Source: a virus | Reading direction: 5' to 3' (one strand) | DNA: 64,000 nucleotides | IMG/VR virus record: IMGVR_UViG_3300027708_001885 | Coordinates: 1-64,000 of that record | Shown here: piece after piece, positions 1 through 64,000 of the stretch | Layout of the letters: each line of letters begins with the position of its first letter | Position numbering within the stretch: position 1 is the first letter of the stretch | Program-made: the position numbers and the translations under genes | The notes under the pieces: model-generated | What the model was told of the DNA's origin: nothing | The model's input: only the letters and a program-made list of their open reading frames with translations | Databases searched by the model: none

Positions 1-586
1 TGGAGAATTTTCTAAGACTAGAACTGATACCCCATTGGTATGGGCCTTCCTGTGTTATGCCATATCCTTTGTATGTTCCTTTTTTGCCTACGAAAGTATC
101 AGGATTGTATTCACCTTCCGCCACACCTTGCTGTTTAGGTTTAACGATTTTATAAGTTTTCTTATCAATCTTGGCACCAGTCATGTCTTCGCCTTGTTCA
201 TGTCGGCGATCTAATTCTCTTTGTGCTGCATCTAAATTATATTCGTGTGCTTTTTGTTGCGGAGTCAATTTATCCCAATTTTCTCCCTCTGACACACCTT
301 GCTCGGCAAATGGTTTACGATGTTTTACATCGCCCTGTTTCTCTGCCTTCTTCTTATCCTTGTGCTGACCAGCACCGCCCATCTTGGCGTTCTTGACTAC
401 AAAGTTACGAGGCTTGGGTGCTTCTTTCTTTTGTTCTTGTGCTAATAAGTTTCCGCGCTTCTGAACTTTGCCTACGCCTCCTGCTACAGATGCAACAGCA
501 CCTGCACTGGTAGCACCGCCGCTGGCAGTTTCTAAAATATAGTGTGTTTCATTAACACCTTTTACTTTTTTAAATTCGTTGTTCAT
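1..586 (-). CDS. Partial probable head-internal protein with QGVSE/QGVAE repeats (runs off window)
   Basis: Open frame from ATG 586 (ATGA overlap with upstream stop), MNNEFKKVKGVNETHYILE..., containing EQGVSEG and QQGVAEG; not in ORF track because the stop lies outside the window. Confidence 0.75.
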   Translation of the reverse strand, partial: MNNEFKKVKGVNETHYILETASGGATSAGAVASVAGGVGKVQKRGNLLAQEQKKEAPKPRNFVVKNAKMGGAGQHKDKKKAEKQGDVKHRKPFAEQGVSEGENWDKLTPQQKAHEYNLDAAQRELDRRHEQGEDMTGAKIDKKTYKIVKPKQQGVAEGEYNPDTFVGKKGTYKGYGITQEGPYQWGISSSLRKFS

Positions 587-957
587 TTTGTTTTATTCCA
601 ATTTGCTATGGGGCTTACCTTATGAGTATCTTCTGGTTCTGAACTCTTGCTCCACGGAGTCACATGTTTGACATCACCTGGAACGGTTTTGTCAGCTTGG
701 CGGAACATGTTGTATTCTTCTTCGGTGTATGGATGTTCGGTGTTGTATTTTTCCATCCAACTATATGCGTCCATATCAACACCCTTGTTCTTATTCTTAC
801 CGTCAGCCATAGCAGTAGCCATCCACTTACGGTTCATATAATTTACACGATCGTATCCACCAACGTCGCGGCTTTTAGTCACACCCTGTTGAACAGCAGC
901 GTGACGCTTTTTCATTTTTCCAACAACAGCTTCACTAATTAATTCATTGATACGCAT
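583..957 (-). CDS. Hypothetical protein with capsid-targeting-like N-terminus
   Basis: Likely start MRINELISE at 957, abutting the dps stop. Confidence 0.7.
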   Translation of the reverse strand: MRINELISEAVVGKMKKRHAAVQQGVTKSRDVGGYDRVNYMNRKWMATAMADGKNKNKGVDMDAYSWMEKYNTEHPYTEEEYNMFRQADKTVPGDVKHVTPWSKSSEPEDTHKVSPIANWNKTK

Positions 958-1400
958 TACATTGATCCTTTTAGACTTGCACGTAGGAACCATGCATGTT
1001 TTCTATGATTGTCCATGCGTTCTGCTAGGAAGTTTGAAAGCCCGTGTTCCCCAGCAGCTTCGGCAGCATCGTAGTTTTTCTTAAGAACAATCTGTATACG
1101 TTCACTATCTTGTAGTAATTCTTGTACCATTTCTTCTTTAGTTGGCACATGATCCTCGTCTTCGATCTTGGTCAACATGCTGAGATTATGATAACTGGTA
1201 GGGATGTAGCCACCTAGCTTACGCACATTTTCTGCGTAGGGATCTATTGCACCGTAAACTTCATTGTAGATTTCCTCAAAAAGTTTATGATATTCGTAGA
1301 AATCACTACCTTCCACGTTCCAATGAAAGCTATGAACTTTCACATAAAAGCTAAAAGTTGTACCAAATCCAATGCGAGTGAGTTGAATTAATTTGTCCAT
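957..1400 (-). CDS. dps: Dps family ferritin-like protein
   Basis: HSFHWNVEG, HKLFEEIY, D..AE.VRKLG, KHAWFL motifs. Confidence 0.92.
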   Translation of the reverse strand: MDKLIQLTRIGFGTTFSFYVKVHSFHWNVEGSDFYEYHKLFEEIYNEVYGAIDPYAENVRKLGGYIPTSYHNLSMLTKIEDEDHVPTKEEMVQELLQDSERIQIVLKKNYDAAEAAGEHGLSNFLAERMDNHRKHAWFLRASLKGSM

Positions 1401-1406
1401 GATATG

Positions 1407-1667
1407 TTATTTATTCTTACCGAACCAGAGTTTAAACCATTCATCTGTGCCAGGTTTAATTCCTTGTTCGCGTTGTATTTGACCTTTGTTGCTACCTACA
1501 ACAGGCTGTCTAAGAGTAGCATTGTATTCTGCTAGACGTGCTTGCCCACCTAATCCACCCATAATGCTGGTTGCTTTTAGGGCGTGTATTGGATCCGCTG
1601 GGTCAAGATAAGCGTCATCGCCGCTGTCCTGTGGAACATCATCTACGGTTATTCGATATTGCTTCAT
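1407..1667 (-). CDS. Hypothetical protein
   Basis: ORF in tight operon; C-terminal IKPGTDEWFKLWF. Confidence 0.7.
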   Translation of the reverse strand: MKQYRITVDDVPQDSGDDAYLDPADPIHALKATSIMGGLGGQARLAEYNATLRQPVVGSNKGQIQREQGIKPGTDEWFKLWFGKNK

Positions 1668-4137
1668 TCATAATAATCTTATTGATAAGATTGTCCATAA
1701 TGTTCTCAACACCTTCGCTAACTGGGACACTTTTAGCATCGTTAGCAAACTGTTTCTTAGTTGCATTGACAATACCACTGAAACGTTTGTCTGCACGTTT
1801 GTAGTCGCCTGCTTTATCAGCAGCAGTTGCATCTGCACTGGCGGCTTTTTTATAACGACCTAACGTATCATTGGATAGTTCTTTTAGGTTGCCCCATTCG
1901 TCTTTGCTAGTACGATCGTTCTTGGCAATCTGTGAGCCCATATACTGACTATCACGTTTCTTATCACCGGCCGCACGTAGTTTAGCAGACATTCCATCTT
2001 TAGGATTGGTCAAGCGTTTAGCTACAGTATCCATGGCATTGCTGCCTGCCTCCGCCACACCTTCTTTTGGTTCTGGTAAGCGTAACTTTTTACGCATTTC
2101 GGGGCTTGTATCTTTTAAACGTTTCTGTTGTTCTTTTTCACGCTGGGCTTTTGCTTCTGGGCTATTTGCTCTTTGTTCGCGGCGGTCACCGCTCGGTGTA
2201 CGATTATCCATTTCTGACAAGTCTTCCGCCACACCTTGCTGATCCAACATACTCGGTAAGCCTTGTGCCTTACGAGCCATATGACGAGCCCAATCTACTT
2301 TTTCATCATCAACCGCATCAACTAACTCGGCCATTTTCTTTGCGATTAGGTCGTGTGCTGTTGATGGCTTATATTTTTTCATATTCAACTTTTTAGCAAC
2401 ATTAAGATAAAGTTGTAAATCATTGCTGTCATCACTGCCATTAAAATCACCCTGAGCAAATTCGTTCAAGCCTTCCGCCACACCTTGCTCTGTTACTTTT
2501 CCTGTATTGCGTAATCTAGATTTTAGTGTGTTCTTTCTATAGTCGCTGTCTTGCTTAAACATCTTACCTGCTTTGGTAATACGACCTATAGGTTCTTTCC
2601 AACGCATTGAGTCGCCATACCCCGAAGAGTGATTCTGGCGTGGAAAATGCATCTTATTTGTGCCTGCTTCTACCTTGTTGGCAACATTATCACCAAACTC
2701 TTGTCGGATCTGATCTAACACTTCATCGGGATCGTAATGATCGTCAACGCCGTATCCGTCGTTGGATGGATCAGTAGCATCTCTATAGGTGTTAATTAGG
2801 TCATCTAATCTTGCTCGCTGATCAGGATCCAAGCCTTCCGCCACACCTTGCTCTTTAATGTTTAGTTGCTTTTTAGTGTATGCCACTGAGTTATCCAATG
2901 CGGCTAAACCTTTTTCTTCAGAGTTCTTGCTCAACCCAGTATCATAAAGTTCATCACCGTTATAGATCCGAACCTGCCAACCCATTCCAGTATTGACCAA
3001 ATCGTGTCTGAAGTTTCCTACCTTGACTGATTTGACTACATTCATGCCCGAGCCTTCCGCCACACCTTGCTCTCTAATTTTTAACTGGTCAGCAGGATTG
3101 CCACCACCAAACATATTACCAAAAGCATCACGTGCTCTTTGTTGAGTTTGTTTTTGCTGTTCCTTGCGGTCTGCGGTTTTTTGTTTGTTAGTTCCCTGCT
3201 TGATAGTTGTCATCATCTTGTCAAACGGTTTATCACCAGTGACCTCTGCCACACCTTTCTGAACCATCTTTTTACCAGTGCGTGGATCTACTCTTTGTGA
3301 GTCTTTAAATGCCTTGCTAAGGATATCGGTAGCTGCTGTAGTTGCTTGTTTGGCAGTAATTCCTTTAGCAGTATATTGCTTCTTACCAGCATCCGGATCT
3401 TTCTTGTCTCTAGAACCGTATGTGCCGTGACTTACATGTCCGTCACGTCCCGGAGGAGTTTGTGATTTGTCCATTTCTTTTAAACCTTTCTTTGGCTTGA
3501 CCATTGCCTGCATACGCTGTTTGGCCTTCATCATTAGATCTCGAACTTCGTCGTCTCCAATCTCTGGACTCATTGCGTCACGCCAAACTTGGAATTGTTC
3601 TTGCTCACTTTTGCTAGGATCCATTAATACGGCTCGCATTGGTGTAGCTCGTGGTCCTTCTTCCCCTGCACTAGGATCTCCTGTTTCTTGACGACTTATG
3701 ACGTCTAAATTGTCAAAACTGTATAGAATATTGCCTGATTTGTCTGGTTTATTGTTATAATTCTTCAGGTATTGAAAGGCCTTAACTTGATCAGCACCTA
3801 GCACTACTGTGACACTTGTATAACCTTGTTGATTTAAATTGGCCAATACGCGAGTTAGATCCGGAATCTCATCTGTAGCAGGTTGGAAAATGTGTCCGCT
3901 TTGTGGAAATACTTTCTTGTAGATTGCTATCTTTTCATCTGGAGTAATTGGATCATCTTTTCCCACGGTCTTACTAACAACAAAGTAAGGATCGCCACCT
4001 ACTTTACTTGCCTGTGTAATAACACTACTGGCCAACATCATATGTCCTTTGTGGCCCATACCTCTGCCCCAACCAACAACGGCTGTCTTGCCTTGTCCTG
4101 TTCGTTGTATAGCTTCGAAAATATTTCTTAAAAACAT
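1639..4137 (-). CDS. HxGH-type (cytidylyltransferase-like) nucleotidyltransferase domain fused to a modular QGVAE-repeat tail
   Basis: Likely start MFLRNIFE at 4137; GHKGH motif, VVLGADQV; six GVAE repeats in the C-terminal two thirds. Confidence 0.75.
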   Translation of the reverse strand: MFLRNIFEAIQRTGQGKTAVVGWGRGMGHKGHMMLASSVITQASKVGGDPYFVVSKTVGKDDPITPDEKIAIYKKVFPQSGHIFQPATDEIPDLTRVLANLNQQGYTSVTVVLGADQVKAFQYLKNYNNKPDKSGNILYSFDNLDVISRQETGDPSAGEEGPRATPMRAVLMDPSKSEQEQFQVWRDAMSPEIGDDEVRDLMMKAKQRMQAMVKPKKGLKEMDKSQTPPGRDGHVSHGTYGSRDKKDPDAGKKQYTAKGITAKQATTAATDILSKAFKDSQRVDPRTGKKMVQKGVAEVTGDKPFDKMMTTIKQGTNKQKTADRKEQQKQTQQRARDAFGNMFGGGNPADQLKIREQGVAEGSGMNVVKSVKVGNFRHDLVNTGMGWQVRIYNGDELYDTGLSKNSEEKGLAALDNSVAYTKKQLNIKEQGVAEGLDPDQRARLDDLINTYRDATDPSNDGYGVDDHYDPDEVLDQIRQEFGDNVANKVEAGTNKMHFPRQNHSSGYGDSMRWKEPIGRITKAGKMFKQDSDYRKNTLKSRLRNTGKVTEQGVAEGLNEFAQGDFNGSDDSNDLQLYLNVAKKLNMKKYKPSTAHDLIAKKMAELVDAVDDEKVDWARHMARKAQGLPSMLDQQGVAEDLSEMDNRTPSGDRREQRANSPEAKAQREKEQQKRLKDTSPEMRKKLRLPEPKEGVAEAGSNAMDTVAKRLTNPKDGMSAKLRAAGDKKRDSQYMGSQIAKNDRTSKDEWGNLKELSNDTLGRYKKAASADATAADKAGDYKRADKRFSGIVNATKKQFANDAKSVPVSEGVENIMDNLINKIIMNEAISNNRR
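2051..3257 (-). repeat. In-frame dispersed direct repeats GAGCAAGGTGTGGCGGAAGGCTTG (EQGVAEGL)
   Basis: Identical 24-mers at 2467-2490 and 2830-2853; near-identical copies at 3051-3072, 2223-2241, 2051-2063, 3248-3257, also 114-133 and about 288-304. Confidence 0.9.
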
Positions 4138-4138
4138 A

Positions 4139-5281
4139 TTAGTCTCTTCTTGGTGCCCAATTGGCTTGGTCGATTGCTTTGACAAACTGTCCAGGTAGAT
4201 CACGCTTGAATTGCGTACCTGGGTGTGCCTGTACATAACCTTCTGGTTTGGTTTGACGGATACCACCGTGTGTGCCTGCACTTAGTTTGGTAATCAATTG
4301 TAACTTTTCTTTACTTAACATATCTACAGATTGTAGAACAGCGTTAAGTCCTTTCTGATCAGCAAGGATCTTCTGTGCCTGACCTGCACTTACATTGGCT
4401 GTGACCCATTCTTGGAACTTGTCAGCAACACCCGGTATGCGTAGATTTTGATTATAGAATTTATATAAGATATCTCCGGGCTTGCTTAATCCGGGCTTTG
4501 GTGCTAGGAACGCATCAATTGCGGCAGCATTGGCAGTGATAAATTGCTCAGCTTTCTTTAGGCCTGCATCTTCAACACCTGGTGCTTTCTCAACATAGGT
4601 TGTACCCTGTACAATAACATCTGGTGTGCTCAATGCTTCTGCGTTGGGATACCGTCCTTCTTCACCGCTACCCAGACCATCGTAGTATCCTGTGACAGCG
4701 ACCATAACTTTGGCTTTGGCAATACGTTTGCCCAACTCACTACCTACTGGAATATGAAATGCTGTGATGTTAGGAGTAAAATCGTATTCCTGTGTGCTGG
4801 GATTCATTTGTGCAGGCTTACTGGGATAGAATAGTAATCCACCTTCAACATAACCTTTTTGTGGGCTTACCTTTTCAAAGTAAGGCCATAGGCTCATCAT
4901 TTCTTCAGCATAGGCTTGACGTTGTGGTGCCTGTTCAGGAGTTGCTTTACCTGTGCCCATGATAAAGTTTTTAATATCTTCCGGGCTGTACATTGCTGCT
5001 GGAACGCCTGGTGCTACTTCAGTTTTACCACGCTTGAGATATTCCCAAGCATTCTTTGGTATCATGCTAAAGCGACCTTGCTCGTCCTTGCCCCAATACA
5101 TTACTGGACTACCGTCCCATTTTAATTCAATGGTACTGCCCTGTGTGCCCATACTTTGTAATCGCTCAACGGCGTGTAATCCACCATTGCTGCCGTTGGT
5201 AAAGACCAAATCTTCGATGTGTTGGTACTTGCGACCCACTGTAGGGGCTGCTGCTTCGGACAATAGTTCAGTTATTTTCAT
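4139..5281 (-). CDS. Ligase-like covalent nucleotidyltransferase-fold protein
   Basis: KWDG (motif I KxDG), EGYV (motif IV-like) and downstream Lys; N-terminus MKITELLSE. Confidence 0.6.
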   Translation of the reverse strand: MKITELLSEAAAPTVGRKYQHIEDLVFTNGSNGGLHAVERLQSMGTQGSTIELKWDGSPVMYWGKDEQGRFSMIPKNAWEYLKRGKTEVAPGVPAAMYSPEDIKNFIMGTGKATPEQAPQRQAYAEEMMSLWPYFEKVSPQKGYVEGGLLFYPSKPAQMNPSTQEYDFTPNITAFHIPVGSELGKRIAKAKVMVAVTGYYDGLGSGEEGRYPNAEALSTPDVIVQGTTYVEKAPGVEDAGLKKAEQFITANAAAIDAFLAPKPGLSKPGDILYKFYNQNLRIPGVADKFQEWVTANVSAGQAQKILADQKGLNAVLQSVDMLSKEKLQLITKLSAGTHGGIRQTKPEGYVQAHPGTQFKRDLPGQFVKAIDQANWAPRRD

Positions 5282-6009
5282 ACGATATGGTCTAACATGA
5301 ATCTAAACCATTCACGCGAGCCTTCTTTTAGGTCAGCACCAGGAAAGTATTTGTCTCTGATAGCTGTATATTTTTCTGGATACTGTTTCAATGCGGCTAG
5401 AACACGTTGTGGATTGCCCATATCGGCTGCTGTGGCAGTTGGTCCAATAATAGTCTTGGCAATCTCATCCTTGTTAGCAGTAATAAGTTCTTTGGTTGTA
5501 CGATCAACAAGACCTTTATAAGGACTCATCATCATACTGGGGTGTTCTGGGCTTGAGCTCATGTTGGCTAGGTCAGCCCACATACCATGTAGTGTGCCAC
5601 CCTTCATTTGAGGATCAGTATAGTCATGTGTGTGCAGTGGTTGAGCAGCGGCTGCATTTTCCACAGCCATTAAATCTACCTGTACTACATCTTGTGTAGA
5701 GCCAATTGGAATACCAACGTGGATACTAACACCTGTACGAGCAGCATACAGCCCTTTGCTTTTAAAGTAATCTTCTAAAGCCTTGCGTGATAGTTTTAAT
5801 TCTTTAGCGGGAAATGCCTTCATTAATTCTGCGGCATCGATCAGTGCATCAATATCGCTACTGACTTCTTTGTGTCCTGCTGATCCAATAGGATATGTAT
5901 TCACTCCTGGAGGAAGAATCTTTTTTAAGTTGGCCATTACTAAAGGAAAATTTGCCTTTTGTAATTCGACTGCACCTGGGATTACATTACCGCCTTCATT
6001 TAATTGCAT
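5278..6009 (-). CDS. Pol-beta superfamily nucleotidyltransferase
   Basis: IGSAG..SSDIDAL..VQVDLM = GS, DxD and third Asp. Confidence 0.7.
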   Translation of the reverse strand: MQLNEGGNVIPGAVELQKANFPLVMANLKKILPPGVNTYPIGSAGHKEVSSDIDALIDAAELMKAFPAKELKLSRKALEDYFKSKGLYAARTGVSIHVGIPIGSTQDVVQVDLMAVENAAAAQPLHTHDYTDPQMKGGTLHGMWADLANMSSSPEHPSMMMSPYKGLVDRTTKELITANKDEIAKTIIGPTATAADMGNPQRVLAALKQYPEKYTAIRDKYFPGADLKEGSREWFRFMLDHIV

Positions 6010-6013
6010 TTTA

Positions 6014-6376
6014 TTATCCTAACTTATAATTTCCGTTTCTAATATCATCAAAGTAATGATCGTGTAGTCTTTCGCACATGCCTTCTCTTAATTCTGCAGG
6101 AAACAACTTACCTAATTTGCCATTTAATTTTTTTTCAGAGTAGAATTCTTTGCATCCTTTATTGACCATGGGCATGTATAATTCTAATACCATTTCACGA
6201 CCACACTCTTTTAGACTCTTTAATTTTTTAGCAATGGTAAAGAAATAGTCTTTGTGCAGTTTATCGTGATCGATGATGTACCAGAACAATTCGTCGTCAA
6301 GTTTTTCCATAGACTTATCGTCTTTTTTGCCCTTGTTAGGGTCCATGGGCTTGTTAAAAAATTCTAGTAGTTTCAT
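6014..6376 (-). CDS. Hypothetical protein
   Basis: ORF with TAAATA just upstream; N-terminus MKLLEFF. Confidence 0.7.
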   Translation of the reverse strand: MKLLEFFNKPMDPNKGKKDDKSMEKLDDELFWYIIDHDKLHKDYFFTIAKKLKSLKECGREMVLELYMPMVNKGCKEFYSEKKLNGKLGKLFPAELREGMCERLHDHYFDDIRNGNYKLG

Positions 6377-6406
6377 AGTGATATTTATTTAAGTTTGTTC
6401 TCTAGG

Positions 6407-6661
6407 TTATTCAATGTAATATCCACAGCCTCTAGGGAGCTGTACAATCATTGGCGATAAACTGATAGGAAATGTTCGGCATCCATCGTATCTATCTTCG
6501 TAAATTTTACATAATCCTGTAGCTGTAGCATAGTGTTCGCAAAATGTTTCTATATAGGTTTCATGATCGCTGTATGTTCTTATTCTACAACATCCTCCAT
6601 TACATGATAACCCTCCGGTACATTGTCCTTTAATTTCTTTTTCTAACCAAATAGTTTTCAC
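6407..6661 (-). CDS. YkgJ-like cysteine-cluster protein
   Basis: C..C..CC, CKIYEDR..CRTFP pattern. Confidence 0.65.
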   Translation of the reverse strand: MKTIWLEKEIKGQCTGGLSCNGGCCRIRTYSDHETYIETFCEHYATATGLCKIYEDRYDGCRTFPISLSPMIVQLPRGCGYYIE

Positions 6662-6663
6662 TA

Positions 6664-9600
6664 TTAAACCCAGGCAAAATAATTAACATTGATTGCTGCC
6701 TGATCAATACCACCACCGGTTAAGTTCATTACTTGTATTGTTGCCGAATTGGTAGCACTTGCCCAAGCTGCTGTAACTATTAATCCAAACGTCATAGCCG
6801 CCGCCGGTTGAATAATAATATGATGATTTGTAGTCAGTCCTGGTATTAGAAATGTCTGACTTGATGCAGCGTTTTTACCCACGTTTGCAAAATCAATTGA
6901 TATACTACCTTGTACAATACTTGTGACACCGATAAGGGACACTGCTTGAGTCATCAATGTAGCAGTATTAATACTAACAGTCACAGCACCAGTTGATGTT
7001 GATATAACTGTGCCTGTACCTGCTAATATGCTAGTAACACCATTTACACCTGTCGGCCCGCTTGGTCCTTGTGGACCAGAAACTGTGCTTGCAGCACCTG
7101 TAGGTCCTTGTGGTCCAACTGCACCAGTATTACCAATTACGCCTTGTGGTCCTTGTGGTCCAACTGCACCAGTATTACCAATTACGCCTTGTGGTCCTTG
7201 TGGTCCAGTATTACCTGTAGGTCCTTGTGGTCCAGTATTACCTGTAGGTCCTTGTGGTCCAGTATTACCTGTAGGTCCTTGTGGCCCAACTGCACCAGTA
7301 TTACCTGTAGGTCCTTGTGGTCCTTGTGGTCCAGTATTACCTGTAGGTCCTTGTGGCCCAACTGCACCAGTATTACCTGTAGGTCCTTGTGGTCCTTGTG
7401 GTCCAGTATTACCTGTAGGTCCTTGTGGCCCTTGTGGCCCATAGCTTCCGTCAATCCATACAACAACACCGTCTGTTGATGTACTAACGTGTGTACCGGT
7501 GCCAGCAACAATACTTGTGACACCCAAATTATCAATTCTTGTACTACCGCCTAAACTTGGGCTTGCTACACTAACTCCAATCCCGTTACCAGCAGTAAAT
7601 GTTATTTGATTAAATGCTAGTTTGTTATTGGCAATATTACCGGCCAACATATTGTTTGTAACTGTTCCGGTGTCGGTATTATAAATTCCATTAGTTACCG
7701 TGGTAGCCAATGCTACTGCACCGGTGATCTTACTACCTGCCAGTGATCCAATCCAAACAGGGTTGTTATAAGTTTGATTACTATAAACACCGTTGGTCAC
7801 TGACCCAGCATTACCACTAACATTGCCTGTTACATTGCCAGTGACTGCACCCGTTAGTGGTCCATAAAATCTAGAACTGGTCACTGTGTTTGCAACATTT
7901 AACCCTGTGCTATCAATAGTAGCACGTATTGAACCGGCATCAGTTTGATCTCCAGTAAAGAATACAATTTCATCTTTAGTAGTACCGACAGCTAAATTAC
8001 CGCTGTTAACATATAGATATCCGTCGCTGGCACCGTTTATGTTCCAATTTGTAGGGTCATAGTAGTGACTACTATTGATACCCATATCAATGTAGTAAGT
8101 AGTGTCTGTGCCAATTTCATTTGTGGCTACAAAATCTGTACTTGCAAATGTGCTGGAACTATGATTTTGGAATATTATTTGACTATAACTGTCAGTCTTA
8201 CTATCAATCTGTATTTCGGCGGTTGGATAATCACCAATAATATTACTATTACCAAAGTGAGCACTGTCTGCTACTACAAGACTATTAATAGTGGCCGTTG
8301 TAGTTACCTGTAGTTTTTGTGTGTTGATGCCACTACCATCAAAATCCCAATAATTATCTGTCCTATTCCATAGTATTGAAGTTCGACCTGTAGCAGTACT
8401 ACCTAATATTATACCGCCTCCATCTAATTGACTTATACTAGTAGCAGAAGATCCCAATAGTAAAGTTGTACCTTCTACCGTATTTGGAACTAAGATTGTG
8501 GCTGTCCCTACAAAATTTAATTGTCCGTTGATATTAACATCATTAAATGTTACATTACTTGTAGGAGCAATATCTTGAGGTAATGTAAGTGTAATGTGAC
8601 CACTAGTGGCTGTAGTATTTCCAACAGTATTAATATATACTTGATTGGTAGTTCCCGCAACAGATATTACTCCAGTATTATTAAGTGAGGCAGCACCTGG
8701 ACCACTTGTGCCACTTAATCCATCTGTATTAATAATAATGGATGTTACTGCACCGCTGCCTAAATTATTAATCAAACTAACATCAACTGTGCCAGTCCAG
8801 GCTGTGGTTTGACGAGTACGATCATAGAACGTTATTCCACCCGTAGCATTGCCATCAAAGTCTATACCCCGATCGTTGAATACAGTACTGGTTGTGATTA
8901 TGTTAGAGTCATTTGGGGTAGTTTGTATTATTACCTGTGTGCCAGCGTGTGCATTGGTAAAGTCTTGTGAGGCCTGGATACTAATACGACCAATACTTTG
9001 CACATATTGGTTATCTCCATACCCTTGAGTGGCCAGCCTAAACAATACATCATTTGCCTTGGTCGCAGTTGGTGCTTGAACAGTACCACGTGCAGCACGA
9101 CCTGCGATAACAGGATAAGCACCAGTACCAAACGAATCAATACTAACTCGAGTACTAACACCGTTCTGCCCAGTAATTTGTAGCATAGTACCAGTAAAGT
9201 TTCGGTCCTGTTGTAGGCCTGCGGCATTACCAATAATGCTCAATGCTGATTCTGATACAGAAATGCTCTGCTTTGGATATATACTAACCAATCCAGATCT
9301 ATCAATTTCAAATACCTTATTGCCACTGCTTCCTGTCATCTTCACAGGACGGTTAAAGTTAACAAAACCTGTGGCAGTTGTTGTTCCTATAATAATCTCA
9401 CGAGCAGGATTGGCAATTTTAATCTGATTATCAACAAAGGTAAATTCACCAACTGTTAATCCAGCAGCACCTAATATAGTGAACTGTCCATTACGGGCAG
9501 TAATGGCAGTGTCAGCATTGGTAATTTCGTCTTGGAGATAGATAGTACCACCACCCATCCATAGGTGTTTGAATCTGTTGATAGGTGATCCTAAACTGCT

Positions 9601-10500
9601 ACCATATTGGCCGTATGGTATTAGGTCATTGTGTATAATGGTATTTCTATCGCCGCCCGGCTTTAGTACTAGATCTATACCATCAGTGCTTTCGATAGTT
9701 AACGCATCATTAACTAAAGGTCTTGCCACTGTTATAGTCACAGGAGGAGCAGGCAACAATACTCTTGAAAAATCGCAGTCTAATATCAATACATTGGAGA
9801 ATGTTCCAGTGCCGGCATATTTGATCGTAGTAGGTACAGGGAATCCAGCACCTGCTAGAATATCACCTTGGAATAATGGTACAGGTGGAGTTACTTCTAA
9901 CCGAATTACCACGTATGGAGCATTGTAAGGATTGGCATTATCGTATGTACCAGCGGCAATATAATCAGTGCTGGTAGTACTGTGAGTTAATACTTGTTGA
10001 AGATTTATATCTGCCAAACTAGCAACTACACTGGCAGTATTGTTGAATACCAAACTACCTCTTGGTAGATTTAATTTGCCATCGGCGGCGACATATATAG
10101 ATACAGTACCACTTGAGATGCGGTCGGTGTGTACTACCGGTAATGTAGAAGTTGTTAGGTACCCTTGAGTAGTGACAAATGTTTTGGTAGCATAATTAGT
10201 TAGACTATTGGCTATTGATGTGTTAACGGTAGCAGTTGTTGTATAACCTTGGCCGGTGACAAATGTTTTGGTAGCATATTCAGTATCGTTATCGTTGGGC
10301 AAATATGCTGATAAAGTACTAGATGTTAGATATCCTATATCATTATTAAATGCACTTATATTAGTTGGTACCGTGAGAATAGTGTTTGTTGCTGAATAGA
10401 CTTCGTCAAAATTTGCATTGACTTTTATAAAAGCACTTCGGAGACTTTCGCCGTCTCCTGTTAATTCTGCTGACCCTACATTGATAATCTGTTTTGACAT
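6664..10500 (-). CDS. Tail fibre / baseplate-attached fibre with collagen-like region
   Basis: N-terminal [21 protein letters not shown] (T4 gp9/gp10-like attachment motif), Thr/Gly-rich beta repeats, Gly-X-Y run. Confidence 0.85.
7052..7440 (-). repeat. Collagen-like GPQGPTGNT coding tandem repeats
   Basis: 9/18/27-nt periodic repeats in frame. Confidence 0.95.
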
Positions 10501-10510
10501 AGTGCTCCTG

Positions 10511-10951
10511 TTATCTGTTTATGCTGATAGTGTGTACTACGCCTTCTGTGAAATCGCTGATACAACCGCGAAGCCACACAAAATTACCGGTGAAATTATA
10601 CGATTGTATAGTAGTTGTTCTAGAAGTGTAATTGGTAGATGTTGTTCCACTAGCCCTAATAAGGCCTGTAGTATCTACTGAAAGGTTGTTGCTAGGAGGA
10701 ATGAGTTTGACATTGACCCAGTCTCCATCTTGCGGATCTGCAGCCAGTGCTCCCTGTACTGCAACTTTCCCCACAAAATTTGAAACGCTCCAAAAAACGG
10801 TATGAAAACCGTCGCTATTTCCGAAGTACCCGTCGCCCTTTGTTTTTTCGCTAATGTAGCTTAGTGCGGTGGTACCGGAGTTAGGGTAACTTACTTGTAC
10901 TGTGTTACCATTATTGATTTTAAAAACAAGATTTTGACTTAGTGCTGGCAT
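10511..10951 (-). CDS. Hypothetical, probably virion protein
   Basis: Beta-rich ORF with TAAATA upstream, ahead of tail fibre. Confidence 0.65.
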
Positions 10952-10961
10952 AATATGTTAT

Positions 10962-11654
10962 TTATGCCACCAATGCGTTCTCCCGTAGTATGAATTCCTC
11001 TACCTTTTTAATATTGCCGCTTAGGAATAAACCCGCCATGCTGAGCATTTTATCGTCTTCTACATACATAAACGGGTCTTGCACATACCATTTAGTACCT
11101 TTTAACCAATCATAACTAGAATCGCTGATCTCTATCTTATCGTAATACTTGTTTGCCCATACTAGGAACGCAGCTCGTTTATCCGCCGGAAACTTATTCT
11201 TAAAAAATACACGATATCTGTACTTTTCTTTGGGCAGATTATCTCGTAGAATCTTTTTATGTCCGTTATCTAACATAAATTCTAATTCTTCTAGGCTAGT
11301 AGGTCCTACAATCTTCCTAACCCATTGACTAACAGCATTATCAATTTCCTCAAGAATAGCAGGATCTTTACAGAATAGATTAAAGTGAGATCCTTCTACT
11401 CTGATCTGAATTTCTTCTTTTCTTTCCAGAAACGGTTGCACTGCATTAATAAATGCTAAAAACTGTTTAGGTTCTGGTTTGGCATAATAACTGCCAAATG
11501 TCATACCTTTACCAGTGGCACACCATTGTTTGCAATGTAACAGTCCACTGTGTACAATTCTACTGGCCCCATTCTGAAGACATTCAACTTTATAGGGCCA
11601 TTTGTTATAGAATAATTTACTCGACTTCAGCTTTGTTATCTGGGTTTTCATCAA
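10962..11654 (-). CDS. Hypothetical protein
   Basis: 230-aa ORF overlapping the clpA end. Confidence 0.7.
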   Translation of the reverse strand: MMKTQITKLKSSKLFYNKWPYKVECLQNGASRIVHSGLLHCKQWCATGKGMTFGSYYAKPEPKQFLAFINAVQPFLERKEEIQIRVEGSHFNLFCKDPAILEEIDNAVSQWVRKIVGPTSLEELEFMLDNGHKKILRDNLPKEKYRYRVFFKNKFPADKRAAFLVWANKYYDKIEISDSSYDWLKGTKWYVQDPFMYVEDDKMLSMAGLFLSGNIKKVEEFILRENALVA

Positions 11655-13902
11655 TTACCTTTGTTTTCTCAACGGGTAAAACATCAACAATAACAAGTTT
11701 TAGCTTGTCCTTTTCTACAACTACATCGACAACACCGCCATTGGTTAGCTTGCCAAACAAGATTTCCTTACTCAACGGCTTCTTGATGTATTCATCAATA
11801 GTGCGTTGCAAAGGCCGAGCACCCATTTTGGCATTAAAGCCTTTGGCAATCAAATACTCAACAGCTTCTGCATTGGGTTTAACGTGAATGTTTTTATCTT
11901 TGACTAGTGCATTAAGTTCGTCGATAAACTTTTTAACAACTTTGATCATATTGACTTGATCCAATTTGCCAAACTTAACAATACCATCTAAACGATTGCG
12001 GAATTCTGGGGCAAAGAATTTATTAACAGCATCCTTAGGATCGCTGTCACGTTCCAAACTACCAAAACCTACACCATTCTTTTCAGCATCAACAGCACCT
12101 AAATTGCTTGTCATAATGATAATGGCATTACGTCCATCTGCTTTCTTACCATTGCTGCCGGTAATGAAACCATTGTCCATCAATTGCAGCATAACAGTTA
12201 GTACATCCGGGTGAGCCTTTTCAACTTCATCTAGCAACAGGATACAGTTGGGATGTTCTTGCAGGTTAGTAATCAACTGTCCTGCATTATCATCAAATCC
12301 AACATATCCGGGAGGAGCACCAATGAATTTGGCAACACTGTGTTTCTCTTGGAATTCGCTCATATCAAATCGTACAAGTTTAACACTCATATTGCTGGCA
12401 AGTTGTTTGGCTACTTCTGTCTTACCAACACCAGTAGGACCAACAAATAAGAAGCTACCAATAGGTTTATTAACTGCCTTTAGTCCGGCCTGTGCAATAA
12501 AAATCTTATCCAGCAAACTTTCAATAGCACTTTCCTGACCAAATACTTTACTGCGTAGATTCTTTTCAAGGCCGGCAATATTGGAACCTTCTTTGGCGCC
12601 GATTTGTTCTACTGGCAAGTTGGCAATTTTAGCCACTTCAAATAGGATCTCGTCGTGATCTACAACACCGTTTTCTTCGTCTTTAACTTTAAATCTGGCA
12701 CAGGCACAGTCGATTAGGTCAATAGCCTTGTCGGGCAATTTCTTATCACTCATGTACTTTACAGAGTATGTGACAGCATCAATAATTGCCTGATTAGTGA
12801 TCTTAACGTTGTGATGTTTTTCGTAATACTTTTTAAGACCTTTAAGGATTTTAATACAGGTTGCTTCACTTGGCTCATCAACGGTGACACGTTGGAATCG
12901 ACGCATCAGGGCACGATCCTTTTCAAAGTGTTTACGGAACTCTTCCCATGTTGTACTAGCAATAACTTTTAATGTGCCTTTGCTCAATGCAGGCTTTAAC
13001 ATATTGGCCATGTCGTTGCTACTGCCGTTGGCTGCACCTGCTCCACTCATCATGTGTGCTTCGTCGATAAACAGGATACACTTGCCTTTCTTTTCAATAG
13101 CCCCAATGATGGCCTTTAGGCGTTCTTCAAAGTCTCCACGATATTTGCTGCCTGCTAGGATGGCACTGATGTCAAGATTATAAACAGTGTGATCCTGAAT
13201 AAATTTAGGAACACTGCCCTCTACAATCTTACGTGCCAGTCCTTCTGCAATAGCAGTTTTACCCACACCCGGATCGCCAATGAGCATTACGTTGGCCTTA
13301 TTTCTACGAGCCAATACCAATTGTAGTTCTTCAATTTCTTTTTCACGTCCAATAACCGGGTCAATCTTCTTGGCCTTGGCACGGGCAGTTAAGTTTGTGC
13401 AGAACTGACTAATCATTTTCTCAATTTGAGGATTCTTGTGATTTTCTTTTTCTTCAGCTTCTTCTTCTTTAATAATTTCTTTTTGTAGGAAACTTAAGAA
13501 CTTATCTTTGTCGATATTTGCTTTACGAATAAAATATAATGCATAACTTTTCTTTTCTGCAAACATACTGATAAAACAATCAACAGGTTCGATAACCTGA
13601 CGTCCACTAAACAATACATGTGTAAATGCGCGATTTAATACTTTATCAACAGTGCTGGTCTTTTTAGGTCTATCAATTTGTTTATTGACAATTTCTTTTA
13701 AGTCATCTGTAATAAAATCATTTACTTCTTTGGTTAATGTTTTAACATCTGCACCGAATCCAGTTAGTAATTTTGCAAAAGATTCGTGTGTGACTAGGCT
13801 ATATAAAAAATGTTCAAGAGTGACATACTCATGATTGTGTTCTCCTGCCTTTGCAACTGCGGAATCGAAAATTTGTTCTAAGTCTTTGTTTGGTTGTAGC
13901 AT
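11617..13902 (-). CDS. clpA: ATP-dependent Clp protease ATPase subunit ClpA
   Basis: Clp N domain, two AAA+ modules (GDPGVGKT, GPTGVGKT), FDMSEF, GAPPGYVG, VGF ClpP-docking loop. Confidence 0.95.
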   Translation of the reverse strand: MLQPNKDLEQIFDSAVAKAGEHNHEYVTLEHFLYSLVTHESFAKLLTGFGADVKTLTKEVNDFITDDLKEIVNKQIDRPKKTSTVDKVLNRAFTHVLFSGRQVIEPVDCFISMFAEKKSYALYFIRKANIDKDKFLSFLQKEIIKEEEAEEKENHKNPQIEKMISQFCTNLTARAKAKKIDPVIGREKEIEELQLVLARRNKANVMLIGDPGVGKTAIAEGLARKIVEGSVPKFIQDHTVYNLDISAILAGSKYRGDFEERLKAIIGAIEKKGKCILFIDEAHMMSGAGAANGSSNDMANMLKPALSKGTLKVIASTTWEEFRKHFEKDRALMRRFQRVTVDEPSEATCIKILKGLKKYYEKHHNVKITNQAIIDAVTYSVKYMSDKKLPDKAIDLIDCACARFKVKDEENGVVDHDEILFEVAKIANLPVEQIGAKEGSNIAGLEKNLRSKVFGQESAIESLLDKIFIAQAGLKAVNKPIGSFLFVGPTGVGKTEVAKQLASNMSVKLVRFDMSEFQEKHSVAKFIGAPPGYVGFDDNAGQLITNLQEHPNCILLLDEVEKAHPDVLTVMLQLMDNGFITGSNGKKADGRNAIIIMTSNLGAVDAEKNGVGFGSLERDSDPKDAVNKFFAPEFRNRLDGIVKFGKLDQVNMIKVVKKFIDELNALVKDKNIHVKPNAEAVEYLIAKGFNAKMGARPLQRTIDEYIKKPLSKEILFGKLTNGGVVDVVVEKDKLKLVIVDVLPVEKTKVIDENPDNKAEVE

Positions 13903-13922
13903 CTATTGTCCTTCTACGATAT

Positions 13923-14747
13923 TTAAGAAACTATTTGTCTGATGAGATCTTTTTGACCTTCTGTGAGGTCAGTTGGCACAGTTATTTTAATTTCTAAAAG
14001 TAATCTACCCTTCATTCGATTGTCGCCCATATGAGGCATGCCATAGTTTTGCACAGCTAATATTTGTCCATTCTGTGTTCCTGGAGCTATGTTAATTTCT
14101 AAACTTCGATTATCTAAAGTCTCAAAAGTCATTGTTTTGCCTAAAATTGCATCAAAACAACTTATAGATATTGATCTAAATAAATCATCCCCTTGTCGTT
14201 GATATAAATGGTGCGGCTGAATATTAACAGTTAAGTGAATATCCCCTCTGGGTACATTTGGATAAGTATCTTCTCCCATACCTGCAAGTCGAAGAGTTGT
14301 GCCGTCGCGAACGCCTGCCGGAATTTTTACTTCAAATACTTGATCAGCTCCGGAAGGTAGCCTTATACTCGCAACCACATCTTTTCCAGTATATGCTTCT
14401 TCAAGAGTAATAACAGTTTGTAGATTAAGGTTCCTATTACGTTGTGGTTGTTGTCTAAATCCCTGGCCAAAGAAAGGATTGCTTCCGAACATTTGAGCAA
14501 ACATATCCTCAAATCCGGGAGGAGGTCCCCCAAATCCGCCCGGAAACCCTTGCGGCTGCGGGTTGTCGTATTGTTGTCGTTTGCCAGGATCGCTTAGAGT
14601 TTCGTATGCTGCCTGCACCTCTTGGAACTTGGCAGTATCACCTCCGCGATCTGGGTGATGTTGCGCCGCCAATTTGCGATACGCACGTTTGATGTCATCG
14701 GGGCTTGCGCCTTGGTCAACGCCCAGTGTTTGATAATGGTTAGTCAT
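13923..14747 (-). CDS. dnaJ: DnaJ/CbpA-type co-chaperone
   Basis: J domain with HPD, G/F region, C-terminal domain, no zinc finger. Confidence 0.92.
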   Translation of the reverse strand: MTNHYQTLGVDQGASPDDIKRAYRKLAAQHHPDRGGDTAKFQEVQAAYETLSDPGKRQQYDNPQPQGFPGGFGGPPPGFEDMFAQMFGSNPFFGQGFRQQPQRNRNLNLQTVITLEEAYTGKDVVASIRLPSGADQVFEVKIPAGVRDGTTLRLAGMGEDTYPNVPRGDIHLTVNIQPHHLYQRQGDDLFRSISISCFDAILGKTMTFETLDNRSLEINIAPGTQNGQILAVQNYGMPHMGDNRMKGRLLLEIKITVPTDLTEGQKDLIRQIVS

Positions 14748-14768
14748 AATAGAAAAAAGGTATAGTAA

Positions 14769-14797
14769 ATTATACTATACCCTTTGGGTGATGTCAA
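14769..14797 (-). promoter_or_regulatory. sigma70 promoter overlapping a terminator-like hairpin
   Basis: TTGACA-17-TATAAT; -10 lies within a GGTATAGTA/TACTATACC inverted repeat followed by a U tract. Confidence 0.8.
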
Positions 14798-14802
14798 GAC
14801 TT

Positions 14803-15003
14803 TTATTTCTTAACTGGAACTTCTGTTCCCTCTAATTTTTTATGCACTTTGACTACTTTGCATTCTTGTACAGCTTTACCATCTTTCATAACTGGCTTAC
14901 CTGCTTTGTCCATTTTGTCATGGCATACTTCTTTCTTTTCTGCTTCGGCAAATGCCATTCCAACAAATGCTGTTGCTAATAATGCTACTAATAATTTTTT
15001 CAT
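14803..15003 (-). CDS. Small secreted protein
   Basis: Signal peptide MKKLLVALLATAFVGMAFA, two Cys. Confidence 0.7.
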   Translation of the reverse strand: MKKLLVALLATAFVGMAFAEAEKKEVCHDKMDKAGKPVMKDGKAVQECKVVKVHKKLEGTEVPVKK

Positions 15004-15014
15004 TTTAATTTCCT

Positions 15015-15584
15015 TTAAATTGCTGGTTGAGGTGCTGGCGCTGGTGCTGGCTTTCCTCCAAATCCTGCCACGACTGCTGGTGTAGCCGCTGGCGCTCCAA
15101 ATCCTGCACTGCTACCAAAGCCTGCTGCTGGTGCTGGAGAACCGAAGCCCCCTGGTGCTGCACCAAATCCTGCTGACGGTGCGCCAAGTGTTGTTGCCCC
15201 GCTCGCAAATCCTGTTGTTGGTGTTGTTGAACCGAATCCGCCATTTGATGATCCTCCGTTAGTCGGTGTTGGGTTTGGTGGACGCTCCCATCCCGAGTTT
15301 GCTGCCTTTAATGCCATAGACTGTGCTTCTTTATCGCCTGGGCTCGCTAACATAATACCAGATAGTGTACCTGTTAAAAATGTGGCAATTGGGATAATAA
15401 GTTCAAAGAATTTAGAGTCAATTGGACTAATTGCGTTAAGTGGTTGTGTTACAAAAATCAGTGAATACAATACAACAAATACAATGCCAAACAATGTCAA
15501 TGATAGACAAATGCCGATAAAGAATTTTAGTCGAGCCATTAGCTGCTCTTCAGTATAAATCATAGGGGTTTTATTATTTTCCAC
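15015..15584 (-). CDS. Two-TM membrane protein with Gly/Ala/Pro-rich tail (holin candidate)
   Basis: GTG start after AAGGAG; two hydrophobic helices; in lysis cluster. Confidence 0.6.
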   Translation of the reverse strand: MENNKTPMIYTEEQLMARLKFFIGICLSLTLFGIVFVVLYSLIFVTQPLNAISPIDSKFFELIIPIATFLTGTLSGIMLASPGDKEAQSMALKAANSGWERPPNPTPTNGGSSNGGFGSTTPTTGFASGATTLGAPSAGFGAAPGGFGSPAPAAGFGSSAGFGAPAATPAVVAGFGGKPAPAPAPQPAI

Positions 15585-15888
15585 AGTTTGCTCCTTGTGT
15601 TGGTTGTGCCACACATGCACTCGGTGCAGCACTCGGTGCCGCAAAGTTTTGAGTAGGTGTTTGAGGTTGTCCATCTTTTGGTGGTCCTAATCTTGGGTCA
15701 CGTTGACCTTTAAAAATATGTTCTGGGCAAGTTCTTGTGACATCGCAAATTGGCGGCTTACAAAAATCTTTATCCCAGTTTGCCGGGTCCTGACATGGGT
15801 AGCGGAATCTATCGCCACTACACATTGCCAATCCTAAGGGTAATACTAATAATAGTAGTATATATTTAACTAGTTTGTGATCTGTCAT
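15574..15888 (-). CDS. Cys-rich exported/lipoprotein
   Basis: Hydrophobic leader ending LAMC; RYPCQDP..C..C..C. Confidence 0.6.
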   Translation of the reverse strand: MTDHKLVKYILLLLVLPLGLAMCSGDRFRYPCQDPANWDKDFCKPPICDVTRTCPEHIFKGQRDPRLGPPKDGQPQTPTQNFAAPSAAPSACVAQPTQGANCGK

Positions 15889-15892
15889 AAAA

Positions 15893-16516
15893 TTATGCTC
15901 CCATTACGTGTAGCGCATGTGTATAATGAGCCTCTCTATCAGAAAGTCCAATAGTGCCGCCATTGATACGTTTGGTCATTGTTAGAATATCGCCCTTGTC
16001 AGCAAATTGGTTTAGATTGTTGCTTTCCCAAAACCAGCAGGCTGACTGTGCTGCCCCTTCAAAAGTTGCTAGATATTCTGGCAAATCATCGATGTGTGTT
16101 TCGATACTGTCAGCAAATGCTTGGTAATTGCTACGACCAGTTAATTGGATTAGACCACGACCGCAGTAGCGATATCCGTCACCAGATTCTTCTGGACCGT
16201 TGCCCATGCGTCCCCCATATACACGGTTGGCAATCATTTCCTGTTTGCCTGCATATTGATTAGCAATATCATCGTTGGGGAAATACTTAGGAAATACACG
16301 GCGTAGGCTTGCTGCCTTGTAGTTTAAGTTTTCTTTTAATGCACGAAAACCACCACTCTCGTGAGCACATTGTGCCATGAATGCTGCTACTCGAGGTGGA
16401 GTATTGATATCATAATCTGGCAACGCTTGTTCTAAGGCGTGATACCAAAAATCCAAATAGGGATTTCCTGGTAATAGTTGTGCTAATTGAGACTTGCTCA
16501 AAATAAAATCTGCCAT
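15893..16516 (-). CDS. Glycoside hydrolase family 19 endolysin
   Basis: AQCAHES, ENLNY, GRGLIQLTGR.NY, TKRINGG. Confidence 0.92.
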   Translation of the reverse strand: MADFILSKSQLAQLLPGNPYLDFWYHALEQALPDYDINTPPRVAAFMAQCAHESGGFRALKENLNYKAASLRRVFPKYFPNDDIANQYAGKQEMIANRVYGGRMGNGPEESGDGYRYCGRGLIQLTGRSNYQAFADSIETHIDDLPEYLATFEGAAQSACWFWESNNLNQFADKGDILTMTKRINGGTIGLSDREAHYTHALHVMGA

Positions 16517-16779
16517 TATTTTACCTCTTCAAAAATATGTTTTTGTATTTGATACCATTCTATCCATGCATCATTCTTGACTGCACATTCGTAATAGGTA
16601 GTATAGTTTTGTACCACAGTTTTTGTCAGTACGCTAAAGACTGTTGTTTCTGTATCGATAGTTTTTAACTGTGGACATTTTTCCATTAATACATTAGGTA
16701 CTTCTGGAAACTTACGTGCAACAGGAACAGATGTACATCCTGTTAAACACAGTAACAGTGCAATGATATAATATTTCAT
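16516..16779 (-). CDS. Outer-membrane spanin (o-spanin) lipoprotein
   Basis: Lipobox LTGC, Pro-rich, adjacent to endolysin. Confidence 0.75.
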   Translation of the reverse strand: MKYYIIALLLCLTGCTSVPVARKFPEVPNVLMEKCPQLKTIDTETTVFSVLTKTVVQNYTTYYECAVKNDAWIEWYQIQKHIFEEVK

Positions 16780-17216
16780 TTCTTGTCTCCTGGTGTCGCA
16801 GCATCGTTATGTGCCTTGACTACTTCTTTAGGCACTGGACAAGTGTTGTCGTATTTTGTAATTTCTCGATCTACATATTGAACAATGTCGTTGCCACGCT
16901 GTTTGTAGTATTCTGTTTTTGTTACAACCTTGTTAACAATTTTTACATTTTCTTCTTTGCTCTTTTCTTCAGCAACTGCAATCTTAGCTTCTAGTTCTTT
17001 AACACGAGCTTGCCATTTTGCTTCATTGGCCATCCCACCTTCCATCCAAATGCCAAGTAGCACAGCGGCTATGCCACCGTATTGTAAGGGAATTCTGTAG
17101 CTACTGACAAGAGGAATATTTTTTAATAATAGTGCTGCTCCTACTGCAACAATACCTGCCACAGTTAATAGGTGCCAAACAAAGTCAGGCAAAAAAGATA
17201 GTAGCCACATTACCAA
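16776..17216 (-). CDS. Inner-membrane spanin (i-spanin)
   Basis: N-terminal TM segments, coiled coil, C-terminal Cys. Confidence 0.72.
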   Translation of the reverse strand: MVMWLLSFLPDFVWHLLTVAGIVAVGAALLLKNIPLVSSYRIPLQYGGIAAVLLGIWMEGGMANEAKWQARVKELEAKIAVAEEKSKEENVKIVNKVVTKTEYYKQRGNDIVQYVDREITKYDNTCPVPKEVVKAHNDAATPGDKK

Positions 17217-17965
17217 CGATCCTTTTCGATTACAACAGCCTTGCTTCCGTTTCTAATTAAAAATTTATTACCCATTTTGTTGATATCGTAGTTGCCTAAA
17301 AATTTGTTCAAAAAGAGCATCTGGCATTGACTAGACTCATCTAAACTTAATTTACCAGGAACACTGTCTTTAACATCCTCATACTCACCAATTGCAATAA
17401 ACTTTGCACTAATATCACCCGCATATGGTTTGGTAAAAGTTATTGTATTATTTTCATCTAGGGTTAAATCTGTAGCACCTTGATTAAAGAATTCTTTAAC
17501 ATCACTTTCTTTAATAGCGAGTACTTTTGCTTGATAGTCTTCTTTGGTTAATGGAATATTTTTAACAACAGAATCTTCATTAAATTCTACACTTTCCGGA
17601 GCTGTTTGATAACGAAACCGCCAATTACGATTATCAGCTAATTGTCCAATACCTCTTAGCAATTCTCTCATTTGTTCAGCTAATTGAGGAGTCCTTTGAA
17701 TTTCGACAAATACTTGATACTGTCCGTCATGTTCTTCTCCGGCACTGACATCTGCATCTAAAATAAAAGGATAACCTTTCTCAATAAATTCCATCATATC
17801 AACTGCTGGATTCTTTTCCTTTACACGGAAACCTAGGACGACAATGTCTTGATCCTCACCCATTTTGCTACTGTATCTATCTACAGTAAAGATTTCGGAT
17901 ACGTAGTCTTTTAGATCTCCGGATCTAAGGCCTTCATTAAGTTGTTGGTTGTTGTGCTGATACAT
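17210..17965 (-). CDS. Hypothetical protein
   Basis: Long ORF, likely start MYQH. Confidence 0.7.
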   Translation of the reverse strand: MYQHNNQQLNEGLRSGDLKDYVSEIFTVDRYSSKMGEDQDIVVLGFRVKEKNPAVDMMEFIEKGYPFILDADVSAGEEHDGQYQVFVEIQRTPQLAEQMRELLRGIGQLADNRNWRFRYQTAPESVEFNEDSVVKNIPLTKEDYQAKVLAIKESDVKEFFNQGATDLTLDENNTITFTKPYAGDISAKFIAIGEYEDVKDSVPGKLSLDESSQCQMLFLNKFLGNYDINKMGNKFLIRNGSKAVVIEKDRW

Positions 17966-18467
17966 CTGTCGGCGCCTCCTGTGCTGCGGTGTCAGCATTT
18001 ATTTCAGTTGTGCTGTATTTCATTAATTCGGCCATTCTATTATTTTCTTTGTTATCTTTGCCTATATTAACATCTTGCATTAATTTCTTAGGCATGGTAA
18101 TTGTCACAGTCCAAATAGGATGTGCGTCAATTTTTCCTTTTTTAGTGCCAGGTCGGAAATCACCTGGTTCTTTGATCTTACGTGGGACCATGATTTCTTC
18201 TTTGGCATATACAACTTTACAACCGTAGTCGTTCAATCTCTTACCACCTTCTGGATCGGGCATATGCTTGCGATCCCACATCAACTTGCAGGTCACTGCA
18301 TAACGATCAACATCGGGACCTGTGACAATTTCACCGTCTTCCCAGTTTTTAAAGACGTAGATGTCCAACTCGTCGAGTACTCGTTCGAAGTCTTTTAGTA
18401 CTTTAAATGCAGAGTTATTCTCGCTAAGTGTTTGTAAATTTTTAATAACATCAATTATATCAGGCAT
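17937..18467 (-). CDS. Hypothetical protein
   Basis: ORF with TAAATA upstream. Confidence 0.7.
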   Translation of the reverse strand: MPDIIDVIKNLQTLSENNSAFKVLKDFERVLDELDIYVFKNWEDGEIVTGPDVDRYAVTCKLMWDRKHMPDPEGGKRLNDYGCKVVYAKEEIMVPRKIKEPGDFRPGTKKGKIDAHPIWTVTITMPKKLMQDVNIGKDNKENNRMAELMKYSTTEINADTAAQEAPTDVSAQQPTT

Positions 18468-18594
18468 AATTTTTCTCTTTATGAAATATTTAGCTAAAAG
18501 ATACCAGGGAGCCGTTTTTGGCCTGTTTCAGGACTGATTTTGACTTTGGTCGTAAATACTTTGCAGGTTGATTCACTTTGATCAGGAGGTAAAT

Positions 18595-19341
18595 TTGCCT
18601 AGAACCAGAAGAAAAGAGCGGGACTTCCAACCGGATCCCCGATTCCAAGAGCGAGTTAGCAGTAACTTAATTCCTATTAAGCCTTACTTAAAAAAGAAGC
18701 GCGAAGTCAACATAGTTCCACGGAACTTGAGCCAGGAAACTTATTTAGAGCTACTCAAAAATCCCAAAAAGTATATTGTATTTGCCATCGGTCCTGCCGG
18801 TACAGGCAAGACTATGCTTGCGGTACAAATGGCCATTAAATTGTTTAAGGAGGGAACGATTAGTAAAATAATTGTAACAAGGCCAGCTGTTAGTGTTGAT
18901 GAAGAACATGGTTTCTTACCAGGGGACTTGAATGCCAAGATGGCTCCCTGGACCAGACCGATATTTGATGTATTCGAAGAATACTATCATCCAAAAGAAG
19001 TTGCAGAAATGCTGGAAGATGGTGCGATTGAAATATCGCCGCTAGCTTATATGCGTGGACGTACTTTTAAAAATGCATTCGTTATCGCTGACGAAATGCA
19101 GAATGCCACACCGTCACAGATGAAGATGTTATTGACCAGGATAGGAGATAATTCTAGAATGGTAGTTACAGGAGACTTAAATCAGGCTGACCGACCACGG
19201 GAAAACGGTTTGCTAGAATTTTGCGAATTATACGGCCGAGGAGGTGATTATCGTATGATCGGACTAGCAGAATTTGAGACTAAAGATGTCGAAAGACACC
19301 CTGTAGTTAAAGAAATTTTGAAGATTTATAACGAAGAGTAA
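18595..19341 (+). CDS. phoH: PhoH-like ATPase
   Basis: GPAGTGKT, TRPAV, GFLPGD, YMRGRT, DEMQN, TGDLNQ; TTG start after AGGAGG. Confidence 0.95.
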   Translation: MPRTRRKERDFQPDPRFQERVSSNLIPIKPYLKKKREVNIVPRNLSQETYLELLKNPKKYIVFAIGPAGTGKTMLAVQMAIKLFKEGTISKIIVTRPAVSVDEEHGFLPGDLNAKMAPWTRPIFDVFEEYYHPKEVAEMLEDGAIEISPLAYMRGRTFKNAFVIADEMQNATPSQMKMLLTRIGDNSRMVVTGDLNQADRPRENGLLEFCELYGRGGDYRMIGLAEFETKDVERHPVVKEILKIYNEE

Positions 19342-19348
19342 AGACTCG

Positions 19349-19399
19349 TAGAGCGAGCAAAACGATCAACCTGCCCCTCGTTGCTCGCTCTATTTTTTT
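19349..19399 (+). terminator. Intrinsic terminator between convergent genes
   Basis: TAGAGCGAGCAA/TTGCTCGCTCTA stem followed by T run. Confidence 0.8.
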
Positions 19400-20318
19400 A
19401 TTGCAGTCTTGCTAGTTTAATTAATGTAGATGCTAAATTTATCTCACTATCTGCACAGATAGTATGATCCACTAGACCTTGCTTAATGATGATAATGGCT
19501 TGATCCATTGTATCATCTGTTTTTCCAAACAGTTCAATATTATCGTACATCCAACGATAAATTTCTTCCATCTCTTCCGGGCGAGCCTTTGCACATACTA
19601 GTGTACGTGCTTCTCTGATCTTGCCCTTTTTAAACAGTTCGACCATTTCGATCTTATAGTCGGCCGTGCCTTCGATTGACCTAGGTGCAACAAGAGCATT
19701 ATCTTGATTAACGTTTTGTTGAACTGTATTGATACATTTACGCAGATCAGGATAAGTTGCTTTGACATAAGTGTCTAATGTGTCGAGATCAAAATCGATA
19801 TTTTCATCTACAAGAATTGTAGCAACACGAGCAGTGAATTCTGTTTGATCAGTTTTCTCAATGTGGAAACCTTGACAGCGACTATGCAGTGCAGGAATGA
19901 TTCTATTCTTGTAATTACAGGTTAGAATGAAACGGCTGTGATTACTGTATGTTTCCATAACACCACGCAAGATAGCCTGTGCATTAGGAGTCAAATAATC
20001 AGCCTCATCTAATAGTACAACCTTAAATGGGCCAAACGGAATCATCTGTACAAAATTAACAATCTTATCGCGAACTGTGTCTACATTGTTTTCACGTGAT
20101 GCGTTAATTTCTAATATATCAAATTCCTCAATGCCTAATTCATTTAGCAGTACTCTAGCCAATGTAGTTTTGCCGATACCTGCACTACCACTGAACAGCA
20201 AGTGTGGAATGCTGCCGTCTTTAACCCACGACTCTACCTGTGCTCGTTGATCGGCATCTCTAAACACATAGTCTTTAATTGTTTTTGGTCTATACGCTTC
20301 GACCCATAATTTCTTCAT
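19398..20318 (-). CDS. Sliding-clamp loader AAA+ subunit (T4 gp44/RFC-like)
   Basis: WVEAYRP, GSAGIGKTT, EINAS, LLDEAD, LHSRC. Confidence 0.93.
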   Translation of the reverse strand: MKKLWVEAYRPKTIKDYVFRDADQRAQVESWVKDGSIPHLLFSGSAGIGKTTLARVLLNELGIEEFDILEINASRENNVDTVRDKIVNFVQMIPFGPFKVVLLDEADYLTPNAQAILRGVMETYSNHSRFILTCNYKNRIIPALHSRCQGFHIEKTDQTEFTARVATILVDENIDFDLDTLDTYVKATYPDLRKCINTVQQNVNQDNALVAPRSIEGTADYKIEMVELFKKGKIREARTLVCAKARPEEMEEIYRWMYDNIELFGKTDDTMDQAIIIIKQGLVDHTICADSEINLASTLIKLARLQ

Positions 20319-20365
20319 AATTTTTCCTTTGTTGATTTAACACTACTATTATATTATAGCCTTCG

Positions 20366-20572
20366 TTAATACAGGTCATTGATAATGTCCTTTAGGGTCT
20401 GGAAATGTTCTTCTTCCAAACACATGTCAAACCGTGTGCGTTCCCCATTAGGATCTTTAGCACCATCATAGAATGTAGATACTCTAAGATATTTCATTTT
20501 AGCAGGAGTTTCGAGATCGCGGATCTCTAAGAATGTTTTCATTCCACCTACATCGCTAATTAGTCTTTTCAT
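20366..20572 (-). CDS. Hypothetical protein
   Basis: ORF in tight operon. Confidence 0.55.
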   Translation of the reverse strand: MKRLISDVGGMKTFLEIRDLETPAKMKYLRVSTFYDGAKDPNGERTRFDMCLEEEHFQTLKDIINDLY

Positions 20573-20943
20573 CGTAGTGCTTCCATTGTGATAATTTTAT
20601 CAATCTCTTTACCAAAGTCTTGTTCGCCGGTAATAATATACAGCCCAGTTTGGCTACGATCTTTCTGACGATCATAGCGGCGTGTCTCAACAACACGACC
20701 ACCGTTAGCATTGTAGACAGTAAATTGAATAGCACGTTCTGGTTGATCAATCTGTGGATCGCCTCGATCCAACCTGCCCGGAGTTACTGTTAACCCTATA
20801 TTATTCATATTAGCTCCCTCATCATCTCTACTACGCGATAGTAGACGTTTGATCCAACCTTGTCGCTTCTTAGGCTTTTGGACGTCTGAATCATACTTTT
20901 CTTCTACCATTGATTTTGTTGCATATGCTGTTGCATAATTCAT
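20569..20943 (-). CDS. Hypothetical protein
   Basis: ORF in tight operon. Confidence 0.65.
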   Translation of the reverse strand: MNYATAYATKSMVEEKYDSDVQKPKKRQGWIKRLLSRSRDDEGANMNNIGLTVTPGRLDRGDPQIDQPERAIQFTVYNANGGRVVETRRYDRQKDRSQTGLYIITGEQDFGKEIDKIITMEALR

Positions 20944-21404
20944 TTCTTAATCCTTTCTGCTTCTGCTACACGTTTGCGTAGACTTGATGAACTAAAACTA
21001 TGATCTCTACCGTTATACACGATTTCGATGCCCCGTGCTTTACAAATATCTTTACCTGTAAAATCTTTGTCTGCGTACTCTACACCTAATATTCTAACAT
21101 CAACAGGCAGAATTAGCAATAGGTCTTCGAGGTCTTTTTCTGTTTGATAAACAACAACTTCATCCACATTGCGATTAGTACTAACTTGTATTTGTCGCTC
21201 TACAATACTTTGGATTGGGGGATTCTTTGTTTCGGGGCGATCAATAGTTGGATCAGTTTGCAGTGCGGCAATAAGGTAGTCACAATGATTTTTGGCTTCA
21301 GCTAACATGGCCACATGCCCTGCGTGAAACAGATCAAAGCTACTGAATACAATACCAATTGTTAGCCCATCTTGTTTTAGTTGTTTTATTTTATTAAAAA
21401 TCAT
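20940..21404 (-). CDS. Cytidylyltransferase (TagD-like)
   Basis: FDLFHAGH, C-terminal R.HSFSSS.LRKR. Confidence 0.88.
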   Translation of the reverse strand: MIFNKIKQLKQDGLTIGIVFSSFDLFHAGHVAMLAEAKNHCDYLIAALQTDPTIDRPETKNPPIQSIVERQIQVSTNRNVDEVVVYQTEKDLEDLLLILPVDVRILGVEYADKDFTGKDICKARGIEIVYNGRDHSFSSSSLRKRVAEAERIKK

Positions 21405-21636
21405 CGCTGAGAATCTTTATAACTTTTTTCTTTTCTTGTTCCCGTAGCCATTCTTCTTCCGGAGCAAAGGTGGGGCAACGCTTTAGTGCATCCTCAAGGA
21501 TCCACTTTAATCTGTAAAGGTCTTGTTTTGCTCCCCACTGAAGATAACTATCTATCCTCATGTCCGAAGCATCGTATGCGGCAGCATTGATCTCACGTGC
21601 CGCGTTTGTGATGTTATACGAAAATTTAAATCCCAT
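21394..21636 (-). CDS. Hypothetical protein
   Basis: ORF directly after TTGACC-17-TATAAT promoter. Confidence 0.6.
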   Translation of the reverse strand: MGFKFSYNITNAAREINAAAYDASDMRIDSYLQWGAKQDLYRLKWILEDALKRCPTFAPEEEWLREQEKKKVIKILSDDF

Positions 21637-21673
21637 GCTAAATTATAACATGGGATTTATTCTAGGTCAAGAT

Positions 21674-22015
21674 TTAATTAGCTCGATAGATATGTTCTTC
21701 TGGCTCTTCGTCCGAACTCATCATAATTGCGGCTGCTTCTACCATTCGAACTTCTAGGATAGAATCATCCTCTTGCTTTACTTCGACTGTGCGTGTCCAT
21801 CGCCCGTGTTCAACTAACACCCACTCGCCAATTTGGACATCTTTTTGGTCTGGACCAATCGCCCATACTCGACCCCAACGCGGACTAATACCTTGTGGCT
21901 TACCATTGGCAGTTGGAATAACAATCCCTGATGCAGTTTTTTGATCGCCAAATTCCATGTCGCTAACAAACACTCTATCATGTAGAGGTTTGATTGTTCC
22001 TAGTACTACTGTCAT
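21674..22015 (-). CDS. groES: GroES-like co-chaperonin
   Basis: IKPLHDRV, TASGIVIP, AIGP. Confidence 0.88.
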   Translation of the reverse strand: MTVVLGTIKPLHDRVFVSDMEFGDQKTASGIVIPTANGKPQGISPRWGRVWAIGPDQKDVQIGEWVLVEHGRWTRTVEVKQEDDSILEVRMVEAAAIMMSSDEEPEEHIYRAN

Positions 22016-22269
22016 TTTGTCCTTCTCGAAGTTGGTTGTTCTTCAACTTCTGTTTTTGTTTTAACTGGTTCTACCATGTCTGGTTTCGCTTTTGGATTAT
22101 CTTCATAATACTCGGCTAAAACGTCCTCACGCTTTCTAACAATTTTCCCACCTGGGCCTAGTTCATCCCCACGTGCATTAACTTTGACATTACCTACTGC
22201 GGGCATCAATTCATTTTGCCTCATCAGTTTGTCCATGTCAATTTCTTTACCCTGCATTGATCTTACCAT
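22012..22269 (-). CDS. Hypothetical protein
   Basis: ORF with strong RBS. Confidence 0.7.
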   Translation of the reverse strand: MVRSMQGKEIDMDKLMRQNELMPAVGNVKVNARGDELGPGGKIVRKREDVLAEYYEDNPKAKPDMVEPVKTKTEVEEQPTSRRTK

Positions 22270-22279
22270 TTTATTCTCC

Positions 22280-22795
22280 TTATTTTAAGAATTCTCTAAT
22301 ATCTAGATCATATTTGATACTGTCTATTTTATGAACTCCAATTAGATATAGCACATAACTTGCAACACTGCTACCACGTCCTACACCCCATACAATGTTA
22401 TTTTCACGCATTGTATCTACTAAGTATTTAAGGTATCTCAGTAGGGGTATCATATTATGTTGGCGGAACAGTACTAGCTCATCCACTAAACGTTCGTAAT
22501 TTTGTTCAGGACATTGATCGACTAAAAAACCCTCTATGTCCATGCTTTTGTATTCTTCGGGCATAAACCAATTTTCTTGATTTGCTCGATCAAATAAATC
22601 TAACGATTCTGCGGGCTGTTGATATTCTTCTAAATTATCAAAACTATCTTTGTTTAGATTCTTTGCAGAATTAAATTGGTCTGTGGTAGCTTTATCCAAA
22701 TGGATATTTTTAAAATCTTTAACTTTACCGTTATAAAGATTCTCAAATAGTTCTTCAGGTGTTAGAAATACTGCGCCGTATTCGTTGATATTCAT
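22280..22795 (-). CDS. DNA polymerase III alpha (DnaE) fragment
   Basis: WGVGRGSSVASYVLYLIGVHKIDSIKYDL; ends before the catalytic PDID motif. Confidence 0.8.
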   Translation of the reverse strand: MNINEYGAVFLTPEELFENLYNGKVKDFKNIHLDKATTDQFNSAKNLNKDSFDNLEEYQQPAESLDLFDRANQENWFMPEEYKSMDIEGFLVDQCPEQNYERLVDELVLFRQHNMIPLLRYLKYLVDTMRENNIVWGVGRGSSVASYVLYLIGVHKIDSIKYDLDIREFLK

Positions 22796-22826
22796 ACTTA
22801 CATTTTACAGGCCTTCGCCCGAGAAG

Positions 22827-23069
22827 TCAAGAATCTACGTTGATAAAATCGTCTAAATTTTTATTTTGGCTATTAAATTTTCGAGTAGCTTGAGAATGCC
22901 GGTGCGCTTGTTCAGCCTTATATGCTTCTAGAAGAACGCCCAATTGTTGCATCACTCCTCCCATACCACTCCTTGCTGCAAAAAAGTATTTTTGCATAAG
23001 CTCAGTAATCTTTTTGTCTATATCTTCATTTTTTAAATTAGACAAATCCGGAAGTAGCGGATTGAACAT
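22827..23069 (-). CDS. Hypothetical protein
   Basis: ORF in operon. Confidence 0.6.
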   Translation of the reverse strand: MFNPLLPDLSNLKNEDIDKKITELMQKYFFAARSGMGGVMQQLGVLLEAYKAEQAHRHSQATRKFNSQNKNLDDFINVDS

Positions 23070-23070
23070 T

Positions 23071-23634
23071 TTACATTACTTGCCAAGCTAAGATTTTGCC
23101 GTTGCCAGCATCCGGAGTGAACAATTCCCATACGATTGGTCTTGTTTGAGTGTAGCTAACTGTTGACCCAGCAATGCCTATATCTAAGAAAGTCACCGGA
23201 CCGCCAAAACTGACAATAGTAGTAGACGCTGATGTGGGCGTAATTTCTAATCTAATTGTACCTAGCTTTCCAGTCGGCGGCCAATTTTGCACAGTAAAAA
23301 TATATGTAGCAGGATCTACCGAATATTGTTGATAACTGCCTTCTGCGTAGTTAACAGTGATTGTTCCAGTAGTTCCGTCAAATGCTCCTGCATTATTAAC
23401 TACCTGGGATGCGCCCTGTAATGCTGCTCGCTTGATAACATTGTTACCAAAATCATTTTGTGCATTTAGACTTACAGAATTCGTTTGTAGTTCTGTAAGC
23501 TCTTTGGCCGCTGAAGAAAACGCATTCTGTATTTTGGAAAAATTATTACGAAATCCTTCAGAATCGTTATCTTGTCCTGCAATAGGGAAATGCGTATTAA
23601 TTTGATTGCTATAATTGGTAACTGTACTAGACAC
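23071..23634 (-). CDS. Probable virion (tail/baseplate) protein
   Basis: FP.AGQDNDS.GFR.NF N-terminal motif, beta-rich body, next to tail fibre. Confidence 0.6.
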   Translation of the reverse strand: MSSTVTNYSNQINTHFPIAGQDNDSEGFRNNFSKIQNAFSSAAKELTELQTNSVSLNAQNDFGNNVIKRAALQGASQVVNNAGAFDGTTGTITVNYAEGSYQQYSVDPATYIFTVQNWPPTGKLGTIRLEITPTSASTTIVSFGGPVTFLDIGIAGSTVSYTQTRPIVWELFTPDAGNGKILAWQVM

Positions 23635-23658
23635 TATTAACTCCGATGTTTTTACTAT

Positions 23659-26193
23659 TTACTGAATTTTCTTTTTAAGGTCTTCAACTTCGGCTGACAA
23701 CTCTTTAATAGCTTCGATCAATAACGGAATAATTCTTTCATATTTGACTGTTAAGTAACCATCTTCTTTTTCGACAACTGCCTCTGGAAGTACATCTCGA
23801 ATTTGCTGAGCAATAACGCCTACTTCTTTAGTGGTAAGATCTTTGTTAATGGCCAGTTCATTCCAATTGTATGTAACTCCGTCTAACATCAAAACTTTAG
23901 CCAACCCGTTATCAATATTTACAATGTTAGTTTTTAATCTGCTATCCGAAGGACTACCGTAGTATGCGGTAATTTCACTTAGACCATATATTTGCCCACC
24001 AACATACAAATCTCCGCCAATACCAACACCGCCTACAACTTGTAATGCTCCAGTAAAAGTATTAGTTGATACTGCTGCACTAGCAATAGTAACAGTACCT
24101 GCAAATTGTACATCTTTCGTATTAGCAGGTACAGTAATAGCAGTACCTGCAGAACTGGATATTATAATCTTTCCGCCACTCTGATTATTCTTAAGTTCAA
24201 AATTACCACTAGAATTAGTGTATTGTAGGTATGCAGATCCTGGCGCGCCAGCGCTCCAGTTATTAAAAAAGACTGATGCTGTGGCTACCGTATTTCCGGC
24301 GCTGTTGCCTAAATATAAATTAGCCTGGCCGCCGCCTACAGTATTACCTGTTGGTCCTATAAACAAAGAGTTAGTTGCATTTCCTGGAGTTGTTATATAT
24401 AAATTTTTGCCGCCGTATATGTCGCCGCCGATGCCAACGCCGCCACGAACTTGTAAAGCACCAGTGGTAGTTGATATAGCAGAAGTGGTATTAGTAATTG
24501 TAAATATTCCGGCGTATGGGCTAGTAATGCCTCCACTGCTACCACCATAATTAACACCGTACCCGAGTTCACCATTGGATGTGTTATAATAAACAATATA
24601 TGAAGAAGTGTTATTAGCCAAACCGCCTACATATAGTTTTCCACCGATACCTGCGCCGCCACGTACTTGCAATGCACCACTTGACGTTGATGTGGCACCG
24701 GTTAAGCTGGTTAATGTTAGTGTATTATTGTATGTAGGAGCATTTGTTCCGTTGCTTACAAGAACATTTCCCGCTGTACCTGGACCAAAGAAACTTGTAA
24801 CACTTGTAGCTGTTTGAAATGGAACTTGTCCAGCAGTCCCACCTGCAATATTAGATGCAGTGGATATTGTTCCTATAATACCAAGGGGATATATATTCCC
24901 CCCAACATATAAATCTCCACCGATACCTGCGCCACCCGCAACAACTAATGCACCACTGGTAGTAGAATTGGATGTAGTGGTGTTATATGTTTTTATGATA
25001 TCGTCAGTGACTACCAACGTTGTTGTTATGGTTGTTAATTGAATATCTAATTCTTGCGCAACAATTTTCCCACCAACATACAAATTGCCGCCAATACCAA
25101 CTCCGCCTACAACTTGCAATGCACCACTTGACGTTGATGTGGCACCGGTTAAGCTGGTTAATGTTAGTGTATTATTGTATGTAGGAGCATTTGTTCCGTT
25201 GCTTACAAGAACATTTCCCGCTGTACCCGGACCAAAGAAACTTGTAACACTTGTAGCTGTTTGAAATGGAACTTGTCCAGCAGTCCCACCTGCAATATTA
25301 GTAGCTGTACTAACAGTATCAATATGTAAAATACCGCCGACCCACAAATCACCTGCAATACCAACTCCGCCCCCAACTACCAACGCACCGGAATATAAAC
25401 TAGTTGCCGAAGTAACATTAGTCAAGGTCATTCCGCCAGCAGTTAATGACTGGCTATTTGTGTCGTATGTTAATTCTTGTGCAGCACCTAATGTAGCATA
25501 ACCGCCTGCTCCAATTGCCATAGCAGGATAACGTATAGCTGGATTTGTCGAAGTGGTTAATTGGTTGATAAACAACTGATCAACCGAGACGGCGTATCCT
25601 ACTTTTAATGTACTAGTAGATGCCCAATTGGCAGTCACTCCGTTACTTTGCAATAGCGTACCATTGGCTCCGATAGGAATAAATGTTGTTACACTAGTTG
25701 CAGCTTGAATTGCAATCGATCCAGTATTTCCGCCAGCTAAGTTAGTTGCTGTATTGTTTAATGGCCCAGTTACACCTTGTGGTCCAGTTACACCTTGTGG
25801 TCCTTGAACACCCTGTGGTCCTTGAACACCTTGTGGTCCTTGTGGTCCAGTTACACCTTGTGGTCCTTGTGGTCCAGTTACACCTTGTGGTCCTTGTGGT
25901 CCAGTTACACCTTGTGGTCCTTGTGGTCCAGTTACACCTTGTGGTCCTTGTGGTCCAGTTACACCTTGTGGTCCAGTTACACCTTGTGGTCCTTGAACAC
26001 CCTGTGGTCCTTGAGGTCCCCTAGGACCGGTTGGCCCTGTTGGCCCGTTAGGTGTTTGTAATAGCGCCCTTGCAGTAGGAACATCCATCATTTGATTAAC
26101 AGCTGAATCTTGTGCTAAAATGTAGGTGGTTAATTCGCTCGGCTCAGTTAAAATCGGCAATGATACTAGATTTGGACGTGGTGTTGTGGTCAT
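23659..26193 (-). CDS. Tail fibre with collagen region and C-terminal intramolecular chaperone (peptidase S74)
   Basis: Gly-X-Y run, GALxVxGGxGIGG repeats, SDSRLK cleavage motif, GVIAQ, terminal coiled coil. Confidence 0.9.
25764..26047 (-). repeat. Collagen-like GPQGVT coding repeats
   Basis: Periodic in-frame repeats. Confidence 0.95.
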
Positions 26194-26231
26194 GGTTTTA
26201 ATTCGCTCACATTATTTATTGGAAAAATAAT

Positions 26232-27233
26232 TTATGCAAGTTTTGTATTCCTGCTCAATAATAGATATTTAGCACCGGTTTCGTTTTGTACATCTTTGAC
26301 AATTAACCTGTCTAACTCAAAATTAATAGTATTAAATTTAAATCCGCTCTCGGATATTTTTCTTATTATGGTACCACTCTTGCCGGGCAACACATAACAT
26401 AGTGGTATAAACGGAATGTATCCTAATTTAACAGCATCTCCCTGTTGTACATAGTTTGTAAAACTAGGGTATCTCGCTGTTGAAATAGTAGAGTTTTCTG
26501 CAATCCTACTTCTCATATTAGGGATACTAGGAGGATAATATGTAGCACCGTTATATGTAAATGCCAAAGGTATACTTATTTTGGTCGTATTAACATGTTT
26601 GTCAATTACATCGAGATATATGAATTCGTATTTTACGGTACCATCTGCATTCTTAGCCACGGCAGTTTTAATTCCTCCAACAGACACTGCTCTTTTATAG
26701 AAATTTGTCGAAGTGATCTTGGCATATTGTTCGTAGGTGAGTTTCTCCACTCCAAAATCTAAATAAATTATTAGATCTTCGTGCCTCCCAAAATTAGGAT
26801 CAAATGGCCTATACAACATATTTGTGGGAAAAATAGATTCATTTCTAATAAAATTTCTAAAACCGTCACGTTTATCCTGTGATAAAAATGGTCTACAATA
26901 AATGTCTGTACGATCAATATTTTCTTTTTGATTTACGGTAATAGAAAATTGACCAGTTAATAATGCTTTATTGTTAGGATCTGTGACTGAAACAATAAAT
27001 GTGCTAGTTTCTGTAAAACTATTTCTATATATATCTACATTTACCTGGCCGCTAATCGTACCATCTCTTTCCATCAATAGACCTGACGGTAATACACCGT
27101 TTGATACAGTATATTTAGGATAAAATGTAGATGTATTAGCCAATGCATTGACATATAATTCACTAATTTGGCCAGGTAGCAATGTTCCTAAACTTCCAGT
27201 AGAAGCCCAGGTTATGGTAGTAATTCCGCTCAT
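26232..27233 (-). CDS. Probable baseplate/structural protein with N-terminal Ig-like domain
   Basis: LPSGL....GTISG motif. Confidence 0.6.
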   Translation of the reverse strand: MSGITTITWASTGSLGTLLPGQISELYVNALANTSTFYPKYTVSNGVLPSGLLMERDGTISGQVNVDIYRNSFTETSTFIVSVTDPNNKALLTGQFSITVNQKENIDRTDIYCRPFLSQDKRDGFRNFIRNESIFPTNMLYRPFDPNFGRHEDLIIYLDFGVEKLTYEQYAKITSTNFYKRAVSVGGIKTAVAKNADGTVKYEFIYLDVIDKHVNTTKISIPLAFTYNGATYYPPSIPNMRSRIAENSTISTARYPSFTNYVQQGDAVKLGYIPFIPLCYVLPGKSGTIIRKISESGFKFNTINFELDRLIVKDVQNETGAKYLLLSRNTKLA

Positions 27234-27378
27234 ATTGCAACTCCGTAATTGATCAACGGATTAAATGTGTTATTAATCATTCCAGTATTTGGCCCAGTAT
27301 AAGGTATTTACCTAAAATCTAAGATCAATAATTCTAGAAGGTTAAATAAAGTATCACTTAATTCAAAAGGATATTACT

Positions 27379-27720
27379 ATGTTTAAGAAAATTAAAGAGT
27401 TTTTTGTAGGCAAGCCAGCTCCTGCTCCTGCACTAGTTGAGTCTGCACCATACAAAGTACCAGAACCAGCTGCTACAACACCAATTCCGTTGGTAGTTGA
27501 AGAAGTTAAGGTTGAAACACCTGCTACAGTTGTAGAAGCTGTTGTTGAAGTTGCTCCTGCGGTAGAAGCTCCTGTAGCTATTGAGACACCTGCCAAGAAG
27601 CCACGTAAACCACGTGCTCCTAAAGCTGCTCCTGCAGAAAAACCAGCCGCAAAAAAAGCAGCCCCTAAAAAGGCTGCTGCTATTAAAGCTGCTCCAAAAG
27701 CTAAGTCAAAGAAGGCTTAA
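27379..27720 (+). CDS. Protein with histone H1-like Lys/Ala/Pro-rich C-terminus
   Basis: Acidic EV/AP middle, PAKK/KKAA tail; TAAATA and RBS upstream. Confidence 0.7.
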   Translation: MFKKIKEFFVGKPAPAPALVESAPYKVPEPAATTPIPLVVEEVKVETPATVVEAVVEVAPAVEAPVAIETPAKKPRKPRAPKAAPAEKPAAKKAAPKKAAAIKAAPKAKSKKA

Positions 27721-28734
27721 CTTTCGAGCTTGATCAGCAAGGGCAAAACTCGAAAGATTTTTGCCTTTACTCTCTGCCATAATGTCGAACTGATCTAGAA
27801 AGCTCAGGGCCCATTCATTTACTGCTGTATTCCAGTAGAAATCTGAGTGTGCTCTGAGCTTTTGTTTTTTGTGTCCCAGCGCTATTAATGCTTTAAAATC
27901 TGGCATTACATTGGTATCGTGGCCAGGAAGCCAATCTTCTCTGCTAACAGAATAGTGCATAGTGGGTCGAACATCCCGCCAAGAACCTACAACACGTTGG
28001 GCAAAGATTGATTTAGGATCTAGATATAGACCTTCACGGCACCAAAAATGGTGAACGTCTAACACTATAGGTATAATGTCGGAAAGCTCAAGGCAATCAT
28101 CTAGTCCCCAGGCGTTTTCTTCGTTTTCGATTGTGATACAGTTTCTTGCTTCGGGGCTAAGTCTTTGGTAGGCAGCGCGAATACCTTCGGGACCGGCTCT
28201 ACCCGAGATGTGGACATTGATTTTAAAGTCCTGAAATGATTTACCGTAGCCCATGTACCTGGCCATATCTGCATGATATTCAAACTCCTCTATACTTCGA
28301 TTGACAATGTCGGAATTATCGCTGGCAAGGACAGTAAATTGTCCAGGATGGAAGCTAAGCCGAACATTATTGTCCCTAGCACTGTTGCCAATAGTGATAA
28401 AATTTTTATTGCAATAGTTAACAACATCGCTACGACGCCAAAAATAACTCCAGTCGCGTTGGGTATAAACAGGCAAAATATCACTGCCAAGCCGAACCAT
28501 CCTAAGATTTTCATCAAGACCACCTACACGTTCAACGAGCTTGCGAACAGCTTCGATATTACCTACCATTAGGTCCCATAGCTTTTGTTCTGCAATTTCT
28601 TTGCTCTGTCTATTTAACCATGCGACAGTAGTACTGCTGGTATTATACTGTTTGGCATCATCGTTGGGTTTGATACCATTAACTTGTGCAGGAGTGTCGA
28701 TCCACTTGCAGGCAAATCCGATTTTTTTAGTCAT
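27706..28734 (-). CDS. uvsE: UV-damage endonuclease UvsE
   Basis: IGFAC, RLSFHPGQF, TIENEE, LDVHH, HYS, AHSD, MAESKGK. Confidence 0.92.
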   Translation of the reverse strand: MTKKIGFACKWIDTPAQVNGIKPNDDAKQYNTSSTTVAWLNRQSKEIAEQKLWDLMVGNIEAVRKLVERVGGLDENLRMVRLGSDILPVYTQRDWSYFWRRSDVVNYCNKNFITIGNSARDNNVRLSFHPGQFTVLASDNSDIVNRSIEEFEYHADMARYMGYGKSFQDFKINVHISGRAGPEGIRAAYQRLSPEARNCITIENEENAWGLDDCLELSDIIPIVLDVHHFWCREGLYLDPKSIFAQRVVGSWRDVRPTMHYSVSREDWLPGHDTNVMPDFKALIALGHKKQKLRAHSDFYWNTAVNEWALSFLDQFDIMAESKGKNLSSFALADQARKLSLL

Positions 28735-28827
28735 AAAATAACACTTAAACAGAATATAATTAAAGCAATGCCTGGATTACCTGTTATAAAGGCAAATATG
28801 GCCAGTATTGTTCCATAGAACATATGA

Positions 28828-29001
28828 TCACTTCCCATCTTGGACTTTCTGGATGCTCCAAGAGCCATCCTTGTTGTCAATCCATTCTAAAGTATCGCCT
28901 TCTACCCAACCCTGTAAGTCGAGTAGTTCTTGAGGCAGAGGTAATACAAGATCACCACTGCCGTCATCGGCTTCTTCGATATTCACAGTCCAGTGTGTCA
29001 T
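28828..29001 (-). CDS. AbrB/MazE-like small DNA-binding protein (57 aa, not in ORF track)
   Basis: Translates as MTHWTVNIEEADDGSGDLVLPLPQELLDLQGWVEGDTLEW... Confidence 0.65.
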   Translation of the reverse strand: MTHWTVNIEEADDGSGDLVLPLPQELLDLQGWVEGDTLEWIDNKDGSWSIQKVQDGK

Positions 29002-29225
29002 TGCATTCTAAAGTCGTTGAATTTAATATTAATGTAAACAATGATGGCATCCACGGCCGCCCAAACATAATTTTCCCTGTATAGATTATCGATACAGCTA
29101 AGAGACAACCAACCAACCAAAAACCATGTGATCGCATCTTGATTGCGAACGTACCAATTACGAAATTGACCCATAATACTCTCCTTGTAAAACACTATTG
29201 TACACGATTTTACGGAAATAGTCAA
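28998..29225 (-). CDS. Small membrane protein
   Basis: Two hydrophobic segments; true start probably MGQF. Confidence 0.55.
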   Translation of the reverse strand: MTISVKSCTIVFYKESIMGQFRNWYVRNQDAITWFLVGWLSLSCIDNLYRENYVWAAVDAIIVYINIKFNDFRMQ

Positions 29226-29369
29226 TCTGACTTTTTATCAGATTGTACAATACCGTATTGTCTGTATAACCAGGCAATAAAATTTTCAATGGGCAAGTTT
29301 GGACCCACTTGATCCGAATACACTTTATATGCGATACTTACTCGCTCTAACCAATCTTTATCTTTCATT

Positions 29370-29531
29370 TTAATTCCAGTGTCGAACAACCCCTGCTATA
29401 ATAAAGCAGTTTGTAATAATATATGATAGCACAATGGCGGTGCGAAAACAAGCAATACGATCAGATTCTCGATCTGTAGTGCCTGCTTTCTCACCTAGTG
29501 CTTTAGCCCAAATGCGCCATAGTTGTTTCAT
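29370..29531 (-). CDS. Small membrane protein
   Basis: [12 protein letters not shown].. plus one TM helix. Confidence 0.6.
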
Positions 29532-29706
29532 AGGTGTTCCATAATTCAAGAGCCTTGGCAGGATAAATCTGCACAGATCCCTTTTCAGTAGAACTTTCAA
29601 CTGCATAACCTTCTGGAGTTAATTCAGTTGAGTATGTACCAACAACAGTCCCGTGCCATTGCGACCCGGAAACCTTTTTAACTAAATCACCTAATTTAAA
29701 TTTCAT
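29503..29706 (-). CDS. dfrB: Type II (R67/DfrB-family) dihydrofolate reductase homologue
   Basis: [30 protein letters not shown]....GSVQIYP..AL closely matches the R67 DHFR core. Confidence 0.88.
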
Positions 29707-30209
29707 GCAAATAAATCCTCATTCCATTCACGGTGACCTTCACGGAAAGCCATATTGGCCTGTGTTTCGCGAACCTCTACGCGATAACACCATAAACGAT
29801 TGTGCTCACCTAGCCCCCACATGTCGGGGATATAAACACCATTTACATATTTGTATAGCATGTCTGCCAAACTCTCACATCCTAGTCTAGGCAAGATTGT
29901 AAGTTTAGCCAACTTACGTCGTTCCATTTCTTTATAAAACTCAAGTTCCGGATCATCTTGAGATACCAATGTGGTATGATCAAATTGATCCTCTAGAATT
30001 TTTTTGAGTTCTTTTAGGCCGCCGTAGTCAGCCGCCCAATTGCGGACATCTAGGTCGTTAGTACCAAAGTAAAATTTCATGCTAAATGAATAGCCATGAT
30101 TTAGATTACAGTGACTGTCGGCTCTCCATTGTCTATACGCACATGGAAATGCGTCAATGTATTCTTTAGTTGATGTGTACTTATATTGTACGGGTTGTAG
30201 ATTTGCCAT
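29703..30209 (-). CDS. queD: 6-carboxytetrahydropterin / 6-pyruvoyl-tetrahydropterin synthase
   Basis: [21 protein letters not shown]. Confidence 0.85.
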
Positions 30210-30298
30210 CTCTAGTCTCCTTTATTAAGGTAGCAAGTTTGACGACATGCAGAGTATTTTAAGTGGGATGAAAGTCGTAAAGTCCACTGGCATGTTAT

Positions 30299-30943
30299 TT
30301 ATTGCTGTGTGCGATGCTCAACAACTTTATCAGCAAGACCGTATTCCACCGCCTCTGCGGCACTTAGGAATGTATCAAACTTCATCGTGTCAAACATCTC
30401 ATCATAGGTTTTACCTTTGGTATTATGCTTAACATACAACTCTGTTAGACGTTCATTGATACGTTTAGATTCTTCGAAGCTACGTTTAGCATCCTCAAAC
30501 TGCAAATCCTGAACATGAACTGATCCGCTTGTGCCACGTGTGCCTGAACTAACACGATGAATCATCGTGCGTGATTCTGGCAACACATAACGCTTACCTG
30601 GGGCACCTGCCATGGCAAGGAATGAACCCATACTGCAAGCCTGTCCCATGACGTAGGTGCAAACATCTGGTTTAATAAACTGCATAACATCATAGATACT
30701 CAAGCCGGCAGTGACAAGGCCGCCCGGGCTATTGATGTAAAGGTGGATGTCCTTCTCTGAATCAGCACTCTCCAAATGTAGCAACTGTGCAACAATCAGA
30801 TTAGCAGTGTGATCATCAACTCCACCATTAAGAAATACAATGCGCTCGTTGAGCAAGCGGCTAAAAATATCAAAGGCACGTTCGCCTTGACCGGTCTTTT
30901 CGACCACCATTGGTACCAGTTGTGAATACATATTAAAAATCAT
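30299..30943 (-). CDS. clpP: ATP-dependent Clp protease proteolytic subunit
   Basis: [23 protein letters not shown] (Ser), MIH (His), EAVEYGLAD. Confidence 0.95.
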
Positions 30944-31340
30944 CCTTTATTGTTGTTGTATTTGCGAGTCCCGCAATAATTTGAAATTGTTCCCACGCTC
31001 GCTTTACTGCAGGATTACTATCAATATCGTGTGATGATAGGCTAACCTCCATCCAGTAGTAGTCCATCCGGCGAGGACGAGTTCCAAACTTACGAGGTTG
31101 ATGTAGTTTGCCCTGTTCCCATAGATCAATACTAACTTCTCGGAAACGACTTTCGTCCTCGTCTGGGTAATTCGCCCATTCTGGATTCTGCCAGTGGTAT
31201 CCTTCCCAAATGCCTGCCCATTGTTCGTCATCGCGTGGATCAAAGTCAGTGCGACTAATAACAACTAGAACATCGTTGATATCCACAACACCATCTACGA
31301 TGTCTCGAACACAACGACTATAACTCAAACCTATACGCAT
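30933..31340 (-). CDS. Hypothetical protein
   Basis: ORF in operon. Confidence 0.65.
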
Positions 31341-31342
31341 AT

Positions 31343-31588
31343 CTATGCCTTATCCTGTTCATATTGTTTAATCATTCGGTACACTGGTTCCATTTTTGCC
31401 TGGAACAATTCAGGTGCTTTTTCTTCGGCCAATTGCATATCATATGTGGTAGGAAAATGTCGAAGGCAATACATTGCTTCTTCTCTAATCAGTTTAGGAA
31501 CACGCGGAGTATGTGCTGGGTTAATCAAATTTAACAACAATTGTCTAGTTCGATTAATTGCACAATACCGTTCGTCAGGGAGTGTCAT
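31343..31588 (-). CDS. Hypothetical protein
   Basis: Likely start MTLPDER; CLRHFP motif. Confidence 0.65.
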   Translation of the reverse strand: MTLPDERYCAINRTRQLLLNLINPAHTPRVPKLIREEAMYCLRHFPTTYDMQLAEEKAPELFQAKMEPVYRMIKQYEQDKA

Positions 31589-31955
31589 TACGAGCCTTTT
31601 CTCTTTCTTGATGATGGGCTTCACATAATACTTTATGCCAGCCAACTTGACGAGCCTCGCCAGGTTCACCACAGACTTCACATGTGACTTCACTTATGGC
31701 TTCTGCCATATCGACTAGTCCAGAAACATATTCATCACCGCCGTCATAATAGAACCGCAGTGATCCAAACTTTTCCTTGACCTGTGTCACTACTACCTGC
31801 GGAATTTCCTTCTTCCAGTTAAGATGACTTTGGATATTACGGCACAGCATATTGATGATATTGAACCATCCGTTATTGCACTCGACGCCCCAAAAATCTT
31901 CAGGGAACATCTGTGGATATACCTTTTTTAGGTAGTCTTCATTTTCCTGCTTCAT
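31575..31955 (-). CDS. Conserved-type phage protein with CxxC
   Basis: QVKEKFGSLRFY, CEVCG. Confidence 0.75.
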   Translation of the reverse strand: MKQENEDYLKKVYPQMFPEDFWGVECNNGWFNIINMLCRNIQSHLNWKKEIPQVVVTQVKEKFGSLRFYYDGGDEYVSGLVDMAEAISEVTCEVCGEPGEARQVGWHKVLCEAHHQEREKARNDTP

Positions 31956-32451
31956 GTGAGGCTTTCAATCCTGCAACAAAACCTTCATCTGCAAGTTTCT
32001 CACGCAGGATCTTTTCAACAAAATCGTTAAATGTCATATCAGCTTCGTGAGCCATTTTAAAGATAGCCATTAGTTCGTGGTCAGGAAGATCAATTGGAAT
32101 AGTGACACGAGTATCATAATCTTCACCTGCTACAATGGCCAATGCCTTTTGTATGAAGTCGTCATCCACTTCTAGGTCACACCACTCAACCGTGTCCCAC
32201 GCTTCTTTAATCTGATCTACATTCTTGTAGTCGGGGTGAAACAAACGATAGGCTCGTTGGTGTTTGTAATCACACGCTTCGACACAGTAGACTACTTGAG
32301 TTTTTGTATCAAAGATAATTTCCATGCTATAGCCATCTTGATCACCATTCCATGATGATAGTGCATAGGCATTGTCGCTGAACAGGTTATAATCTCCGCC
32401 TTCGGTGATGCGGTAATCAACAAGTTCCATCCATTCTTTAAGTGTTAGCAT
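31939..32451 (-). CDS. Hypothetical protein with ribbon-helix-helix-like C-terminus
   Basis: MAHEADMTFNDFVEKIL. Confidence 0.6.
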   Translation of the reverse strand: MLTLKEWMELVDYRITEGGDYNLFSDNAYALSSWNGDQDGYSMEIIFDTKTQVVYCVEACDYKHQRAYRLFHPDYKNVDQIKEAWDTVEWCDLEVDDDFIQKALAIVAGEDYDTRVTIPIDLPDHELMAIFKMAHEADMTFNDFVEKILREKLADEGFVAGLKASHEAGK

Positions 32452-32905
32452 TTTGTTCCTTGGTTAATTGACAAATTAGTATGAAATGATCATACGCTTT
32501 CTTTACTGCTTCATTAGAGTATAGCATCATTGCTTCATCTTGTAAAGCCTTTATGCCTGCTTCGGCAATTTCTCTGGCACTGGGAAGTTCAATATAATAT
32601 CGATCGTTGCCAAACGCTTTGGCTAGATTTTCCCAGGCCTTACGTTGTTTTTCTGTAATGGGTGTGTTATGTGGTCGCATCTCACTGGCTTTAACTATTG
32701 CTTTACTGATAGCATCTTCTGCCACTCGCCCTGCGGCAATCATTGGAGCATATGCTGGATCAATGTTAAACCGACGACTAGTCCCCCCAGGATAAGACAT
32801 AACGAGGTGACAACCTTTTGTAAAACTGTCGAGGAAGTCATTGTCGTATTCAGCCACCGGAACATATCTACGACCTTTTTTCTCATAGTAGATTTTCTTT
32901 GTCAT
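32438..32905 (-). CDS. Hypothetical protein
   Basis: ORF in operon. Confidence 0.65.
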   Translation of the reverse strand: MTKKIYYEKKGRRYVPVAEYDNDFLDSFTKGCHLVMSYPGGTSRRFNIDPAYAPMIAAGRVAEDAISKAIVKASEMRPHNTPITEKQRKAWENLAKAFGNDRYYIELPSAREIAEAGIKALQDEAMMLYSNEAVKKAYDHFILICQLTKEQNANT

Positions 32906-33173
32906 TGTTCAATCCGTTATTGCGTTTATCTGAAGGTGTATCAACATCCTGTTCAAAGCGTCGTTCTTTGATTGTTTTTTTTCCAAAAACTTTTTCACTA
33001 GAGCAAAGTAAACATTTGGGATTACCACAGTCCAACGCATGTTGTTTGGCAAACTTGTGAGGCTCCTTGATGGGAACTCCAAAAGTTTTGGCAATCTTGG
33101 TCTGCTTCTTTACAGCATTCTCATCCTTGAGCAATCGCTTGCTCTTTTTAAATTTGTCTTGTTCTGTACTCAT
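32883..33173 (-). CDS. Hypothetical basic protein with CGNPKC..C
   Basis: ORF in operon. Confidence 0.6.
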   Translation of the reverse strand: MSTEQDKFKKSKRLLKDENAVKKQTKIAKTFGVPIKEPHKFAKQHALDCGNPKCLLCSSEKVFGKKTIKERRFEQDVDTPSDKRNNGLNNDKENLL

Positions 33174-33388
33174 GCTTCAACTCCGAAATGTTCTTTAATC
33201 TTATTGCCAACCATCCAGCCGTATGTTGTTTCGCCTTCGGCAGTATTATGAGCAACAACAGCACATTCCCGAACAATCAACTCGGCGAACTTTTCAGCAA
33301 AGTCTTTACTATATGGAATAGTCACCGGATAACCATCAGGACTTTGATGTGAAGCCTGTTCAGCAAGTTGTCGAATTCGTTCGTTCAT
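33170..33388 (-). CDS. Hypothetical protein
   Basis: MNERI..EKFAELIVREC..IKEHFGVE. Confidence 0.7.
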   Translation of the reverse strand: MNERIRQLAEQASHQSPDGYPVTIPYSKDFAEKFAELIVRECAVVAHNTAEGETTYGWMVGNKIKEHFGVEA

Positions 33389-34602
33389 TTGTACACCTTC
33401 AAGATAATTATATCTTCGCTAAATCTTCCGTTCAACACTGTCTCTGTAGTCTTGACACTCTTGGCAAACCAAGTTTCAAAACGCTTCTGCGTATTCTGCT
33501 CTTTGAACTCTTTGACCTGTTCTGGCGGCTTACGCAGAGTCTTTTGCATACTCTTTTCAGTGAAGTTGATAAGGCTACTGTTCTTAACACCTAGACCTTC
33601 ACTGGTCTTGGCAATGTAGTAGCCAATCTTGCGTGTCTTGACATTGAGTACAACAACACCGTGAGCACCAATAATGGTAGCAGGAGGCACTGAAGTCACA
33701 CCCAATTTAGTATCAGTCAACATGAACTTCAGCTTCTTAACAACTTCTTCTGCTGGTTTAACCTTGGCGGCACGAGGCTTTTTCAGCACTTTGGCTTCTG
33801 CGGCAATCTGCTCACATGCTGCCATAATTGCTGTATAGAACTCGATCAGTTTATTGACATTCTTACGGCTATTATGCTTGTAGGCTTCTTTCAATTGCTC
33901 ATCAGCTTTACCACTTGACAACTCAATCAGCTCATCGTAGTTGCGTTGGAAATAACCTTTGATCATGCGTGAGTGAGCAGGCTTAGCACCCTTGCCTTTC
34001 AGCAGGTTGACAACCTTGATGTCTTTGGGATTAAACGATTCTGGATCCATAATCCATGCATCAATTGCGGCGTCCAATTCCTCACTCATACCACCTGCGG
34101 CTTCACGCAGACGATCTTGAATAGTTGGAACATAGGACACTGCGGCCTTGACCACTTTAACTTCTTCTTCAGGTGCCTCATCGTATTCACCGGATGCAAC
34201 AACCTTGGCAATCTCTGCATTGAGCCAAGCCACGGTGCTACGACCATCGTTGAATCCTGGATGCACATCTGGCATACCTTTGATCAAACATGCGGCAATT
34301 GCACCTGTGGTCAATTCGCATCGACCATCACGGGTATCTTTAAATTCTTTGATAGCGTCGCGGCCATAACCATTACGACCCATCCAGTCGATAACTTTGG
34401 GCTTGAGTTCTTTGCCGCTGGATTCCATACGGTAATAACGCATGGCATATTGGAAGTGACGCAGGAACTGCTCGCCTGTCCAAGTTTCTGCACCATCCCA
34501 CTTGGGACTGTGATCGCGTTTGGCATTCTCACGGATACTGACGCTGGTGACTTTTTCTTTTTTAACTTTGGGCTTGATCTTAATGCCTGCTACTGTTGCC
34601 AT
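33385..34602 (-). CDS. Hypothetical protein (early promoter)
   Basis: 405 aa, AGGAG RBS, TTGACA-17-TATAAT at 34634-34662. Confidence 0.8.
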   Translation of the reverse strand: MATVAGIKIKPKVKKEKVTSVSIRENAKRDHSPKWDGAETWTGEQFLRHFQYAMRYYRMESSGKELKPKVIDWMGRNGYGRDAIKEFKDTRDGRCELTTGAIAACLIKGMPDVHPGFNDGRSTVAWLNAEIAKVVASGEYDEAPEEEVKVVKAAVSYVPTIQDRLREAAGGMSEELDAAIDAWIMDPESFNPKDIKVVNLLKGKGAKPAHSRMIKGYFQRNYDELIELSSGKADEQLKEAYKHNSRKNVNKLIEFYTAIMAACEQIAAEAKVLKKPRAAKVKPAEEVVKKLKFMLTDTKLGVTSVPPATIIGAHGVVVLNVKTRKIGYYIAKTSEGLGVKNSSLINFTEKSMQKTLRKPPEQVKEFKEQNTQKRFETWFAKSVKTTETVLNGRFSEDIIILKVYK

Positions 34603-34648
34603 TTTGCACTCCTATTTGCTAGTGTATGTATCAATTATACACTGAATT

Positions 34649-34954
34649 TCACTCTATGTCAAGAGTGGTATTACCAGATTTGTCCAAATATTCGCTATAT
34701 TTTAGCAGAAACATAGTGCGTTTTGGCTCATTGTAGAAGTCCAAATGGATAGTTTTTACGCAAAATTTGGTATTGTAAGTGATATCATTAATGTCCACTT
34801 CTTGTTTAATCCAGTCTTCGTGTGTTCTGCTAGTAAAGCCCAACACCTCCCGCATCTTGTCGCGAATTAATAACACACTGGGAGGATGGGTTCGGGCAAT
34901 CTGGTTATAGATTTTAAGCCATACTCCTTCGGATAGCACTATAGGTTTAGTCAT
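34649..34954 (-). CDS. Hypothetical protein
   Basis: ORF in operon. Confidence 0.65.
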   Translation of the reverse strand: MTKPIVLSEGVWLKIYNQIARTHPPSVLLIRDKMREVLGFTSRTHEDWIKQEVDINDITYNTKFCVKTIHLDFYNEPKRTMFLLKYSEYLDKSGNTTLDIE

Positions 34955-35555
34955 TGCTATCGATCACAATCCAACCTAACTGTTTGAGGTCTTCTCGAAT
35001 TTCATCAGTGACCACACTTTCGCCTACAAATGACTGTCCTTCTTTGTAGTGGGTTTGTTGCTCTAGTGTCCAGCTGTCCCACTCGCCTGGTTCTAATGGA
35101 TCGTTGTTTCGGATGCCACTACAATACCAATCAATGTAATCACCTTCTTCTCGCATGTCAGCAATAATACCGCCAGCATACCTCCAACTGGCACTCCAAC
35201 GCTCATCTTTTAAAATAGGTATAACATCTAACTTTTGGAATTCGTTATTACAGATAGCGGCATATAGATTTTGAGAATAGATGCGACTTTCTCGGACCTT
35301 GGCTAACATCCAATCGGTACTACGGAGATCATACTCCATATTATTCTTCTTCCATTCCGGATCTTCTTCTCTAGACATTTTATCAAAATTGATTTCTTCG
35401 TACATTTTAACTATTTCTGGATCAGGTATTTTGCCTTCTTCCACGGTACGCCTTAGGTAGTTATCTCGTTGAAATGTATTACGTTCAGGGCTTCGACTCA
35501 ATTTGGTCATAGGGTCTTTCTGGTCTATTGACACAGTATTCACAGGTTGGATCAT
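34947..35555 (-). CDS. Hypothetical protein
   Basis: SASWR.AGGIIAD..YIDWYCSG. Confidence 0.7.
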   Translation of the reverse strand: MIQPVNTVSIDQKDPMTKLSRSPERNTFQRDNYLRRTVEEGKIPDPEIVKMYEEINFDKMSREEDPEWKKNNMEYDLRSTDWMLAKVRESRIYSQNLYAAICNNEFQKLDVIPILKDERWSASWRYAGGIIADMREEGDYIDWYCSGIRNNDPLEPGEWDSWTLEQQTHYKEGQSFVGESVVTDEIREDLKQLGWIVIDSND

Positions 35556-35645
35556 CGCACTTGGACTCTAACCATTTGTTGCAGGTTTTGCAATAGTAGG
35601 AGTCGTACTCTTCCGAATACTTCTCCTCACCATTGCATTGACAGG

Positions 35646-36485
35646 TTAGGTCCATAGTGAATCACGAACTTTGATAAGGCGGATCATCATTTGTTCATCT
35701 TCCTTCTCATAAGCTGCTTCTATCTTCTGAAGTAGCTTGTGAGCCTTGTCGCTGGCCTTTTTAAGTGCAGGAGTCTTATCGCCACTGAAACTTAACTTTC
35801 CACCATTTGCTAATCGACTAGCTTCACAGTATTCAGTCCAGCCGCTAGCATCATATGGATCAGGACGATTACGATATGTAACAGTCCACCATGTGTAAAG
35901 CTCTTTGATCTCTCGAGCACGAAGGGCCTGTCCGGTGGGCTTGTTATAGTTGGGGTCAGTTGGTTCGAGCCAATCGCTGTTAGTCAAAGTCATGGCCCAG
36001 TCAAGATGATCTAAGCCTGCTTGCGGGCAACGCCAGGTTCTCCAGCGGAACCAACCAGTGGCCCAGAACGGAGCCGCATATTTTGCCTTGTCTTCTGCAC
36101 TGCCCCAGGCAATGTGTATCCATGCTGATTCTACTTCAACAAAATCAACCAGCTCATTGAATAGGCAAGGCAAAAAGCGGTTCCCCACGTCGCACCATTG
36201 ACCCGGTTTAATATCCCTGGGATGAGCGGTAAGACTATGAGTGCGACTAACCCAACGGTTGTTAATGTAGTATTTGATATCATAAAGTTTCCTTACAGGC
36301 CAAGTGACAAAGTCTTGGAGGTGGCTAAGACCTTCTTCTGCCAACCAGTAGCGGAAGTTATGTTTCATTTGGGCCGCAGTAGTCCAGTCGTCCCATTCTT
36401 CGGCTGTGCCCGCGCTGAGTTTTTTAGTTCCACGAAGCCAATCGGCCAGTGGTGAACAAGACCAATATCGTGAGTGCTGCGCCAT
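35646..36485 (-). CDS. Trp-rich hypothetical protein
   Basis: 279-aa ORF after sigma70 promoter 36524-36552. Confidence 0.75.
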   Translation of the reverse strand: MAQHSRYWSCSPLADWLRGTKKLSAGTAEEWDDWTTAAQMKHNFRYWLAEEGLSHLQDFVTWPVRKLYDIKYYINNRWVSRTHSLTAHPRDIKPGQWCDVGNRFLPCLFNELVDFVEVESAWIHIAWGSAEDKAKYAAPFWATGWFRWRTWRCPQAGLDHLDWAMTLTNSDWLEPTDPNYNKPTGQALRAREIKELYTWWTVTYRNRPDPYDASGWTEYCEASRLANGGKLSFSGDKTPALKKASDKAHKLLQKIEAAYEKEDEQMMIRLIKVRDSLWT

Positions 36486-36553
36486 AATAATTCCTTAATG
36501 TAAAAATCCTGTTTATGTATTTAATTATACACTAAACAGGATCAGTTGTCAAG

Positions 36554-36922
36554 TTATTTCTTTAAGAACTGTTTTAATTCTGGAGGAGCCCAACCTAGCG
36601 GCTTCAAAACTTTCCCATCTTCACGCTTACGAACTTTGCCAGTATCTTTATCAATCTTTTCAAAATTAGTTCGCATGACTTCTTTCCAAGCCCCTTCACC
36701 ATCTGCACCCATACTATGGATAGCACCAATGGTGACTACTAAGATGTCAATCAGTGCATCCAATTGCTCTACCTTATCTTCTGCCAATGTTGCTTCTAAC
36801 AATTCTTGATGTTCTTCGTCAATGAGTTTAACATACATTGCGTATTGTTTTTCATTGAAACTGTCAACACTTTGGTCGCAAGCCCGCATAAATTTCTCTT
36901 GATCACGAAACGGATTGGTCAT
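36554..36922 (-). CDS. MazG-like NTP pyrophosphohydrolase
   Basis: EE..EL, DALID, REDGKVLKP. Confidence 0.85.
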   Translation of the reverse strand: MTNPFRDQEKFMRACDQSVDSFNEKQYAMYVKLIDEEHQELLEATLAEDKVEQLDALIDILVVTIGAIHSMGADGEGAWKEVMRTNFEKIDKDTGKVRKREDGKVLKPLGWAPPELKQFLKK

Positions 36923-37739
36923 TGTTTACTACCTTTAATAATTCTTCAAATGAAAAAATTTTCTTCATATACACAGACGGATTAGCTAAAACTGATTTTT
37001 CTAGATCGCCTACTCTGCGTTTTACTACTTTAACATCAAACTCGACATTGTTAGCAGCTTTAAATAATTGTACTATCTCTTTAACAGTCTTTCCTAGACC
37101 GTGTCCTAGATTTTCTATACTGTTTGTAGGAGTATTTACGGCAAGTTTAATAGCTTGGCATATTTCGTCAACATGTACGTAGTCACGAATAGCAGAACCG
37201 TCTGGTGTATTGTAATCTCCACCGTAGATAGAAAACTTGCCTGTCTTAGTTGCTTCTATTAGTTTATAAAACAAGCCGTCGGGATTAGTTGGTCCTACTA
37301 CTCTACTGCCTATTACATTATAGAATCTAAATATAGTATAGTTAACGTTGTTATTTCGACAATACTGTGCTACACAATCCTCAGCGGCACGTTTACTAAT
37401 ACCATAGGGATTAGTACATTTCTCGGCAACGCCTGTGCTGGCAAATATAAAATTTTTTGTTTTAATTTGTCTAAGAACATTAATTGTTCCCATAATATTT
37501 GTTTGATAGTAGCTAATAGGATCAACTTCACTTTCTCCTACTTTGACCAGCGCGGCTAGATGAATAACACAATCAAATTCTTGTTCCAACTCCCAAGATT
37601 GGGTTATGTCGAGATTAAAAAATTCTCTAACAGGAATTTTGGGATCTGTAATATCTAATCCATAGATATCGTATTCTTTTAATAAATCACAGAGGTGACT
37701 TCCTATGTATCCGGAATTACCTGTGATAAGGAGTTTCAT
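36903..37739 (-). CDS. galE: NAD-dependent epimerase (GalE-like)
   Basis: GNSGYIG, YGISK, RFYNV, DG.AIRDYVHV. Confidence 0.85.
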   Translation of the reverse strand: MKLLITGNSGYIGSHLCDLLKEYDIYGLDITDPKIPVREFFNLDITQSWELEQEFDCVIHLAALVKVGESEVDPISYYQTNIMGTINVLRQIKTKNFIFASTGVAEKCTNPYGISKRAAEDCVAQYCRNNNVNYTIFRFYNVIGSRVVGPTNPDGLFYKLIEATKTGKFSIYGGDYNTPDGSAIRDYVHVDEICQAIKLAVNTPTNSIENLGHGLGKTVKEIVQLFKAANNVEFDVKVVKRRVGDLEKSVLANPSVYMKKIFSFEELLKVVNNDQSVS

Positions 37740-37969
37740 CCTCGGCCTGTGGTTGTTTTACTAATTGAAGGGCCTGTGCTGGTAAAATCAATTCCAGCCA
37801 TTCGACCTTCATACATCTTACCATTCCATGTCATGGGCAACTTTACACTCTTATTAAGGACCACAGTTAGATTCTTCTGTTCCTTAAACTCGTGTACAGC
37901 CGCTTCTACCGTTTTACTTGAGTTTGCCTGTTTAACGGTACAGGTCTCACCGTATCTTACCACTTCCAT
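37736..37969 (-). CDS. Hypothetical protein
   Basis: ORF in operon. Confidence 0.6.
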   Translation of the reverse strand: MEVVRYGETCTVKQANSSKTVEAAVHEFKEQKNLTVVLNKSVKLPMTWNGKMYEGRMAGIDFTSTGPSISKTTTGRG

Positions 37970-38267
37970 CTTTGCCCCATCTTAGATAAAATTCACTTAG
38001 TTTCTTTGCTTCAAGTTCTGCTATTACAGCATATTGATGACCGTATGTAGAATGATCTACCTGTCTACGCCACTCGGGTTTATCAATGGCGTGTTCCATA
38101 ACAAACTTACCTGGTTCACTTTGTTGCCACTCCCAAAGCGGGCTAGCTGCATAAATTTCCGGATCATCTACATCACCTAGATTAAACTGGTGTACAACTA
38201 CCTTGTGAATTTCCTTAACAATTCTCTGTCCATCTTTGTCTTCGACTTTGTATCTTACTGCTGCCAT
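37947..38267 (-). CDS. Hypothetical protein
   Basis: ORF in operon. Confidence 0.65.
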   Translation of the reverse strand: MAAVRYKVEDKDGQRIVKEIHKVVVHQFNLGDVDDPEIYAASPLWEWQQSEPGKFVMEHAIDKPEWRRQVDHSTYGHQYAVIAELEAKKLSEFYLRWGKDGSGKIR

Positions 38268-38554
38268 GATAGATGAAAAAATGTAATAAACTTTTCGGCA
38301 TCTTTTTTAGATTTAAAATCCCACATATCAAAACTCATACGTTTAACATTGGGCCAATCTTTTAACTTTTCCGCCGACCATTCAACACAATCGTTTAATT
38401 TTTGATTATACCAAACCATACCCGGCTCTGCTTCTTCTACCACCTGTAATCGCCACCAATGATTGCTTCTTCGATGTAGTGTGGGTTTAATCATAGGCTG
38501 CTCCAAAGCCCACTTTTTAAGGACCTTGTCCAATTCGCTAAAGTCTAAGTTCAA
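38255..38554 (-). CDS. Hypothetical protein
   Basis: ORF in operon. Confidence 0.6.
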   Translation of the reverse strand: MNLDFSELDKVLKKWALEQPMIKPTLHRRSNHWWRLQVVEEAEPGMVWYNQKLNDCVEWSAEKLKDWPNVKRMSFDMWDFKSKKDAEKFITFFHLSWQQ

Positions 38555-39078
38555 ACTTTTTTCTTTCTAGGATAAGTCCGGCGTTTGGTCTTAGTTTCTT
38601 TCATAACCAAAGGACCGTGGCTAACATCTTGTTTAGACTTTTCTAATGCGGCATGGATAGCATCGGCACTGATATTATCTTCATCAGCCATATGTTCTTC
38701 ATGTCTATCAAATTCTTCATTTAAACTTACAGATCCTATGCCATTATGTCCGTCACCTGTAAATTCATCATTTGTTGAGATTATTGCCATTCCAGTTCTA
38801 GCCAACATTCGATGTGCGGCATCTGGATCGGTAAAAGCTTCACGCAAACTACCCACATGCCCATCTTTAGTTTGACTAATAGTTTCCCAAGTCCGAACTT
38901 CGAGCAAAGGTTCAATTTCAGTTGGAATAGCTATAACATAGTGAATGTTTTGACTCCAACCTTCTTGCCTGATAATAAAAGTTTGAACAATTTTACCCTC
39001 AGTAGATTTGATATTATTTTTGCTAACACCGTAAATCCAAACGACATCCCCTATATTATATTTCTTTTTAATTGACAT
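38551..39078 (-). CDS. Hypothetical protein
   Basis: ORF in operon. Confidence 0.65.
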   Translation of the reverse strand: MSIKKKYNIGDVVWIYGVSKNNIKSTEGKIVQTFIIRQEGWSQNIHYVIAIPTEIEPLLEVRTWETISQTKDGHVGSLREAFTDPDAAHRMLARTGMAIISTNDEFTGDGHNGIGSVSLNEEFDRHEEHMADEDNISADAIHAALEKSKQDVSHGPLVMKETKTKRRTYPRKKKV

Positions 39079-39241
39079 GTGTTTCCTTAACGCTTACGTT
39101 ACCTTTAGACTCTAGCATGTCTTTGATAAACTTAATAGCTTTTCTATCGGTATCGTAAACGTATTCTGCGTCCTCGTCATCGGATCGCAAAGTTACAACA
39201 ACGCCATTTTTTACCTTACGGATTTCGATTGACTCAAACAT
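39068..39241 (-). CDS. Small hypothetical protein (57 aa, not in ORF track)
   Basis: MFESIEIRKVKNGVVVTL..., AAGG RBS, fills the gap exactly. Confidence 0.6.
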   Translation of the reverse strand: MFESIEIRKVKNGVVVTLRSDDEDAEYVYDTDRKAIKFIKDMLESKGNVSVKETHVN

Positions 39242-39251
39242 AGTTTTACCT

Positions 39252-40034
39252 TTATTGTGGTACGCTCAAATTATAGTTAAAGTGGAATATACCGATATGA
39301 GCAACTTCTCTGCTCAATTCTTGATCACACCAAACTTCATATCCTGTCTTTTGAGCCTGCTGACAGAAATAAATGTCCTCACCAATTTCAAGATTAAGTT
39401 CTGGAACAAATTCTTGCAAGTAATGCGGTTGTGGAATTTTTTCATAAACTTCACGCTTGCACAGTACCATACCGTGTGGCAGTACATCAATCAATTCCAT
39501 TGCAGGACTTTGATCTGTAGTGTGAAATTCTGTAAATGATCCAGCTTTACCAGTCATACCTGTAAAGTTGGGATTTGGAAAACGGCGACGACGATAGTTT
39601 GCGCCAACAATATCTTTGTTCCGTGCCAATAAACGCATAGGTGCGTCGATGGGAAATTTCATATCACTATCGACCCACCAAATGTAATCAAAATCTGACT
39701 TTAGAAAAATATCAACTAGGTTACGACGAGCAATGGTAATAACTGATCCAATGTTGAATGCACAGTTGATCTTAATACCGTTGGCAACCATATTAGCAGC
39801 CGCCATGGCCAGGTGCTGTGCAAACTCAGCATTAACCATTTCCATTGCGGGCACAGCAATCATAATACTTGGAGGTTTCCCTGCAGGACGTTGTTGCGCC
39901 GCTGGGTTTGGCCTAAAGTTTGTAGGCATTGGTTGTCCAGTCGGTGGCCGACTAAATGCTGCTTGCATAGCCGCAGTAGCCGCAGTCGGAGTAGGCCTGT
40001 TTCCTGTTGGAATGTTTAGTTTACCTTTTTTCAT
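39252..40034 (-). CDS. GT-A fold glycosyltransferase-like protein
   Basis: ARRNLV, WWVDSD, GEDIYFC, H.G motifs. Confidence 0.75.
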   Translation of the reverse strand: MKKGKLNIPTGNRPTPTAATAAMQAAFSRPPTGQPMPTNFRPNPAAQQRPAGKPPSIMIAVPAMEMVNAEFAQHLAMAAANMVANGIKINCAFNIGSVITIARRNLVDIFLKSDFDYIWWVDSDMKFPIDAPMRLLARNKDIVGANYRRRRFPNPNFTGMTGKAGSFTEFHTTDQSPAMELIDVLPHGMVLCKREVYEKIPQPHYLQEFVPELNLEIGEDIYFCQQAQKTGYEVWCDQELSREVAHIGIFHFNYNLSVPQ

Positions 40035-40098
40035 GTATTTCCTTTATTGTTTATAATAACATGTTTCTTGATAAAATGCAATGACTTTTATTACCATT

Positions 40099-40833
40099 TT
40101 ATCGTTTATTAGATTCTTGAAGACTTAATGTATCAAAAAATTCTTTCTTTGTACCCGGGTCCTTGTTAAATGCACCTTTGAGTACAGATGTAGTTGTTGA
40201 ACTATCATGTGCCATAATACCTCGATTTTCACAGCATCCATGTGTCATTCTCAAATAGACTCCGACGTTTTCACTGTCTGTGGCTTTAGAGATCTCCCTA
40301 GCAATGTCATTACAAAGTTCCTCCTGGAGAGTACCTCTACGGGCGCACCATTGGGCGATTCGTGTATATTTGGACAATCCGATGAGCTTCTGGGCGGCAA
40401 TAATGCCAATATAAGCAACACCGCTAACAGGTTGGTGATGATGAGAGCACATACTACGAAGCTCACTGCGGACAACCAGCATACCTTCGTAGCGGTCCTC
40501 CGAATCATTTGGAAAAGCGGTTGCATCTGGTGCTGGTTCATATCTACCTGCCATTATCTCATTAAAATACATTTTGGCCAGTCTACGTGCTGTACCTTTG
40601 CTATTGGGATCATTCTCTCGGTCAATTAACAATGTGTCTAACACACTTTCAAATGCCTCTGTTGCCTCGTCGATTAACTGATCAACGTCTGTAAAGTGAA
40701 CGTATTCGCTAACATTGTCCCCTGCCCAAAAACGCTTGCCTTCACGTTTCATCTTCATGCGGATTTGTCCTGCCAAAGTACCTTCACTATAATCGCCCTC
40801 GTCCATGTTCTGGTATGATACCGGTTCTGTCAT
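40099..40833 (-). CDS. folE: GTP cyclohydrolase I
   Basis: SMCSHH, GLSK..R, LQEEL, HGC..RG. Confidence 0.93.
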   Translation of the reverse strand: MTEPVSYQNMDEGDYSEGTLAGQIRMKMKREGKRFWAGDNVSEYVHFTDVDQLIDEATEAFESVLDTLLIDRENDPNSKGTARRLAKMYFNEIMAGRYEPAPDATAFPNDSEDRYEGMLVVRSELRSMCSHHHQPVSGVAYIGIIAAQKLIGLSKYTRIAQWCARRGTLQEELCNDIAREISKATDSENVGVYLRMTHGCCENRGIMAHDSSTTTSVLKGAFNKDPGTKKEFFDTLSLQESNKR

Positions 40834-40992
40834 TTATTATTTTCCTATGTTAAGGCAGCGGATTGCCATTTGTTAATTGTATAGTATTTAGATTCGTGTG
40901 TCAATGGTTTAGGATAATCTGAGGAAAGTATTCTTTTTAATTGCTACCTACAAATCCATAACCAATAATGCCAACTCTTTCTTGATCAAACA

Positions 40993-41220
40993 TTACTTGG
41001 TAAGGCCCATAAAAATAAGTTCACGCTCTGTGACATTGGCCACAGGTTTAAGCCAACCGTGCTGGATACATTCTAGTATAAGATCTTTGTAATTTTCAGG
41101 GCATCGTTGACTAATTTCAATTCCGGCTCGATTAGCCTGCTCTAGGCCGGCAGTAATTACAAAATTAGGATCGCCCGGTTTGATAGTGCGAATTTGGCTT
41201 TGGTGAACAGTGTATGTCAT
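40993..41220 (-). CDS. Hypothetical protein
   Basis: ORF. Confidence 0.6.
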   Translation of the reverse strand: MTYTVHQSQIRTIKPGDPNFVITAGLEQANRAGIEISQRCPENYKDLILECIQHGWLKPVANVTERELIFMGLTK

Positions 41221-41251
41221 GCTACTATTATAGCATACAATTTAAATTAGA

Positions 41252-41977
41252 TCAACGATCTATCCAATCTTTATTGCGATATGGTTTGCCAACATAGGCC
41301 AATGGAAGATACCGAACTACCTTTTTCTTAACACGCTGTACAATAGGATGATTGTGATCGTGCTCAAATGCCTTTAGATACATTCTCCAACTATTGTGAC
41401 GTCTTTGTTTGCCCTTTTGATTTTCGTTTAAGTAATCAATAATTGAATCGTAATCACCCTTAAACTTGTCAATCATTTCACAGGCAATGTTAAACGCATA
41501 CGCATCTATCTCATCAGAGGATCCTAAGTATTCTTGTTCTAATCTTACCTTAGTCCTGTTAGCTGTACTTTCATAATCCGGAAGTATTTTAAACTTTCTA
41601 CGTCTGTACTGCCTCATATGTATCATTTCATGTAGTAGTGTATCTGCTATGTTAAGGCACATGCTTTTAAAACGTTTAGGAGTCATACAAATTGTATCAT
41701 CCACTACAGGATATGCAAACACTATTTCAATACATTTGGTTTTTTCTTGATCTAAATCGCTGTAATAAGCACCACCGACCCATATTTGGTTCTGTTCAAT
41801 CTTTGGATCAAATTCTCGTTTTATTTTAAGGGGTGCAATTTTTTTTAATTGCGTGGATAGTTTTGTATGGATTTGCTGGATAGTTAGTGTACGTCCAACA
41901 ATATTAGGATAGAGAGAGTATATGAAACCAGCTATAGTTTCTCGAGTTAATCCAGCCCAATTAAACTTGATTCGCAC
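41252..41977 (-). CDS. HEXXH zinc metallopeptidase-like protein
   Basis: LLHEMIH and downstream EIDAYA. Confidence 0.65.
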   Translation of the reverse strand: MRIKFNWAGLTRETIAGFIYSLYPNIVGRTLTIQQIHTKLSTQLKKIAPLKIKREFDPKIEQNQIWVGGAYYSDLDQEKTKCIEIVFAYPVVDDTICMTPKRFKSMCLNIADTLLHEMIHMRQYRRRKFKILPDYESTANRTKVRLEQEYLGSSDEIDAYAFNIACEMIDKFKGDYDSIIDYLNENQKGKQRRHNSWRMYLKAFEHDHNHPIVQRVKKKVVRYLPLAYVGKPYRNKDWIDR

Positions 41978-42031
41978 GTTCTATCCTTTGATATAATAGT
42001 AGTTATCAGTTTTGCATATAGATATTATATG

Positions 42032-42544
42032 CTATGTTAATTTTATTATATTTACGCCAGATTTTTCTAAAAACTCTACTCCTGACTTGTCCCTATAACT
42101 ATTGCGGTAATATACGCTAGATATGCCGGCGCCATATATGCTTTTAGCACACTCCAAACACGGAGAGTGAGTGACAAACATAGACGCACCGGTTCCGCCG
42201 ACTCCGCCCCGTTTGGCTAATTTATCTAACGCATTTCGTTCAGCATGAAGCACCTCTGGTTTAGTTTTTAATCCATAACGTACATCACGTTGGGCACCTT
42301 CATGCCATCCTTCGTAAGGATATTTGGCTTCAAATTCGTCAGGGTCAAGCCAACCACCTGCTCCTGCATCCCACACTCGATCTTCACAGTTGTTATCCCA
42401 CCCTGCAGGCATACCATTGTAGCCATAGCTGATAACACTGTCGTCTTTGACAATGACAGCACCAACTTGCAATCGTACAGCATGACTTAATTGGGCAGTC
42501 CGATCTGCCCAGTCCATATACAAGTCTATAAATTTTTGTTTCAT
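42032..42544 (-). CDS. dCMP deaminase
   Basis: GYNG, HAE, SPCLEC. Confidence 0.92.
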   Translation of the reverse strand: MKQKFIDLYMDWADRTAQLSHAVRLQVGAVIVKDDSVISYGYNGMPAGWDNNCEDRVWDAGAGGWLDPDEFEAKYPYEGWHEGAQRDVRYGLKTKPEVLHAERNALDKLAKRGGVGGTGASMFVTHSPCLECAKSIYGAGISSVYYRNSYRDKSGVEFLEKSGVNIIKLT

Positions 42545-43296
42545 TTGTATTCACTTCCGTCTTTTGAATTATATTTTACATCTGGATCAAAGTGTTCGAA
42601 CTGATCGTATCCTGGTTCGTCGGGTAACACCCGTTTACCTACAAACCAATTACCGATGTGTTTAATTATGTTTTTACCGTAATAATTTTTTACATTGGCA
42701 GAAGTTTGTACTTTTTGTTCTGCTAATACTCTGCCTATAAGACCTTCATTGAGATTATGATCGTAGAATTGTTTATAGGGGATTTTTGTTGCACTCAAAG
42801 GATATAGACTAGCCATTGGTGAAAATATGACACTACCTTTAGTGTATCTAAAATTTTTGTATATTAGATCAGTAGATTCTGCTTTTGGGTCTGTCTCGGT
42901 TGCATACCATGCTTGCCTTGCCAATTGAATTTGGCTTATTTCAAGATCGCTATTCAGCAACTCTATTAAATCGGTGATCAATACAGGCTGTTGTATCAGT
43001 ACATCATCTTCCATATGGAAAACATAATCGTAATCTCTATCTTTAATTAGATCCCAGAATTGACTCCATGTAACACTTAGACCTAAATTTTCTTCATGCA
43101 GTATAATCTCATCATATCCAAACAACTTAACCAATTCAGTTATCATTAAGTTATTTCTAGTCTTAGGATAATCGTCTATAAAAATTTTATGTACTTCACA
43201 ACCGTAGAAATTTAAATTAGCTTGACACTGTAGGGTTGGGATTAGATATTCTAATCTATTTGTAGAAAACACAACCTGACAGATTTTATAGGTCAT
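42541..43296 (-). CDS. GT2-like glycosyltransferase
   Basis: IDD, NLGL, HMEDD, HIG. Confidence 0.7.
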   Translation of the reverse strand: MTYKICQVVFSTNRLEYLIPTLQCQANLNFYGCEVHKIFIDDYPKTRNNLMITELVKLFGYDEIILHEENLGLSVTWSQFWDLIKDRDYDYVFHMEDDVLIQQPVLITDLIELLNSDLEISQIQLARQAWYATETDPKAESTDLIYKNFRYTKGSVIFSPMASLYPLSATKIPYKQFYDHNLNEGLIGRVLAEQKVQTSANVKNYYGKNIIKHIGNWFVGKRVLPDEPGYDQFEHFDPDVKYNSKDGSEYK

Positions 43297-43844
43297 TAGT
43301 ATGCCTCTACGTCAAAAAAGAATGTTTGGAACAATCGACCATTTTCTTTACTGTCACCGAAGTAATCTAAACTTGCATGAAACAGGTCACCTCTGTAGAG
43401 TATAAGTCTGTTGTACTTGTTGCCTATTCTATCGAATAAATCCCACTTGGTATAATCGTATCCTTCATGATAAGATTCGGTACGTCTATATTCGCCTGTT
43501 GCCTTATGTCGATATAAACCTGTGCCTCCTGTGTATGGTGCATCTGGTGTTAGATAGCATACTCCTGCCCATTGATTATAGTGATCGGCATGTATCCATG
43601 TTCTGTCCTGTGCAGTAGCCAATTGAAAAGCCCCAGTACATCCTTGATTCTCAAACCAGTTAGTTACATTACCGACAGAATTCATCCAATACTGTATTGC
43701 ATCTTTAACATCATCTGGCAGGTAGGGTTTTGTTCGTACTCCGGGATAGTTACCTGTAACATCAAACGATTGTTCTAGTGCATATTTTCTTACAGCATCT
43801 GGATCGCTATAAAAATTATCAACAATTAATAATTCTAAATTCAT
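43296..43844 (-). CDS. 2OG-Fe(II) oxygenase-like protein
   Basis: IVDNFY.DP, HAD, GGT, NRL, FH, RL. Confidence 0.75.
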   Translation of the reverse strand: MNLELLIVDNFYSDPDAVRKYALEQSFDVTGNYPGVRTKPYLPDDVKDAIQYWMNSVGNVTNWFENQGCTGAFQLATAQDRTWIHADHYNQWAGVCYLTPDAPYTGGTGLYRHKATGEYRRTESYHEGYDYTKWDLFDRIGNKYNRLILYRGDLFHASLDYFGDSKENGRLFQTFFFDVEAY

Positions 43845-43845
43845 A

Positions 43846-44607
43846 TTAATACCTTAAAAATTGACCACCAGCTCCGTCCCACCCGTATACTACCCAATCT
43901 GTTTCAATAATATTTGGCTCATATACTCTTGTAAAAAAGTATAACAAGGTTTCTACATCATATATCGAACCGTTAGGGTGATTGGTAAATGTTGCAATGA
44001 CTCTGTAAATATCTAATATTCTGTCCATATTCATTCTGCCCCATCCGTATAGGACAGACGAGTACTGATAGAGTTTATTATCATTTTGAATAGCACGACG
44101 ATCTACTATTTGATAATTCCAGCTGTCATTCCATTCATACTTGAAAGGATGTTTAAAGAAGATTTTATCGAGATTTTCTTCATTGAGCAAACTGGTATCA
44201 AAATTACTATCAACAAAATACCGTCCACTCATTTTAAAGTAGTAGTCGTATCCGTCTAAAACACTTCTGTACTTTTCGATGAACTTGACCAACATTAACG
44301 ACTCGCCGAAACTCTTGTTAGGGTGTGTTCTGACTAATTCAAATATATCAGGAAATTCTTCCTTAACTGACACAAACACAAGATTTTTCTGATAACCTAG
44401 TGTAGACTTATATTGCTCGTAATCTTCTGATGCATCAATTAGAAAAATAGTAGTATCAGCTCCAGCCATCATATCAAGTGATGCTATAGTAAAGATGGTG
44501 TGTTTAAATCTATCAGCACTTGAAAAGGTTGTTCGTACCTTACTGTATGTAAGTGGGTTAGTATTATCGACATCAATAACACTGGTAATTAAAAATGCTT
44601 TTTTCAT
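43846..44607 (-). CDS. Probable glycosyltransferase-like protein
   Basis: KS.GE, FKMSGRY motifs; in sugar-modification cluster. Confidence 0.55.
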   Translation of the reverse strand: MKKAFLITSVIDVDNTNPLTYSKVRTTFSSADRFKHTIFTIASLDMMAGADTTIFLIDASEDYEQYKSTLGYQKNLVFVSVKEEFPDIFELVRTHPNKSFGESLMLVKFIEKYRSVLDGYDYYFKMSGRYFVDSNFDTSLLNEENLDKIFFKHPFKYEWNDSWNYQIVDRRAIQNDNKLYQYSSVLYGWGRMNMDRILDIYRVIATFTNHPNGSIYDVETLLYFFTRVYEPNIIETDWVVYGWDGAGGQFLRY

Positions 44608-45626
44608 TCTCTGTAAAAATCCTTAGCCTGTAGTTTCTTAAAATATTCATCAAATTTTTTGTGTACTACAGATTCCTCGCAGTTGACCCATGCCCAATCT
44701 CTACAGGCTTTGGGATCTATGAGATGTATGTTTTTTAATGCTGTAACAAATTCTTTAAACTCTCTGCAACGATATCCCGTAACACCGTGTACTACTGTTT
44801 CAGTAAAACCACCCCAGTCTGTTGTAATTGCAGGTGTACCGCAGAAATACCCCTCAACCACCATATTGCCAAACGGCTCGACATAGTAAGTGGGCCCAAT
44901 AATGGCCTGTGCATCACGCATCAATTCTTTTCTTTGATCGGAGCCAACTAGTCCTACACAGGTTACGTGCTCGGGTATTTCTTTATATCCCATATCCGTG
45001 AGACTACCCGGACCAGCAATGATTAGCTTATGTCCAGATTTCTCTGTAGCCTGTATCGCAATGTGTATGCCTTTACTTTCAATTACACGGCCGAAGTACA
45101 GTATATAGTCTTTCTTTTTTGCAGAATATTCAAACTCGTCGGCACTAAATCCATTTGGAATAACTGCATCATACCAGCTGGGAGTCATCAACATACCTCG
45201 TTCACCATACATCATATGTTGCTGTGCATAGCTGACAAATACTCGATAAGGCGCAAATACTGCTTTAGTTTCGTAACCGATGCTTGGTTCGACAATCAAT
45301 AGGTCCTTATTTGCTTCGGCTGCTTCTCGATTCTCCCAACCATGGAAACACATGATTAAATCGCCGGTACGTTTACGCAGGGCAATTTCTTTGCCTGCAC
45401 GTTTATTGTATTCTTTTATGTTAGTTTGATTATCATTATATATGTTAGGCAAACACACTATGGTTTTACACGGCACCTGGCACCCTACAATACCGTAATG
45501 AACACAATCCCATCCTAGCTTCTGCATGTTCTCGACAAATTTTATCACAGCTATTGAGAACGCATCTATCCTTCTATCAATATGAACAGGACTGTATGGA
45601 CTACTTAAAATGTGCAATGTTGACAT
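44604..45626 (-). CDS. GT4 family glycosyltransferase
   Basis: GR...KG, EPFG..VVE...GTP. Confidence 0.88.
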   Translation of the reverse strand: MSTLHILSSPYSPVHIDRRIDAFSIAVIKFVENMQKLGWDCVHYGIVGCQVPCKTIVCLPNIYNDNQTNIKEYNKRAGKEIALRKRTGDLIMCFHGWENREAAEANKDLLIVEPSIGYETKAVFAPYRVFVSYAQQHMMYGERGMLMTPSWYDAVIPNGFSADEFEYSAKKKDYILYFGRVIESKGIHIAIQATEKSGHKLIIAGPGSLTDMGYKEIPEHVTCVGLVGSDQRKELMRDAQAIIGPTYYVEPFGNMVVEGYFCGTPAITTDWGGFTETVVHGVTGYRCREFKEFVTALKNIHLIDPKACRDWAWVNCEESVVHKKFDEYFKKLQAKDFYRE

Positions 45627-45648
45627 ATTATTAATTATCGCTAATCAA

Positions 45649-45723
45649 TGGCCGGCCCTGCAGGAATTGAACCCACATCGCATGGTTCGAAGCCACGTAT
45701 TCTATCCATTGAACTAAGGGCCG
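45649..45723 (-). tRNA. tRNA-Arg(UCG)
   Basis: Cloverleaf, CT-TCG-AA loop, CCA. Confidence 0.9.
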
Positions 45724-45727
45724 CAAA

Positions 45728-46207
45728 TTAAGTAGCAAACCAAACTTCATCAAACCCTTCTTCCAAAGAAGGTGGGTCTGCTGTTAGATCAAAAGCCATT
45801 TGTTCTACTACACTTATTGGAATCTCTTTACCAGGTCGACTTGCTAAACGCTTGGCTAATTCTTCTTTTTCAGGAGTCTTAAACACTACTGCAATCTTGT
45901 AGTAGTCTGGCAACATGTTGAACTTACGAGCACGACTTGCAATAGTTGTACTGGTCTGATCCCAAATGATATCACGCTTCATTTCACGGGCCGCAATTAC
46001 TTCCTTGGCCATGAGATCAACAGCAGTGGGCATGAAATCTGTAAACACTTCGGAATAGGTACGACCCACTTCCTTGGCATAGATTTCAACCCACTTGTCT
46101 GTACTGATGCGAGCACAGGTTATTGCCCATTCCTGATCATCTACCCATGTAGACTTACCTGAACCAGGCACTCCGACTAGTACATATAATTTACATCGTT
46201 GGTCCAT
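45728..46207 (-). CDS. P-loop kinase (polynucleotide kinase-like)
   Basis: GVPGSGKST, ISTD, DQT. Confidence 0.8.
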   Translation of the reverse strand: MDQRCKLYVLVGVPGSGKSTWVDDQEWAITCARISTDKWVEIYAKEVGRTYSEVFTDFMPTAVDLMAKEVIAAREMKRDIIWDQTSTTIASRARKFNMLPDYYKIAVVFKTPEKEELAKRLASRPGKEIPISVVEQMAFDLTADPPSLEEGFDEVWFAT

Positions 46208-46796
46208 TGCCGTTCCTAAATGTAATTGATCCACCTTCTTCAACAATGCGCTTTTTTACATCCTCGAACAAGATGGGCGCAAAGTCCGGAGTCTGCTCAA
46301 CGCAAACACAATGATAACGAACATCGTTCTCGTCGCTGTACAAGACTTCTCCTGTACGGGCATCGACACCCCTGGCCTTCTTGACACGATTTGCATGTAA
46401 ATGACCGTGAACGTTAACACCGAATCGACCTAAGCTGTCACTATGTAAAGGAATATGACTAAAGATCATACCCTCTACAACGTGATAGGCTCGCAATTCA
46501 CGGAAGTAAGCTCTGTATTCGTCATCTCGGAAGATGTCGTGGTTACCGCGGATTAAGACCTTGTCGCCGTTCAAGCGAGCTAATGTCTTTAATGCCTTAC
46601 GGTTAATAACCACATCGCCCAAATGATATATTTTATCTGTGGGCTTAACACGTTCGTTCCAAGCCTTGACCATGGCTTCGTCCATTTCTTCAGGACTGTC
46701 CCAAGGACGTAACTTTGTGACACCGTCGTTACGAGTGAACTTACAGACACCCATGTGTCCGAAGTGCGTATCACTCACTAAAAATGTCGCTGTCAT
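46191..46796 (-). CDS. Calcineurin-like metallophosphoesterase
   Basis: SDTHFGH, HLGD, GNHD, HGHLH. Confidence 0.9.
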   Translation of the reverse strand: MTATFLVSDTHFGHMGVCKFTRNDGVTKLRPWDSPEEMDEAMVKAWNERVKPTDKIYHLGDVVINRKALKTLARLNGDKVLIRGNHDIFRDDEYRAYFRELRAYHVVEGMIFSHIPLHSDSLGRFGVNVHGHLHANRVKKARGVDARTGEVLYSDENDVRYHCVCVEQTPDFAPILFEDVKKRIVEEGGSITFRNGNGPTM

Positions 46797-47034
46797 ATTC
46801 TATCCTTTCTTTCTTTACTCGCCCTATTCGGCTAGCCTTGTTCCAATCATAGTCGACTCCATCAGGACACTTTCCGTCCTTAACAGCGTCAACGCCAAAT
46901 ATGCCACACACTTCAAAGTCCGGACCTTTGATAGTCACAAACATTCCAACGGTCTTGGCAAATGCCATGGCACCATCTAGTGTGTCGCTTCCGAATAGTG
47001 GCAAGCCACTTTTGCTTATTATATTATATATCAT
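46771..47034 (-). CDS. Hypothetical protein
   Basis: ORF in operon. Confidence 0.55.
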   Translation of the reverse strand: MIYNIISKSGLPLFGSDTLDGAMAFAKTVGMFVTIKGPDFEVCGIFGVDAVKDGKCPDGVDYDWNKASRIGRVKKERIEYDSDIFSE

Positions 47035-47491
47035 TTTTAAAAGTTCGCCAATCATCAATGTTTGGCTTTTCGTTTTCATCATATGTCCAACCTAAAGCCT
47101 TCATCATGCGATGCTTGACTAGTAGGTTAGGGCTGCGGAATCTGCCAGTATCTTCAAAACCCATCATGACTCCGACTTCGCACACTGCACCACTACGGCA
47201 GATACCCATTGTACAATGCACGACTACATTCATTCTGTTAGATAATGCATGTTGCAGTAATCGAACAAGCTCGTCGGCTTGTTCTTGACTACATCTCATT
47301 GCTTCGTCTAAAGCAAAATCATTCTTTTCGATATCAAGGAACTCAAAATTATGACGCTCTTTGAATACGTGTTTTGCTTCTGGCTTCCAACCTGCAGGAT
47401 CAGTAATGCTGATCAGCATACTATTCTCTCCGGCTTCATGATGAAACCTAGTAGGTATATCATCAGCAGCTACGTTTTCAATCCAGGGCAT
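47024..47491 (-). CDS. Cys-based (CX5R) phosphatase
   Basis: VHCTMGICRSG, EFLD, PN. Confidence 0.85.
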   Translation of the reverse strand: MPWIENVAADDIPTRFHHEAGENSMLISITDPAGWKPEAKHVFKERHNFEFLDIEKNDFALDEAMRCSQEQADELVRLLQHALSNRMNVVVHCTMGICRSGAVCEVGVMMGFEDTGRFRSPNLLVKHRMMKALGWTYDENEKPNIDDWRTFKNDI

Positions 47492-47561
47492 TTTATTCTC
47501 CTTATTATGTATATATTATAGCAGTATTTTACCAATCTGTCAAGTAAGTAAATAGTATTAT

Positions 47562-47783
47562 ATGTCACAATCTAAGACTCATTTGCAAGAAAAGCTAGCC
47601 GAACTCGACGAGTTGTTAGAGCATTATTCTCACGCCACAAAAGGCGAAACCCTTGCCGCCCAAAGAGGGCTATTGCAAGGGTGGTTGGCTAGAATCGCGG
47701 CAACGGATTATATCGTGGCAAACGAACTTAAAGAGCGATTGTACTTGGCTACGAACGGGCAGAAGCCTTCAAAAGGTACATAG
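47562..47783 (+). CDS. Hypothetical protein
   Basis: TAAATA just upstream. Confidence 0.5.
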   Translation: MSQSKTHLQEKLAELDELLEHYSHATKGETLAAQRGLLQGWLARIAATDYIVANELKERLYLATNGQKPSKGT

Positions 47784-48012
47784 TAACTTCCGGACCTTCA
47801 ACTTTGACTAGATCGTTGGGATACTTTCTATTACCTTGATACCAAGAATAATTGCCGTAATCAAGTTCCCAAACTGTAACCATCTTAGCATTAAGTTTTT
47901 TGACGGTGCCGAATTCAAGAGTATTTCGATTAGGATAGCATACTGCATCTCCTATTTTAAGAATACGTCCTAATTTGTCTTTATGTTCGATTGGTTCTTT
48001 TGTTTTTGACAT
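47749..48012 (-). CDS. Hypothetical SH3-like protein
   Basis: DKLGR.LKIGD.V. Confidence 0.6.
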   Translation of the reverse strand: MSKTKEPIEHKDKLGRILKIGDAVCYPNRNTLEFGTVKKLNAKMVTVWELDYGNYSWYQGNRKYPNDLVKVEGPEVTMYLLKASARS

Positions 48013-48026
48013 AATGTGATTTAGAA

Positions 48027-48100
48027 TGGAGCGGGTAGCGAGAATCGAACTCGCAAATTAACTTTGGCAAAGTTATAGGTTACCATTACATCATACCCGC
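48027..48100 (-). tRNA. tRNA-Gly(GCC)
   Basis: Cloverleaf, U73-CCA. Confidence 0.9.
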
Positions 48101-48125
48101 GATGTTTTTATTTACCTACTAAAAT

Positions 48126-48246
48126 AACAGGTTCTCATTTTTGTGCTACCAATACACCAACACAGTTGACCAAACTGTGTCCAGGATTCGAACCTGGTCC
48201 GTCTTTTTTGCAGAAAGTTTAATAAGATTGCTGAAAAGAACCTAAA
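48126..48246 (-). ncRNA. YrlA/Y-RNA-like RNA with permuted tRNA domain (copy A)
   Basis: UAGGUUCU..UUCAGCAA 5-prime / AGAACCUG 3-prime closing stem; T arm, loop-closed acceptor stem, D arm in that order. Confidence 0.7.
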
Positions 48247-48257
48247 TGGTCAAATAA

Positions 48258-48378
48258 AACAGGCTACTTTTTTTGATGGCGATGAAGCCATTGCTCTACC
48301 ATTGAGCGAATTTGGGAAACCCCAAATGTTGGAATCGAACCAACGTGTCATAAATGACTTTGCTGAACGTAGCCTAAA
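48258..48378 (-). ncRNA. YrlA/Y-RNA-like RNA with permuted tRNA domain (copy B)
   Basis: Same terminal stem and UUCAGCAA; GTTGG-TTCGATT-CCAAC, closed acceptor, GCTC-AATGGTA-GAGC. Confidence 0.7.
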
Positions 48379-48380
48379 AC

Positions 48381-48456
48381 TGGTTGCAGAGCTTGGATTC
48401 GAACCAAGGATGGCAAAGGCTTATGAGACCTCGCTGGTGACCAGACCCTCTCTGCG
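48381..48456 (-). tRNA. tRNA-Met(CAU), initiator-like
   Basis: CAT anticodon, C1:A72 mismatch, CCA. Confidence 0.8.
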
Positions 48457-48605
48457 ATAATTGGTGGAGAACATTTTTGAGGTATCCCCTATGAAGCAGA
48501 TCACTGCTAACCTGTTACATCGCATTTTAGTACTATTACTTGCCCCAAAGATTAGGTACCTACCTTGGCCGCTCATACTGGATAATGTAACTTATCCGCT
48601 GTTCT

Positions 48606-48681
48606 TGGTGGAGGATATCAGGATCGAACTGATCACCTACTGCTTGCAAAGCAGCCGCTCTCCCAAATGAGCTAATCCCCC
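48606..48681 (-). tRNA. tRNA-Ala(UGC)
   Basis: Cloverleaf, G3:U70. Confidence 0.93.
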
Positions 48682-48686
48682 TAATA

Positions 48687-48764
48687 TGGTCGGACATGTA
48701 GGATTCAAACCTACGACCCTCGCGTCCCAAACGCGATGCGCTAATCAGGCTGCGCTAATGTCCG
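48687..48764 (-). tRNA. tRNA-Pro(UGG)
   Basis: Cloverleaf, CCA. Confidence 0.92.
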
Positions 48765-48894
48765 AAAATAAATTAGGGCACAACTATCTATCCTTACAGG
48801 ACCAATAACACTTATTACCGTATTACTGACGACCATTGTTATTTAAAATTAGCACAGCGTCGACTAAGGACTAGAAGTGCTGATCCCCTAAAAC

Positions 48895-48970
48895 TGGTAC
48901 CTGGTGACAGACTCGAACTGTCATCGCTCTCCGTGTAAAGGAGACGTATAACCTCTCTACGCAACCAGGC
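48895..48970 (-). tRNA. tRNA-Val(UAC)
   Basis: Cloverleaf, CCA. Confidence 0.9.
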
Positions 48971-48977
48971 AAAAATA

Positions 48978-49051
48978 TGGAGCGAGGTAGGAGAATCGAA
49001 CTCCTCGCTTTAGATTGGAAATCTAAGGTATTGCCACTATACGAACCCCGC
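48978..49051 (-). tRNA. tRNA-Gly(UCC)
   Basis: Cloverleaf, CCA. Confidence 0.92.
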
Positions 49052-49342
49052 ATACTTTATTGAAACACACTAACCGCTCTGTTCCTACTGTATGCCTACA
49101 GTTTGTATCCATTCGTTTAATACGTTTCAATAAAGTGTCTAGCTACCTACACCACATAGGCCCTAGACTGAGCGGTCTACTCTGTCTACGTATTTCTTCT
49201 TTTGGAAAAGGTTAGCGTTCCCCACCCAATGCGTTTCCAGTATCCCCCAACAGGGACTGATAGTCAATGCACTGCACACTTAGCACTCTCTATGGTGACT
49301 GCCCCACCCACTTTCATAACGTCAAAGTGTAACCCGGGTTTC

Positions 49343-49417
49343 TGGTGCCGAATGTCTGGTTCGAACAGACGACCTATCGCTTACAAGGCGATTGCACTAC
49401 CGCTGTGCTAATTCGGC
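49343..49417 (-). tRNA. tRNA-Thr(UGU)
   Basis: Cloverleaf, CCA. Confidence 0.93.
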
Positions 49418-49427
49418 TTAAATCTAT

Positions 49428-49700
49428 TTAACCACCTTGTGTGGTATCTCGTACTTCGCTATCTTTGCGAAGTTCTTCTTCCAACCATAACATCTTTTGA
49501 TGCCGATACATGTCTTCGCTCAATCCATGCCAACCAATACATTTGCCAGTTGGACTACGACCACAACCGCATGAACCAAATTCTTTTGGATTTTCTTTAA
49601 CTCTTACTTGCATATCTTTCTTTCCAAAAATTACATCATAGTTATTGCCAAACTCTTTTTGGCTAACACTATACGGACGAGGTCTACTGCCTTTGCTCAT
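49428..49700 (-). CDS. CDGSH-like iron-sulfur protein
   Basis: CGCGRSPTGKCIGWH resembles the CDGSH 3Cys-1His motif. Confidence 0.6.
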   Translation of the reverse strand: MSKGSRPRPYSVSQKEFGNNYDVIFGKKDMQVRVKENPKEFGSCGCGRSPTGKCIGWHGLSEDMYRHQKMLWLEEELRKDSEVRDTTQGG

Positions 49701-49930
49701 CAGCGGACTCTCTTTAAATACTCACGTCCTACAAGTCCTGCTTCAATTTCTTGAAGTGCAGTAATAGTTGGACTGTTGAGTCCCATGACCTGTTTAGCAT
49801 GACCACGGCGTAATTCTCGAACTCGAGCAGCCGCGATCAATACTAGATCAAATCTATTGCCTACCGCTTCGACACATTTATCCGTGTCAATGTTTTGCGG
49901 CGAAAACTTTGTCTTAATTATTTGTACCAT
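49700..49930 (-). CDS. rpoZ: RNA polymerase omega subunit homologue
   Basis: VGNRFDLVLIAAARVREL..ALQEIEAGLV. Confidence 0.88.
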   Translation of the reverse strand: MVQIIKTKFSPQNIDTDKCVEAVGNRFDLVLIAAARVRELRRGHAKQVMGLNSPTITALQEIEAGLVGREYLKRVR

Positions 49931-49956
49931 TTGCTACCTTTTGTTGAAAAAACTTT

Positions 49957-50031
49957 TGGCTCCTCAGACTGGGATCGAACCAATGACCGATCGGTTAACA
50001 GCCGATTGCTCTACCGCTGAGCTACTGAGGA
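49957..50031 (-). tRNA. tRNA-Asn(GUU)
   Basis: Cloverleaf, CCA. Confidence 0.93.
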
Positions 50032-50041
50032 ATATATTGTT

Positions 50042-50329
50042 TGGTGCTCCGAGCCGGACTCGAACCGGCACACCTTGCGGCGAGAGATTTTCTTACCACT
50101 ATAGTTTTCACTACCCTTGCGGTTTGATGGTCTGGACTATACCTTCATCATAGTATTACTACTTTAGATGCCCGCCGTCTAGTCTCTACACGTTCCCTTT
50201 CGGGCTTCGCTCGGTATTAGCATTTTACAGCCTTCACCGAATTTGACGGGTTCTACTCCTAGCATTTCCACTAGGGCACTCAAATTTTACTCTCAAGTCT
50301 CTTGTGTCTACCTATTTCACCATCGGAGC
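50042..50329 (-). tRNA. tRNA-Leu(UAA), intron-containing
   Basis: Exons 50295-50329 and 50042-50091 join to give CT-T^AA-AA loop, long variable arm, CCA. Confidence 0.9.
50092..50294 (-). mobile_element. Group I self-splicing intron in tRNA-Leu(UAA), no ORF
   Basis: 5-prime exon ends in U, intron ends in G; AAATTCGGTGAA, AATACCGAGC, GTAGAGACTAGACGG, AAGGTATAGTCC core elements. Confidence 0.9.
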
Positions 50330-50413
50330 ATTACCAAATTAAAACATACTACTAACAGGCGGTCGATATCAGCGTTAGCCAAGTCACTTACCCGTATGCA
50401 GTATGTTTTAATA

Positions 50414-50489
50414 TGGTGCCCTAGGAGAGACTCGAACTCTCAGAACCTGGTTTCTAAGACCAGTACGTATACCATTCCGTCACCAGGGC
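50414..50489 (-). tRNA. tRNA-Leu(UAG), short variable loop
   Basis: CT-TAG-AA loop; no long variable arm. Confidence 0.85.
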
Positions 50490-50496
50490 ATATATT

Positions 50497-50564
50497 TTTT
50501 AACGAACGTTGCTAAACTTGTTAGCCTATGTGTTTATTATACAGGGTATTTAACAACCTGTCAA
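50497..50564 (-). promoter_or_regulatory. sigma70 promoter with hairpin and boxA-like element
   Basis: TTGACA-17-TATAAT (50536-50564), GCTAA/TTAGC hairpin, CGTTCGTTAAAA. Confidence 0.75.
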
Positions 50565-50580
50565 CCCCTATCTAAATTAA

Positions 50581-50800
50581 TTTGTTAAAGTAGTGTCACC
50601 ATCGTTATAGACACCATTCACCCGTGTAATTAAGCCGGCCGGGACTCGGTACGTCACTTGGGATACTAGTCCAGATGATACCCATTGTATGCCGATGCAA
50701 TCAAGCGATCAGCCGGGTAACGACCCCGCATCCTTCTACTGTTTTGGTCCTTCGAAGAAACCTAGACAGCGTGACATTCTCTTGCTAACACTCTAACAAA
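50581..50800 (-). ncRNA. Unidentified structured RNA (about 220 nt)
   Basis: Ends pair (TTTGTTAGAGTG..ACTTTAACAAA), GC-rich internal stems, no ORF. Confidence 0.55.
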
Positions 50801-50803
50801 ACT

Positions 50804-50875
50804 TGGTGCACCTAACAGGAATCAAACCTATCTACGTTTGGCTTCAAATCCAACTCGCAATGTCAATCCAGCGCA
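50804..50875 (-). pseudogene. Degenerate tRNA-like sequence
   Basis: T arm, ACCA end and TTGG/CCAA stem, but poor D arm and acceptor pairing. Confidence 0.5.
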
Positions 50876-50955
50876 TAAAAATAATCAAGAGCTTGTAGAC
50901 CAAACTACAATTTACCGGTTTCTAGACGAATTCTCAAACTTGGTGTGTGATCAAA

Positions 50956-51678
50956 TTACCTGGCCCGAACCCACGAATAATACCCTCCGTGACTTCCATT
51001 GATCAGGCTAAAATGATTTAGATACGGGTGATCTGCAGGGGGATACTTCAAATCAAATTTTGGTTTTGCCCCCAACTCACTGCTGATTTCTTCTATGACA
51101 TCTCGGTCCTTGACATTCAACACATCCAGTACTAGTGTGCCGCCTACTTTGAGGCTTTTGAGTGCCTTGTCCCAGTAGTACTCCTTGGGATAATGCCAGC
51201 ACCAAGAAAACATAGAAATTATAAGATCTACGTCAGCCGGCCAATCATCGTCGGGTGACAAGATGTTGAATTTATTTTTGTCCACTTCGGGACTAGTCAA
51301 CGATTCGTTAAAAACTTCCCACAGATTGTACGAATAGTATTCTTTAGAATAATATGTTGGCTGACTAGGGAATTCAACTGTTGTTTTGTCAACTAGAAAA
51401 AATTCAATATTTTTGTTTAGATGATGCAAAGTTAAATCAAATGTAGCTATTCCGCTACCAACATCAATTACTTTTTTTAAATTGGGTACATCAATGTGAT
51501 TTGATGTTCTATTCCAATTCCCCAATGCAGTATCTTCCAATCTTTTGAAGAATAACTCTCGAGTATTGAATTCTTTCCAATGTTGCGGGCCTGTTTGCAA
51601 TTTTGCCACCAGGGATAGTTTGTTGTAATTTTGCCAATAAATTCGTTTGTTGCTGATGGGTAATGATATGCTGTTCAT
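50956..51678 (-). CDS. Class I SAM-dependent methyltransferase
   Basis: VIDVGSG, VDLIIS..SWCWH, LKVGG. Confidence 0.8.
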   Translation of the reverse strand: MNSISLPISNKRIYWQNYNKLSLVAKLQTGPQHWKEFNTRELFFKRLEDTALGNWNRTSNHIDVPNLKKVIDVGSGIATFDLTLHHLNKNIEFFLVDKTTVEFPSQPTYYSKEYYSYNLWEVFNESLTSPEVDKNKFNILSPDDDWPADVDLIISMFSWCWHYPKEYYWDKALKSLKVGGTLVLDVLNVKDRDVIEEISSELGAKPKFDLKYPPADHPYLNHFSLINGSHGGYYSWVRAR

Positions 51679-51702
51679 ATCAATATTTAGTTTTATCAGA
51701 TT

Positions 51703-52248
51703 TTAGAATTTGTTTTTGTACACTGCAAAACTTTTGTACTTTCTGATACTACGTTCTATCAGCAACTTGTGCTTTTCTCTATCAAGAGAACCTTCAATAT
51801 ACAATGTAGTACGGTCTGGATCTTCTCGAACACGATGTACACACGATGTTAGATCTAATGCATAGGCAAATGGAGCATTTGGTAAAATTGGAGTAATCCA
51901 ATCAGTACCGTTATATACTTCAAGTGAATTATTTTTTCCCTGTAATAAAATATGATACCCTGCCGGCTCTGTAGATTTAATTAAATCTAATTTTTCTGGG
52001 GTAGAGTTTTTTATATCGTGATCTATATGTGGACCGACTGCTTTTAATTGCACCTTATATGTAAATATTTCTACTTTGGAAAATGGTAATTGATCAAACA
52101 ACCAGTTATATTCAACATAGTTATTTTCTTTACCTAAAATAGTTCGTGTTCTCCAAAATTTCTGTCGAGCACTAACATGGTAATCACCCAATTTAAACGT
52201 TGGGTTATTTGGTATTGTTATGTCTAGTGGAACAAATAATAATGTCAT
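51703..52248 (-). CDS. Cupin/2OG-Fe(II) oxygenase-like protein
   Basis: HID..H.V..R pattern; start MTLLF after TAAATA. Confidence 0.55.
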   Translation of the reverse strand: MTLLFVPLDITIPNNPTFKLGDYHVSARQKFWRTRTILGKENNYVEYNWLFDQLPFSKVEIFTYKVQLKAVGPHIDHDIKNSTPEKLDLIKSTEPAGYHILLQGKNNSLEVYNGTDWITPILPNAPFAYALDLTSCVHRVREDPDRTTLYIEGSLDREKHKLLIERSIRKYKSFAVYKNKF

Positions 52249-52259
52249 ATTTTTATTTA

Positions 52260-52344
52260 TGGTGGAGTGTACTGGGATCGAACCAGTCATGCCCGAAGAC
52301 GGCGGAGTTACAGTCCGCTGCACCACCATTGGTGCGTCCACTCC
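52260..52344 (-). tRNA. tRNA-Tyr(GUA)
   Basis: Cloverleaf with variable arm. Confidence 0.88.
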
Positions 52345-52349
52345 ATATA

Positions 52350-52442
52350 TGGTACCAGCGGAGAGGATCGAACTCTCTCAAGAACGCTAATCTGGCGCTG
52401 AAAAGATTTATAAAATCTCTCTGACTTCCAAGTCTCGCTGGC
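52350..52442 (-). tRNA. Non-canonical tRNA, anticodon UAU (Ile), long variable arm
   Basis: 7-bp acceptor, small D arm, TT-TAT-AA loop, T arm, ACCA. Confidence 0.78.
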
Positions 52443-52520
52443 ATATATAAACACACTTTATGCTTTGGGAATAACATTTCTGTTAAGCAACCATCAACGG
52501 TTACGAAGTGTGTTTATATA

Positions 52521-52596
52521 TGGCGTCCCTAACGAGATTCGAACTCGTGTACCCGACGTGAAAGGCCGGTGTCCTAGGCCTCTAGACGATAGGGAC
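52521..52596 (-). tRNA. tRNA-Glu(UUC)
   Basis: Cloverleaf, CCA. Confidence 0.93.
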
Positions 52597-52612
52597 AAAT
52601 TTTACTGTTAAT

Positions 52613-52678
52613 TGTTAAAGAGCGTATGTTAATTTCTTAACATGTGTTTATTATAGCATAGTTTTCTAACGGTGTCAA
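52613..52678 (-). promoter_or_regulatory. sigma70 promoter followed by boxB-like hairpin and rrn-type boxA
   Basis: TTGACA-17-TATAAT; ATGTTAA-GAAA-TTAACAT; CGCTCTTTAACA. Confidence 0.85.
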
Positions 52679-52679
52679 G

Positions 52680-52753
52680 TGGTGCTCAAGTAAAGAATCG
52701 AACTTTAATTTCCAACGTACCAAGTTGGTGTACTACCATTGTACTACAAGAGC
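52680..52753 (-). tRNA. tRNA-Thr(GGU)
   Basis: Cloverleaf; two acceptor mismatches. Confidence 0.82.
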
Positions 52754-52768
52754 ATTATAAATAAAATT

Positions 52769-53254
52769 ATGCAAGAAAATTATAAACCTGTTGATATCAA
52801 ATATGATAGAAATACTATAATGAATATTTTACAATCAGATAATAAAAATATTGTTAGACCGTGCTCTGTAGTAGAAAGATTTAGAATATCTAAAATATTG
52901 AATTTAAAAGACCCTATAACAAATATATTATACTTTCAAATGAATAAAGAATTTATAGGTGATATCCATAAAGATTATACAGGAGAATATTATATAACTC
53001 ATGCACTGATTTTACCGTTAATGGGTTGTAAAGCCACACATATGAAATGGTTTTTCCAAAACAATAATGTTACCAACAATTCATTGTTAGGACCGACTGG
53101 GAAACCAATTCCTTTGTTATTGCATAGTAATGCGACCTGTATAGATACTGTCAATTGCAATACTCCCATTATAGTTAAGATAGATGATTGGCATTCAATT
53201 GAAAATAATTCAATTGAAGAGGTTAGTCATCTTATAAGTATAAGATTTGAGTAA
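52769..53254 (+). CDS. Cupin/2OG-Fe(II) oxygenase-like protein
   Basis: HKD..WHSI..SIRF. Confidence 0.6.
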   Translation: MQENYKPVDIKYDRNTIMNILQSDNKNIVRPCSVVERFRISKILNLKDPITNILYFQMNKEFIGDIHKDYTGEYYITHALILPLMGCKATHMKWFFQNNNVTNNSLLGPTGKPIPLLLHSNATCIDTVNCNTPIIVKIDDWHSIENNSIEEVSHLISIRFE

Positions 53255-53277
53255 TGGAGCATATTATAAATATCTAT

Positions 53278-54150
53278 ATGAAAATAACACCTATAAAAGA
53301 TTCTTGGGGCTGCACTATTGAATTTGATAATCCTATGGATTTTTTTCAATATGACAATAACTACTGGCGTGATATGTTATATAGGAAAAAAATAATAATT
53401 TTTAAACGTATGAATTTTGAATTATTAGATTTTGCAAAATTTGGAACATACTTTGGGTCACCTTGGGACAAATGCGATTACACATACAGCCGTGAAATAG
53501 GATTAACATGTGAAGATGTTGATAAAAATTATAGTGTATCTCATTTCAGTAATAAAATTCTCGGAATAGCAGATAGTGAAATGCCATGGCACGCTGATAT
53601 TCCAAACCGAAGTTATAATCCTTATCCCCATAGAGCTTTATGGATTGTTAAGAATCCCAATCCTGATATATCGGGAAAAACAAAATGGCTCAATATTGAG
53701 GATTGTTTTAAACACTTAACTCCTAAGATGAAAGAATTATTGCCTAGAGTTAAGATAGAACAACAAAGTTGGTATGCACCCGGCACCGATTTAGGAATTT
53801 ATGATTTTATTAAAATACACCCTATTACAAAAAAACCAAGTTTGCGATTAAACTTTTATAATACAGATAAAATGAAAGGTGCTTGGATTAAAAGTGTCTA
53901 TATTGATAATGAATTGCAATCTGATTGCAGTGTGATAAAAATGTTTATTGAACATTTAGAAAAAATTCCCGAGCTAGTACATTATCACCAATGGGACAAC
54001 CAGGATATAGTTATATATGATAATTGGTCTTTTTTACACGGACGTACAGCATTACAGTTAGGCAACACTCCCGATACTCAAGAACGTGCATTTTATAGGA
54101 TGAATATTGATCATGTTGCTAATGATGTTTGGAACAATCAAAATATCTGA
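53278..54150 (+). CDS. TauD/TfdA family dioxygenase
   Basis: WHAD, G.T, HQW...DIVIYDN...LHGR. Confidence 0.85.
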   Translation: MKITPIKDSWGCTIEFDNPMDFFQYDNNYWRDMLYRKKIIIFKRMNFELLDFAKFGTYFGSPWDKCDYTYSREIGLTCEDVDKNYSVSHFSNKILGIADSEMPWHADIPNRSYNPYPHRALWIVKNPNPDISGKTKWLNIEDCFKHLTPKMKELLPRVKIEQQSWYAPGTDLGIYDFIKIHPITKKPSLRLNFYNTDKMKGAWIKSVYIDNELQSDCSVIKMFIEHLEKIPELVHYHQWDNQDIVIYDNWSFLHGRTALQLGNTPDTQERAFYRMNIDHVANDVWNNQNI

Positions 54151-54719
54151 TTTCCACCTTCGACTGCAATATCGACAATAAGATGTATTCTAAAATCATC
54201 ACCGTTGTTTATTAATTGATGAGGCAATCTATTATTAAGCTGACTTAACATTTTAAAAGGCATATGCTCAGTAATAGAAGAATCTTCTCCACTGAATAAT
54301 ACCATATTGTTTGTTTTAAACGGTATATGAAATCTTGAATACATTTCAAAATAATCACAAGGATCAGTATGCAGACCAACCTGACTTTTTGATTCTAATC
54401 GTACAATCATTATTCTTCCTAATGCAATACCATCAACTTGTTTATAAATCCATTCAGATGCTAAACATGCATTTTTGTATATATCGGTAGCAGGAAAATT
54501 ATTTTCGCATTCTGTAATCATGCACCATTCTTCAAGTGATGTTGGCAATTTGCCTTTTGGTATTTTATTTCCTCGAATATGAATGGCTTTGCTGGTATTG
54601 AACACGGAATTCCGTCTACTAGGATCTAAAATAGTTTCCCATTGAATAGTGTTTATTTCCTCTAACGCAGAAAAAAATATACAATCAGGCACTTCGGTAA
54701 TTGTTTTAACTAACGGCAT
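54138..54719 (-). CDS. Aspartyl/asparaginyl beta-hydroxylase-like oxygenase
   Basis: HTD, RFHIP, H...N, RIHLIVD. Confidence 0.8.
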   Translation of the reverse strand: MPLVKTITEVPDCIFFSALEEINTIQWETILDPSRRNSVFNTSKAIHIRGNKIPKGKLPTSLEEWCMITECENNFPATDIYKNACLASEWIYKQVDGIALGRIMIVRLESKSQVGLHTDPCDYFEMYSRFHIPFKTNNMVLFSGEDSSITEHMPFKMLSQLNNRLPHQLINNGDDFRIHLIVDIAVEGGNQIF

Positions 54720-54735
54720 ATATTAATTTATGCAT

Positions 54736-54810
54736 TGGTCTCGCCACCAAGGATCGAACTTGGATCAAAAGTTTAGGAAACTTCTATTCTATCCATTGAA
54801 CTACAGCGAG
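54736..54810 (-). tRNA. tRNA-Arg(CCU)
   Basis: Cloverleaf, CCA. Confidence 0.9.
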
Positions 54811-54812
54811 AA

Positions 54813-54887
54813 TGGTCCGGCGTAACAGAATCGAACTGCTGTTTAGGAGGTAGAAGCTCCCTGTATTTTCCACTATACGAACGCCAG
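54813..54887 (-). tRNA. tRNA-Arg(UCU)
   Basis: Cloverleaf, CCA. Confidence 0.88.
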
Positions 54888-54890
54888 ATG

Positions 54891-54964
54891 TGGTAGGTCA
54901 TGACGGTATTGAACCGCCGTATCTTGGATGTCGACCAAGCACTCTACCTTTGAGTTAATGACCT
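54891..54964 (-). tRNA. tRNA-Val(GAC)
   Basis: Cloverleaf; 5-prime end overlapped by the HNH ORF. Confidence 0.88.
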
Positions 54965-55630
54965 ATGTTTATTGTTGCTTCTTCCAAAATTCCAACCATG
55001 TGGTAACGGATCTGTTTCTAAATGAAGTTTGTCATCCACTCCGTCTGTTATAAACTTTCTATTTTTATATGATGCCGAACCTGCATTCAAAAAATGTTTG
55101 CTATTTTTTCTTCCATTTATTGATTTTATTTCAGCACTATGAACTTCGCAATAACTAGCAAATCTTGTCTTTACTGGCAACTCACAGCAGATACATTTTT
55201 TGATTTCAAAATTTATTTTTCTTCCCAAAATCCAACCATCTGGCAATTCTTTGCTAATTGATATTTTTTTAGATACTTTTAATTCCGAGTTATAAATCCA
55301 TTTTGTTCCAAACTGAGTATTTCCCGACCCTGTTTGTTTTTTGCTCTGAGCTTTAGAAAGTTTTCTTCTAAGCCATCCGTATAATTTATTTGATGGGCGA
55401 TTAGCAACCATCATTACAGCGGCATGTAATAACGCAGAATTGTCTGGATTTATTTTCACTAGTAACTGATGTGCCAGATAATGTTCTTCTGGTGTAAGAT
55501 ATACTAAGTTAATTTTATCATCCTTTCCACCTAGACATCGTGGTACAATGTGATGCCACTCACCGTATTCATTTAACGTTCTTACTGATGCTCGAATAAC
55601 AAGGTTATCGTATATTTTTTGATAGTTCAT
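54944..55630 (-). CDS. HNH homing endonuclease
   Basis: EWHHIVPRC.GG.D..NLV.LTPEEH..AH; GW..GR repeats; likely start MNYQKIY. Confidence 0.9.
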   Translation of the reverse strand: MNYQKIYDNLVIRASVRTLNEYGEWHHIVPRCLGGKDDKINLVYLTPEEHYLAHQLLVKINPDNSALLHAAVMMVANRPSNKLYGWLRRKLSKAQSKKQTGSGNTQFGTKWIYNSELKVSKKISISKELPDGWILGRKINFEIKKCICCELPVKTRFASYCEVHSAEIKSINGRKNSKHFLNAGSASYKNRKFITDGVDDKLHLETDPLPHGWNFGRSNNKHRSLTQR

Positions 55631-55652
55631 ATTGTATTTACCATCAAGTTTC

Positions 55653-55692
55653 ACCGTGTCGAGGTAGTGTTCTACCATTAAACTAAGGACCT
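55653..55692 (-). pseudogene. 5-prime half remnant of a second tRNA-Val(GAC)
   Basis: AGGTCCT-TA-GTTTAATGGTAGAAC-A-CTACC-TCGACAC-GGT, then breaks off. Confidence 0.8.
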
Positions 55693-55700
55693 GAATAGGT

Positions 55701-55851
55701 TTTCGAGAGACCAGCTATCTTTCTGAAGGACTCACTGGCTTGTCTCGTATGAGCGAGTTTAAACTACCCTGTATAATTCTACTGGTGTGTCATGCATCAG
55801 CCTAATGCACTAGAATACAAGGGACTCGAATCTCTACGTCTATCTCGAAAC
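55701..55851 (-). ncRNA. Unidentified structured RNA (about 150 nt)
   Basis: Terminal TTTCGAGA/TCTCGAAA stem, nested internal stems. Confidence 0.5.
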
Positions 55852-55972
55852 TGGTGCCGCTGCTGGGATTCGAACCCAGATAACCCCCTTGACATGGATT
55901 AAGAAAATTGCTGAACGTACTCTATACAGAGTCACCCTTTTATAAGGTGTCCTACCATTAGGCGACAGCGGC
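55852..55972 (-). ncRNA. tRNA-bodied RNA with the Y-RNA-like module in place of the anticodon loop
   Basis: 7-bp acceptor + ACCA, D and T arms; insert ACTCTG-TA-TAGAGT-ACG-TTCAGCAA. Confidence 0.72.
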
Positions 55973-55979
55973 AATAACT

Positions 55980-56054
55980 TGGTGGTAATGACTGGATTTG
56001 AACCAGTAACACTCTCCGTATGAAGGAGGAAGACTACCATTGTCCTACATTACC
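55980..56054 (-). tRNA. tRNA with CAU anticodon (Met or Ile2)
   Basis: Cloverleaf, TT-CAT-AC loop. Confidence 0.82.
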
Positions 56055-56170
56055 ATATAGAAACACACTGGCTTGCAAGACTCCTACTAACCTTTCGATA
56101 GATGTCGCAGTTAGTATTCAATGTGTTTTTATATGGTAGGGGTTTTATGAGTTGATGCATAAATAAGTGT

Positions 56171-57079
56171 ATGCCTAATTATACAACATTTACATGTTCT
56201 TGCATAGTCTGCAAACAACCAAAAACCTCAAAAGGTATTCATTCTCATTATCTCATTTCTCATACAGAAGAAGGACGAGCAAGAAATCGTAAAAATCGTC
56301 TTGCTGGTGGATTATTAGGTTCTGAAATTGCTAAACAAAATGCACAGCAAATTCAAAATCAATATTTAGAAAATCCTAACAAATGCAAACAGTGCGATGT
56401 CTCTCTTACATACGAGCAGCGTCATAATAAATTCTGTTCAACATCCTGTTCGGCAAGTTTTTACAACAAGGATCGAAAAGGTGTTGCTCTAGATACTGCT
56501 GTGAAACAAAAGATTTCAGATAGTGTTAAAAAGTTTAATCTAGAAAATCCTTACACCAAATCAAAACAGATGTTTAGCAGACTATCGTATTGTTGTATAT
56601 GCAACTCTGTCATACAAAACAAAATTGTTAAAACTTGTTCTTCTAAATGCAAGTCAGTGCTGTTATCAAACAACATGTCCGATAGAATCAAACAAAACAG
56701 AAGAAGTAATTATCGCAGAGATAAAAGATCTTATCTCGAAGAATCATTTGAAACTTGGTTGTTGGATAACAACATTTCTCTAAAATATGAAACTGAATAC
56801 ACTATTAAAAATCATATTACACAGAAATGGTATTTCGTGGATTTCTACTTTCCCGAAATAAATCTTATAGTTGAACTTGACGGGAAACAGCACGAAAAAC
56901 CTAAACACAAAGAAGCAGACAAACTTCGTGATGAATACATCACTACTAATCTAAACTTAAATGTTTTTAGAATTTCTTATGATGAATATCAAGCTGGTTC
57001 TAAAATAAACGAATTACTAAAATTATTGGTGAGGCAGGTGGGGTTCGAACCCACAAGGAGATTTCTCTCGCCAGATTAA
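56171..57079 (+). CDS. Vsr/DUF559-like PD-(D/E)XK endonuclease with zinc-finger repeats
   Basis: E..F, VDFY, VELDGKQH, D..RD; several CxxC and CS..C motifs. Confidence 0.85.
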   Translation: MPNYTTFTCSCIVCKQPKTSKGIHSHYLISHTEEGRARNRKNRLAGGLLGSEIAKQNAQQIQNQYLENPNKCKQCDVSLTYEQRHNKFCSTSCSASFYNKDRKGVALDTAVKQKISDSVKKFNLENPYTKSKQMFSRLSYCCICNSVIQNKIVKTCSSKCKSVLLSNNMSDRIKQNRRSNYRRDKRSYLEESFETWLLDNNISLKYETEYTIKNHITQKWYFVDFYFPEINLIVELDGKQHEKPKHKEADKLRDEYITTNLNLNVFRISYDEYQAGSKINELLKLLVRQVGFEPTRRFLSPD

Positions 57080-57114
57080 AAGTCTGGTACCGCAGCCACT
57101 TCGGTGTCTGCCCC
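57027..57114 (-). tRNA. Non-canonical tRNA, anticodon UUU (Lys), long variable arm
   Basis: CT-TTT-AA loop; GAGA-GAAA-TCTC extra arm; CCA. Confidence 0.8.
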
Positions 57115-57118
57115 ATAT

Positions 57119-57192
57119 TGGTCCCACACCACGGTAATGATCCGTGTTTTACCGGTTAAGAGCCGGTTACATCACCTTAATGTTTGTGAGGG
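57119..57192 (-). tRNA. tRNA-Lys(CUU), atypical T loop
   Basis: ACCGG-CTCTTAA-CCGGT; T loop ATCATTA. Confidence 0.75.
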
Positions 57193-57302
57193 TTAGTTGT
57201 ATTAAATTGATTTAATGTGCCAACCCTAGACCAATACGGGATCTAGAGCGACACTAACGTTTAGCACGTTTCATATCGTTCTCCTTTGAACATAATTAAA
57301 AT

Positions 57303-57378
57303 TGGTACCAAGAGTCGGGATCGAACCGACCACACCCGATTCTTCAGACCGGTGCTCTACCAACTGAGCTATCTTGGC
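57303..57378 (-). tRNA. tRNA-Phe(GAA)
   Basis: Cloverleaf, CCA. Confidence 0.93.
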
Positions 57379-57398
57379 ATTGATGAATATGATAATAG

Positions 57399-57472
57399 GG
57401 GTGACCACTGAGAAGTCTCACTCAGACTACAACTTTCACAGAGTTGGGTGCCAATTTTACACTATGGTCACC
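57399..57472 (-). tRNA. tRNA-His(GUG), atypical, no encoded CCA
   Basis: CAACT-CTGTGAA-AGTTG; acceptor extended into a 21-bp stem. Confidence 0.7.
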
Positions 57473-57489
57473 CCTATTATCACATAAAC

Positions 57490-57564
57490 TGGCAGGGGCT
57501 GAAGGTAACGCTCCTTCTCACCTAGTTTCAAAGACTAGTATCTGCTCTTATCGATTTAACCCCT
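57490..57564 (-). tRNA. tRNA-Gln(UUG), atypical D/T loops
   Basis: CTAGT-CTTTGAA-ACTAG, GCCA end. Confidence 0.75.
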
Positions 57565-57570
57565 AAATAT

Positions 57571-57632
57571 AACAGGATGCTTATTTTTCAATTAACAGTT
57601 GAATTGGATAAGTTTGCTGAACGCATCCTAAA
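57571..57632 (-). ncRNA. Minimal Y-RNA-like RNA (copy C)
   Basis: TAGGATGC-GTTCAGCAA..GCATCCTG. Confidence 0.62.
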
Positions 57633-57634
57633 AC

Positions 57635-57710
57635 TGGTACCCTACCCTGGTTTCGATCCAGGTACCCCCGCCTTATCAAGACGGTGCTCTCCCAATTGAG
57701 CTAGTAGGGC
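57635..57710 (-). tRNA. tRNA-Ile(GAU)
   Basis: Cloverleaf, CCA. Confidence 0.9.
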
Positions 57711-57715
57711 ATATT

Positions 57716-57793
57716 TGGTGCGTCCCGAGAGGTTCGAACTCCCGACCCCCGGCTTCGTAAACCAGTGCTCTAATCCAGCTGAGCTAGGGACGC
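57716..57793 (-). tRNA. tRNA-Arg(ACG)
   Basis: Cloverleaf, CCA. Confidence 0.93.
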
Positions 57794-57801
57794 ATTAAAT
57801 T

Positions 57802-57877
57802 TGGAGTAGGTAACAGGAGTCGAACCTGCATAAAACAGATTTGCAATCTGCCCCCTAGCCTTTCGGGTCATACCTAC
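57802..57877 (-). tRNA. tRNA-Cys(GCA)
   Basis: Cloverleaf, U73. Confidence 0.9.
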
Positions 57878-57884
57878 ATAATAA

Positions 57885-57950
57885 AACAGGATCAACTTTT
57901 TAGTTTCTGGATAAAAGAAAGTTTGTTAGTTTTGCTGAACTGATCCTAAA
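57885..57950 (-). ncRNA. Minimal Y-RNA-like RNA (copy D)
   Basis: TAGGATCA-GTTCAGCAA..TGATCCTG. Confidence 0.62.
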
Positions 57951-57952
57951 AC

Positions 57953-58028
57953 TGGTCTCTCCTGTGGGACTCGAACCCACGAAATCCTCGCCCCAAACGA
58001 GGTGGCATAGCCGCTAACCGAAAGAGAG
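57953..58028 (-). tRNA. tRNA-Pro(UGG), second copy
   Basis: Cloverleaf, CCA. Confidence 0.88.
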
Positions 58029-58069
58029 ATAAAATTAACATGATCAATACCACTATATAAATATGTGAT

Positions 58070-58720
58070 ATGAAAAAAATAGGAATTGCAATTACCGGGG
58101 AAATATACAGTATACCCCGACCCGGCTTTGTTCATCAACGTAATTGGACATTAACCAGGGACAATATCAAAACCAATTTAATTGGTTCTTTTGAAGAAAA
58201 TAATGTTGTTAATGTTTACACTACAACATATGAAAATGAAAAAGTAGAAGAAGTAGTTAAATTTTATTCACCTACTAAATCTTTAGTGCTATCTCCTGAA
58301 GGTAGTCATCAAAGACTTACCTACATTAAGAGCATGGAAAATCTTTTAGATCAAGATCTAGATTTTATCATAGCAGCCCGATTTGATCTAGCGTTTGATC
58401 AAGAAGTTGTTAACTTCAATTGGGATTATGATAAAATGAATTTTGTTTCTAAGGAAATGATGGGCTGGGAAACTTTACAGTTTGTCACAGACACATTCTT
58501 TGGATTTCCTAAAAAATATCTACAATCTTTTATCAATAGCATTAAAAATTCACATGCTCATCTTGAAGAAACACAGCCTGGAAACATCGGTGTTCATTAC
58601 ATGCACGATATCTACAGGCATATGGTCATGGAAGTCAATAACGAAAATATACATTTCCTAGTTCCTGACAAGCAATGGGCTAATCAAATTCCGGGTATGT
58701 ATAGGATAGTTAGAGCCTAA
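58070..58720 (+). CDS. Glycosyltransferase-like hypothetical protein
   Basis: IAI.ITG, DFII.ARFDL, VTD; TATAAATA upstream. Confidence 0.6.
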   Translation: MKKIGIAITGEIYSIPRPGFVHQRNWTLTRDNIKTNLIGSFEENNVVNVYTTTYENEKVEEVVKFYSPTKSLVLSPEGSHQRLTYIKSMENLLDQDLDFIIAARFDLAFDQEVVNFNWDYDKMNFVSKEMMGWETLQFVTDTFFGFPKKYLQSFINSIKNSHAHLEETQPGNIGVHYMHDIYRHMVMEVNNENIHFLVPDKQWANQIPGMYRIVRA

Positions 58721-58723
58721 AAT

Positions 58724-58798
58724 TGGCATCCCCTGTTCGATTTGCACGAACCCTGGTGATTTTGGAGATCACTGTGCTGCTGCTGACACTAAGGAGAT
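58724..58798 (-). tRNA. tRNA-Trp(CCA)
   Basis: GTGAT-CTCCAAA-ATCAC; atypical T loop. Confidence 0.82.
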
Positions 58799-58804
58799 AT
58801 AAAA

Positions 58805-58892
58805 TGGCGGAGCGTGTAGGAATCGAACCTACTCACCCATTTCTGGATGACGGGTTAGCAACCCGCTGCCTTGACCGGTCGGCCAACGCTCC
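58805..58892 (-). tRNA. tRNA-Ser(GCU)
   Basis: Class II cloverleaf, G73. Confidence 0.92.
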
Positions 58893-58898
58893 TAAAAT

Positions 58899-59012
58899 TG
58901 GTACGACTGGTAGGTCCTGCCCCTACAAGGGCTGCGAGTTATACTCATCGCCCCGGCCCCATTCCGTGCTATAAGCACAGCGGGAGGTCTGCTATATTCC
59001 ACTCACAGTCGC
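58899..59012 (-). ncRNA. 114-nt tRNA-like RNA with enlarged anticodon and variable arms
   Basis: GCGACTG/CAGTCGT-ACCA acceptor, GTAGG/CCTAC T stem. Confidence 0.65.
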
Positions 59013-59019
59013 ATATATA

Positions 59020-59047
59020 ATTATACACGAGTTAAGTAGAATGTCAA
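59020..59047 (-). promoter_or_regulatory. sigma70 promoter inside tRNA array
   Basis: TTGACA-16-TATAAT. Confidence 0.75.
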
Positions 59048-59053
59048 GTTATT

Positions 59054-59148
59054 TGGTGGAAAGCGGAGGAGTCGAACCCCACCCTGTTCTTCACAAGGAC
59101 CCAGTTTTCAAGACTGGTCGGGGAACCAACTCCCCTGCATCACTTTCC
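59054..59148 (-). tRNA. tRNA-Ser(UGA) with 8/4 fold
   Basis: 8-bp acceptor, 4-bp T stem, 6-bp D stem, long variable arm. Confidence 0.78.
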
Positions 59149-59154
59149 ATTATT

Positions 59155-59231
59155 TGGCGGTCCCAAGGGGATTCGAACCCCTGCCGACGGCGTGACAAGC
59201 CGCTGTACTGACCAGGCTATACTATGGGACC
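59155..59231 (-). tRNA. tRNA-Asp(GUC)
   Basis: Cloverleaf, G73. Confidence 0.92.
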
Positions 59232-59237
59232 TAAAAC

Positions 59238-59313
59238 TGGCGCCACAGACGGGAATCGAACCCGCCTCGATCGGATAGACAATCCGGTGCCCTACCCAGA
59301 GGACTACTGTGGC
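59238..59313 (-). tRNA. tRNA-Asp(GUC), second divergent copy
   Basis: TT-GTC-TA loop, GCCA. Confidence 0.85.
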
Positions 59314-59317
59314 ATAT

Positions 59318-59392
59318 TGGCATCCTGCACGGGTATCGATCCCGTTCCTACACCTTGAAAGGGTGTTGATCTAGCCAGTAATCTAGCAGGAT
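59318..59392 (-). tRNA. tRNA-Glu(UUC), second copy
   Basis: Cloverleaf, CCA. Confidence 0.85.
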
Positions 59393-59398
59393 ATAATT

Positions 59399-59473
59399 TG
59401 GTGCTCTGTTACGGAATCGAACCGCATTCTGATGCTTACAAGACACCTGCATCGCCATCAATGCTTACAGAGC
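59399..59473 (-). tRNA. tRNA-Thr(UGU), second copy
   Basis: Cloverleaf, CCA. Confidence 0.85.
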
Positions 59474-59478
59474 CAATT

Positions 59479-59553
59479 TGGTGGAGGCCGAGGGAATCGA
59501 ACCCTTCTAGTCACGATCCTTGCAAGGGAACGCCGCAGCCCACTGCTGCCCCC
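59479..59553 (-). tRNA. Atypical tRNA-Ala(UGC)
   Basis: G3:U70, CT-TGC-AA loop, reduced D arm; overlapped by HNH ORF. Confidence 0.7.
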
Positions 59554-60088
59554 AAATTATATCTTGCCATCTGATAGCATTCTTACTATCATAATCAAGC
59601 CTATTATTTTTGCTTTGATTATCTCGAGCCGGCAAGTATTGTAAATTATCCTGATGATGAAGTCCACCTTTTGATAATGGTACCTTGTGGTCGACTTGGA
59701 ATCCTTCAGGAACAAATTGATAAATTTGTCTAATTAAAATTAAATCAGCATCGTCAGGTATCGCATTTCTTTTCCGTGCTCTGTAAGCATAGACATTTGC
59801 TTTATTGCCTGCTTTTTTATGTTCTTCAGACACCCTGCCTTTTTTATCCCAGTAAGCATTTCTACCTGCTGAAATTTTTGTAGAGTGCTCTGCTGTCCTT
59901 GGAGGAAGTTTTACACCCTTTCTGTTTGGCATTTTTGCCTTACCAGAAATAATTGCTTCCTTAACACCTTTAGCAATTTTTTCTTTAGTATCTGCTGTTC
60001 TAATTCTGCTGTTAGCACATGCTCTTGAGCAAAATTTTCCAGATCCAAAGGATCCATTGTGTTTGGCATCGCATTTAAAACATATCAT
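59507..60088 (-). CDS. HNH homing endonuclease
   Basis: FCSRACAN, NUMOD3-like repeats, VDHKVPLSKGGLH...NLQ..N..K. Confidence 0.9.
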   Translation of the reverse strand: MICFKCDAKHNGSFGSGKFCSRACANSRIRTADTKEKIAKGVKEAIISGKAKMPNRKGVKLPPRTAEHSTKISAGRNAYWDKKGRVSEEHKKAGNKANVYAYRARKRNAIPDDADLILIRQIYQFVPEGFQVDHKVPLSKGGLHHQDNLQYLPARDNQSKNNRLDYDSKNAIRWQDIIWGQQWAAAFPCKDRD

Positions 60089-60143
60089 AATAGTTCTCCC
60101 AATTGTATTTATACAATTGAACTCATCTACTACAAATTACATA

Positions 60144-60219
60144 TGGCTCCATCTGTTGGATTCGAACCAACCTCTTCCGGTTAACAGCCGGGGGTACTCA
60201 CCGAGAATACTAAGATGGA
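60144..60219 (-). tRNA. tRNA-Asn(GUU), second copy
   Basis: Cloverleaf, CCA. Confidence 0.88.
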
Positions 60220-60230
60220 ATAGAATATTT

Positions 60231-60317
60231 TGGTGGAACCCCAAGGAATCGAACCTCTTGCCACCACCCACCTTATTTTGGCTACGATTTTACAGACCGC
60301 AAGCGGGAAAGGGCTCC
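60231..60317 (-). tRNA. D-armless tRNA-Tyr(GUA)-like RNA
   Basis: Acceptor, anticodon and T arms present; only 10 nt where the D arm belongs. Confidence 0.65.
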
Positions 60318-60558
60318 ATTAAACACACTCTAGCAGTTTATCTTTCTGCCTCTCTATACTATGTACTCGGAACGAATGTGTGTATTAAAGTACTTTCCGC
60401 TACGCTGTCGTGCCCGTTGGAGGGGTCAAGTGAAAGCACTTTAATACGAACTAATTTTTAGTCCCACAAGAGGGATTCCATCCTAGTCGCCGCCCGTTTG
60501 CCCCAATGTTTTACGTGCAGGGCGAGGACCTCGTTTCCTCATATCACACGTTGCGATG

Positions 60559-60711
60559 TTAACGACCTCCGCAGAGCGTCTCTCGCTTTCTCATAGCTTC
60601 ATAACTTTGAACAGCTCTTGCCAACTTGTTCTCAAACAACTGTTTAAGTTGTTCAGGAGTTAGCGTATGCTGTCTAAGCCATTCAGCTTGTTTGATCTTT
60701 TTACTGTCCAT
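60559..60711 (-). CDS. Small 50-aa protein directly after the attenuator
   Basis: MDSKKIKQAEWLRQHTLTPEQLKQLFENKLARAVQSYEAMRKRETLCGGR. Confidence 0.5.
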   Translation of the reverse strand: MDSKKIKQAEWLRQHTLTPEQLKQLFENKLARAVQSYEAMRKRETLCGGR

Positions 60712-60722
60712 TTTCTTTTTGG

Positions 60723-60759
60723 AAAACAAAAAACCCCAGGGTTCTTAATCCTGGGGTCC
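60723..60759 (-). terminator. Intrinsic terminator (attenuator) ahead of the tRNA array
   Basis: GACCCCAGG..CCTGGGGTT stem followed by TTTTGTTTT. Confidence 0.9.
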
Positions 60760-60782
60760 TTGGAAGTTAAAATGTAATCTAG

Positions 60783-60926
60783 TTACACTTTGGTCTCCTG
60801 GGACCCCGAGTTAATCTCCGGTGTGCGATCATAACTTGACAGACTATTAATCGCTAACCAGCTGGCGGACATGCATCCAACCTGTTTGGCTATCGTATTA
60901 AAATGTTGTCTTTGTTGCGATTGCAT
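60783..60926 (-). CDS. Putative attenuator leader peptide containing all 20 amino acids
   Basis: MQSQQRQHFNTIAKQVGCMSASWLAINSLSSYDRTPEINSGSQETKV; codons 40-44 complementary to the terminator 5-prime arm. Confidence 0.75.
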   Translation of the reverse strand: MQSQQRQHFNTIAKQVGCMSASWLAINSLSSYDRTPEINSGSQETKV

Positions 60927-60984
60927 TTTGTTTTCTCTTTAAACCTTTGTTTACATCGACAGCACCATTGCTGCCTATGTGTTA

Positions 60985-61117
60985 ATTATACATTTATTTA
61001 GTCTCGTTGTCAACCACTATTTGCAAGTTTGGCAAAATATTTTAAAGTATTTTGCTTTTTTGCCTACAATGCTTGCTAACTAGTCTCTATTGTACAACAG
61101 TTTTTCACTGCTGTCAA
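60985..61117 (-). promoter_or_regulatory. Tandem sigma70 promoters heading the tRNA array
   Basis: TTGACA-17-TATAAT (60985-61013) and TTGACA-17-TACAAT (61089-61117). Confidence 0.85.
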
Positions 61118-61158
61118 GTACTTTAGACAATTTATTTTGTTGTATTTTTACAACAAAA

Positions 61159-61758
61159 TTAGAGGACCCCAAATCTTATTTTAACTATCTCATCGAATGT
61201 AGGGTTTCCTTCAAGCCGGACGGTAAGAACTGAACGATATGTTCCGTCAATATTGCTATTTGCACTATGCGGAACATCAACCCGGGTAATTGTTGGTACA
61301 TCATATATTTCAACGTTATCTAAAAGACTTGGTATACTATACCAATTAATGGCCCAAAATGGCACGGCCTTATTAGTAATTTCATCTATCCTAATTTGAG
61401 CCGTAAGTGTATAATCCCCACCCATCCAAAACATACATGTATTTCTACATCCGTCCAGCGGAATAATAATAGAAGCGTGTATCATTCCAACTTGGCCAGT
61501 TTCTGGTATACGATTACCGTCAACATGTAAATGATCTTTTGATATATCAAAGTTTTTTCTTTTAATACATAACAAATTGCGGACCTTAGGCAATCCATAT
61601 TCAGCTAATTCTAAATTAAGAATACTAGAAATTTTTCCATTAGTATCCAGTTGTCTAAGATATAGATCATCTTTGTTGAACTGATCCATATAAACTGACG
61701 CAAAATGTTGCAATTCTTTAAAACACTTTAATGGAAATGGATAATGCAACTTATCCAT
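61159..61758 (-). CDS. Cupin/2OG-Fe(II) oxygenase-like protein
   Basis: HVDG, IIPL.GC..T.M.W, PHS, R..LTVR; resembles 52769-53254. Confidence 0.6.
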   Translation of the reverse strand: MDKLHYPFPLKCFKELQHFASVYMDQFNKDDLYLRQLDTNGKISSILNLELAEYGLPKVRNLLCIKRKNFDISKDHLHVDGNRIPETGQVGMIHASIIIPLDGCRNTCMFWMGGDYTLTAQIRIDEITNKAVPFWAINWYSIPSLLDNVEIYDVPTITRVDVPHSANSNIDGTYRSVLTVRLEGNPTFDEIVKIRFGVL

Positions 61759-62212
61759 TACTAAGTCTTATTTGTTGAAAAGTTTCAAAGTATGATATAT
61801 AATCGTCATATCCTAAAAAAGAAAAGTTATCCGATTGGTCCTCAAGTACAGTTACAGAAGTACCTAATATATGATATTCCACTTCTCGTTGAATAATACG
61901 ATAGGGCAAAATTGTGTCGTGATTATCAATTCTCCATTTATTAAAATCATCAAAATTTTCAAACAATACTTGTGCCCCTACTGTATGTTTGTCTAGAGAT
62001 TCAAAAAATGTCATTGTAGAAACTTTGTTTAAAGAAGACACAATTTTAGAATCAAAATCGATGTAATCGTTTAACAAAGCGATGCCTTGGTCAATGCATT
62101 TAAATATTTCTATATTGGTTTCGGTTTTTATTTTAGATTTATCTTTTAGCATTTCAAAATTAAAAATGTTTAAATCTGAAAAATCATATCGATGGAGTAA
62201 TTGAAATTTCAT
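61751..62212 (-). CDS. Hypothetical protein
   Basis: AT-rich ORF with AAAGGA RBS. Confidence 0.6.
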   Translation of the reverse strand: MKFQLLHRYDFSDLNIFNFEMLKDKSKIKTETNIEIFKCIDQGIALLNDYIDFDSKIVSSLNKVSTMTFFESLDKHTVGAQVLFENFDDFNKWRIDNHDTILPYRIIQREVEYHILGTSVTVLEDQSDNFSFLGYDDYISYFETFQQIRLSNG

Positions 62213-62240
62213 ATAATTTCCCTTTAACTTATTAATGTAT

Positions 62241-63863
62241 TTATTCCGTAATCAATAACGTAGGGTAATATTTGTTATTTGAAAATTCAATTTTTGATTT
62301 AAAAGGCATTCGGGTAGCAGGAATTGTAGGTATAATTCTGTTTTTCATATAATTAAAAGGAACAGGACCTGCCTGAAATTTCATATAATTTACATATTCT
62401 GTTACTTTTTTATAGCTATATAGATTAAGATTTTTTTCTTCTTCAACATATTTCAAAGTACGTAATTGTTTCATAGTGTAATCTTTTAATAATGCCATAA
62501 CACAAAATGCAGTTACATTATTAATAATGTACGGACGTTTTTTATTAAAATCTTCAGTTAACTCTCTACTTAATGTAATAGCATCTCCAACATTCATTAA
62601 ATCTGTTTCCCAGTTAATATTTTCTTCAAAAAATGTTCTAGTCTGTTCATACTTGATAGCATTTTCTCTATAAGATTCTGGAATGTCTGTTGCTACCCTA
62701 TAATATTTTTGATACAATCCTTTACTAAACAATGACTCTCCTATTTTAGGAATACCTAATGGAGTGTAGAATACATTGTCAAAAAAATCTCCATTAACTA
62801 AAATATCCTGTTGTTTTTGTATATCTTCTATAGTATCGTAGGGCAATCCGATAATAATGTTGATGTTAACTGCAACTTGATCTCTCCACACATTTCTAGC
62901 AGCAACTAGTGAGTCTACTGCATTTATGCCATATCCTTTTCCCACTGTAGATCCTGCCTTTTTGTTTAATGTTTCGATACCTAAATTGGCGCCACGAAGA
63001 CCTGAATCCATAAGTTTTTCAGCCGAACCTTTAATCTTATCTAGTAATTCTACTCGTATGTATCCACCAAATTCTAATTCAAATGGTAATCTCTTGCTTA
63101 CTTTATATAATTGATCAATTTTTTCCTCACTATCATTTAACGTGTCATCACTGAATTGATACCGCGTTGTTCCAAAATTATCATAATTATGCATAAGTGT
63201 TTCGTATAGCACATCTTCGGTTTTGTTGTAATCTCCAAAGTTTTTTCCTGTCATGTTGTAATCGCAAAATGAGCATTTGAATACACATCCCCTACCCAGC
63301 TCTATAGGAAGAGTTTCGTTGTTTTGTACCCCATCCTCATTTGTAAATATTAAAAGTTTGTTTTTATTAAAATCTTGGTAATCATAAATTTTATCACTAA
63401 CAAACCCATCTTCGTCTAATATAAGATCATCACCGTACAGTTCGTGTGCAATAATTGCTTTTAGGGTAATTTCTCCTTGTCCTTTTACTTTGTAATCATA
63501 TGGTAGTATAGACTTTTCATTACGAGTAACTTTAGAACCCCCTACAATGAATACACAATTAGGATTGATAGATTTAATTTTATTCATGATAGGGTCGAAC
63601 AATCTATCGCACTCTGACATAACATTAATCATAGAGCCGGGCGATCCAAGCAATGTAGTACTTAAACAAATAAATCTTGTTTCTAGAGTTACATATTTGT
63701 CTATCAATTCAAATAAGTCAATTTGACGCATAGAAAATACATGATCTATTACAATGCTTGATAGACCCGTTTCTCTAAATATATTTGCCAGTATATACGA
63801 CCCAGCGGGTTTTGTTCCAAATCGAACACGACTATATCCACAAAATATTACACTATCACTCAT
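62241..63863 (-). CDS. Radical SAM protein with B12-binding-like N-terminal domain
   Basis: RGCVFKCSFC, SDDT.N, GIET, IIGLP.D. Confidence 0.88.
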   Translation of the reverse strand: MSDSVIFCGYSRVRFGTKPAGSYILANIFRETGLSSIVIDHVFSMRQIDLFELIDKYVTLETRFICLSTTLLGSPGSMINVMSECDRLFDPIMNKIKSINPNCVFIVGGSKVTRNEKSILPYDYKVKGQGEITLKAIIAHELYGDDLILDEDGFVSDKIYDYQDFNKNKLLIFTNEDGVQNNETLPIELGRGCVFKCSFCDYNMTGKNFGDYNKTEDVLYETLMHNYDNFGTTRYQFSDDTLNDSEEKIDQLYKVSKRLPFELEFGGYIRVELLDKIKGSAEKLMDSGLRGANLGIETLNKKAGSTVGKGYGINAVDSLVAARNVWRDQVAVNINIIIGLPYDTIEDIQKQQDILVNGDFFDNVFYTPLGIPKIGESLFSKGLYQKYYRVATDIPESYRENAIKYEQTRTFFEENINWETDLMNVGDAITLSRELTEDFNKKRPYIINNVTAFCVMALLKDYTMKQLRTLKYVEEEKNLNLYSYKKVTEYVNYMKFQAGPVPFNYMKNRIIPTIPATRMPFKSKIEFSNNKYYPTLLITE

Positions 63864-64000
63864 TTATTGCCTTTGGGGTATAGATGTGCTTACCATTAAG
63901 ACTGACTGACATAAAATGGTCGTTAATCTCTATTAACTTTATAATTTTTTTAGCAATTTCATCGTCGGTAAAATACGCAGTTTTCCAAGGTGGATTATTT

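What the first reader, a model, noticed from the sequence alone, without database searches (positions are those of the whole stretch)
48126..48378. Tandem circularly permuted tRNA mimics (YrlA-like Y RNAs)
Seen: two adjacent RNAs share a covarying terminal stem and invariant UUCAGCAA. Both contain T arm, loop-closed acceptor stem and D arm in permuted order. Copy A also has a CUGCAAA loop (Cys anticodon-like) and copy B a CAU-containing loop. Established: bacterial YrlA Y RNAs have this T-acceptor-D topology and bind Ro60/Rsr. No Ro60 gene is in this window, so the assignment is inferred from topology.
Basis: partly seen in the sequence, partly recalled or inferred. Interest (0 to 1): 0.72.

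Follow-up and report, generated by a model that had tools for sequence, protein, structure and literature searches.

The report
Permuted tRNA mimics on phage handle
Two neighbouring small RNA genes in a giant freshwater phage's tRNA cluster are whole tRNA bodies with their parts in rotated order, mounted on a conserved "handle" that in other phages sits beside a Ro60-shaped protein gene, so they are probably that protein's partner RNAs, a Y-RNA-like system I found in neither Rfam nor the papers searched.

Summary
On the minus strand, copy B (48261-48375) and copy A (48129-48243) share a covarying 7-bp closing stem, an invariant UUCAGCAA and a CCUGUU end. Both hold a T arm, a capped 7-bp acceptor stem and a D arm. 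Rotated back in silico, A reads as tRNA-Cys(GCA).

They are not YrlA members. The Rfam score is 26.5 bits against a cut-off of 69, there is no GNCGAA motif, and no TROVE gene lies in the contig.

They belong to a large phage family defined by the handle. The contig has two more copies, which are short (57888-57947 and 57574-57629). Fifty-eight IMG/VR contigs match a strict pattern.

The handle tracks a DUF2828/DUF7788 protein whose model matches Ro60 structures best:
- 9 of 10 large handle-bearing contigs encode it.
- 71 of 80 loci found through the protein hold handles (184 on the gene's strand, 1 opposite).
- Handles lie next to the gene in four cultured-phage lineages and in the adjoining tRNA cluster in a fifth.
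- T4 and T5 have neither.

RNA end-healing genes lie downstream in this window; RNA ligases are added in relatives. My own 102-kb fragment lacks the protein gene.

The short copies also resemble Dictyostelium Class I RNAs.

This scan has already reported the family on other DNA (95 notes, at least 50 genomes).

The parts
48261..48375 (-). Copy B. A handle RNA carrying a permuted tRNA body, in this order: V-arm-like hairpin, T arm, capped 7-bp acceptor, D arm, anticodon-arm-like hairpin with the 6-nt loop UUCAUC. It starts 5 nt after the CCA of tRNA-Met.
   Evidence: z = -5.3; rotated form is called tRNA-like by ARAGORN; acceptor and 3' hairpin covary in 4 relatives.
48129..48243 (-). Copy A ('type A'). 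A handle RNA carrying a complete permuted cloverleaf, in this order: anticodon-like arm CUGCAAA, T arm, 7-bp acceptor capped by the invariant UUGGUC, D arm.
   Evidence: 25 relatives, covariation. In one search the rotated form is called tRNA-Cys(GCA), 74 nt; the unrotated form is not called.
57888..57947 (-). Copy C. A short handle RNA (60 nt) with the same frame and an inner hairpin UUUCU-UUUAUCC-AGAAA. It lies directly after tRNA-Pro.
   Evidence: model R1, 74.3 bits; Rfam Dicty_Class_I_RNA, 15.6 bits.
57574..57629 (-). Copy D. A short handle RNA (56 nt) with an anticodon-stem-loop-like hairpin UUCAA-CUGUUAA-UUGAA. It lies directly after tRNA-Ile.
   Evidence: 69.2 bits; Rfam Dicty_Class_I_RNA 27.0 bits, full length, E = 0.001.
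48381..48456 (-). tRNA-Met(CAU) with a C1/A72 mismatch (initiator-like) and an encoded CCA. It lies immediately upstream of B and is probably co-transcribed with it.
   Evidence: An exact metatranscriptome contig at 48329-48421 bridges the tRNA 3' end and the 5' part of B (weak).
48027..48100 (-). tRNA-Gly(GCC), directly downstream of A.
47024..47491 (-). Cysteine (DSP/PTP-type) phosphatase gene. It is the first gene of the conserved downstream block and has a perfect sigma-70 promoter at 47543-47515.
   Evidence: PF22785, PF00782; downstream on the same strand in 22 of 36 type-A loci.
46191..46796 (-). Metallophosphoesterase gene (calcineurin-like, PHROG 547).
45728..46246 (-). P-loop kinase gene (AAA_33, polynucleotide-kinase-like).
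   Evidence: (PHROG 505, polynucleotide kinase).

Best explanation
Copies B and A are stable non-coding RNAs transcribed with the phage's tRNA array and cut out of it.

Each RNA has two modules.
1. A conserved handle: a 7-bp closing stem of free, covarying sequence, then one nucleotide, then single-stranded UUCAGCAA on the 5' side, and CCUG(U) at the 3' end.
2. A cargo: here a whole tRNA body whose ends have been moved. A is opened between the D arm and the anticodon arm. B is opened between the anticodon arm and the variable region. In both, the acceptor stem is closed by a loop.

The handle is most likely the docking site for a phage Ro60-shaped ring protein (DUF2828 + DUF7788/vWA). That would make these the Y-RNA equivalents of a second, divergent Ro-type particle.

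The tRNA-shaped cargo would then present a tRNA look-alike to tRNA-recognising factors, as decoy, bait or adaptor. This would act within the phage's answer to host attacks on tRNA, together with the RNA end-healing enzymes encoded just downstream and the ligases added in relatives.

Shown here: the structure, the family, covariation, and the genomic linkage of the handle to the protein and to repair genes.

Inferred: binding, processing and the biological role.
For: Structure and family:
- Searches support the fold and the covariation.
- There are four copies in this contig, all on the tRNA strand, three of them starting 5 nt after a tRNA's CCA.

The candidate partner protein:
- A protein family recurring next to handles (15 of 59 loci) is DUF2828 + DUF7788, PHROG 850 'RNA-binding protein'.
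- It has a DxSGS MIDAS motif.
- Its AlphaFold model (pLDDT 73) has its 11 listed matches at E below 1e-4 all in Ro60 structures: D. radiodurans Rsr, phage phiLo Ro60, Xenopus and human Ro60, with E from 2e-7.

Linkage of handle and protein:
- 9 of 10 large handle-bearing contigs encode the protein.
- Handles lie directly upstream of the gene on its strand in contigs G002, G003, G004 and G005.
- Among 80 loci fetched through the protein, 71 hold strict handles: 184 on the gene's strand, 1 on the opposite strand, 3 in reversed or complemented controls.

Cultured phages:
- Two or three tandem handles lie immediately beside the gene in Synechococcus phage BUCT-ZZ01, Listeria phage LP-048, Staphylococcus phage S-CoN_Ph6 and mycobacteriophage MsGreen.
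- Four lie in the tRNA cluster that starts just downstream of the gene in E. coli Felixounavirus CL1.
- Two lie about 10 kb away in Aeromonas phage PX29.
- T4 and T5 have neither the protein nor the handle.
- The handle follows the protein, not the Rnl1 ligase: T4 has Rnl1 but no handle, and CL1 has handles but no Rnl1.

Repair context:
- Type A is followed on the same strand by a DSP phosphatase, a metallophosphoesterase, a P-loop kinase, an HD protein and an Rnl1 ligase.
- Listeria phage LP-048 has the protein next to RtcB and RNA-ligase genes.
- This parallels the bacterial rsr-yrlBA-rtcBA operon (PMC7790460, PMC4201824).
Against: - The partner gene is absent from this 102-kb contig.
- At the two places where relatives G006 and G007 carry it, this phage has other genes. 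It may lie in the unassembled ~78% of the genome or be missing.
- No binding, expression-level or end-mapping data exist. RNA-library contigs cover only 48329-48421 at low depth and could come from DNA.
- The Foldseek TM-scores are modest (0.39-0.47), and Pfam TROVE does not match the protein.
- The 80 protein-anchored loci are 69-100% identical to the query, so they are not independent lineages.
- The anticodon-like hairpin of A never varies in its stem, so covariation does not support it. In this copy its first pair is A-A.
Confidence: 0.6

Rival explanations
1. They are canonical YrlA-type Y RNAs. They would bind a TROVE-type Ro60, either phage-encoded elsewhere or the host's Rsr, through the closing stem.
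For: The Rfam YrlA model aligns full length to B with the T, acceptor and D helices in register (26.5 bits, E = 0.002). YrlA RNAs occur in phages (PMC4201824, PMC12135203).
Against: - The score is far below the gathering score of 69, A is not hit at all, and no relative shows a YrlA match at gathering level.
- The GNCGAA/CGAA motif is absent.
- No TROVE gene lies in this contig or in five large related contigs, two of them complete.
- The same handle also carries cargo without any tRNA-like module (copies C and D).
Confidence: 0.08
2. They are genuine circularly permuted tRNA genes. The handle would be cut out and the ends joined, perhaps by the neighbouring healing enzymes and a ligase. RNase P and CCA addition would then open the capped acceptor, giving decoding tRNAs.
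For: Rotated A is a complete 74-nt cloverleaf that ARAGORN calls tRNA-Cys(GCA). The acceptor stems are 7 bp, as RNase P requires (PMC4201824 for M. smegmatis YrlA). Kinase and phosphatase genes lie next door, and ligase genes in relatives.
Against: - The anticodon-like loop takes 8 forms among 25 close relatives, while the invariant U that follows the acceptor 3' strand stays fixed.
- B's loop is 6 nt and differs in every relative.
- The phage already has tRNA-Cys and two tRNA-Met genes.
- The same handle carries bare hairpins, or T+D elbows without an acceptor.
- The ends form a 7-bp stem with a 9-nt bulge on one side, not a bulge-helix-bulge.
- No CCA is encoded; the cap is an invariant UUGGUC.
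Confidence: 0.06
3. They are tRNA decoys or sponges that work without any Ro-like protein. The cargo would soak up host tRNA-cleaving or tRNA-modifying enzymes, and the handle would only stabilise the RNA or direct its excision from the tRNA transcript.
For: - The cargo is always tRNA-derived: anticodon-stem-loop-like hairpins, elbows or whole bodies.
- The loops change fast between relatives, as expected in an arms race.
- This contig has four handle RNAs and no Ro-like gene.
- The elements start right after tRNA 3' ends.
Against: It does not explain why the handle sequence is conserved across phages of cyanobacteria, Proteobacteria, Firmicutes and Actinobacteria. It also does not explain why handles sit next to the Ro-like gene on its strand and are missing from T4 and T5.
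Confidence: 0.15
4. The handles are cis-acting punctuation of the tRNA operon, such as processing sites, terminator-like stems or regulatory leaders of the Ro-like gene. The cargo would be evolutionary debris of tRNA genes.
For: The closing stem is followed by GUUUUAU. The elements lie between tRNAs, or in the leader of the Ro-like gene.
Against: - The terminator scan finds nothing on the minus strand here.
- The T, acceptor and D stems of the cargo are kept by compensatory changes, and the cap loop UUGGUC is invariant in 25 of 25. The cargo is therefore under selection.
Confidence: 0.08

Closest known systems
YrlA, the tRNA-like bacterial and mycobacteriophage Y RNA bound by Ro60/Rsr (Rfam RF02553; Chen et al. 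2014, PMC4201824)
   Same: - A closing stem joins the 5' and 3' ends, with a single-stranded motif on the 5' side.
- The module has a T arm, a loop-capped acceptor stem and a D arm in that order.
- Several copies occur per genome.
- At family level the RNAs are encoded next to a ring-shaped Ro-type protein and RNA repair genes.
   Different: - The motif is UUCAGCAA rather than GNCGAAN0-1G.
- The Rfam score is 26.5 bits against a cut-off of 69.
- The candidate protein is DUF2828/DUF7788, not Pfam TROVE.
- A and B carry an additional anticodon-like arm, giving a full cloverleaf.
- The same handle also carries cargo that is not tRNA-shaped.
Thermus phage phiLo Ro60 with Yrl1 and Yrl2 (PMC12135203; PDB 9KOP, 9L5Y)
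   Same: It is a phage-encoded Ro-type ring protein with small partner RNAs encoded in tandem beside the gene. The fold of the protein modelled here matches 9L5Y and 9KOP.
   Different: The phiLo RNAs carry the CGAA motif and no tRNA body, and its protein is a recognisable TROVE protein.
Dictyostelium Class I RNAs (Rfam RF01414; Kjellin et al. 2021, PMC7919456)
   Same: The architecture matches that of the short copies. A short closing stem begins with G, the motif (C)UUACAGCAA lies directly 3' of it, the interior is variable, the 3' end is CUG(U), and the length is about 60 nt. Copy D aligns full length at 27.0 bits, E = 0.001.
   Different: - The score is below the gathering score of 41.5.
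- One nucleotide is missing (UU-CAGCAA).
- Those RNAs come from eukaryotic nuclear genes with their own promoter element, their known binder is an RRM protein, and they carry no tRNA cargo.
Circularly permuted tRNA genes of Cyanidioschyzon merolae and some other algae and archaea (from my own knowledge of the literature, not re-read here)
   Same: The 3' half of the tRNA precedes the 5' half, with the acceptor ends joined by a short linker.
   Different: Those genes mature through a bulge-helix-bulge cut, ligation to a circle and end processing, and they keep their anticodons. Here there is no bulge-helix-bulge, the anticodon-like loops drift, and the host system is a phage.

Membership tests
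YrlA (Rfam RF02553) | The covariance-model score reaches the gathering threshold of 69 bits. | tested here: not met
   B scores 26.5 bits. A has no hit at E <= 10. No YrlA match appeared in the listed gathering-level matches of 17 related loci.
YrlA (Rfam RF02553) | A tRNA-like module with a T arm, a loop-closed acceptor stem and a D arm. | tested here: met
   Covariation of these helices in relatives is shown.
YrlA (Rfam RF02553) | The GNCGAAN0-1G motif near the 5' end, the presumed Ro60 contact (PMC4201824). | tested here: not met
   The conserved 5' motif is UUCAGCAA in all four copies and in the relatives.
YrlA (Rfam RF02553) | Encoded within about 4 kb of a TROVE Ro60 gene on the same strand. 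| tested here: not met
   No PF05731 match was found in the 102-kb contig or in five large related contigs.
YrlA (Rfam RF02553) | Bound by Ro60/Rsr in vivo. | not testable with these tools
   This needs immunoprecipitation or a gel-shift assay.
Phage CAGCAA-handle RNAs (unnamed; not in Rfam 15) | A 7-bp covarying closing stem, a short spacer, single-stranded CAGCAA, variable cargo, the 3' strand of the stem, then G. | tested here: met
   All four copies meet this. Model R1 scores A at 30.2 bits and B at 28.0 bits.
Phage CAGCAA-handle RNAs (unnamed; not in Rfam 15) | The genome encodes the DUF2828/DUF7788 Ro60-shaped protein, usually beside handles. | tested here: inconclusive
   The gene is absent from this 22%-complete contig. 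It is present in 9 of 10 large relatives and lies next to or near handles in 6 cultured phage lineages.
Dictyostelium Class I RNA (Rfam RF01414) | The covariance-model score reaches the gathering threshold of 41.5 bits. | tested here: not met
   Copy D scores 27.0 bits and copy C 15.6 bits. A and B are not hit.
Dictyostelium Class I RNA (Rfam RF01414) | A short closing stem starting with G, an adjacent ..UUACAGCAA motif and a CUG(U) 3' end. | tested here: met
   The alignment shows GGAUGC GUU-CAGCAA ... GCAUCC UG against GaUcuC CUUACAGCAA ... GagAuC UG.
Circularly permuted tRNA genes | A complete cloverleaf after rotation. | tested here: met
   ARAGORN calls rotated A tRNA-Cys(GCA). Rotated B is tRNA-like with a 6-nt loop.
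Circularly permuted tRNA genes | The anticodon is conserved among orthologues, as a decoding function requires. | tested here: not met
   There are 8 loop variants in 25 relatives of A. B's loop differs in each relative.
Circularly permuted tRNA genes | A bulge-helix-bulge at the joined termini for the splicing endonuclease. | tested here: not met
   The termini form a 7-bp stem with a single 9-nt bulge on the 5' side.
Ro60/TROVE proteins (for the candidate partner) | A ring of helical repeats plus a vWA domain with a MIDAS motif. | tested here: met
   The best Foldseek matches are all Ro60 structures over about 510-550 columns. The DxSGS motif is invariant. Pfam TROVE itself does not match.

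The most novel reading that the evidence does not exclude
The handle (short closing stem + UU(A)CAGCAA + CUG end) and the DUF2828/DUF7788 ring protein form an ancient second Ro-type ribonucleoprotein. It would be shared by phages of at least four bacterial phyla and, through the Class I RNAs, by social amoebae.

Phages would use it to display interchangeable tRNA parts, including whole permuted tRNAs whose anticodon loops evolve quickly. These would act as baits against host tRNA-targeting defences.

If true, the long-unexplained Dictyostelium Class I RNAs would gain a candidate protein partner and a candidate function.
Probability: 0.2. Interest if true: 0.88.

Novelty: new variant of a known kind. 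Interest (0 to 1): 0.72.

Why it matters
Ro60/Y-RNA particles are known from animals, some bacteria and a few phages, and their role in RNA repair is still unclear.

This would be a second, sequence-unrelated version of that system. It uses a different docking motif and a modular cargo built from tRNA parts.

It occurs in easily grown model phages: Felix-O1-like coliphages, Listeria P100-like phages, cluster L mycobacteriophages and a Synechococcus phage. Binding, processing and defence-evasion tests could therefore be run directly.

It also marks dozens of 'empty' gaps in phage tRNA arrays as RNA genes. It links them to the RNA healing and sealing enzymes that phages use against anticodon nucleases.

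Tried and rejected
Searches that found nothing:
- Pfam TROVE: none in the own contig or in five large relatives.
- Rfam at gathering level: only tRNAs and one group I intron in the window.
- Sequence search of the Ro-like profile against PDB: no Ro60 hit; only the fold search found it.
- DUF7788 and Rnl1 in the own contig: none.
- Megablast of the region against cultured phages: no relative.
- Protein atlas: only viral DUF2828 clusters, nothing on eukaryotes.
- Papers: no description of permuted tRNA-like RNAs or of DUF2828 function in phages. Burroughs & Aravind 2016 could not be read.

Checks that were inconclusive or negative:
- Synteny. Relatives G006 and G007 carry the Ro-like gene at places that are syntenic with my contig, but my contig has other genes there.
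- Expression. Metatranscriptome contigs cover 48329-48421 exactly but nothing over 48116-48317. Depth is about 3, only contigs are available, and there is no information on ends or strand. I draw no conclusion from this.
- T4 rnaC/rnaD and the T5 'stable RNAs of unknown function' do not carry the handle.
- RNAalifold on the MAFFT alignment mis-drew the anticodon-like and acceptor helices because of gap placement, so I counted pairs on a structure I specified.
- I considered integron attC-like or transposon-end DNA palindromes. I rejected this because the elements are strand-specific, lie in RNA operons and contain tRNA helices under selection.

Full report
**Setting.** The window is the first 64 kb of a 102-kb IMG/VR viral contig that CheckV rates 22% complete. 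It therefore comes from a very large phage, and exact matches occur in freshwater and lake runs. Between 45.6 and 60.2 kb lie 34 tRNA genes, all on the minus strand, plus a group I intron. The finding lies on that strand, between tRNA-Met (48381-48456) and tRNA-Gly (48027-48100).

**The observation.** Read on the minus strand, copy B (48261-48375) and copy A (48129-48243) have the same frame: UUUAGG-NNNN-N-UUCAGCAA ... NNNN-CCUGUU. The seven-base stems AGGCUAC/GUAGCCU and AGGUUCU/AGAACCU differ at three of the four free positions, each time on both strands. Both contain a canonical T arm (GGUUCGAWUCC), a 7-bp acceptor stem closed by a loop, and a D arm with the GG of the D loop.
- B has an extra hairpin before the T arm and an anticodon-arm-like hairpin (loop UUCAUC) after the D arm.
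- A has an anticodon-arm-like hairpin (loop CUGCAAA) before the T arm.
- The minimum-energy fold of B gives exactly this, with z = -5.3. A is weaker, z between -1.2 and -2.0.
- When I rotated the pieces into normal tRNA order, ARAGORN called A a 74-nt tRNA-Cys(GCA) and B a tRNA-like molecule with a variable arm and a 6-nt anticodon loop. Neither is called in its native order.

The two RNAs are therefore permuted at different points: A at 26/27 and B at 43/44.

**A family, not a pair.**
- The motif AGG-N5-UUCAGCAA occurs four times in the contig, always on the tRNA strand.
- The two further copies (57888-57947 and 57574-57629) are only 60 and 56 nt long. They have the same frame and carry a single hairpin with a 7-nt loop.
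- Three of the four copies begin 5 nt after the encoded CCA of a tRNA.
- A strict pattern that also required a T loop hit 58 IMG/VR contigs.
- In these contigs plus mine, 74 of 79 distinct handle 5' parts have the exact 7-nt complement within 300 nt. Only 1 of 79 does when the stem letters are permuted. There are 21 different stems.
- On 21 short members the stem is 100% paired, with compensatory changes at 4 of 7 pairs.
- On 25 relatives of A, 98% of cells pair and the covariation score is 0.266 against 0.095 in shuffles. The T and acceptor stems change on both sides, and there are 16 different acceptor stems.
- B's acceptor stem and 3' hairpin also covary in its few relatives.
- Cargo varies widely across the family: bare anticodon-stem-loop-like hairpins, T+D elbows without an acceptor, whole permuted cloverleaves and larger inserts.

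**Not decoding tRNAs.**
- Among the 25 relatives of A the anticodon-like loop reads CUGUAAA (14), CUGCAAA (3), CUGAAAA (3) and five other forms. The cap loop UUGGUC is invariant, and no CCA is encoded.
- B's loop differs in every relative.
- The phage already has tRNA-Cys and two tRNA-Met genes.

**Not YrlA.**
- The Rfam YrlA model aligns to B in register, but at 26.5 bits against a gathering score of 69. A is not hit.
- No YrlA match appeared in the listed gathering-level matches of 17 related loci.
- The motif that defines the Ro60 site of YrlA and other Y RNAs, GNCGAAN0-1G or CGAA (PMC4201824, PMC12135203), is absent.
- No TROVE gene is found in this contig or in five large related contigs, two of them complete.

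**The likely partner.** I clustered the ORFs around all handle loci. One recurrent family is a protein of about 475 aa with DUF2828 + DUF7788, PHROG 850 'RNA-binding protein'. It has an invariant DxSGS MIDAS motif. A profile search against PDB sequences found nothing relevant. Its AlphaFold model (pLDDT 73) has its 11 listed matches at E below 1e-4 all in Ro60 structures: Deinococcus Rsr, Thermus phage phiLo Ro60, Xenopus and human Ro60. E-values start at 2e-7, the alignments are near full length and TM-scores are 0.39-0.47. Some GenBank annotators already call its mycobacteriophage homologues 'Ro-like RNA binding protein'.

**Linkage of handle and protein.**
- Nine of ten large handle-bearing contigs encode the protein.
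- In four of them, handles lie directly upstream of the gene on its strand.
- Of 80 loci fetched through the protein, 71 hold strict handles. There are 184 on the gene's strand, 1 on the other strand and 3 in reversed or complemented controls. These loci are relatives (69-100% identity), so I also tested cultured phages.
- Two or three tandem handles lie immediately beside the gene in Synechococcus phage BUCT-ZZ01, Listeria phage LP-048, Staphylococcus phage S-CoN_Ph6 and mycobacteriophage MsGreen.
- Four lie in the tRNA cluster that begins just downstream of the gene in E. coli Felixounavirus CL1. Two lie about 10 kb away in Aeromonas phage PX29.
- T4 and T5 have neither the protein nor any match to my handle model, even though both carry classical stable RNAs in their tRNA clusters.
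- The handle follows the protein rather than the Rnl1 ligase. T4 has Rnl1 and no handle, while CL1 has handles and no Rnl1.

**RNA repair context.** In 22 of 36 type-A loci, the RNA is followed on the same strand by a cysteine phosphatase. This is usually joined by a metallophosphoesterase and a P-loop polynucleotide-kinase-like protein, and often by an HD protein and an Rnl1-type ligase. In some loci the Ro-like gene lies 1 kb downstream. In my window this block is 45728-47491. Listeria phage LP-048 places the Ro-like gene next to RtcB and RNA-ligase genes. This mirrors the bacterial rsr-yrlBA-rtcBA operon (PMC7790460) and the remark that some jumbo phages carry a TROVE-type protein as an RNA-repair platform with a tRNA-like partner (PMC7824862).

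**What weakens the case for this window.**
- The Ro-like gene is not in the 102 kb held.
- At the two positions where relatives G006 and G007 carry it, my contig has other genes.
- Expression is not shown. One exact metatranscriptome contig bridges tRNA-Met and the first 48 nt of B, at low depth.
- The helix of A's anticodon-like hairpin never varies, so covariation is silent on it.

**An unexpected resemblance.** The short copies align full length to Rfam's Dictyostelium Class I RNA model: copy D at 27.0 bits (E = 0.001) and copy C at 15.6 bits, against a gathering score of 41.5. The shared features are a closing stem starting with G, the motif (C)UUACAGCAA against UU-CAGCAA here, a variable interior and a CUG end. 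The published description agrees: a short stem, an 11-nt motif next to its 5' strand, a CUGU end and about 60 nt (PMC7919456). Many phage handles carry UUACAGCAA exactly.

**Verdict.**
- The YrlA label is not, but 'works like a Y RNA with a tRNA mimic' is the best reading.
- I found the family in neither Rfam 15 nor the papers searched.
- Earlier notes of this scan report the same family on other genomes. I re-derived the protein link, the fold and the Class I resemblance with my own calls.

Noticed in passing
window 50042-50329 (-): A tRNA-Leu(UAA) gene is split in its anticodon loop by a group I intron of about 203 nt. ARAGORN finds it in intron mode, and Rfam Intron_gpI matches 50111-50298. 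The default tRNA scan misses it.
   Followed up: partly
window 57490-57564 (-): A low-scoring tRNA-Gln(UUG)-like gene with an odd D arm and the T loop AGCGUUA. It is called only at a relaxed ARAGORN threshold and lies directly after short handle RNA D.
   Followed up: partly
window 48160-48180 and 48244-48256 (-): The acceptor cap loop UUGGUC of type A is invariant in 25 of 25 relatives. The spacer just upstream of type A carries a conserved UUGACC, and GACC is complementary to GGUC. UGGU is also complementary to a tRNA 3' ACCA end. This could be a pseudoknot or a site for capturing CCA ends. I did not test it.
   Followed up: no
window 48381-48456 (-): The tRNA-Met upstream of copy B has a C1/A72 mismatch, as in bacterial initiator tRNAs, and an encoded CCA.
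   Followed up: no
window 47515-47543 (-): A perfect sigma-70-type promoter (TTGACA, 17 nt, TG-TATAAT) lies directly in front of the cysteine phosphatase gene of the repair block.
   Followed up: no
own contig 100281-102181 (L154:10281-12181, -) and window 44604-45626 (-): Glycosyltransferase and RimK-type ATP-grasp genes sit where related phages carry the Ro60-like gene. An Hsp70 (DnaK) gene is also encoded at own contig 94792-96672.
   Followed up: partly
L151 (phage T5, 25-45 kb) and L150 (phage T4, 60-80 kb): The classical 'stable RNAs of unknown function' in the T5 and T4 tRNA clusters (rnaC, rnaD, RNAI, RNAIII, RNA1, RNA2 and others) do not match the handle model. They are a different and still unexplained set.
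   Followed up: partly
L023:6849-7055 and L057:6343-6530, 7546-7770: Some handle RNAs carry much larger inserts (178-215 nt), including a long extension in place of the acceptor cap.
   Followed up: no

Follow-up and report, generated by a model that had tools for sequence, protein, structure and literature searches.

Free-standing homing endonuclease genes are known from several bacteriophages, including the genes for HNH enzymes in the tRNA cluster of phage T5 and mobE of phage Aeh1, which splits nrdA without an intron. A closely related case is SegB of phage T4, which cuts inside tRNA genes, at their 3' end, by reading the T-loop motif GGTTCRANTCC, and which drives the inheritance of itself together with the flanking tRNA genes (PMC2330249). 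It has also been reported that SegB is widely linked to tRNAs and is able to amplify them (PMC13096335). For segB, both a hairpin at the start site and the loss of the stop codon through tRNA maturation have been proposed (PMC2330249). Site-specific endonuclease genes lie in the tRNA cluster of phage T5 as well, and their expression is proposed to be lowered by processing of the tRNA transcript (PMC2330249). The locus described here is a new twist on these known free-standing homing endonucleases of phage tRNA clusters.

The stretch of DNA that was analysed, referred to as the window, comprises the first 64,000 nucleotides of an IMG/VR virus record of 102 kb. CheckV puts the completeness of this record at 22%, so that the source is a very large phage. 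ARAGORN predicts 34 tRNA genes in the window, which all lie at 45.6-60.2 kb and on the minus strand, and the nuclease locus is within this array. Its features, in the direction of transcription, are as follows.

55650-55692, minus strand: stump of a tRNA-Val(GAC), positions 1-43, of the CTACC type, which is the resident type (from its identity to intact Val genes)
55631-55649, minus strand: junction and leader of the HNH gene, 19 nt, ACTTGATGGTAAATACAAT (from the divergence from intact Val genes past 55650)
55647-55640, minus strand: 5' arm of the start-codon hairpin, TTGATGGT (from the MFE fold)
55640-55635, minus strand: TAAATA motif in the HNH leader
54944-55630, minus strand: Mob-type HNH homing endonuclease gene, 228 aa (phrog_655; ATG at 55630-55628, TAG at 54946-54944)
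55626-55619, minus strand: 3' arm of the start-codon hairpin, ACTATCAA (from the MFE fold)
54891-54964, minus strand: complete tRNA-Val(GAC) of the CTTGG type (ARAGORN; Rfam, 58.5 bits)
54736-54887, minus strand: tRNA-Arg(UCU) and tRNA-Arg(CCU), the right flank in common with HNH-less relatives (from a BLASTN alignment)

The preliminary description of this DNA had listed a Val piece, an HNH gene and a complete Val gene, and all three were found in these places on the minus strand. Compared with relatives in which the HNH gene is absent, the final ~31 nt of the resident Val gene have been exchanged for a block of 759 nt (55649-54891), which consists of the 19-nt leader, the HNH gene (228 aa) and the complete tRNA-Val(GAC). 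A spacer of 3 nt separates the CCA end of the complete Val gene, the last base of the block, from tRNA-Arg(UCU), after which tRNA-Arg(CCU) follows, and this is the same spacing as that after the resident Val gene in the relatives. From the sequence comparisons presented below, we propose with a probability of roughly 0.7 that the HNH gene entered the array by intronless homing at a tRNA-Val(GAC) gene, with an illegitimate join on one side only.

The state of the locus without the nuclease gene can be read in three relatives (L112, L105 and L114). Each has one intact CTACC-type Val(GAC) gene located 3 nt upstream of Arg(UCU), with neither an HNH gene nor a second Val piece at the locus, which runs Leu(taa), 4 nt, Val(GAC), 3 nt, Arg(UCU), and then Arg(CCU). 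The window and these three relatives have in common the tRNA order Val(gac)-Arg(tct)-Arg(cct)-Thr ... Glu-Ile(tat)-Leu(tag), which continues as Thr(tgt)-Gly(tcc)-Val(tac)-Pro-Met-Gly(gcc), and in the aligned stretches their nucleotide identity to the window is 74-90%. Homology of the L112 type runs through the stump (window 55700-55650, 92%). On the right side, BLASTN aligns window 54914-54735 with L112 2392-2210 at 89.6% over 183 columns, an alignment that covers both Arg genes and enters the Val 3' end by 24 nt. No HNH homologue was found in the 55-kb contig of L112. The presence of the nuclease gene is therefore sporadic, as the locus is intact without it in all three relatives. HNH-less relatives with an intact CTACC-type Val gene at this locus had been named beforehand as the check on homing, and they were found; the opposite case, i.e. 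HNH-less relatives that hold both Val pieces, was looked for and was not seen. A search for further relatives via the neighbouring hydroxylase-like gene found none, and megablast against cultured phages returned nothing near-identical beyond a 50-nt match in tRNA-Arg.

The stump reads AGGTCCT TA GTTT AATGGTA GAAC A CTACC TCGACAC GGTGA A (55692-55650, anticodon GAC), and thus consists of the acceptor 5' strand, the D-arm and the full anticodon arm (CTACC / TCGACAC / GGTGA). As the T-arm and the acceptor 3' strand are missing, and its Rfam tRNA score of 18 bits (E=4.1) is under the threshold, it is a gene fragment. The preliminary description was right about a 5' piece of a Val(GAC) gene upstream of the HNH gene, but not about its end, which it had placed in the anticodon stem: the piece is 43 nt long, includes the whole anticodon arm and breaks off at the variable loop. 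That placement is explained by a C27-A43 mismatch in the stump, which all the intact Val genes share.

An exact-match scan with 30 nt of the stump retrieved a single other contig, from a giant phage (L002), which encodes an intact tRNA-Val(GAC) whose positions 1-43 are identical to the stump at 43/43 sites, and in which the same 43 nt run on into a normal T-arm and acceptor strand. In a BLAST search against 739 phage tRNAs the stump gave E=7e-20, which is far beyond chance. A shorter stump pattern yielded six further intact copies (in L097, L099, L105, L108, L112 and L114), and the stump is 40/43 identical to the intact Val genes of L112, L097 and L108. Similarity to all intact Val genes stops at 55650/55649, the start of the variable loop, which places the true junction between 55649 and ~55641. 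Downstream of the stump, the segment TGGTAAATACAA[T/C]ATGAACTATCA also precedes homologous nuclease genes located outside tRNA arrays (L063 and L066), and it is therefore part of the nuclease cassette. The junction pattern AAYAAYAARCAYAGGTCATTA had 0 matches in viral contigs. Furthermore, the 160 nt upstream of the stump (55693-55850) have no counterpart in the relatives, so that the stump forms an island, and more than one rearrangement may have occurred here.

The downstream tRNA-Val(GAC) is the only complete Val(GAC) gene that ARAGORN predicts in the window; it reaches 58.5 bits with the Rfam tRNA model against a cut-off of 29, its four stems pair and its CCA is encoded. In its first 21 nt the tRNA gene doubles as coding sequence for the HNH protein, supplying the 6 terminal codons and the stop (RSLTQR*), with the TAG located in the D-loop. 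A complete Val(GAC) gene that differs from the upstream piece in its stems and overlaps the HNH stop codon had been claimed before, and the ARAGORN and Rfam predictions together with the 21-nt overlap bear this out. It is identical to the stump at 26/43 positions, i.e. there are 17 differences in the first 43 positions, and to CTACC-type genes at 46-51/74, with compensatory changes in the acceptor, D, anticodon and T stems. An in-place tandem duplication followed by divergence was considered for the two Val sequences and is excluded in practice, because the stump still equals a working gene elsewhere (43/43 in L002) while its neighbour differs from it at 40% of positions (26/43 identical).

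The affinities of the complete copy lie with another lineage. It is 71/74 identical to the Val gene of L003 and 68/74 identical to those of L130, L132, L133 and L141, four contigs, one of 300 kb, in which a promoter-like sequence precedes the tRNA gene and no HNH gene accompanies it. As it is a nuclease-free resident there, the CTTGG-type Val gene is an ordinary allele lineage in other big phages. The contig of L003 ends 45 nt upstream of its Val gene, with an ORF end adjoining the tRNA, and no convincing alignment was obtained between this 45-nt stretch and the C-terminus of the HNH protein. The searches yielded no complete donor genome in which this HNH gene adjoins a CTTGG-type Val gene. 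On the tRNA predictions, the locus has regained a complete Val(GAC) gene through the foreign copy.

The ORF call for the nuclease gene is 54944-55678 (244 aa), which starts at an ATG inside the D-loop of the stump. We rejected ATG 55678 as the start codon, because all homologues begin with MNY at the position of 55630, which makes ATG 55630 the real start and the protein 228 aa long. Residues 16-143 of the 244-aa ORF match the phrog_655 'homing endonuclease' profile with E=2e-48, and Pfam-A gave no match for the protein at E<=0.01. Among full-length homologues, H26, H27, N41, H50 and H54 (HH..N..H) are invariant (alignment A1), and this stretch aligns weakly with the HNH motif of McrA (6ghc; profile E=0.044). 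By profile, the protein matches HNH families alone, and the GIY-YIG domain that defines the SegB family is not found in it; by analogy, the protein would work like SegB while being outside the SegB family. A total of 2484 homologues were found, the best of which (P0001) has 64% identity and a C-terminal tail, ..NNKHRSLD, that hints at the same fusion of ORF and tRNA. In tblastn searches the protein groups with Mob-like free-standing endonucleases of T4-type phages. The search for loci with the same C-terminal DNA-binding region retrieved only the contig of L013 and one GIY-YIG gene. The nuclease gene appears intact, is the sole copy in the 102-kb record, and has a GC content of 33% compared with 40% for the window, which fits an incoming element.

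The ORF lies outside any intron or intein, and its end runs into the next tRNA. A tRNA gene bearing a group I intron was considered and rejected: the 19 nt between the stump and the ATG leave no room for a ribozyme, and an Rfam intron search of 54000-58000 gave no match. Joining the flanks of the locus yields merely chimeras that are built on the complete downstream Val gene.

To see the locus in context, we surveyed the 80 nearest IMG/VR loci and 9 metagenome loci among the matches listed. In 39 of the surveyed loci, as in the window itself, the nuclease gene lies within a tRNA array and on the tRNA strand. Where a downstream tRNA is present, the distance between the end of the ORF and the start of that tRNA falls within -60..+20 nt in 27/36 loci, and the stop codon lies inside the tRNA in 16/36. 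The preliminary description had regarded the complete Val gene as a replacement fused to the element's own coding end; the anatomy agrees with this, and the fusion proves to be a general habit of the HNH group and not a peculiarity of this locus. When the spacers preceding the nuclease genes were searched by BLAST against 739 distinct phage tRNAs, 11 loci proved to have a 5' tRNA stump immediately before the nuclease gene, with 0 stumps in ORF-interior controls searched in the same way, and three further stumps were read by eye (L013, L038 and L039). Six loci combine a stump with an abutting complete tRNA of the same identity, namely the window (Val), L046 (Trp), L037 and L049 (Ala), L017 (Gln) and L041 (Lys), and in most of the six the stump and the complete tRNA are clearly different alleles. 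The overlap of ORF and tRNA is 21 nt in L046 also. In L018 the identity of the stump differs from that of the next tRNA. The break points, where readable, fall roughly between tRNA positions 43 and 60. An earlier way of calling stumps, in which a synthetic perfect T-arm and acceptor strand were supplied and ARAGORN was run on the product, was dropped, as ORF-interior controls yielded calls just as frequently (65 vs 76 loci).

The recurrence of this layout bears directly on the alternative that the locus is a plain recombination scar, the stump marking an illegitimate crossover of two phage genomes in an array that is mosaic and full of short motifs in common, and the HNH gene being a mere passenger that made no break. 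Such a history would suit the wide variation of array order between related phages and the stump flanks, which have no homology to the relatives beyond 5 nt upstream, and nuclease genes are reported at the boundaries of phage genetic exchange (PMC10448857). However, crossovers of this kind would not be expected to leave stumps that adjoin the starts of HNH homologues in locus after locus and never in the controls, or to match the identity of the stump to that of the fused tRNA in six of them; moreover, in one subgroup the junction ...GGTTCG|CAAA(T)GATAAATA is repeated with stumps of Arg, Trp and Met tRNAs. Recurring stumps, matching identities and a shared junction implicate the nuclease rather than random crossovers, and we therefore regard a scar without a break as unlikely.

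The homologues also include true split genes, in which the nuclease gene lies between the two halves of a broken tRNA: Arg(ACG) is split in L043/L044 and in L054, and in L013 positions 1-57 of a Val(GAC) are followed by the HNH gene and then by the 3' 16 nt. The enzyme of L013 resembles that of the window in its C-terminal DNA-binding region (38-40% identity), and GACAYGGTGAAG is common to its split Val(GAC) and to the resident type of the window. These cases lend some substance to a two-step history, in which the nuclease gene was inserted inside the resident Val gene as in L013, and a later deletion removed the 3' half and fused the ORF to a pre-existing downstream Val(GAC), a spare that the element would then not have introduced. 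Yet only one Val(GAC) occurs at the locus in the syntenic HNH-less relatives, the 3' end of the complete copy lies 3 nt before Arg(UCU) just as that of their resident gene does, and a pre-existing tandem copy would have to be of foreign lineage anyway; we consider this course of events unlikely too, slightly more so than the scar. That the stump is kept for a function, whether as a tRNA-like 5' leader that guides how the nuclease mRNA is processed or as a decoy in the form of half a tRNA, is highly improbable: although it is undecayed (43/43 to a working gene) and located in a transcribed tRNA array, it offers no acceptor 3' strand or T-arm as a substrate for RNase P or RNase Z (18 bits), the stumps of other loci differ in end position and in tRNA, and a recent event explains the identity to L002 equally well.

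Intron-free homing into a tRNA gene, the origin that the preliminary description had suggested, is thus supported by the intact allele in syntenic relatives, the foreign lineage of the new Val gene and the recurring layout. Under this preferred reading, the ancestral locus would have been tRNA-Leu, tRNA-Val(GAC) of the CTACC type, tRNA-Arg(UCU) and tRNA-Arg(CCU). We infer that both strands of the resident Val gene were cut, by the enzyme or a close relative of it, at a point after the anticodon arm and before the T-loop. The template for repair would have come from a second phage infecting the same cell, whose nuclease gene lay immediately upstream of a CTTGG-lineage Val(GAC) gene and overlapped it. 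On the right side, homologous repair could have proceeded via the 3' end of the tRNA and the Arg genes, with synthesis copying the donor Val gene and the nuclease gene. On the left side, the broken end would have been joined illegitimately, or by microhomology, to the leader of the nuclease gene; because there was no homology upstream of the nuclease gene, such a join would have stranded positions 1-43 as a dead stump. The outcome would be the stump, the 19-nt leader, the HNH gene, the complete foreign Val(GAC) and the Arg genes.

The new Val copy is presumably a poor substrate for the enzyme, as judged from its sequence. The anticodon stem and the variable region differ strongly between the old and the new alleles, while their T-loops are nearly alike (TTCAATT vs TTCAATA). 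Because of this likeness, an enzyme that recognised its target by the T-loop alone, in the manner of SegB, could not tell the alleles apart, and the immunity of the new copy would then not be evident. Odd T-loops (GGATCG...) were considered as a source of immunity in nuclease-fused tRNAs in general, but their frequency (8/25 vs 59/341) was unconvincing, and the T-loop of the window copy is normal.

The start of the nuclease gene is predicted to be structured. The hairpin that had been described over TAAATA and the ATG appears in the MFE fold as 8 bp that enclose both. The segment -40..+25 folds better than mononucleotide shuffles (z=-2.2), whereas a longer segment of 101 nt is not significant (z=-0.8). 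Over 74 distinct homologue loci, the start region folds more strongly than ORF interiors do (mean z -1.53 vs -0.31, p=1e-5), and 63/86 homologue loci have TAAATA in the 45 nt before the ATG, compared with 2/86 controls. We take this motif to resemble the core of the T4 late promoter. It is thus probable, from these folds, that expression of the nuclease is kept low by the start-codon hairpin. In addition, RNase P, in maturing the downstream tRNA, would sever the nuclease mRNA 18 nt upstream of its stop codon. As both devices have been proposed for T4 segB (PMC2330249), the combination of a start hairpin with stop-codon loss is a known logic, encountered here in a second nuclease family.

A wider reading can be offered tentatively, and we rate it as somewhat short of probable: the whole HNH group may act as a break-and-replace gene drive, in which the nuclease travels fused to a spare tRNA, cuts the resident tRNA gene of the same identity in the region from the anticodon arm to the T-loop and overwrites it, the near-universal T-loop sequence serving as a portable landing site and microhomology, as in the junction that recurs with Arg, Trp and Met stumps. 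If so, the element could hop between tRNA genes and between phages, and it would play a large part in shaping the tRNA arrays of giant phages and the turnover of their alleles.

The locus itself is of interest for several reasons. A free-standing homing endonuclease is usually tolerated because its gene lies between other genes or inside a self-splicing intron; an element that breaks an RNA gene and compensates with a whole spare copy would represent a third way, and it would also provide a route by which foreign tRNA alleles displace resident ones. If general, the process would account for the tRNA fragments or 'pseudo-tRNAs' in large phage genomes, for the differences in order and alleles between the tRNA arrays of related phages, and for nuclease genes that end exactly at tRNA starts. 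The locus would also provide naturally occurring pairs of tRNA-gene alleles, one cut and the other not, with which DNA recognition by HNH enzymes could be studied. Furthermore, tRNA supply matters in phage escape from tRNA-cutting defences (PMC13096335), so that HNH-tRNA cassettes may have adaptive side effects.

In a limited search of the open-access literature, we found no description of the layout of a stump plus a spare tRNA, and the known systems each share only some of its features. Among cultured phages, the best match found for the N-terminal domain is gp28 of Synechococcus phage S-CBWM1, a 'putative HNH nuclease' (MG450654.1) with 50% identity over the N-terminal 145 aa; its gene also lies within a tRNA array, between tRNA-Asn and tRNA-Cys, but it ends 244 nt before the next tRNA. 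SegB of T4 and T6 resembles the window enzyme in being the product of a free-standing nuclease gene in a phage tRNA array, with a hairpin over its translation start; the tRNA genes that it cuts are those of related phages without the segB gene. However, SegB has the GIY-YIG fold instead of HNH, its gene sits between intact tRNA genes, no stump with a replacement tRNA of the same identity is described for it, and its cleavage sites have been mapped, whereas the window enzyme is known from its sequence alone. As for the endonucleases of the T5 tRNA cluster, the passages that deal with them make no mention of a stump-and-replacement layout (PMC2330249). Integrase-type islands and prophages likewise consist of a mobile element that lands in a tRNA gene and carries sequence restoring that gene, but they employ a recombinase and duplicate the 3' end of the tRNA; the window has a nuclease and no integrase, and it shows a 5' leftover and a whole foreign gene. 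The Mob proteins of T4 (MobA-E) and MobE of Aeh1 (PMC2790892) are alike in belonging to the phrog_655 family, in starting with MNYxKIY, in their HH..N..H residues and in intronless homing. The known Mob targets are protein-coding genes (the nrd region and gene 39/60), whereas the target in the window would be a tRNA gene, and instead of persisting as working pieces the broken gene has given way here to a complete foreign copy.

Several of the loci on other phage and metagenome contigs (hereafter designated by L-numbers) contain true split tRNA genes, one of them a tRNA-Val(GAC) gene:

L013 1843-2640: split tRNA-Val(GAC) gene with an HNH open reading frame (ORF) inside.

At this locus, positions 1-57 of the tRNA are followed by 9 nt, the HNH ORF, ~13 nt and finally the 3' 16 nt of the tRNA, and the acceptor and T stems match between both halves. 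An Arg(ACG) gene is split in the same manner in L043/L044 and in L054, and the tRNA genes of all these loci are true split genes. Furthermore, the junction ...GGTTCG/CAAA(T)GATAAATA (the slash marks the join), in which the T-loop of the broken tRNA meets the nuclease leader 30 nt ahead of the HNH start, is identical in L038, L043, L044, L046 and L054. Because this identical junction recurs with different broken tRNAs (Met, Arg or Trp, depending on the locus), the data suggest that the cut or join point is fixed, after T-loop position 57, and that the conserved T-loop serves as microhomology.

The spacer separating tRNA-Lys(UUU) from tRNA-Met looks like a second landing spot for nucleases and is occupied by different genes in the window and in the related genome G001:

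Window 56171-57079, + strand (opposite to the tRNAs): DUF559/Vsr-like endonuclease ORF of 302 aa (Pfam PF04480, E=6e-8), the 3' end of which overlaps tRNA-Lys (57027-57114).
L012 8048-8626, + strand (that of the tRNAs): HNH ORF of 192 aa in the G001 spacer.

In L112 (3768-3850), an HNH-less relative with the tRNA order of the window, this spacer is empty, measuring just 81 nt. Other genes are also found in the tRNA array of the window:

Window 53254-54719: mid-array pair of oxygenase-type genes, directly beyond tRNA-Arg(CCU), namely a TauD/TfdA-family dioxygenase gene on the + strand (PF02668, E=2e-17) and a gene for an Asp/Asn beta-hydroxylase-like protein on the - strand (PF05118, E=4e-6).
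Window 55855-55972, - strand: tRNA-shaped gene (Rfam tRNA, 36.8 bits) whose anticodon region is enlarged by ~60 bases.

ORFs are likewise present between the tRNA blocks of G001, and the tRNA-shaped gene, which ARAGORN called only with its intron option, shows 95% identity to G001 35009-35135.

In many tRNAs of these giant-phage arrays, GGTTCGAATCC is replaced by a GGATCG(A/T)(A/T)ACC T-loop with A at position 54, for example:

L003 46-119 and L046 3676-3746; also in L023, L017, L040 and L045.

ARAGORN overlooks some of these tRNAs, such as the L003 Val. Such non-canonical T-loops occur in 8 of the 25 tRNAs directly downstream of HNH genes versus 59 of 341 elsewhere, a somewhat higher frequency that is not convincing.

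A nuclease gene of another fold also lies next to a tRNA gene:

L145 871-1596, + strand: GIY-YIG endonuclease gene, with tRNA-Gln(CUG) beginning 4 nt beyond its end.

The C-terminus of this GIY-YIG enzyme repeats a module, WITDG...(I/L)P(E/D)GW..G(R/K), which is also present at the C-terminal end of the HNH enzyme of the window. Judging from this shared motif, one DNA-binding module is joined to two different nuclease folds, GIY-YIG and HNH, each adjoining tRNA genes.

What the first reader, a model, noticed from the sequence alone, without database searches (positions are those of the whole stretch)
55852..55972. CCA-ended tRNA whose anticodon is replaced by the permuted Y-RNA module
Seen: a normal acceptor stem with ACCA, D and T arms. 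The anticodon loop holds AAAAGGGTG-ACTCTG-TA-TAGAGT-ACG-TTCAGCAA, which is the 3-prime then 5-prime ends of the Y-like family joined by a loop. It is therefore a circular permutation of copies A/B in the same genome. Inference: an evolutionary intermediate between tRNA and Y RNA, possibly chargeable and able to recruit Ro60.
Basis: partly seen in the sequence, partly recalled or inferred. Interest (0 to 1): 0.75.

Follow-up and report, generated by a model that had tools for sequence, protein, structure and literature searches.

The report
tRNA carrying a Ro60-type handle arm
A giant lake phage encodes a complete, CCA-ended tRNA look-alike with an extra 47-base arm. That arm is the docking "handle" of the phage's Y-RNA-like small RNAs, so the RNA is probably a tRNA-shaped partner of a Ro60-like protein and not a working or broken tRNA.

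Summary
On the minus strand at 55972..55852 lies a 121-nt RNA gene with a 7-bp acceptor stem, A73-CCA, a D arm and a T arm. It also holds a hairpin that reads A-run, stem, GUAU loop, stem, GUUCAGCAA. That is the 3' half plus the 5' half of the "handle" that closes four linear Y-like RNAs in the same tRNA island.

The anticodon is not replaced. The 47-nt module sits inside the 5' strand of the anticodon stem (between positions 28 and 29), and a 7-nt anticodon-like loop (AUGUCAA) remains.

The design is conserved. I found 43 copies in about 35 phage contigs, including five tandem copies in the cultured Vibrio phage KVP40/phi-pp2. All helices covary. Nine of ten phage records with such RNAs, and all six near-complete genomes, encode one DUF2828/DUF7788 protein. 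Its predicted fold matches Ro60. The window's own record is a 22 % fragment and holds no such gene.

It is therefore a stable class of tRNA-shaped Y-like RNA with its ends at the acceptor stem, not a transitional fossil. Whether the arm stays in the mature RNA, and whether the RNA is charged, is untested.

This scan has reported the same design before on other DNA. I found no published description.

The parts
55852..55972 (-). Whole element E: 121-nt tRNA-shaped RNA with a handle arm, CCA encoded
   Evidence: Rfam tRNA 36.8 bits. Model R1 112.8 bits, E 1.7e-23.
55966..55972 (-). Acceptor stem, 5' strand (nt 1-7). It pairs with 55856-55862.
   Evidence: All 7 pairs show compensatory changes; 98.9 % of cells paired in 40 distinct homologues.
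55949..55963 (-). D arm (GCCU-AAUGGUA-GGAC), with G18 and G19 present. C11.A24 is a mismatch in this copy only.
   Evidence: Relatives have U11-A24.
55946..55947 (-). CC: positions 27-28 of a split anticodon stem. It pairs with GG at 55884-55885.
   Evidence: Columns 30-31 with 129-130: 81 % paired, 5 pair types.
55899..55945 (-). 47-nt insert that holds the closed handle
   Evidence: Removing it in silico gives ARAGORN tRNA-Asp(GUC), 74 nt.
55938..55941 (-). A-run (AAAA), the mark of the handle's 3' side
   Evidence: Linear family consensus from 132 copies.
55928..55935 (-). Handle stem strand GUGACUCU, the equivalent of the 3' strand NNNNCCU in linear copies
   Evidence: Five covarying pairs, 98.5 % paired.
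55924..55927 (-). GUAU loop that closes the handle. Its first G corresponds to the invariant G that follows CCU in linear copies.
55917..55923 (-). Handle stem strand AGAGUAC, the equivalent of the 5' strand AGGNNNN
55908..55916 (-). GUUCAGCAA, the conserved unpaired word of the handle
   Evidence: U, C, G, C, A are invariant in 27 aligned homologues..
55884..55898 (-). Anticodon-like hairpin: UCC (positions 29-31), loop AUGUCAA (32-38), GGGGG (39-43)
   Evidence: Columns 115-117 with 125-127: 78 % paired, with compensatory changes. U33, A37 and A38 are conserved.
55863..55879 (-). T arm: CUGGG-UUCGAAU-CCCAG
   Evidence: 100 % paired; 3 of 5 pairs covary.
55852..55862 (-). Acceptor 3' strand, A73, CCA
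48261..48375 (-). Linear copy A: handle plus permuted tRNA-like body (T arm, closed acceptor, D arm)
   Evidence: Rfam YrlA 26.5 bits, below the gathering score of 69..
48129..48243 (-). Linear copy B: handle plus anticodon-like hairpin, T arm, closed acceptor, D arm
57574..57629 (-). Linear copy C: handle plus a single anticodon-sized hairpin
57888..57947 (-). Linear copy D: handle plus a single hairpin

Best explanation
E is a stable non-coding RNA made from the phage's tRNA operon. It keeps its extra arm in the mature form.

Proposed course, with what is shown and what is inferred:
1. E is transcribed with the neighbouring tRNAs. It starts 7 nt after the CCA of tRNA-Met, and no promoter or terminator lies between (shown).
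2. Its ends are cut like those of a tRNA, because it has a normal acceptor stem, D/T elbow and encoded CCA (inferred).
3. The 47-nt arm projects from the 5' strand of the anticodon stem. It presents the same handle (7-bp stem, unpaired GUUCAGCAA, opposing A-run, closing G) that forms the termini of the phage's linear Y-like RNAs (shown).
4. This handle is the docking site of a phage Ro60-fold protein of the DUF2828/DUF7788 family (inferred from co-occurrence and adjacency).
5. The tRNA body, with its freely varying 'display' anticodon loop, is the effector or decoy part. It brings the Ro60-like ring to, or diverts, factors that handle tRNAs, plausibly in counter-defence (inferred).

In short, it is a Y RNA of the YrlA kind whose chain ends lie at the acceptor stem and not at the protein-binding stem.
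For: 1. Structure is conserved. There are 43 homologues (40 distinct) with acceptor, D, handle and T helices 97-100 % paired, and 24 of 26 pairs show compensatory changes. No shuffle of 500 reaches the observed covariation, and slid controls give about 45 % pairing.

2. The handle is the same as in the free-standing RNAs.
- 132 distinct architecture-complete linear copies from 120 phage loci share: UUUU-AGG-NNNN-(G)UUCAGCAA ... A-run-NNNN-CCU-GUU.
- E keeps the conserved U-A pair and the G after the stem.
- E changes G-C to A-U and A-U to G-C in a compensated way.
- Model R1 bridges the junction of copies A and B at E 2.5e-8.

3. The two forms occur together. Loci fetched only by the linear-handle pattern held 11 further tRNA-shaped copies.

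4. A protein partner is plausible.
- DUF2828 is present in 9 of 10 phage records with E-type RNAs, and in all 6 that are 90 % or more complete or fully sequenced. It is absent from 14 of 14 control genomes.
- Only 710 of 50,697 cultured phage records hold a homologue.
- The AlphaFold model (pLDDT 73.5) matches Ro60 structures over its full length: 9l5y at E 1.3e-8, then 2nvo, 1yvr and 9nen.
- In a Felixounavirus the gene is followed directly by four handle RNAs.

5. It is probably not a decoding tRNA.
- The triplet changes between near-identical relatives (GUC in E, GCC in L136 at 96.6 % identity). N73 also varies between A and G.
- The loop frame is invariant.
- The 'Tyr' clade lacks a long variable arm, and its sister copies read GUG.
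- The island already has two ordinary tRNA-Asp genes.

6. Published lead: Ro60-like gp130 of the phage Bas63, which lies upstream of its tRNAs, counters the Ppl defence (PMC11482910).
Against: - No experiment shows the mature form.
- The window's own 102-kb record has no DUF2828 or TROVE gene. It is only 22 % complete, so the partner is inferred from relatives.
- In-silico removal of the insert yields a standard tRNA call in 35 of 43 copies. That is what an intron would look like.
- The handle differs from the known Ro60 site (the GNCGAA/CGAA motif; PMC4201824, PMC12135203), and no binding has been measured.
- In E itself the anticodon-like stem is weak: U.G, C-G, C-G plus two C-G pairs.
Confidence: 0.6

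Rival explanations
1. A tRNA gene with a new kind of small, protein-dependent intron. The handle arm is recognised, perhaps by the Ro60-like protein with a nuclease and a phage RNA ligase. It is cut out and the stem resealed, giving a 74-nt tRNA-Asp(GUC) that decodes.
For: Deleting alignment columns 32-114 gives ARAGORN tRNA calls of 73-77 nt in 40 of 43 copies, 35 of them standard. The full-length sequence is called in 0 of 43. U33 and purine 37 are kept. Large phages often carry RNA ligases (PMC7824862).
Against: - No known bacterial or phage splicing route acts on a 41-54-nt insert in a stem strand. There is no group I signal here.
- The same module is the permanent terminus of free-standing RNAs that have nothing to splice.
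- The triplet and N73 vary among near-identical copies. A38 stands where bacterial tRNA-Asp has C38. Short-armed 'Tyr' copies alternate with 'His'.
Confidence: 0.15
2. A working five-armed tRNA. The arm stays, the RNA is aminoacylated and used on the ribosome or by another aminoacyl-tRNA-using enzyme, and the handle lets the Ro60-like protein control or mark it.
For: It has a complete acceptor stem, A73-CCA, the G18G19 and T-loop elbow, and an anticodon loop of canonical size and frame.
Against: The objections from identity elements and anticodon turnover given above apply here too. A 47-nt helix at the D/anticodon hinge would be expected to clash with synthetase or ribosome contacts; this is inference and was not tested.
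Confidence: 0.1
3. A precursor that is cut in the GNNA loop of the handle. The result is a two-piece RNA held together by the acceptor and handle stems. It would have the same ends as the linear family, whose flanks CCU|GUU and UUU|AGG are conserved.
For: The G after CCU is invariant in linear copies (0.99) and 90 % or more conserved in closed copies. The flanks of linear copies look like processing signals.
Against: The conserved G with a final A or U can equally be a structural closing pair. Loop length varies from 3 to 29 nt. No RNA ends have been mapped.
Confidence: 0.08
4. A decayed tRNA pseudogene that picked up a chance insertion.
For: ARAGORN misses it, and one D-stem pair is mismatched.
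Against: Conservation with compensatory changes across 40 distinct copies in many phage lineages.
Confidence: 0.02

Closest known systems
YrlA-type Y RNAs bound by Rsr/Ro60 in bacteria and mycobacteriophages (Rfam RF02553; Chen et al. 2014, PMC4201824)
   Same: A protein-binding stem with an unpaired conserved word, joined to a tRNA-like body (T arm, acceptor-like stem, D arm). It is encoded in genomes that carry a Ro60-fold protein. Linear copy A of this window gives a full-length sub-threshold YrlA hit (26.5 bits).
   Different: - The chain ends of E lie at an open acceptor stem with CCA, not at the protein-binding stem.
- The handle word is GUUCAGCAA, not GNCGAA.
- E also keeps an anticodon-like hairpin.
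- The partner protein family is DUF2828/DUF7788, not Pfam TROVE.
- E gets no RF02553 hit at all.
Thermus phage phiLo Ro60 with Yrl1/Yrl2 (PMC12135203; PDB 9l5y, 9kop)
   Same: A phage-encoded Ro60-fold protein with phage-encoded partner RNAs. It is the best structural match of the DUF2828 model.
   Different: Yrl RNAs are linear stem-bulge-stem RNAs with a CGAA motif. They have no tRNA body with an open acceptor end.
Ordinary tRNA (RF00005), and tRNAs with introns
   Same: Acceptor stem, D arm, T arm, CCA and a 7-nt loop. E scores above Rfam's tRNA threshold (36.8 bits against 29).
   Different: A 47-nt structured insert lies in the 5' strand of the anticodon stem (28/29). That is neither the site nor the size of bacterial group I tRNA introns. 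The triplet is unstable among relatives.
Circularly permuted tRNA genes (red alga Cyanidioschyzon; cited from my own knowledge, not read here)
   Same: The same RNA body occurs in two connectivities that are related by circular permutation.
   Different: In the alga the permuted precursor is processed back to a normal tRNA. Here both connectivities are conserved side by side and carry a protein handle.
Dictyostelid Class I RNAs (PMC7919456; Rfam RF01414)
   Same: A short 5'/3' stem followed by a conserved unpaired 11-nt word that ends in CAGCAA in Rfam's consensus. Copy B gives a weak hit (14.9 bits).
   Different: These are eukaryotic RNAs bound by an RRM protein, with no tRNA body. The likeness may be chance and was not tested further.

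Membership tests
tRNA (RF00005) | 7-bp acceptor stem, discriminator base, 3' CCA | tested here: met
   GCCGCUG/CAGCGGC, A73, CCA. All 7 pairs covary.
tRNA (RF00005) | D arm with G18G19 and T arm with the UUCGAAU loop | tested here: met
   The T-loop columns are invariant.
tRNA (RF00005) | Contiguous 5-bp anticodon stem with a 7-nt loop | tested here: not met
   The stem's 5' strand is interrupted by 47 nt. ARAGORN makes no call on the full length. The loop itself is present.
tRNA (RF00005) | Anticodon and identity elements stable within an isoacceptor lineage | tested here: not met
   GUC, GCC, GUU, UCG and UUC occur on near-identical bodies. N73 is A or G.
tRNA (RF00005) | Aminoacylation and use in decoding | not testable with these tools
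   Needs acid-gel or charging assays.
YrlA (RF02553) | Score at or above the Rfam gathering threshold (69 bits) | tested here: not met
   No RF02553 hit on E at E<=10. Copy A scores 26.5 bits.
YrlA (RF02553) | 5' and 3' ends form the Ro60-binding stem | tested here: not met
   In E that stem is closed by a GUAU loop, and the ends are at the acceptor stem.
YrlA (RF02553) | GNCGAA(N)G motif in the binding region (PMC4201824) | tested here: not met
   The word here is GUUCAGCAA.
YrlA (RF02553) | Encoded near a Ro60 gene (within about 4 kb, same strand) | tested here: inconclusive
   No TROVE or DUF2828 gene in the 102-kb, 22 %-complete record. Nine of 10 related records have DUF2828. The gene is adjacent in a Felixounavirus.
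Phage UUCAGCAA-handle RNAs (undescribed family; 132 linear copies) | 7-bp covarying stem with a conserved U-A pair, followed on the 5' strand by (G)UUCAGCAA | tested here: met
   AGAGUAC + GUUCAGCAA. Pairing with GU(G)ACUCU has compensated changes.
Phage UUCAGCAA-handle RNAs (undescribed family; 132 linear copies) | A-run before the 3' strand, and G directly after it | tested here: met
   AAAAGG-GUGACUCU-G.
Phage UUCAGCAA-handle RNAs (undescribed family; 132 linear copies) | The handle stem holds the RNA's termini | tested here: not met
   The stem is closed by a loop in E and in 42 homologues. This is the defining difference of the variant.
Phage UUCAGCAA-handle RNAs (undescribed family; 132 linear copies) | Binding to the DUF2828 Ro60-like protein | not testable with these tools
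   Only co-occurrence and fold are shown.
Group I tRNA intron (RF00028) | Catalytic core of about 200 nt or more, inserted in the anticodon loop | tested here: not met
   The insert is 47 nt and lies in the stem. No RF00028 hit here, while a true one is found at 50111-50298.

The most novel reading that the evidence does not exclude
The handle-tagged tRNA is a real substrate of tRNA enzymes: it is charged, modified at G34, or cut by host anticodon nucleases. It would then act as bait that couples a Ro60-like ring, and whatever nuclease the ring recruits, to the host's tRNA-directed defence or translation machinery. That would make it a programmable display of anticodon loops, with GUN triplets over-represented, used in phage counter-defence. 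Alternatively, the arm is a new protein-guided tRNA intron.
Probability: 0.15. Interest if true: 0.9.

Novelty: new variant of a known kind. Interest (0 to 1): 0.66.

Why it matters
Y RNAs and Ro60 are conserved from bacteria to humans, yet what the tRNA-like part of bacterial Y RNAs does is unknown. Here the same protein handle is built into a molecule that still has every feature of a tRNA, including free CCA ends and an anticodon-like loop. The linear, acceptor-closed form sits beside it in the same genomes.

That gives a natural pair of topological isomers with which to ask two questions: does the Ro60-type particle act on or through the tRNA machinery, and how did Y RNAs arise from tRNAs?

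The design also occurs five times in the cultured phage KVP40. There the copies are annotated as 'tRNA-OTHER', pseudo, or intron-bearing Phe/Asn/Val tRNAs. So the question can be tested at the bench, and current phage tRNA annotations and counts are wrong for these genes.

Tried and rejected
- Megablast of the region against cultured phages found nothing. A short distant blastn gave only chance hits.
- Rfam at permissive thresholds gave no family for the handle. The only hits were sub-threshold YrlA and a weak Dictyostelium Class I hit.
- A single-sequence MFE fold of E (z = -2.2) mis-pairs the A-run region and was not used.
- Two simple models for the region between handle and T arm were each only 67-79 % paired: a full 5-bp anticodon hairpin, and a 3-bp outer stem. 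The split-stem model fits both halves at about 80 %. The alignment mixes subfamilies, so this part is less certain.
- Sequencing runs:
  - The stretch is held by lake and freshwater metagenomes.
  - One lake metatranscriptome contig (151 nt, 55760-55910, 4 differences) runs unbroken from inside the insert through the 3' end of E and 92 nt beyond.
  - No contig joins across the insert.
  - These are contigs from an RNA library that may contain DNA. They show neither expression nor the mature form.
- The KVP40 genome paper (PMC180978) is not held, so I could not check what it says about the long tRNAs. The phi-pp2 paper does not discuss them.
- The pseudogene reading is rejected on covariation.
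- I did not run a protein-RNA complex prediction; the tool handles protein chains only.

Full report
**What is there.** The window is the first 64 kb of a 102-kb IMG/VR phage record that CheckV rates 22 % complete, so the phage is probably very large. The stretch is held by lake and freshwater metagenomes. On the minus strand from about 45.6 to 60.2 kb lies a tRNA island with 34 ARAGORN tRNAs and a group I intron.

The finding lies in this island, 7 nt downstream of the CCA of a tRNA-Met. No promoter-like or terminator-like site lies between them. Read on the minus strand (55972..55852), the 121 nt give these features:
- a 7-bp acceptor stem, A73 and CCA;
- a D arm with G18 and G19;
- a T arm with the UUCGAAU loop.

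Rfam's tRNA model scores it 36.8 bits (threshold 29), but only by skipping 60 nt in the anticodon arm. ARAGORN does not call it.

**The module.** Inside the skipped part is UAUAAAAGG-GUGACUCU-GUAU-AGAGUAC-GUUCAGCAA. Four other elements on the same strand have the frame UUU-AGG-NNNN-(G/U)UUCAGCAA ... A-run-NNNN-CCU-GUU, and their NNNN positions differ but always pair:

| Copy | Coordinates | Cargo |
|---|---|---|
| A | 48375..48261 | Permuted tRNA-like body (T arm, loop-closed acceptor stem, D arm) |
| B | 48243..48129 | Permuted tRNA-like body, plus an anticodon-like hairpin |
| C | 57629..57574 | One anticodon-sized hairpin |
| D | 57947..57888 | One anticodon-sized hairpin |

Copy A gives a full-length but sub-threshold match to Rfam YrlA (26.5 bits against 69).

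A scan of IMG/VR with an 18-nt pattern (14 specified bases) for the 5' half of the handle returned 120 loci. They held 132 distinct copies with the complete architecture. The consensus shows features that were not part of the search: an A-run before the 3' strand, a G right after CCU (0.99), then UU, and UUUU before AGG. E keeps the A-run, the conserved U-A pair and the G. Its two departures from the consensus stem are compensated on the other strand (G-C to A-U, A-U to G-C).

**The tRNA-shaped form is a conserved class.** Two pattern scans that ask for the order D loop, UUCAGCAA, T loop, or UUCAGCAA, T loop, CCA, found many homologues. An alignment of 27 gives an RNAalifold consensus of acceptor, D, handle and T helices. 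Of its 21 pairs, 18 show compensatory changes.

Results with the covariance model R1 built from that alignment:
- E scores 112.8 bits.
- The next hit in the window (45.7 bits, E 2.5e-8) spans the junction of linear copies A and B. It reads D arm of A, A-run, 3' strand, 15-nt spacer, 5' strand of B, UUCAGCAA, hairpin, T arm of B. This is direct evidence that the two forms are circular permutations of one another.
- In 100 loci fetched only through the linear pattern, the model found 11 more full-length tRNA-shaped copies.
- Altogether 43 copies (40 distinct) were aligned.
- On that alignment the four main helices are 97-100 % paired. No shuffle of 500 reaches the observed covariation, and slid controls fall to about 45 %.

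**A cultured carrier.** One homologue lies in Vibrio phage KVP40. In the near-identical phi-pp2 record, five tandem genes of 113-123 nt are annotated tRNA-OTHER (one as pseudo), tRNA-Phe, tRNA-Asn and tRNA-Val. All five carry the closed handle. The phi-pp2 paper does not comment on them, and the KVP40 paper was not available.

**Where the module sits.** In E and most homologues, a small hairpin with a 7-nt loop lies between the module and the variable loop.
- A full 5-bp hairpin is only 67 % paired.
- A 3-bp outer stem is only 79 % paired.
- Both compete for the same 3' strand.
- A split stem fits both at about 80 % with several pair types. In it, positions 27-28 come from the two nucleotides after A26, positions 29-31 come from after the insert, and the 3' strand 39-43 is continuous.

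In E this gives C27-G43, C28-G42, then the 47-nt insert, then U29.G41, C30-G40, C31-G39, and the loop A-U-GUC-A-A.

Deleting the same alignment columns (32-114) in all 43 copies makes ARAGORN call a standard tRNA in 35. It gives an irregular call in 5 and none in 3. It calls none of the full-length sequences. E becomes a 74-nt tRNA-Asp(GUC). So the element is a whole tRNA plus a fifth arm, not a tRNA without an anticodon. The alignment mixes subfamilies, and in E the inner stem is weak, so this part is the least certain.

**Is it a decoding tRNA or an intron-bearing one?** The loop frame (A/C32, U33, A37, A38) is nearly invariant. Within E's own clade the three middle positions are more variable than three quarters of all columns (0.68-0.87 bits, against a mean of 0.30).
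- A relative 96.6 % identical to E elsewhere reads GCC, not GUC.
- Others read GUU, UCG or UUC.
- N73 is A or G.
- Another clade reads GUA or GUG on one body with a short variable loop, which is not the build of a bacterial tRNA-Tyr.
- The island already has two ordinary tRNA-Asp genes.

These points argue against a stable decoding identity. They do not exclude removal of the arm. No known bacterial or phage route would excise a 41-54-nt insert from a stem strand, and the same module is the permanent terminus of the linear RNAs.

Laying public runs gave only contigs. One 151-nt contig from a lake metatranscriptome runs unbroken from inside the insert to 92 nt past the CCA, and none joins across the insert. 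That cannot tell precursor from DNA carry-over.

**The likely partner.**
- The window's own record has neither DUF2828 nor TROVE, but it is a fragment.
- Of ten phage records that carry tRNA-shaped handle RNAs, nine encode exactly one DUF2828 protein of about 470-490 aa. That includes all five records that CheckV rates 90 % complete or more, plus the fully sequenced phi-pp2. The one record without it is 31 % complete. None of 14 control genomes has the family.
- Among 50,697 cultured phage records, 710 hold a homologue. Some in mycobacteriophages are annotated 'Ro-like RNA binding protein'.
- The protein combines DUF2828 with a vWA-like DUF7788 domain.
- Its AlphaFold model (pLDDT 73.5, pTM 0.69) finds only Ro60 structures at the top of the PDB search, aligned over the full length: Thermus phage phiLo Ro60 (E 1.3e-8, TM 0.53-0.55), Deinococcus Rsr, Xenopus Ro60 and human Ro60.
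- In the Felixounavirus tootiki, the gene is followed at once, inside the tRNA array, by four handle RNAs. One of them has a permuted tRNA body.

Binding itself has not been shown.

**Literature.**
- Bacterial and mycobacteriophage YrlA RNAs mimic tRNA and carry a GNCGAA motif (PMC4201824).
- Thermus phage Ro60 binds two linear Y-like RNAs with a CGAA motif and recruits host PNPase (PMC12135203).
- A preprint reports that a Ro60-like protein upstream of the tRNAs of phage Bas63 counters the Ppl defence. It guesses that some of the 'tRNAs' may be Y RNAs (PMC11482910).
- Searches for DUF2828, for the handle word, and for Ro60 with phage tRNA-like RNAs found no description of the UUCAGCAA handle or of a CCA-ended tRNA carrying it.

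**Earlier notes of this scan.** Several earlier notes on other genomes describe the same design and reach the same reading. The scan has therefore seen this before on other DNA. I re-derived the main points independently here.

**Verdict.** The permutation and the Ro60-type link hold, 'evolutionary intermediate' does not, and charging is open.

The best reading (about 0.6) is a stable, tRNA-processed Y-like RNA whose handle arm docks the phage's Ro60-like protein and whose tRNA body is the effector or decoy. The main rival (about 0.15) is a new protein-dependent tRNA intron. It is a new connectivity variant of a known kind of RNP, and it can be tested in KVP40.

Noticed in passing
L220:7119-9667 (Vibrio phage phi-pp2, identical stretch in KVP40, L182): Five tandem 113-123-nt 'tRNAs' are annotated tRNA-OTHER (one as pseudo), Phe, Asn and Val. 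All are handle-carrying tRNA look-alikes. A DUF2828 gene lies about 6 kb beyond the tRNA cluster on the same strand.
   Followed up: partly
alignment A4 columns 118-124 (E: window 55889-55895): The display-loop triplets are rich in GUN (Asp, Asn, Tyr, His: the queuosine and colicin E5 family). They make up 18 of 35 standard calls, in several separate clades. This may hint at which tRNA-directed enzyme is being mimicked.
   Followed up: no
L145, L149, L150, L152 and about 20 further loci: A different RNA group: two tandem UUUCAGCAAC words about 45 nt upstream of a tmRNA-like 3' end (GGGGGUUCAAAUCCCCCCGGCUCCACCA). It shares the word but not the handle stem.
   Followed up: no
window 50111-50298 (-): A group I intron (Rfam 61.1 bits) lies between tRNA-Asn and tRNA-Leu. 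It may sit in a split tRNA gene that the tRNA finders miss.
   Followed up: no
window 48381-48456 (-): ARAGORN calls this 'tRNA-Met(CAU)', directly upstream of linear copy A. Rfam's tRNA model does not call it (only 17.5 bits as tRNA-Sec). Its D region is odd.
   Followed up: no
window 55962 (nt 11 of E): E has a C11.A24 mismatch in the D stem, where all relatives have U11-A24. A relative's contig in a lake run shows the U at this place.
   Followed up: partly
window 56171-57079 (+) and 54944-55678 (-): E is flanked by two free-standing ORFs. One has a DUF559 (Vsr-type) endonuclease domain and lies on the opposite strand. The other has no Pfam match. They are probably mobile endonucleases inside the tRNA island.
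   Followed up: partly
L229:5971-8492 (Escherichia phage tootiki, Felixounavirus): The DUF2828 gene is followed by four handle RNAs whose handle reads AGACC-NN-(A/U)U(A/U)CAGCAA ... GGUCU-G. This is the same layout as the Bas63 locus, whose Ro60-like gp130 is reported to counter the Ppl defence.
   Followed up: partly
132 linear copies in L007-L126: The flanks of linear handle RNAs are conserved: UUUU before AGG; G (0.99) then UU after CCU. They look like processing signals or an extra closing pair.
   Followed up: no

Follow-up and report, generated by a model that had tools for sequence, protein, structure and literature searches.

The minus strand of an uncultured giant phage carries, at the head of a tRNA array, an element that we interpret as a ribosome-dependent transcription attenuator, a reading to which we give a probability of about 70%. 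The DNA analysed, referred to below as the window, is a stretch of 64,000 nucleotides located at the start of a 102-kb IMG/VR contig, whose completeness is rated at 22%; the coordinates given for the promoters, the leader, the switch and the genes that it would control all refer to its minus strand. The element is composed of sigma-70-type promoters, a short leader ORF that contains all 20 amino acids, a long antiterminator hairpin and an intrinsic terminator. An attenuator of this type had been proposed in a preliminary description of the same DNA. The proposal is now supported by comparative evidence, namely the amino-acid coverage of the leader in relatives and a switch whose helices covary, and its mechanism is inferred.

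The leader region and its relatives

DNA and protein searches of a phage database with the region, the leader peptide and the upstream gene gave no match, and single-protein locus searches with two genes located upstream of the leader detected no relatives. The nearest cultured kin are the jumbo phages PA5oct, Atu_ph07 and RaK2, which are related only distantly (their ClpA-like protein is 39-44% identical). The leader peptide of 47 amino acids, used as query, displays 13 homologues in a protein collection. The alignment of these homologues retrieved 26 viral and 31 metagenome loci (57 related contigs), and when 1.84 billion cluster representatives were searched with a profile, 81 hits were obtained. 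In all, about a hundred relatives carry such a leader. The promoter, the leader ORF and the terminator are kept together in the 57 related contigs. The length of the leader ORF is comprised between 42 and 53 codons in the 57 contigs and the 81 protein clusters, and every relative has the same terminator. A tRNA scan was realized on 21 loci, and in all 21 the element is located at or near the head of a tRNA array on the same strand; in the most distant clade, two tRNAs of the array come before it and it is not at the head. The leader element is linked to tRNA arrays.

The leader ORF (60783-60926) contains 47 codons. All 20 amino acids are present and the twentieth new one, Glu, appears at codon 37, as had been described. 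Among 39 distinct DNA copies no stop codon is found in frame 0, whereas the two other frames contain 133 and 203 stops and are open in none of the 39. Between the conserved blocks, every indel has a length divisible by three, and around the motif GGGTCC a deletion of 2 nt and a deletion of 1 nt compensate each other and restore the frame (L011 compared with the window). Judged from these alignments, the leader ORF is real and is conserved together with a start signal; its translation is inferred. A purine-rich region, the putative ribosome-binding region AAAGAGAAAACAAA, precedes the ATG at 60927-60940. In relatives, GAGA or GGAA is found 8-11 nt before the leader ATG, and the long ORFs of the same genome are preceded by the same kind of weak Shine-Dalgarno sequence as the leader.

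The two sigma-70 promoters that the preliminary description placed before the ORF were recovered, a proximal one at 60985-61013 (TTGACA-17-TATAAT, 12/12 match) and a distal one at 61089-61117 (TTGACA-17-TACAAT, 11/12 match). The sequence GTTGACA-17-TAtAAT is present just upstream of the leader ORF in every relative examined. The sequence that follows the distal promoter of the window (61040-61117; AGAGACTAGTTAGCAAGCA) matches the single promoter module of L004 (2880-2990), and this resemblance suggests that the tandem promoters arose when a promoter module was duplicated. An AT-rich perfect palindrome, TTTTGTTGTA AAAA TACAACAAAA, is located at 61134-61157, just upstream of the distal promoter and right after the stop codon of the ORF 61159-61758. 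This palindrome may be an operator or a weak terminator, and its motif is also found before the promoter in L004, L008, L011 and L017.

The minimum-energy fold places a hairpin in the 5' UTR (60958-60975), at the 5' end of the leader transcript. Two-sided changes are observed in relatives at 6 of its 8 pairs, and 82% of cells are paired. The clade containing L020, L021 and L024 is without this hairpin and has a 5' UTR of only a few nt. In the most distant clade (L021 and L024-L027, around 2985-3001), only 10 nt separate the end of the -10 box from the ATG. With such a short 5' UTR, the translation of the leader would be nearly leaderless in one clade, which counts against the attenuator model.

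Inside the ORF, three blocks named A, B and C (13, 20 and 15 nt, respectively) are invariant even at third codon positions. Block A, ATAGCCAAACAGG (60881-60893), is identical in 22 of 22 aligned relatives and occurs only once in the window. The blocks B (60841-60860) and C (60816-60830) are predicted to form a hairpin together (60816-60860; RNAalifold consensus), in which 97-99% of cells are paired without any double change, the blocks hardly varying. A variable hairpin, P1 (60861-60882), carries an invariant in-frame ATG that corresponds to an internal Met codon. Its stems differ by clade (GGA/UCC, GGC/GCC and GUGCA/UGCAC); the pairing register varies and the pairs were not formally counted. 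The B/C hairpin does not pair with the arm of the antiterminator described below, and it is too invariant to be tested as a 1:2 pause or anti-antiterminator hairpin. No 1:2 partner or anti-antiterminator of the trp type was found in the leader. The blocks A to C may be a site of factor binding, or a pause signal or pause hairpin, and the attenuator model leaves them unexplained.

Amino-acid coverage of the leader peptides

With the amino-acid usage of the genome, the probability that random codons contain all 20 amino acids is 0.03 (3.2%) for 47 codons and 0.004 (0.44%) for 37 codons. All 20 amino acids are also found in about 4-5 other small ORFs of the 102-kb genome (4 of 171 ATG-started small ORFs). 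The coverage of a single sequence is therefore not significant, and significance can be obtained only across relatives. The leader had also been said to sample many isoacceptor codons. The five Ser codons on which this claim relied in part are present, but the sampling is not beyond chance (P = 0.27), and the leader contains 34 distinct codons versus 31.5 ± 1.8 expected (P = 0.13). Its codons are rarer than expected (P = 0.0008), which may be explained by the GC-rich stems. An ORF of 38 codons with a GTG/TTG start (49163-49279, minus strand), located between tRNA-Thr and tRNA-Gly, contains all 20 amino acids as well. It was considered as a second leader and rejected: it has no similarity with the leader, it is situated in what is apparently non-coding RNA of balanced composition, and its coverage is read as chance.

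From the alignment of the close relatives, we observe that all 20 amino acids are present in 42 of 50 distinct peptides, the 8 others containing 19. The conserved columns of this alignment supply 15 amino acids; the five others (Cys, Phe, His, Val and Tyr) are provided by variable columns, at positions that change with the clade. Cys is spread over 16 columns, with a mean of 0.98 per peptide and a variance of 0.22, and His is spread over 12 columns and is missing from no peptide. When the columns of the 50 peptides were shuffled (5000 trials), the number of all-20 peptides was 15 on average and 27 at most, versus 42 observed. A tree-aware simulation was also realized, starting from a root with all 20 amino acids and using column-specific frequencies for all columns. 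At rates 2-8, where the simulated divergence comes near to the observed one, none of 1000 runs attained the value of 42; at about half of the observed divergence P was 0.007.

The coverage was also counted in an independent set of 77 diverse cluster representatives, whose median identity is 42% and whose conserved columns fix no more than ten amino acids. In this set 57 peptides have 20 amino acids, 20 peptides have 19 and none has fewer, whereas 3.6 ± 1.8 all-20 peptides are expected from the family composition and 17.2 ± 3.4 from column shuffling. His is found in 18 columns and is missing from no peptide; Cys is found in 28 columns, with a mean of 1.03 per peptide and a variance of 0.29. For every amino acid, the variance is below the mean count per peptide. 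All the 127 peptides examined have 19 or 20 amino acids. As a control, the two other reading frames contain 16.5 distinct amino acids on average. The preliminary description had proposed to look in relatives for a short ORF of full coverage kept despite sequence divergence, and full coverage is kept in both sets beyond every null.

The position of the residues is also constrained, since 31 of the 34 ORFs with all 20 amino acids already encode the whole set before the hairpin arm is reached, versus 7.7 expected. Each amino acid is present about one to three times in the leader and Ser about six times, without codon runs. On the evidence of these comparisons of aligned peptides, the full amino-acid coverage of the leader is under selection. 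The leaders that are without one amino acid (8 of the 50 peptides from close relatives and 20 of the 77 diverse ones) count against the attenuator model. The absence of an amino acid from the leader was not found to go with the absence of its tRNA: the leaders without Cys or Leu keep a tRNA-Cys or a tRNA-Leu far downstream.

The switch, its proposed mechanism and the alternative readings

The strong intrinsic terminator announced after the ORF is located at 60722-60757. It consists of a GC-rich stem of 8 bp (60757-60750 / 60740-60733), a loop of 9 nt and a U-run; this loop length is the sole reason why a terminator scan missed the site. Its energy is -14.6 kcal/mol, and comprised between -12 and -15 among versions. 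The alignment of 34 sequences reveals that 100% of the cells of this stem are paired and that 2 pairs are compensated. A long antiterminator hairpin is predicted at 60750-60810 (-26 kcal/mol, z -5.6). It contains three helices: a basal helix GGGGUCC (60807-60801):GGACCCC (60759-60753), a middle helix GGAG:UUCC and an apical helix of 9 bp, whose loop adjoins the stop codon of the leader (60785-60783). The folding of 35 distinct versions gave in all 35 one long hairpin (-21 to -32 kcal/mol, z -3 to -9), and the stop codon is at or beside its apex in nearly all of them. The sequence of the apical helix differs between clades and its pairing is kept. The basal helix is paired at 97.7%, versus 58-65% in controls slid by one column, and two-sided compensation is observed at 4 of its 9 pairs.

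The terminator and the antiterminator share the nucleotides 60757-60750 (alignment columns 102-109). The pairing earlier identified between GGGGTCC (60807-60801) plus GGA, on one hand, and TCC..GGACCCC (60764-60753), on the other hand, is confirmed at these positions. The mutual exclusion deduced from it holds as well, but the extent of the structure had been underestimated: the antiterminator is a much longer hairpin made of three parts, the stop codon being placed at the apex. A test for covarying antiterminator and terminator pairs had been proposed in relatives, where both structures are conserved and overlapping, with compensatory changes. As far as alignment and folding can tell, the helices are mutually exclusive and covarying.

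Several characters of leader-peptide attenuators are thus gathered in the phage element. It has a short ORF in the 5' leader, provided with a start signal and open in relatives (its translation was not observed). A terminator is located between this ORF and the genes to be regulated, and an antiterminator shares nucleotides with this terminator and covaries. The ORF overlaps the antiterminator, with its stop codon at the apex; the effect of this overlap on termination is inferred. Codon runs, another character of these attenuators, are absent.

In the mechanism that we propose, the host RNA polymerase would start at the strong sigma-70 promoters and synthesize a leader of ~250 nt. The last third of the leader ORF and the next 30 nt would fold as the antiterminator, whose base uses the 5' arm of the terminator and whose apex holds the stop codon. 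A ribosome arriving promptly at the stop codon would melt the whole 5' arm of the hairpin, the terminator would form and transcription would end. With a ribosome that is late, stalled or absent, the antiterminator would form first and transcription would continue into the small gene, the conserved RNA and the proximal tRNAs that are described in the last section. From the coordinates, it can be inferred that a ribosome at the stop codon would cover part of GGGGUCC and that GGACCCCAGG would then be available to the terminator. Compared with the terminator, the hairpin has about twice the stability and is the first of the two to be transcribed; its formation should therefore be prevented only by a ribosome that is unwinding its 5' arm. 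The default state without translation would consequently be readthrough and, since no anti-antiterminator of the trp type is present, a failure of translation initiation should have the same result.

As all 20 amino acids are kept, almost always upstream of the hairpin arm, the slow decoding of any of them should raise the transcription of the tRNAs. The element would then act as a general sensor of decoding capacity, with feedback on the tRNA supply. The translation of the leader, the direction of the switch and the physiological trigger are inferred, in the absence of transcript, ribosome or mutant data. With somewhat less confidence than for attenuation itself, we nevertheless favour the idea that the element is a cis-acting sensor of the phage, in which the ribosome is slowed whenever any charged tRNA runs short and the phage tRNA genes are switched on as a result, and that it serves a large family of giant freshwater phages. 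The triggers that had been named (anticodon nucleases, tRNA decay) are conjecture. One observation counts against the attenuator model at this point: the codons for Pro and Glu (and for Tyr or Val in some clades) are very close to the hairpin arm, and a ribosome stalled at them may cover the arm.

The terminated leader of ~250 nt could itself be the product of the locus, as a dual-function small RNA and/or a functional peptide of 47 amino acids, the hairpin and the terminator serving merely to end and stabilise it and the readthrough into the tRNAs being incidental. The three nucleotide-invariant blocks suggest a sequence-specific recognition beyond codon content, and the whole leader is strongly structured (z -4.9). 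Attenuator-derived RNAs and leader peptides of Sinorhizobium are reported to act in trans (PMC6614838, PMC7968998). We nonetheless consider this explanation unlikely as a replacement for attenuation. It accounts neither for a complete amino-acid set whose residues shift columns, nor for the stop codon at the apex of the hairpin, nor for a covarying helix that competes with the terminator, nor for first tRNAs without a promoter of their own. It is compatible with attenuation, and both could be true together.

The blocks A, B and C, which are invariant and predicted to pair, and of which a model based on translation only gives no account, could also be the binding site of a factor (protein, uncharged tRNA or small molecule). 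The switch would then be driven by this factor in the manner of a riboswitch or a T-box, translation having only a supporting role. This possibility appears doubtful. A search of Rfam 15 with the region 60720-60990, at E values up to 10, detected nothing relevant (T-box, known leaders, tmRNA), and the search with eight relatives detected only tRNAs. The invariant core is placed inside the ORF, where ribosomes would unfold it, and translation is the signal indicated by the selection that keeps the frame open and the amino-acid set complete.

Structure is the only basis for the direction of the switch, and in about 60% of relatives the terminator is followed by a small gene that has a ribosome-binding site of its own. 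The logic could thus be reversed or different, translation promoting readthrough by blocking Rho or an RNase, or the hairpin controlling the translation of the next ORF. We hold this to be very improbable: the terminator stem is ~26 nt away from a ribosome at the stop codon and cannot be masked by it, relatives without a downstream ORF (~40%) also retain the element, and the U-run terminator is 100% conserved. Finally, a chance origin of the all-20 content and of the complementarity, in an ordinary small early gene with its terminator, would agree with the coverage of one sequence (P about 0.03), with the 4-5 other all-20 ORFs of the genome and with an unexceptional codon diversity, but it is rejected by the data of the family (coverage nulls, frame, covariation, folds and position of the set) and can practically be set aside.

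Known leaders and the genes downstream of the switch

The enterobacterial leaders (trpL, hisL, pheL, thrL and ilv) combine a short ORF with exclusive hairpins, and the position of the ribosome is the signal. The genes that they gate are biosynthetic and their runs are made of one to three cognate amino acids; a 1:2 pause or anti-antiterminator hairpin ensures that the absence of translation gives termination. As in these leaders, the RNA helices of the phage element overlap the coding sequence, which entails conservation at the nucleotide level. Contrary to them, the phage leader has about one of each amino acid, no 1:2 partner was found in it, and it would gate non-coding RNAs. The T-box binds directly one specific uncharged tRNA and needs no translation. 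Like the T-box, the phage leader is proposed to couple, in cis, the charging of tRNA to the readthrough of a terminator; unlike the T-box it contains a conserved ORF, and it has no T-box match in Rfam.

The closest known system is the uORF attenuator of whiB7 (wblC), found in mycobacteria and other Actinobacteria, where a uORF is placed before an intrinsic terminator with a competing antiterminator (PMC10274678). Stalling anywhere in this uORF is believed to give readthrough, the shortage of many amino acids induces the system, and the loss of the start codon raises basal expression (PMC10274678). The content of the uORF sets the amino acids that are sensed. This content includes 19 of the 20 amino acids in M. 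smegmatis and varies between species, several amino acids being absent in M. tuberculosis, and it is enriched in Ala (PMC10274678). The phage leader resembles this system as a uORF of tens of codons with a terminator and a competing antiterminator, and as a uORF of broad content (the sensing itself is inferred). It does not share the context of an Actinobacterial whiB7 gene nor an Ala-rich uORF (Ala represents 6.5%), and the two have no sequence similarity. Furthermore, the whiB7 uORF gates a transcription-factor gene in a bacterium, whereas the phage leader would gate a small ORF, an RNA and tRNAs, and in the phage leader the full coverage is itself conserved.

We found in the literature no attenuator of tRNA genes, phage or other, and no leader with all 20 amino acids; the coverage of this search was incomplete and novelty is unproven. 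To our knowledge, the timing and the dosing of the expression of phage tRNA arrays are largely unknown. The reason why large phages carry near-complete sets of tRNAs is debated. If the proposed mechanism is true, it would provide a simple feedback in which tRNAs are made when translation slows (host tRNA loss, starvation, defence nucleases). The leader would be the clearest case so far of selection maintaining complete amino-acid coverage in a leader peptide, and attenuation would no longer be limited to sensing one or a few amino acids but would include a general sensor. The element is compact and uses host sigma-70 promoters and an intrinsic terminator; it could serve as a portable sensor of translation stress.

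The tRNA/ncRNA array that the preliminary description placed after the terminator is present, but not immediately: an ORF of 50 codons and an RNA of ~230 nt come first. The ORF (60559-60711) encodes a conserved small helical protein of 50 amino acids with the motif QHTLTPEQ..KL...K..RA. This first gated gene has its own ribosome-binding site and is optional in the family; where present, in about 60% of relatives, it directly follows the terminator. Its all-20 content was considered as a family trait and rejected, being confined to the clade of WIN, L002 and L003. Outside the clade of the window, this ORF contains 14-18 distinct amino acids, and it constitutes an internal control for the coverage of the leader. 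In most relatives, the conserved structured RNA (60320-60545) comes after the terminator and before the first tRNA. It is characterized by the motifs GGAAACGAGGUCC and AAACGGGCGG and by a long stem CUUUAAUACACAC.../...GAGUGUGUU, and the Rfam search with this RNA gave no family match.

The first gated tRNAs (60144-60317), detected with ARAGORN and Rfam, are a tRNA-like gene (60231-60317) and a tRNA-Asn (60144-60219). There is no promoter-like site on the minus strand between 60720 and 60150. After the tRNA-Asn are found an HNH gene and seven more tRNAs, up to a perfect promoter at 59020-59047. The internal promoters previously reported at 59020, 52650 and 50536 all match the sigma-70 consensus perfectly (12/12; 59020-59047, 52650-52678 and 50536-50564), and one more is present at 47515-47543. 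These four promoters would bypass the switch, a further point against the attenuator model, so that only the proximal tRNA block would be gated, in agreement with what had been supposed. Four perfect promoters in the array are far above expectation, and they split it into separately driven blocks. A group I intron is also predicted in the tRNA array (50111-50298, minus strand) from a match to the Rfam family RF00028 at 61 bits, above the gathering score.
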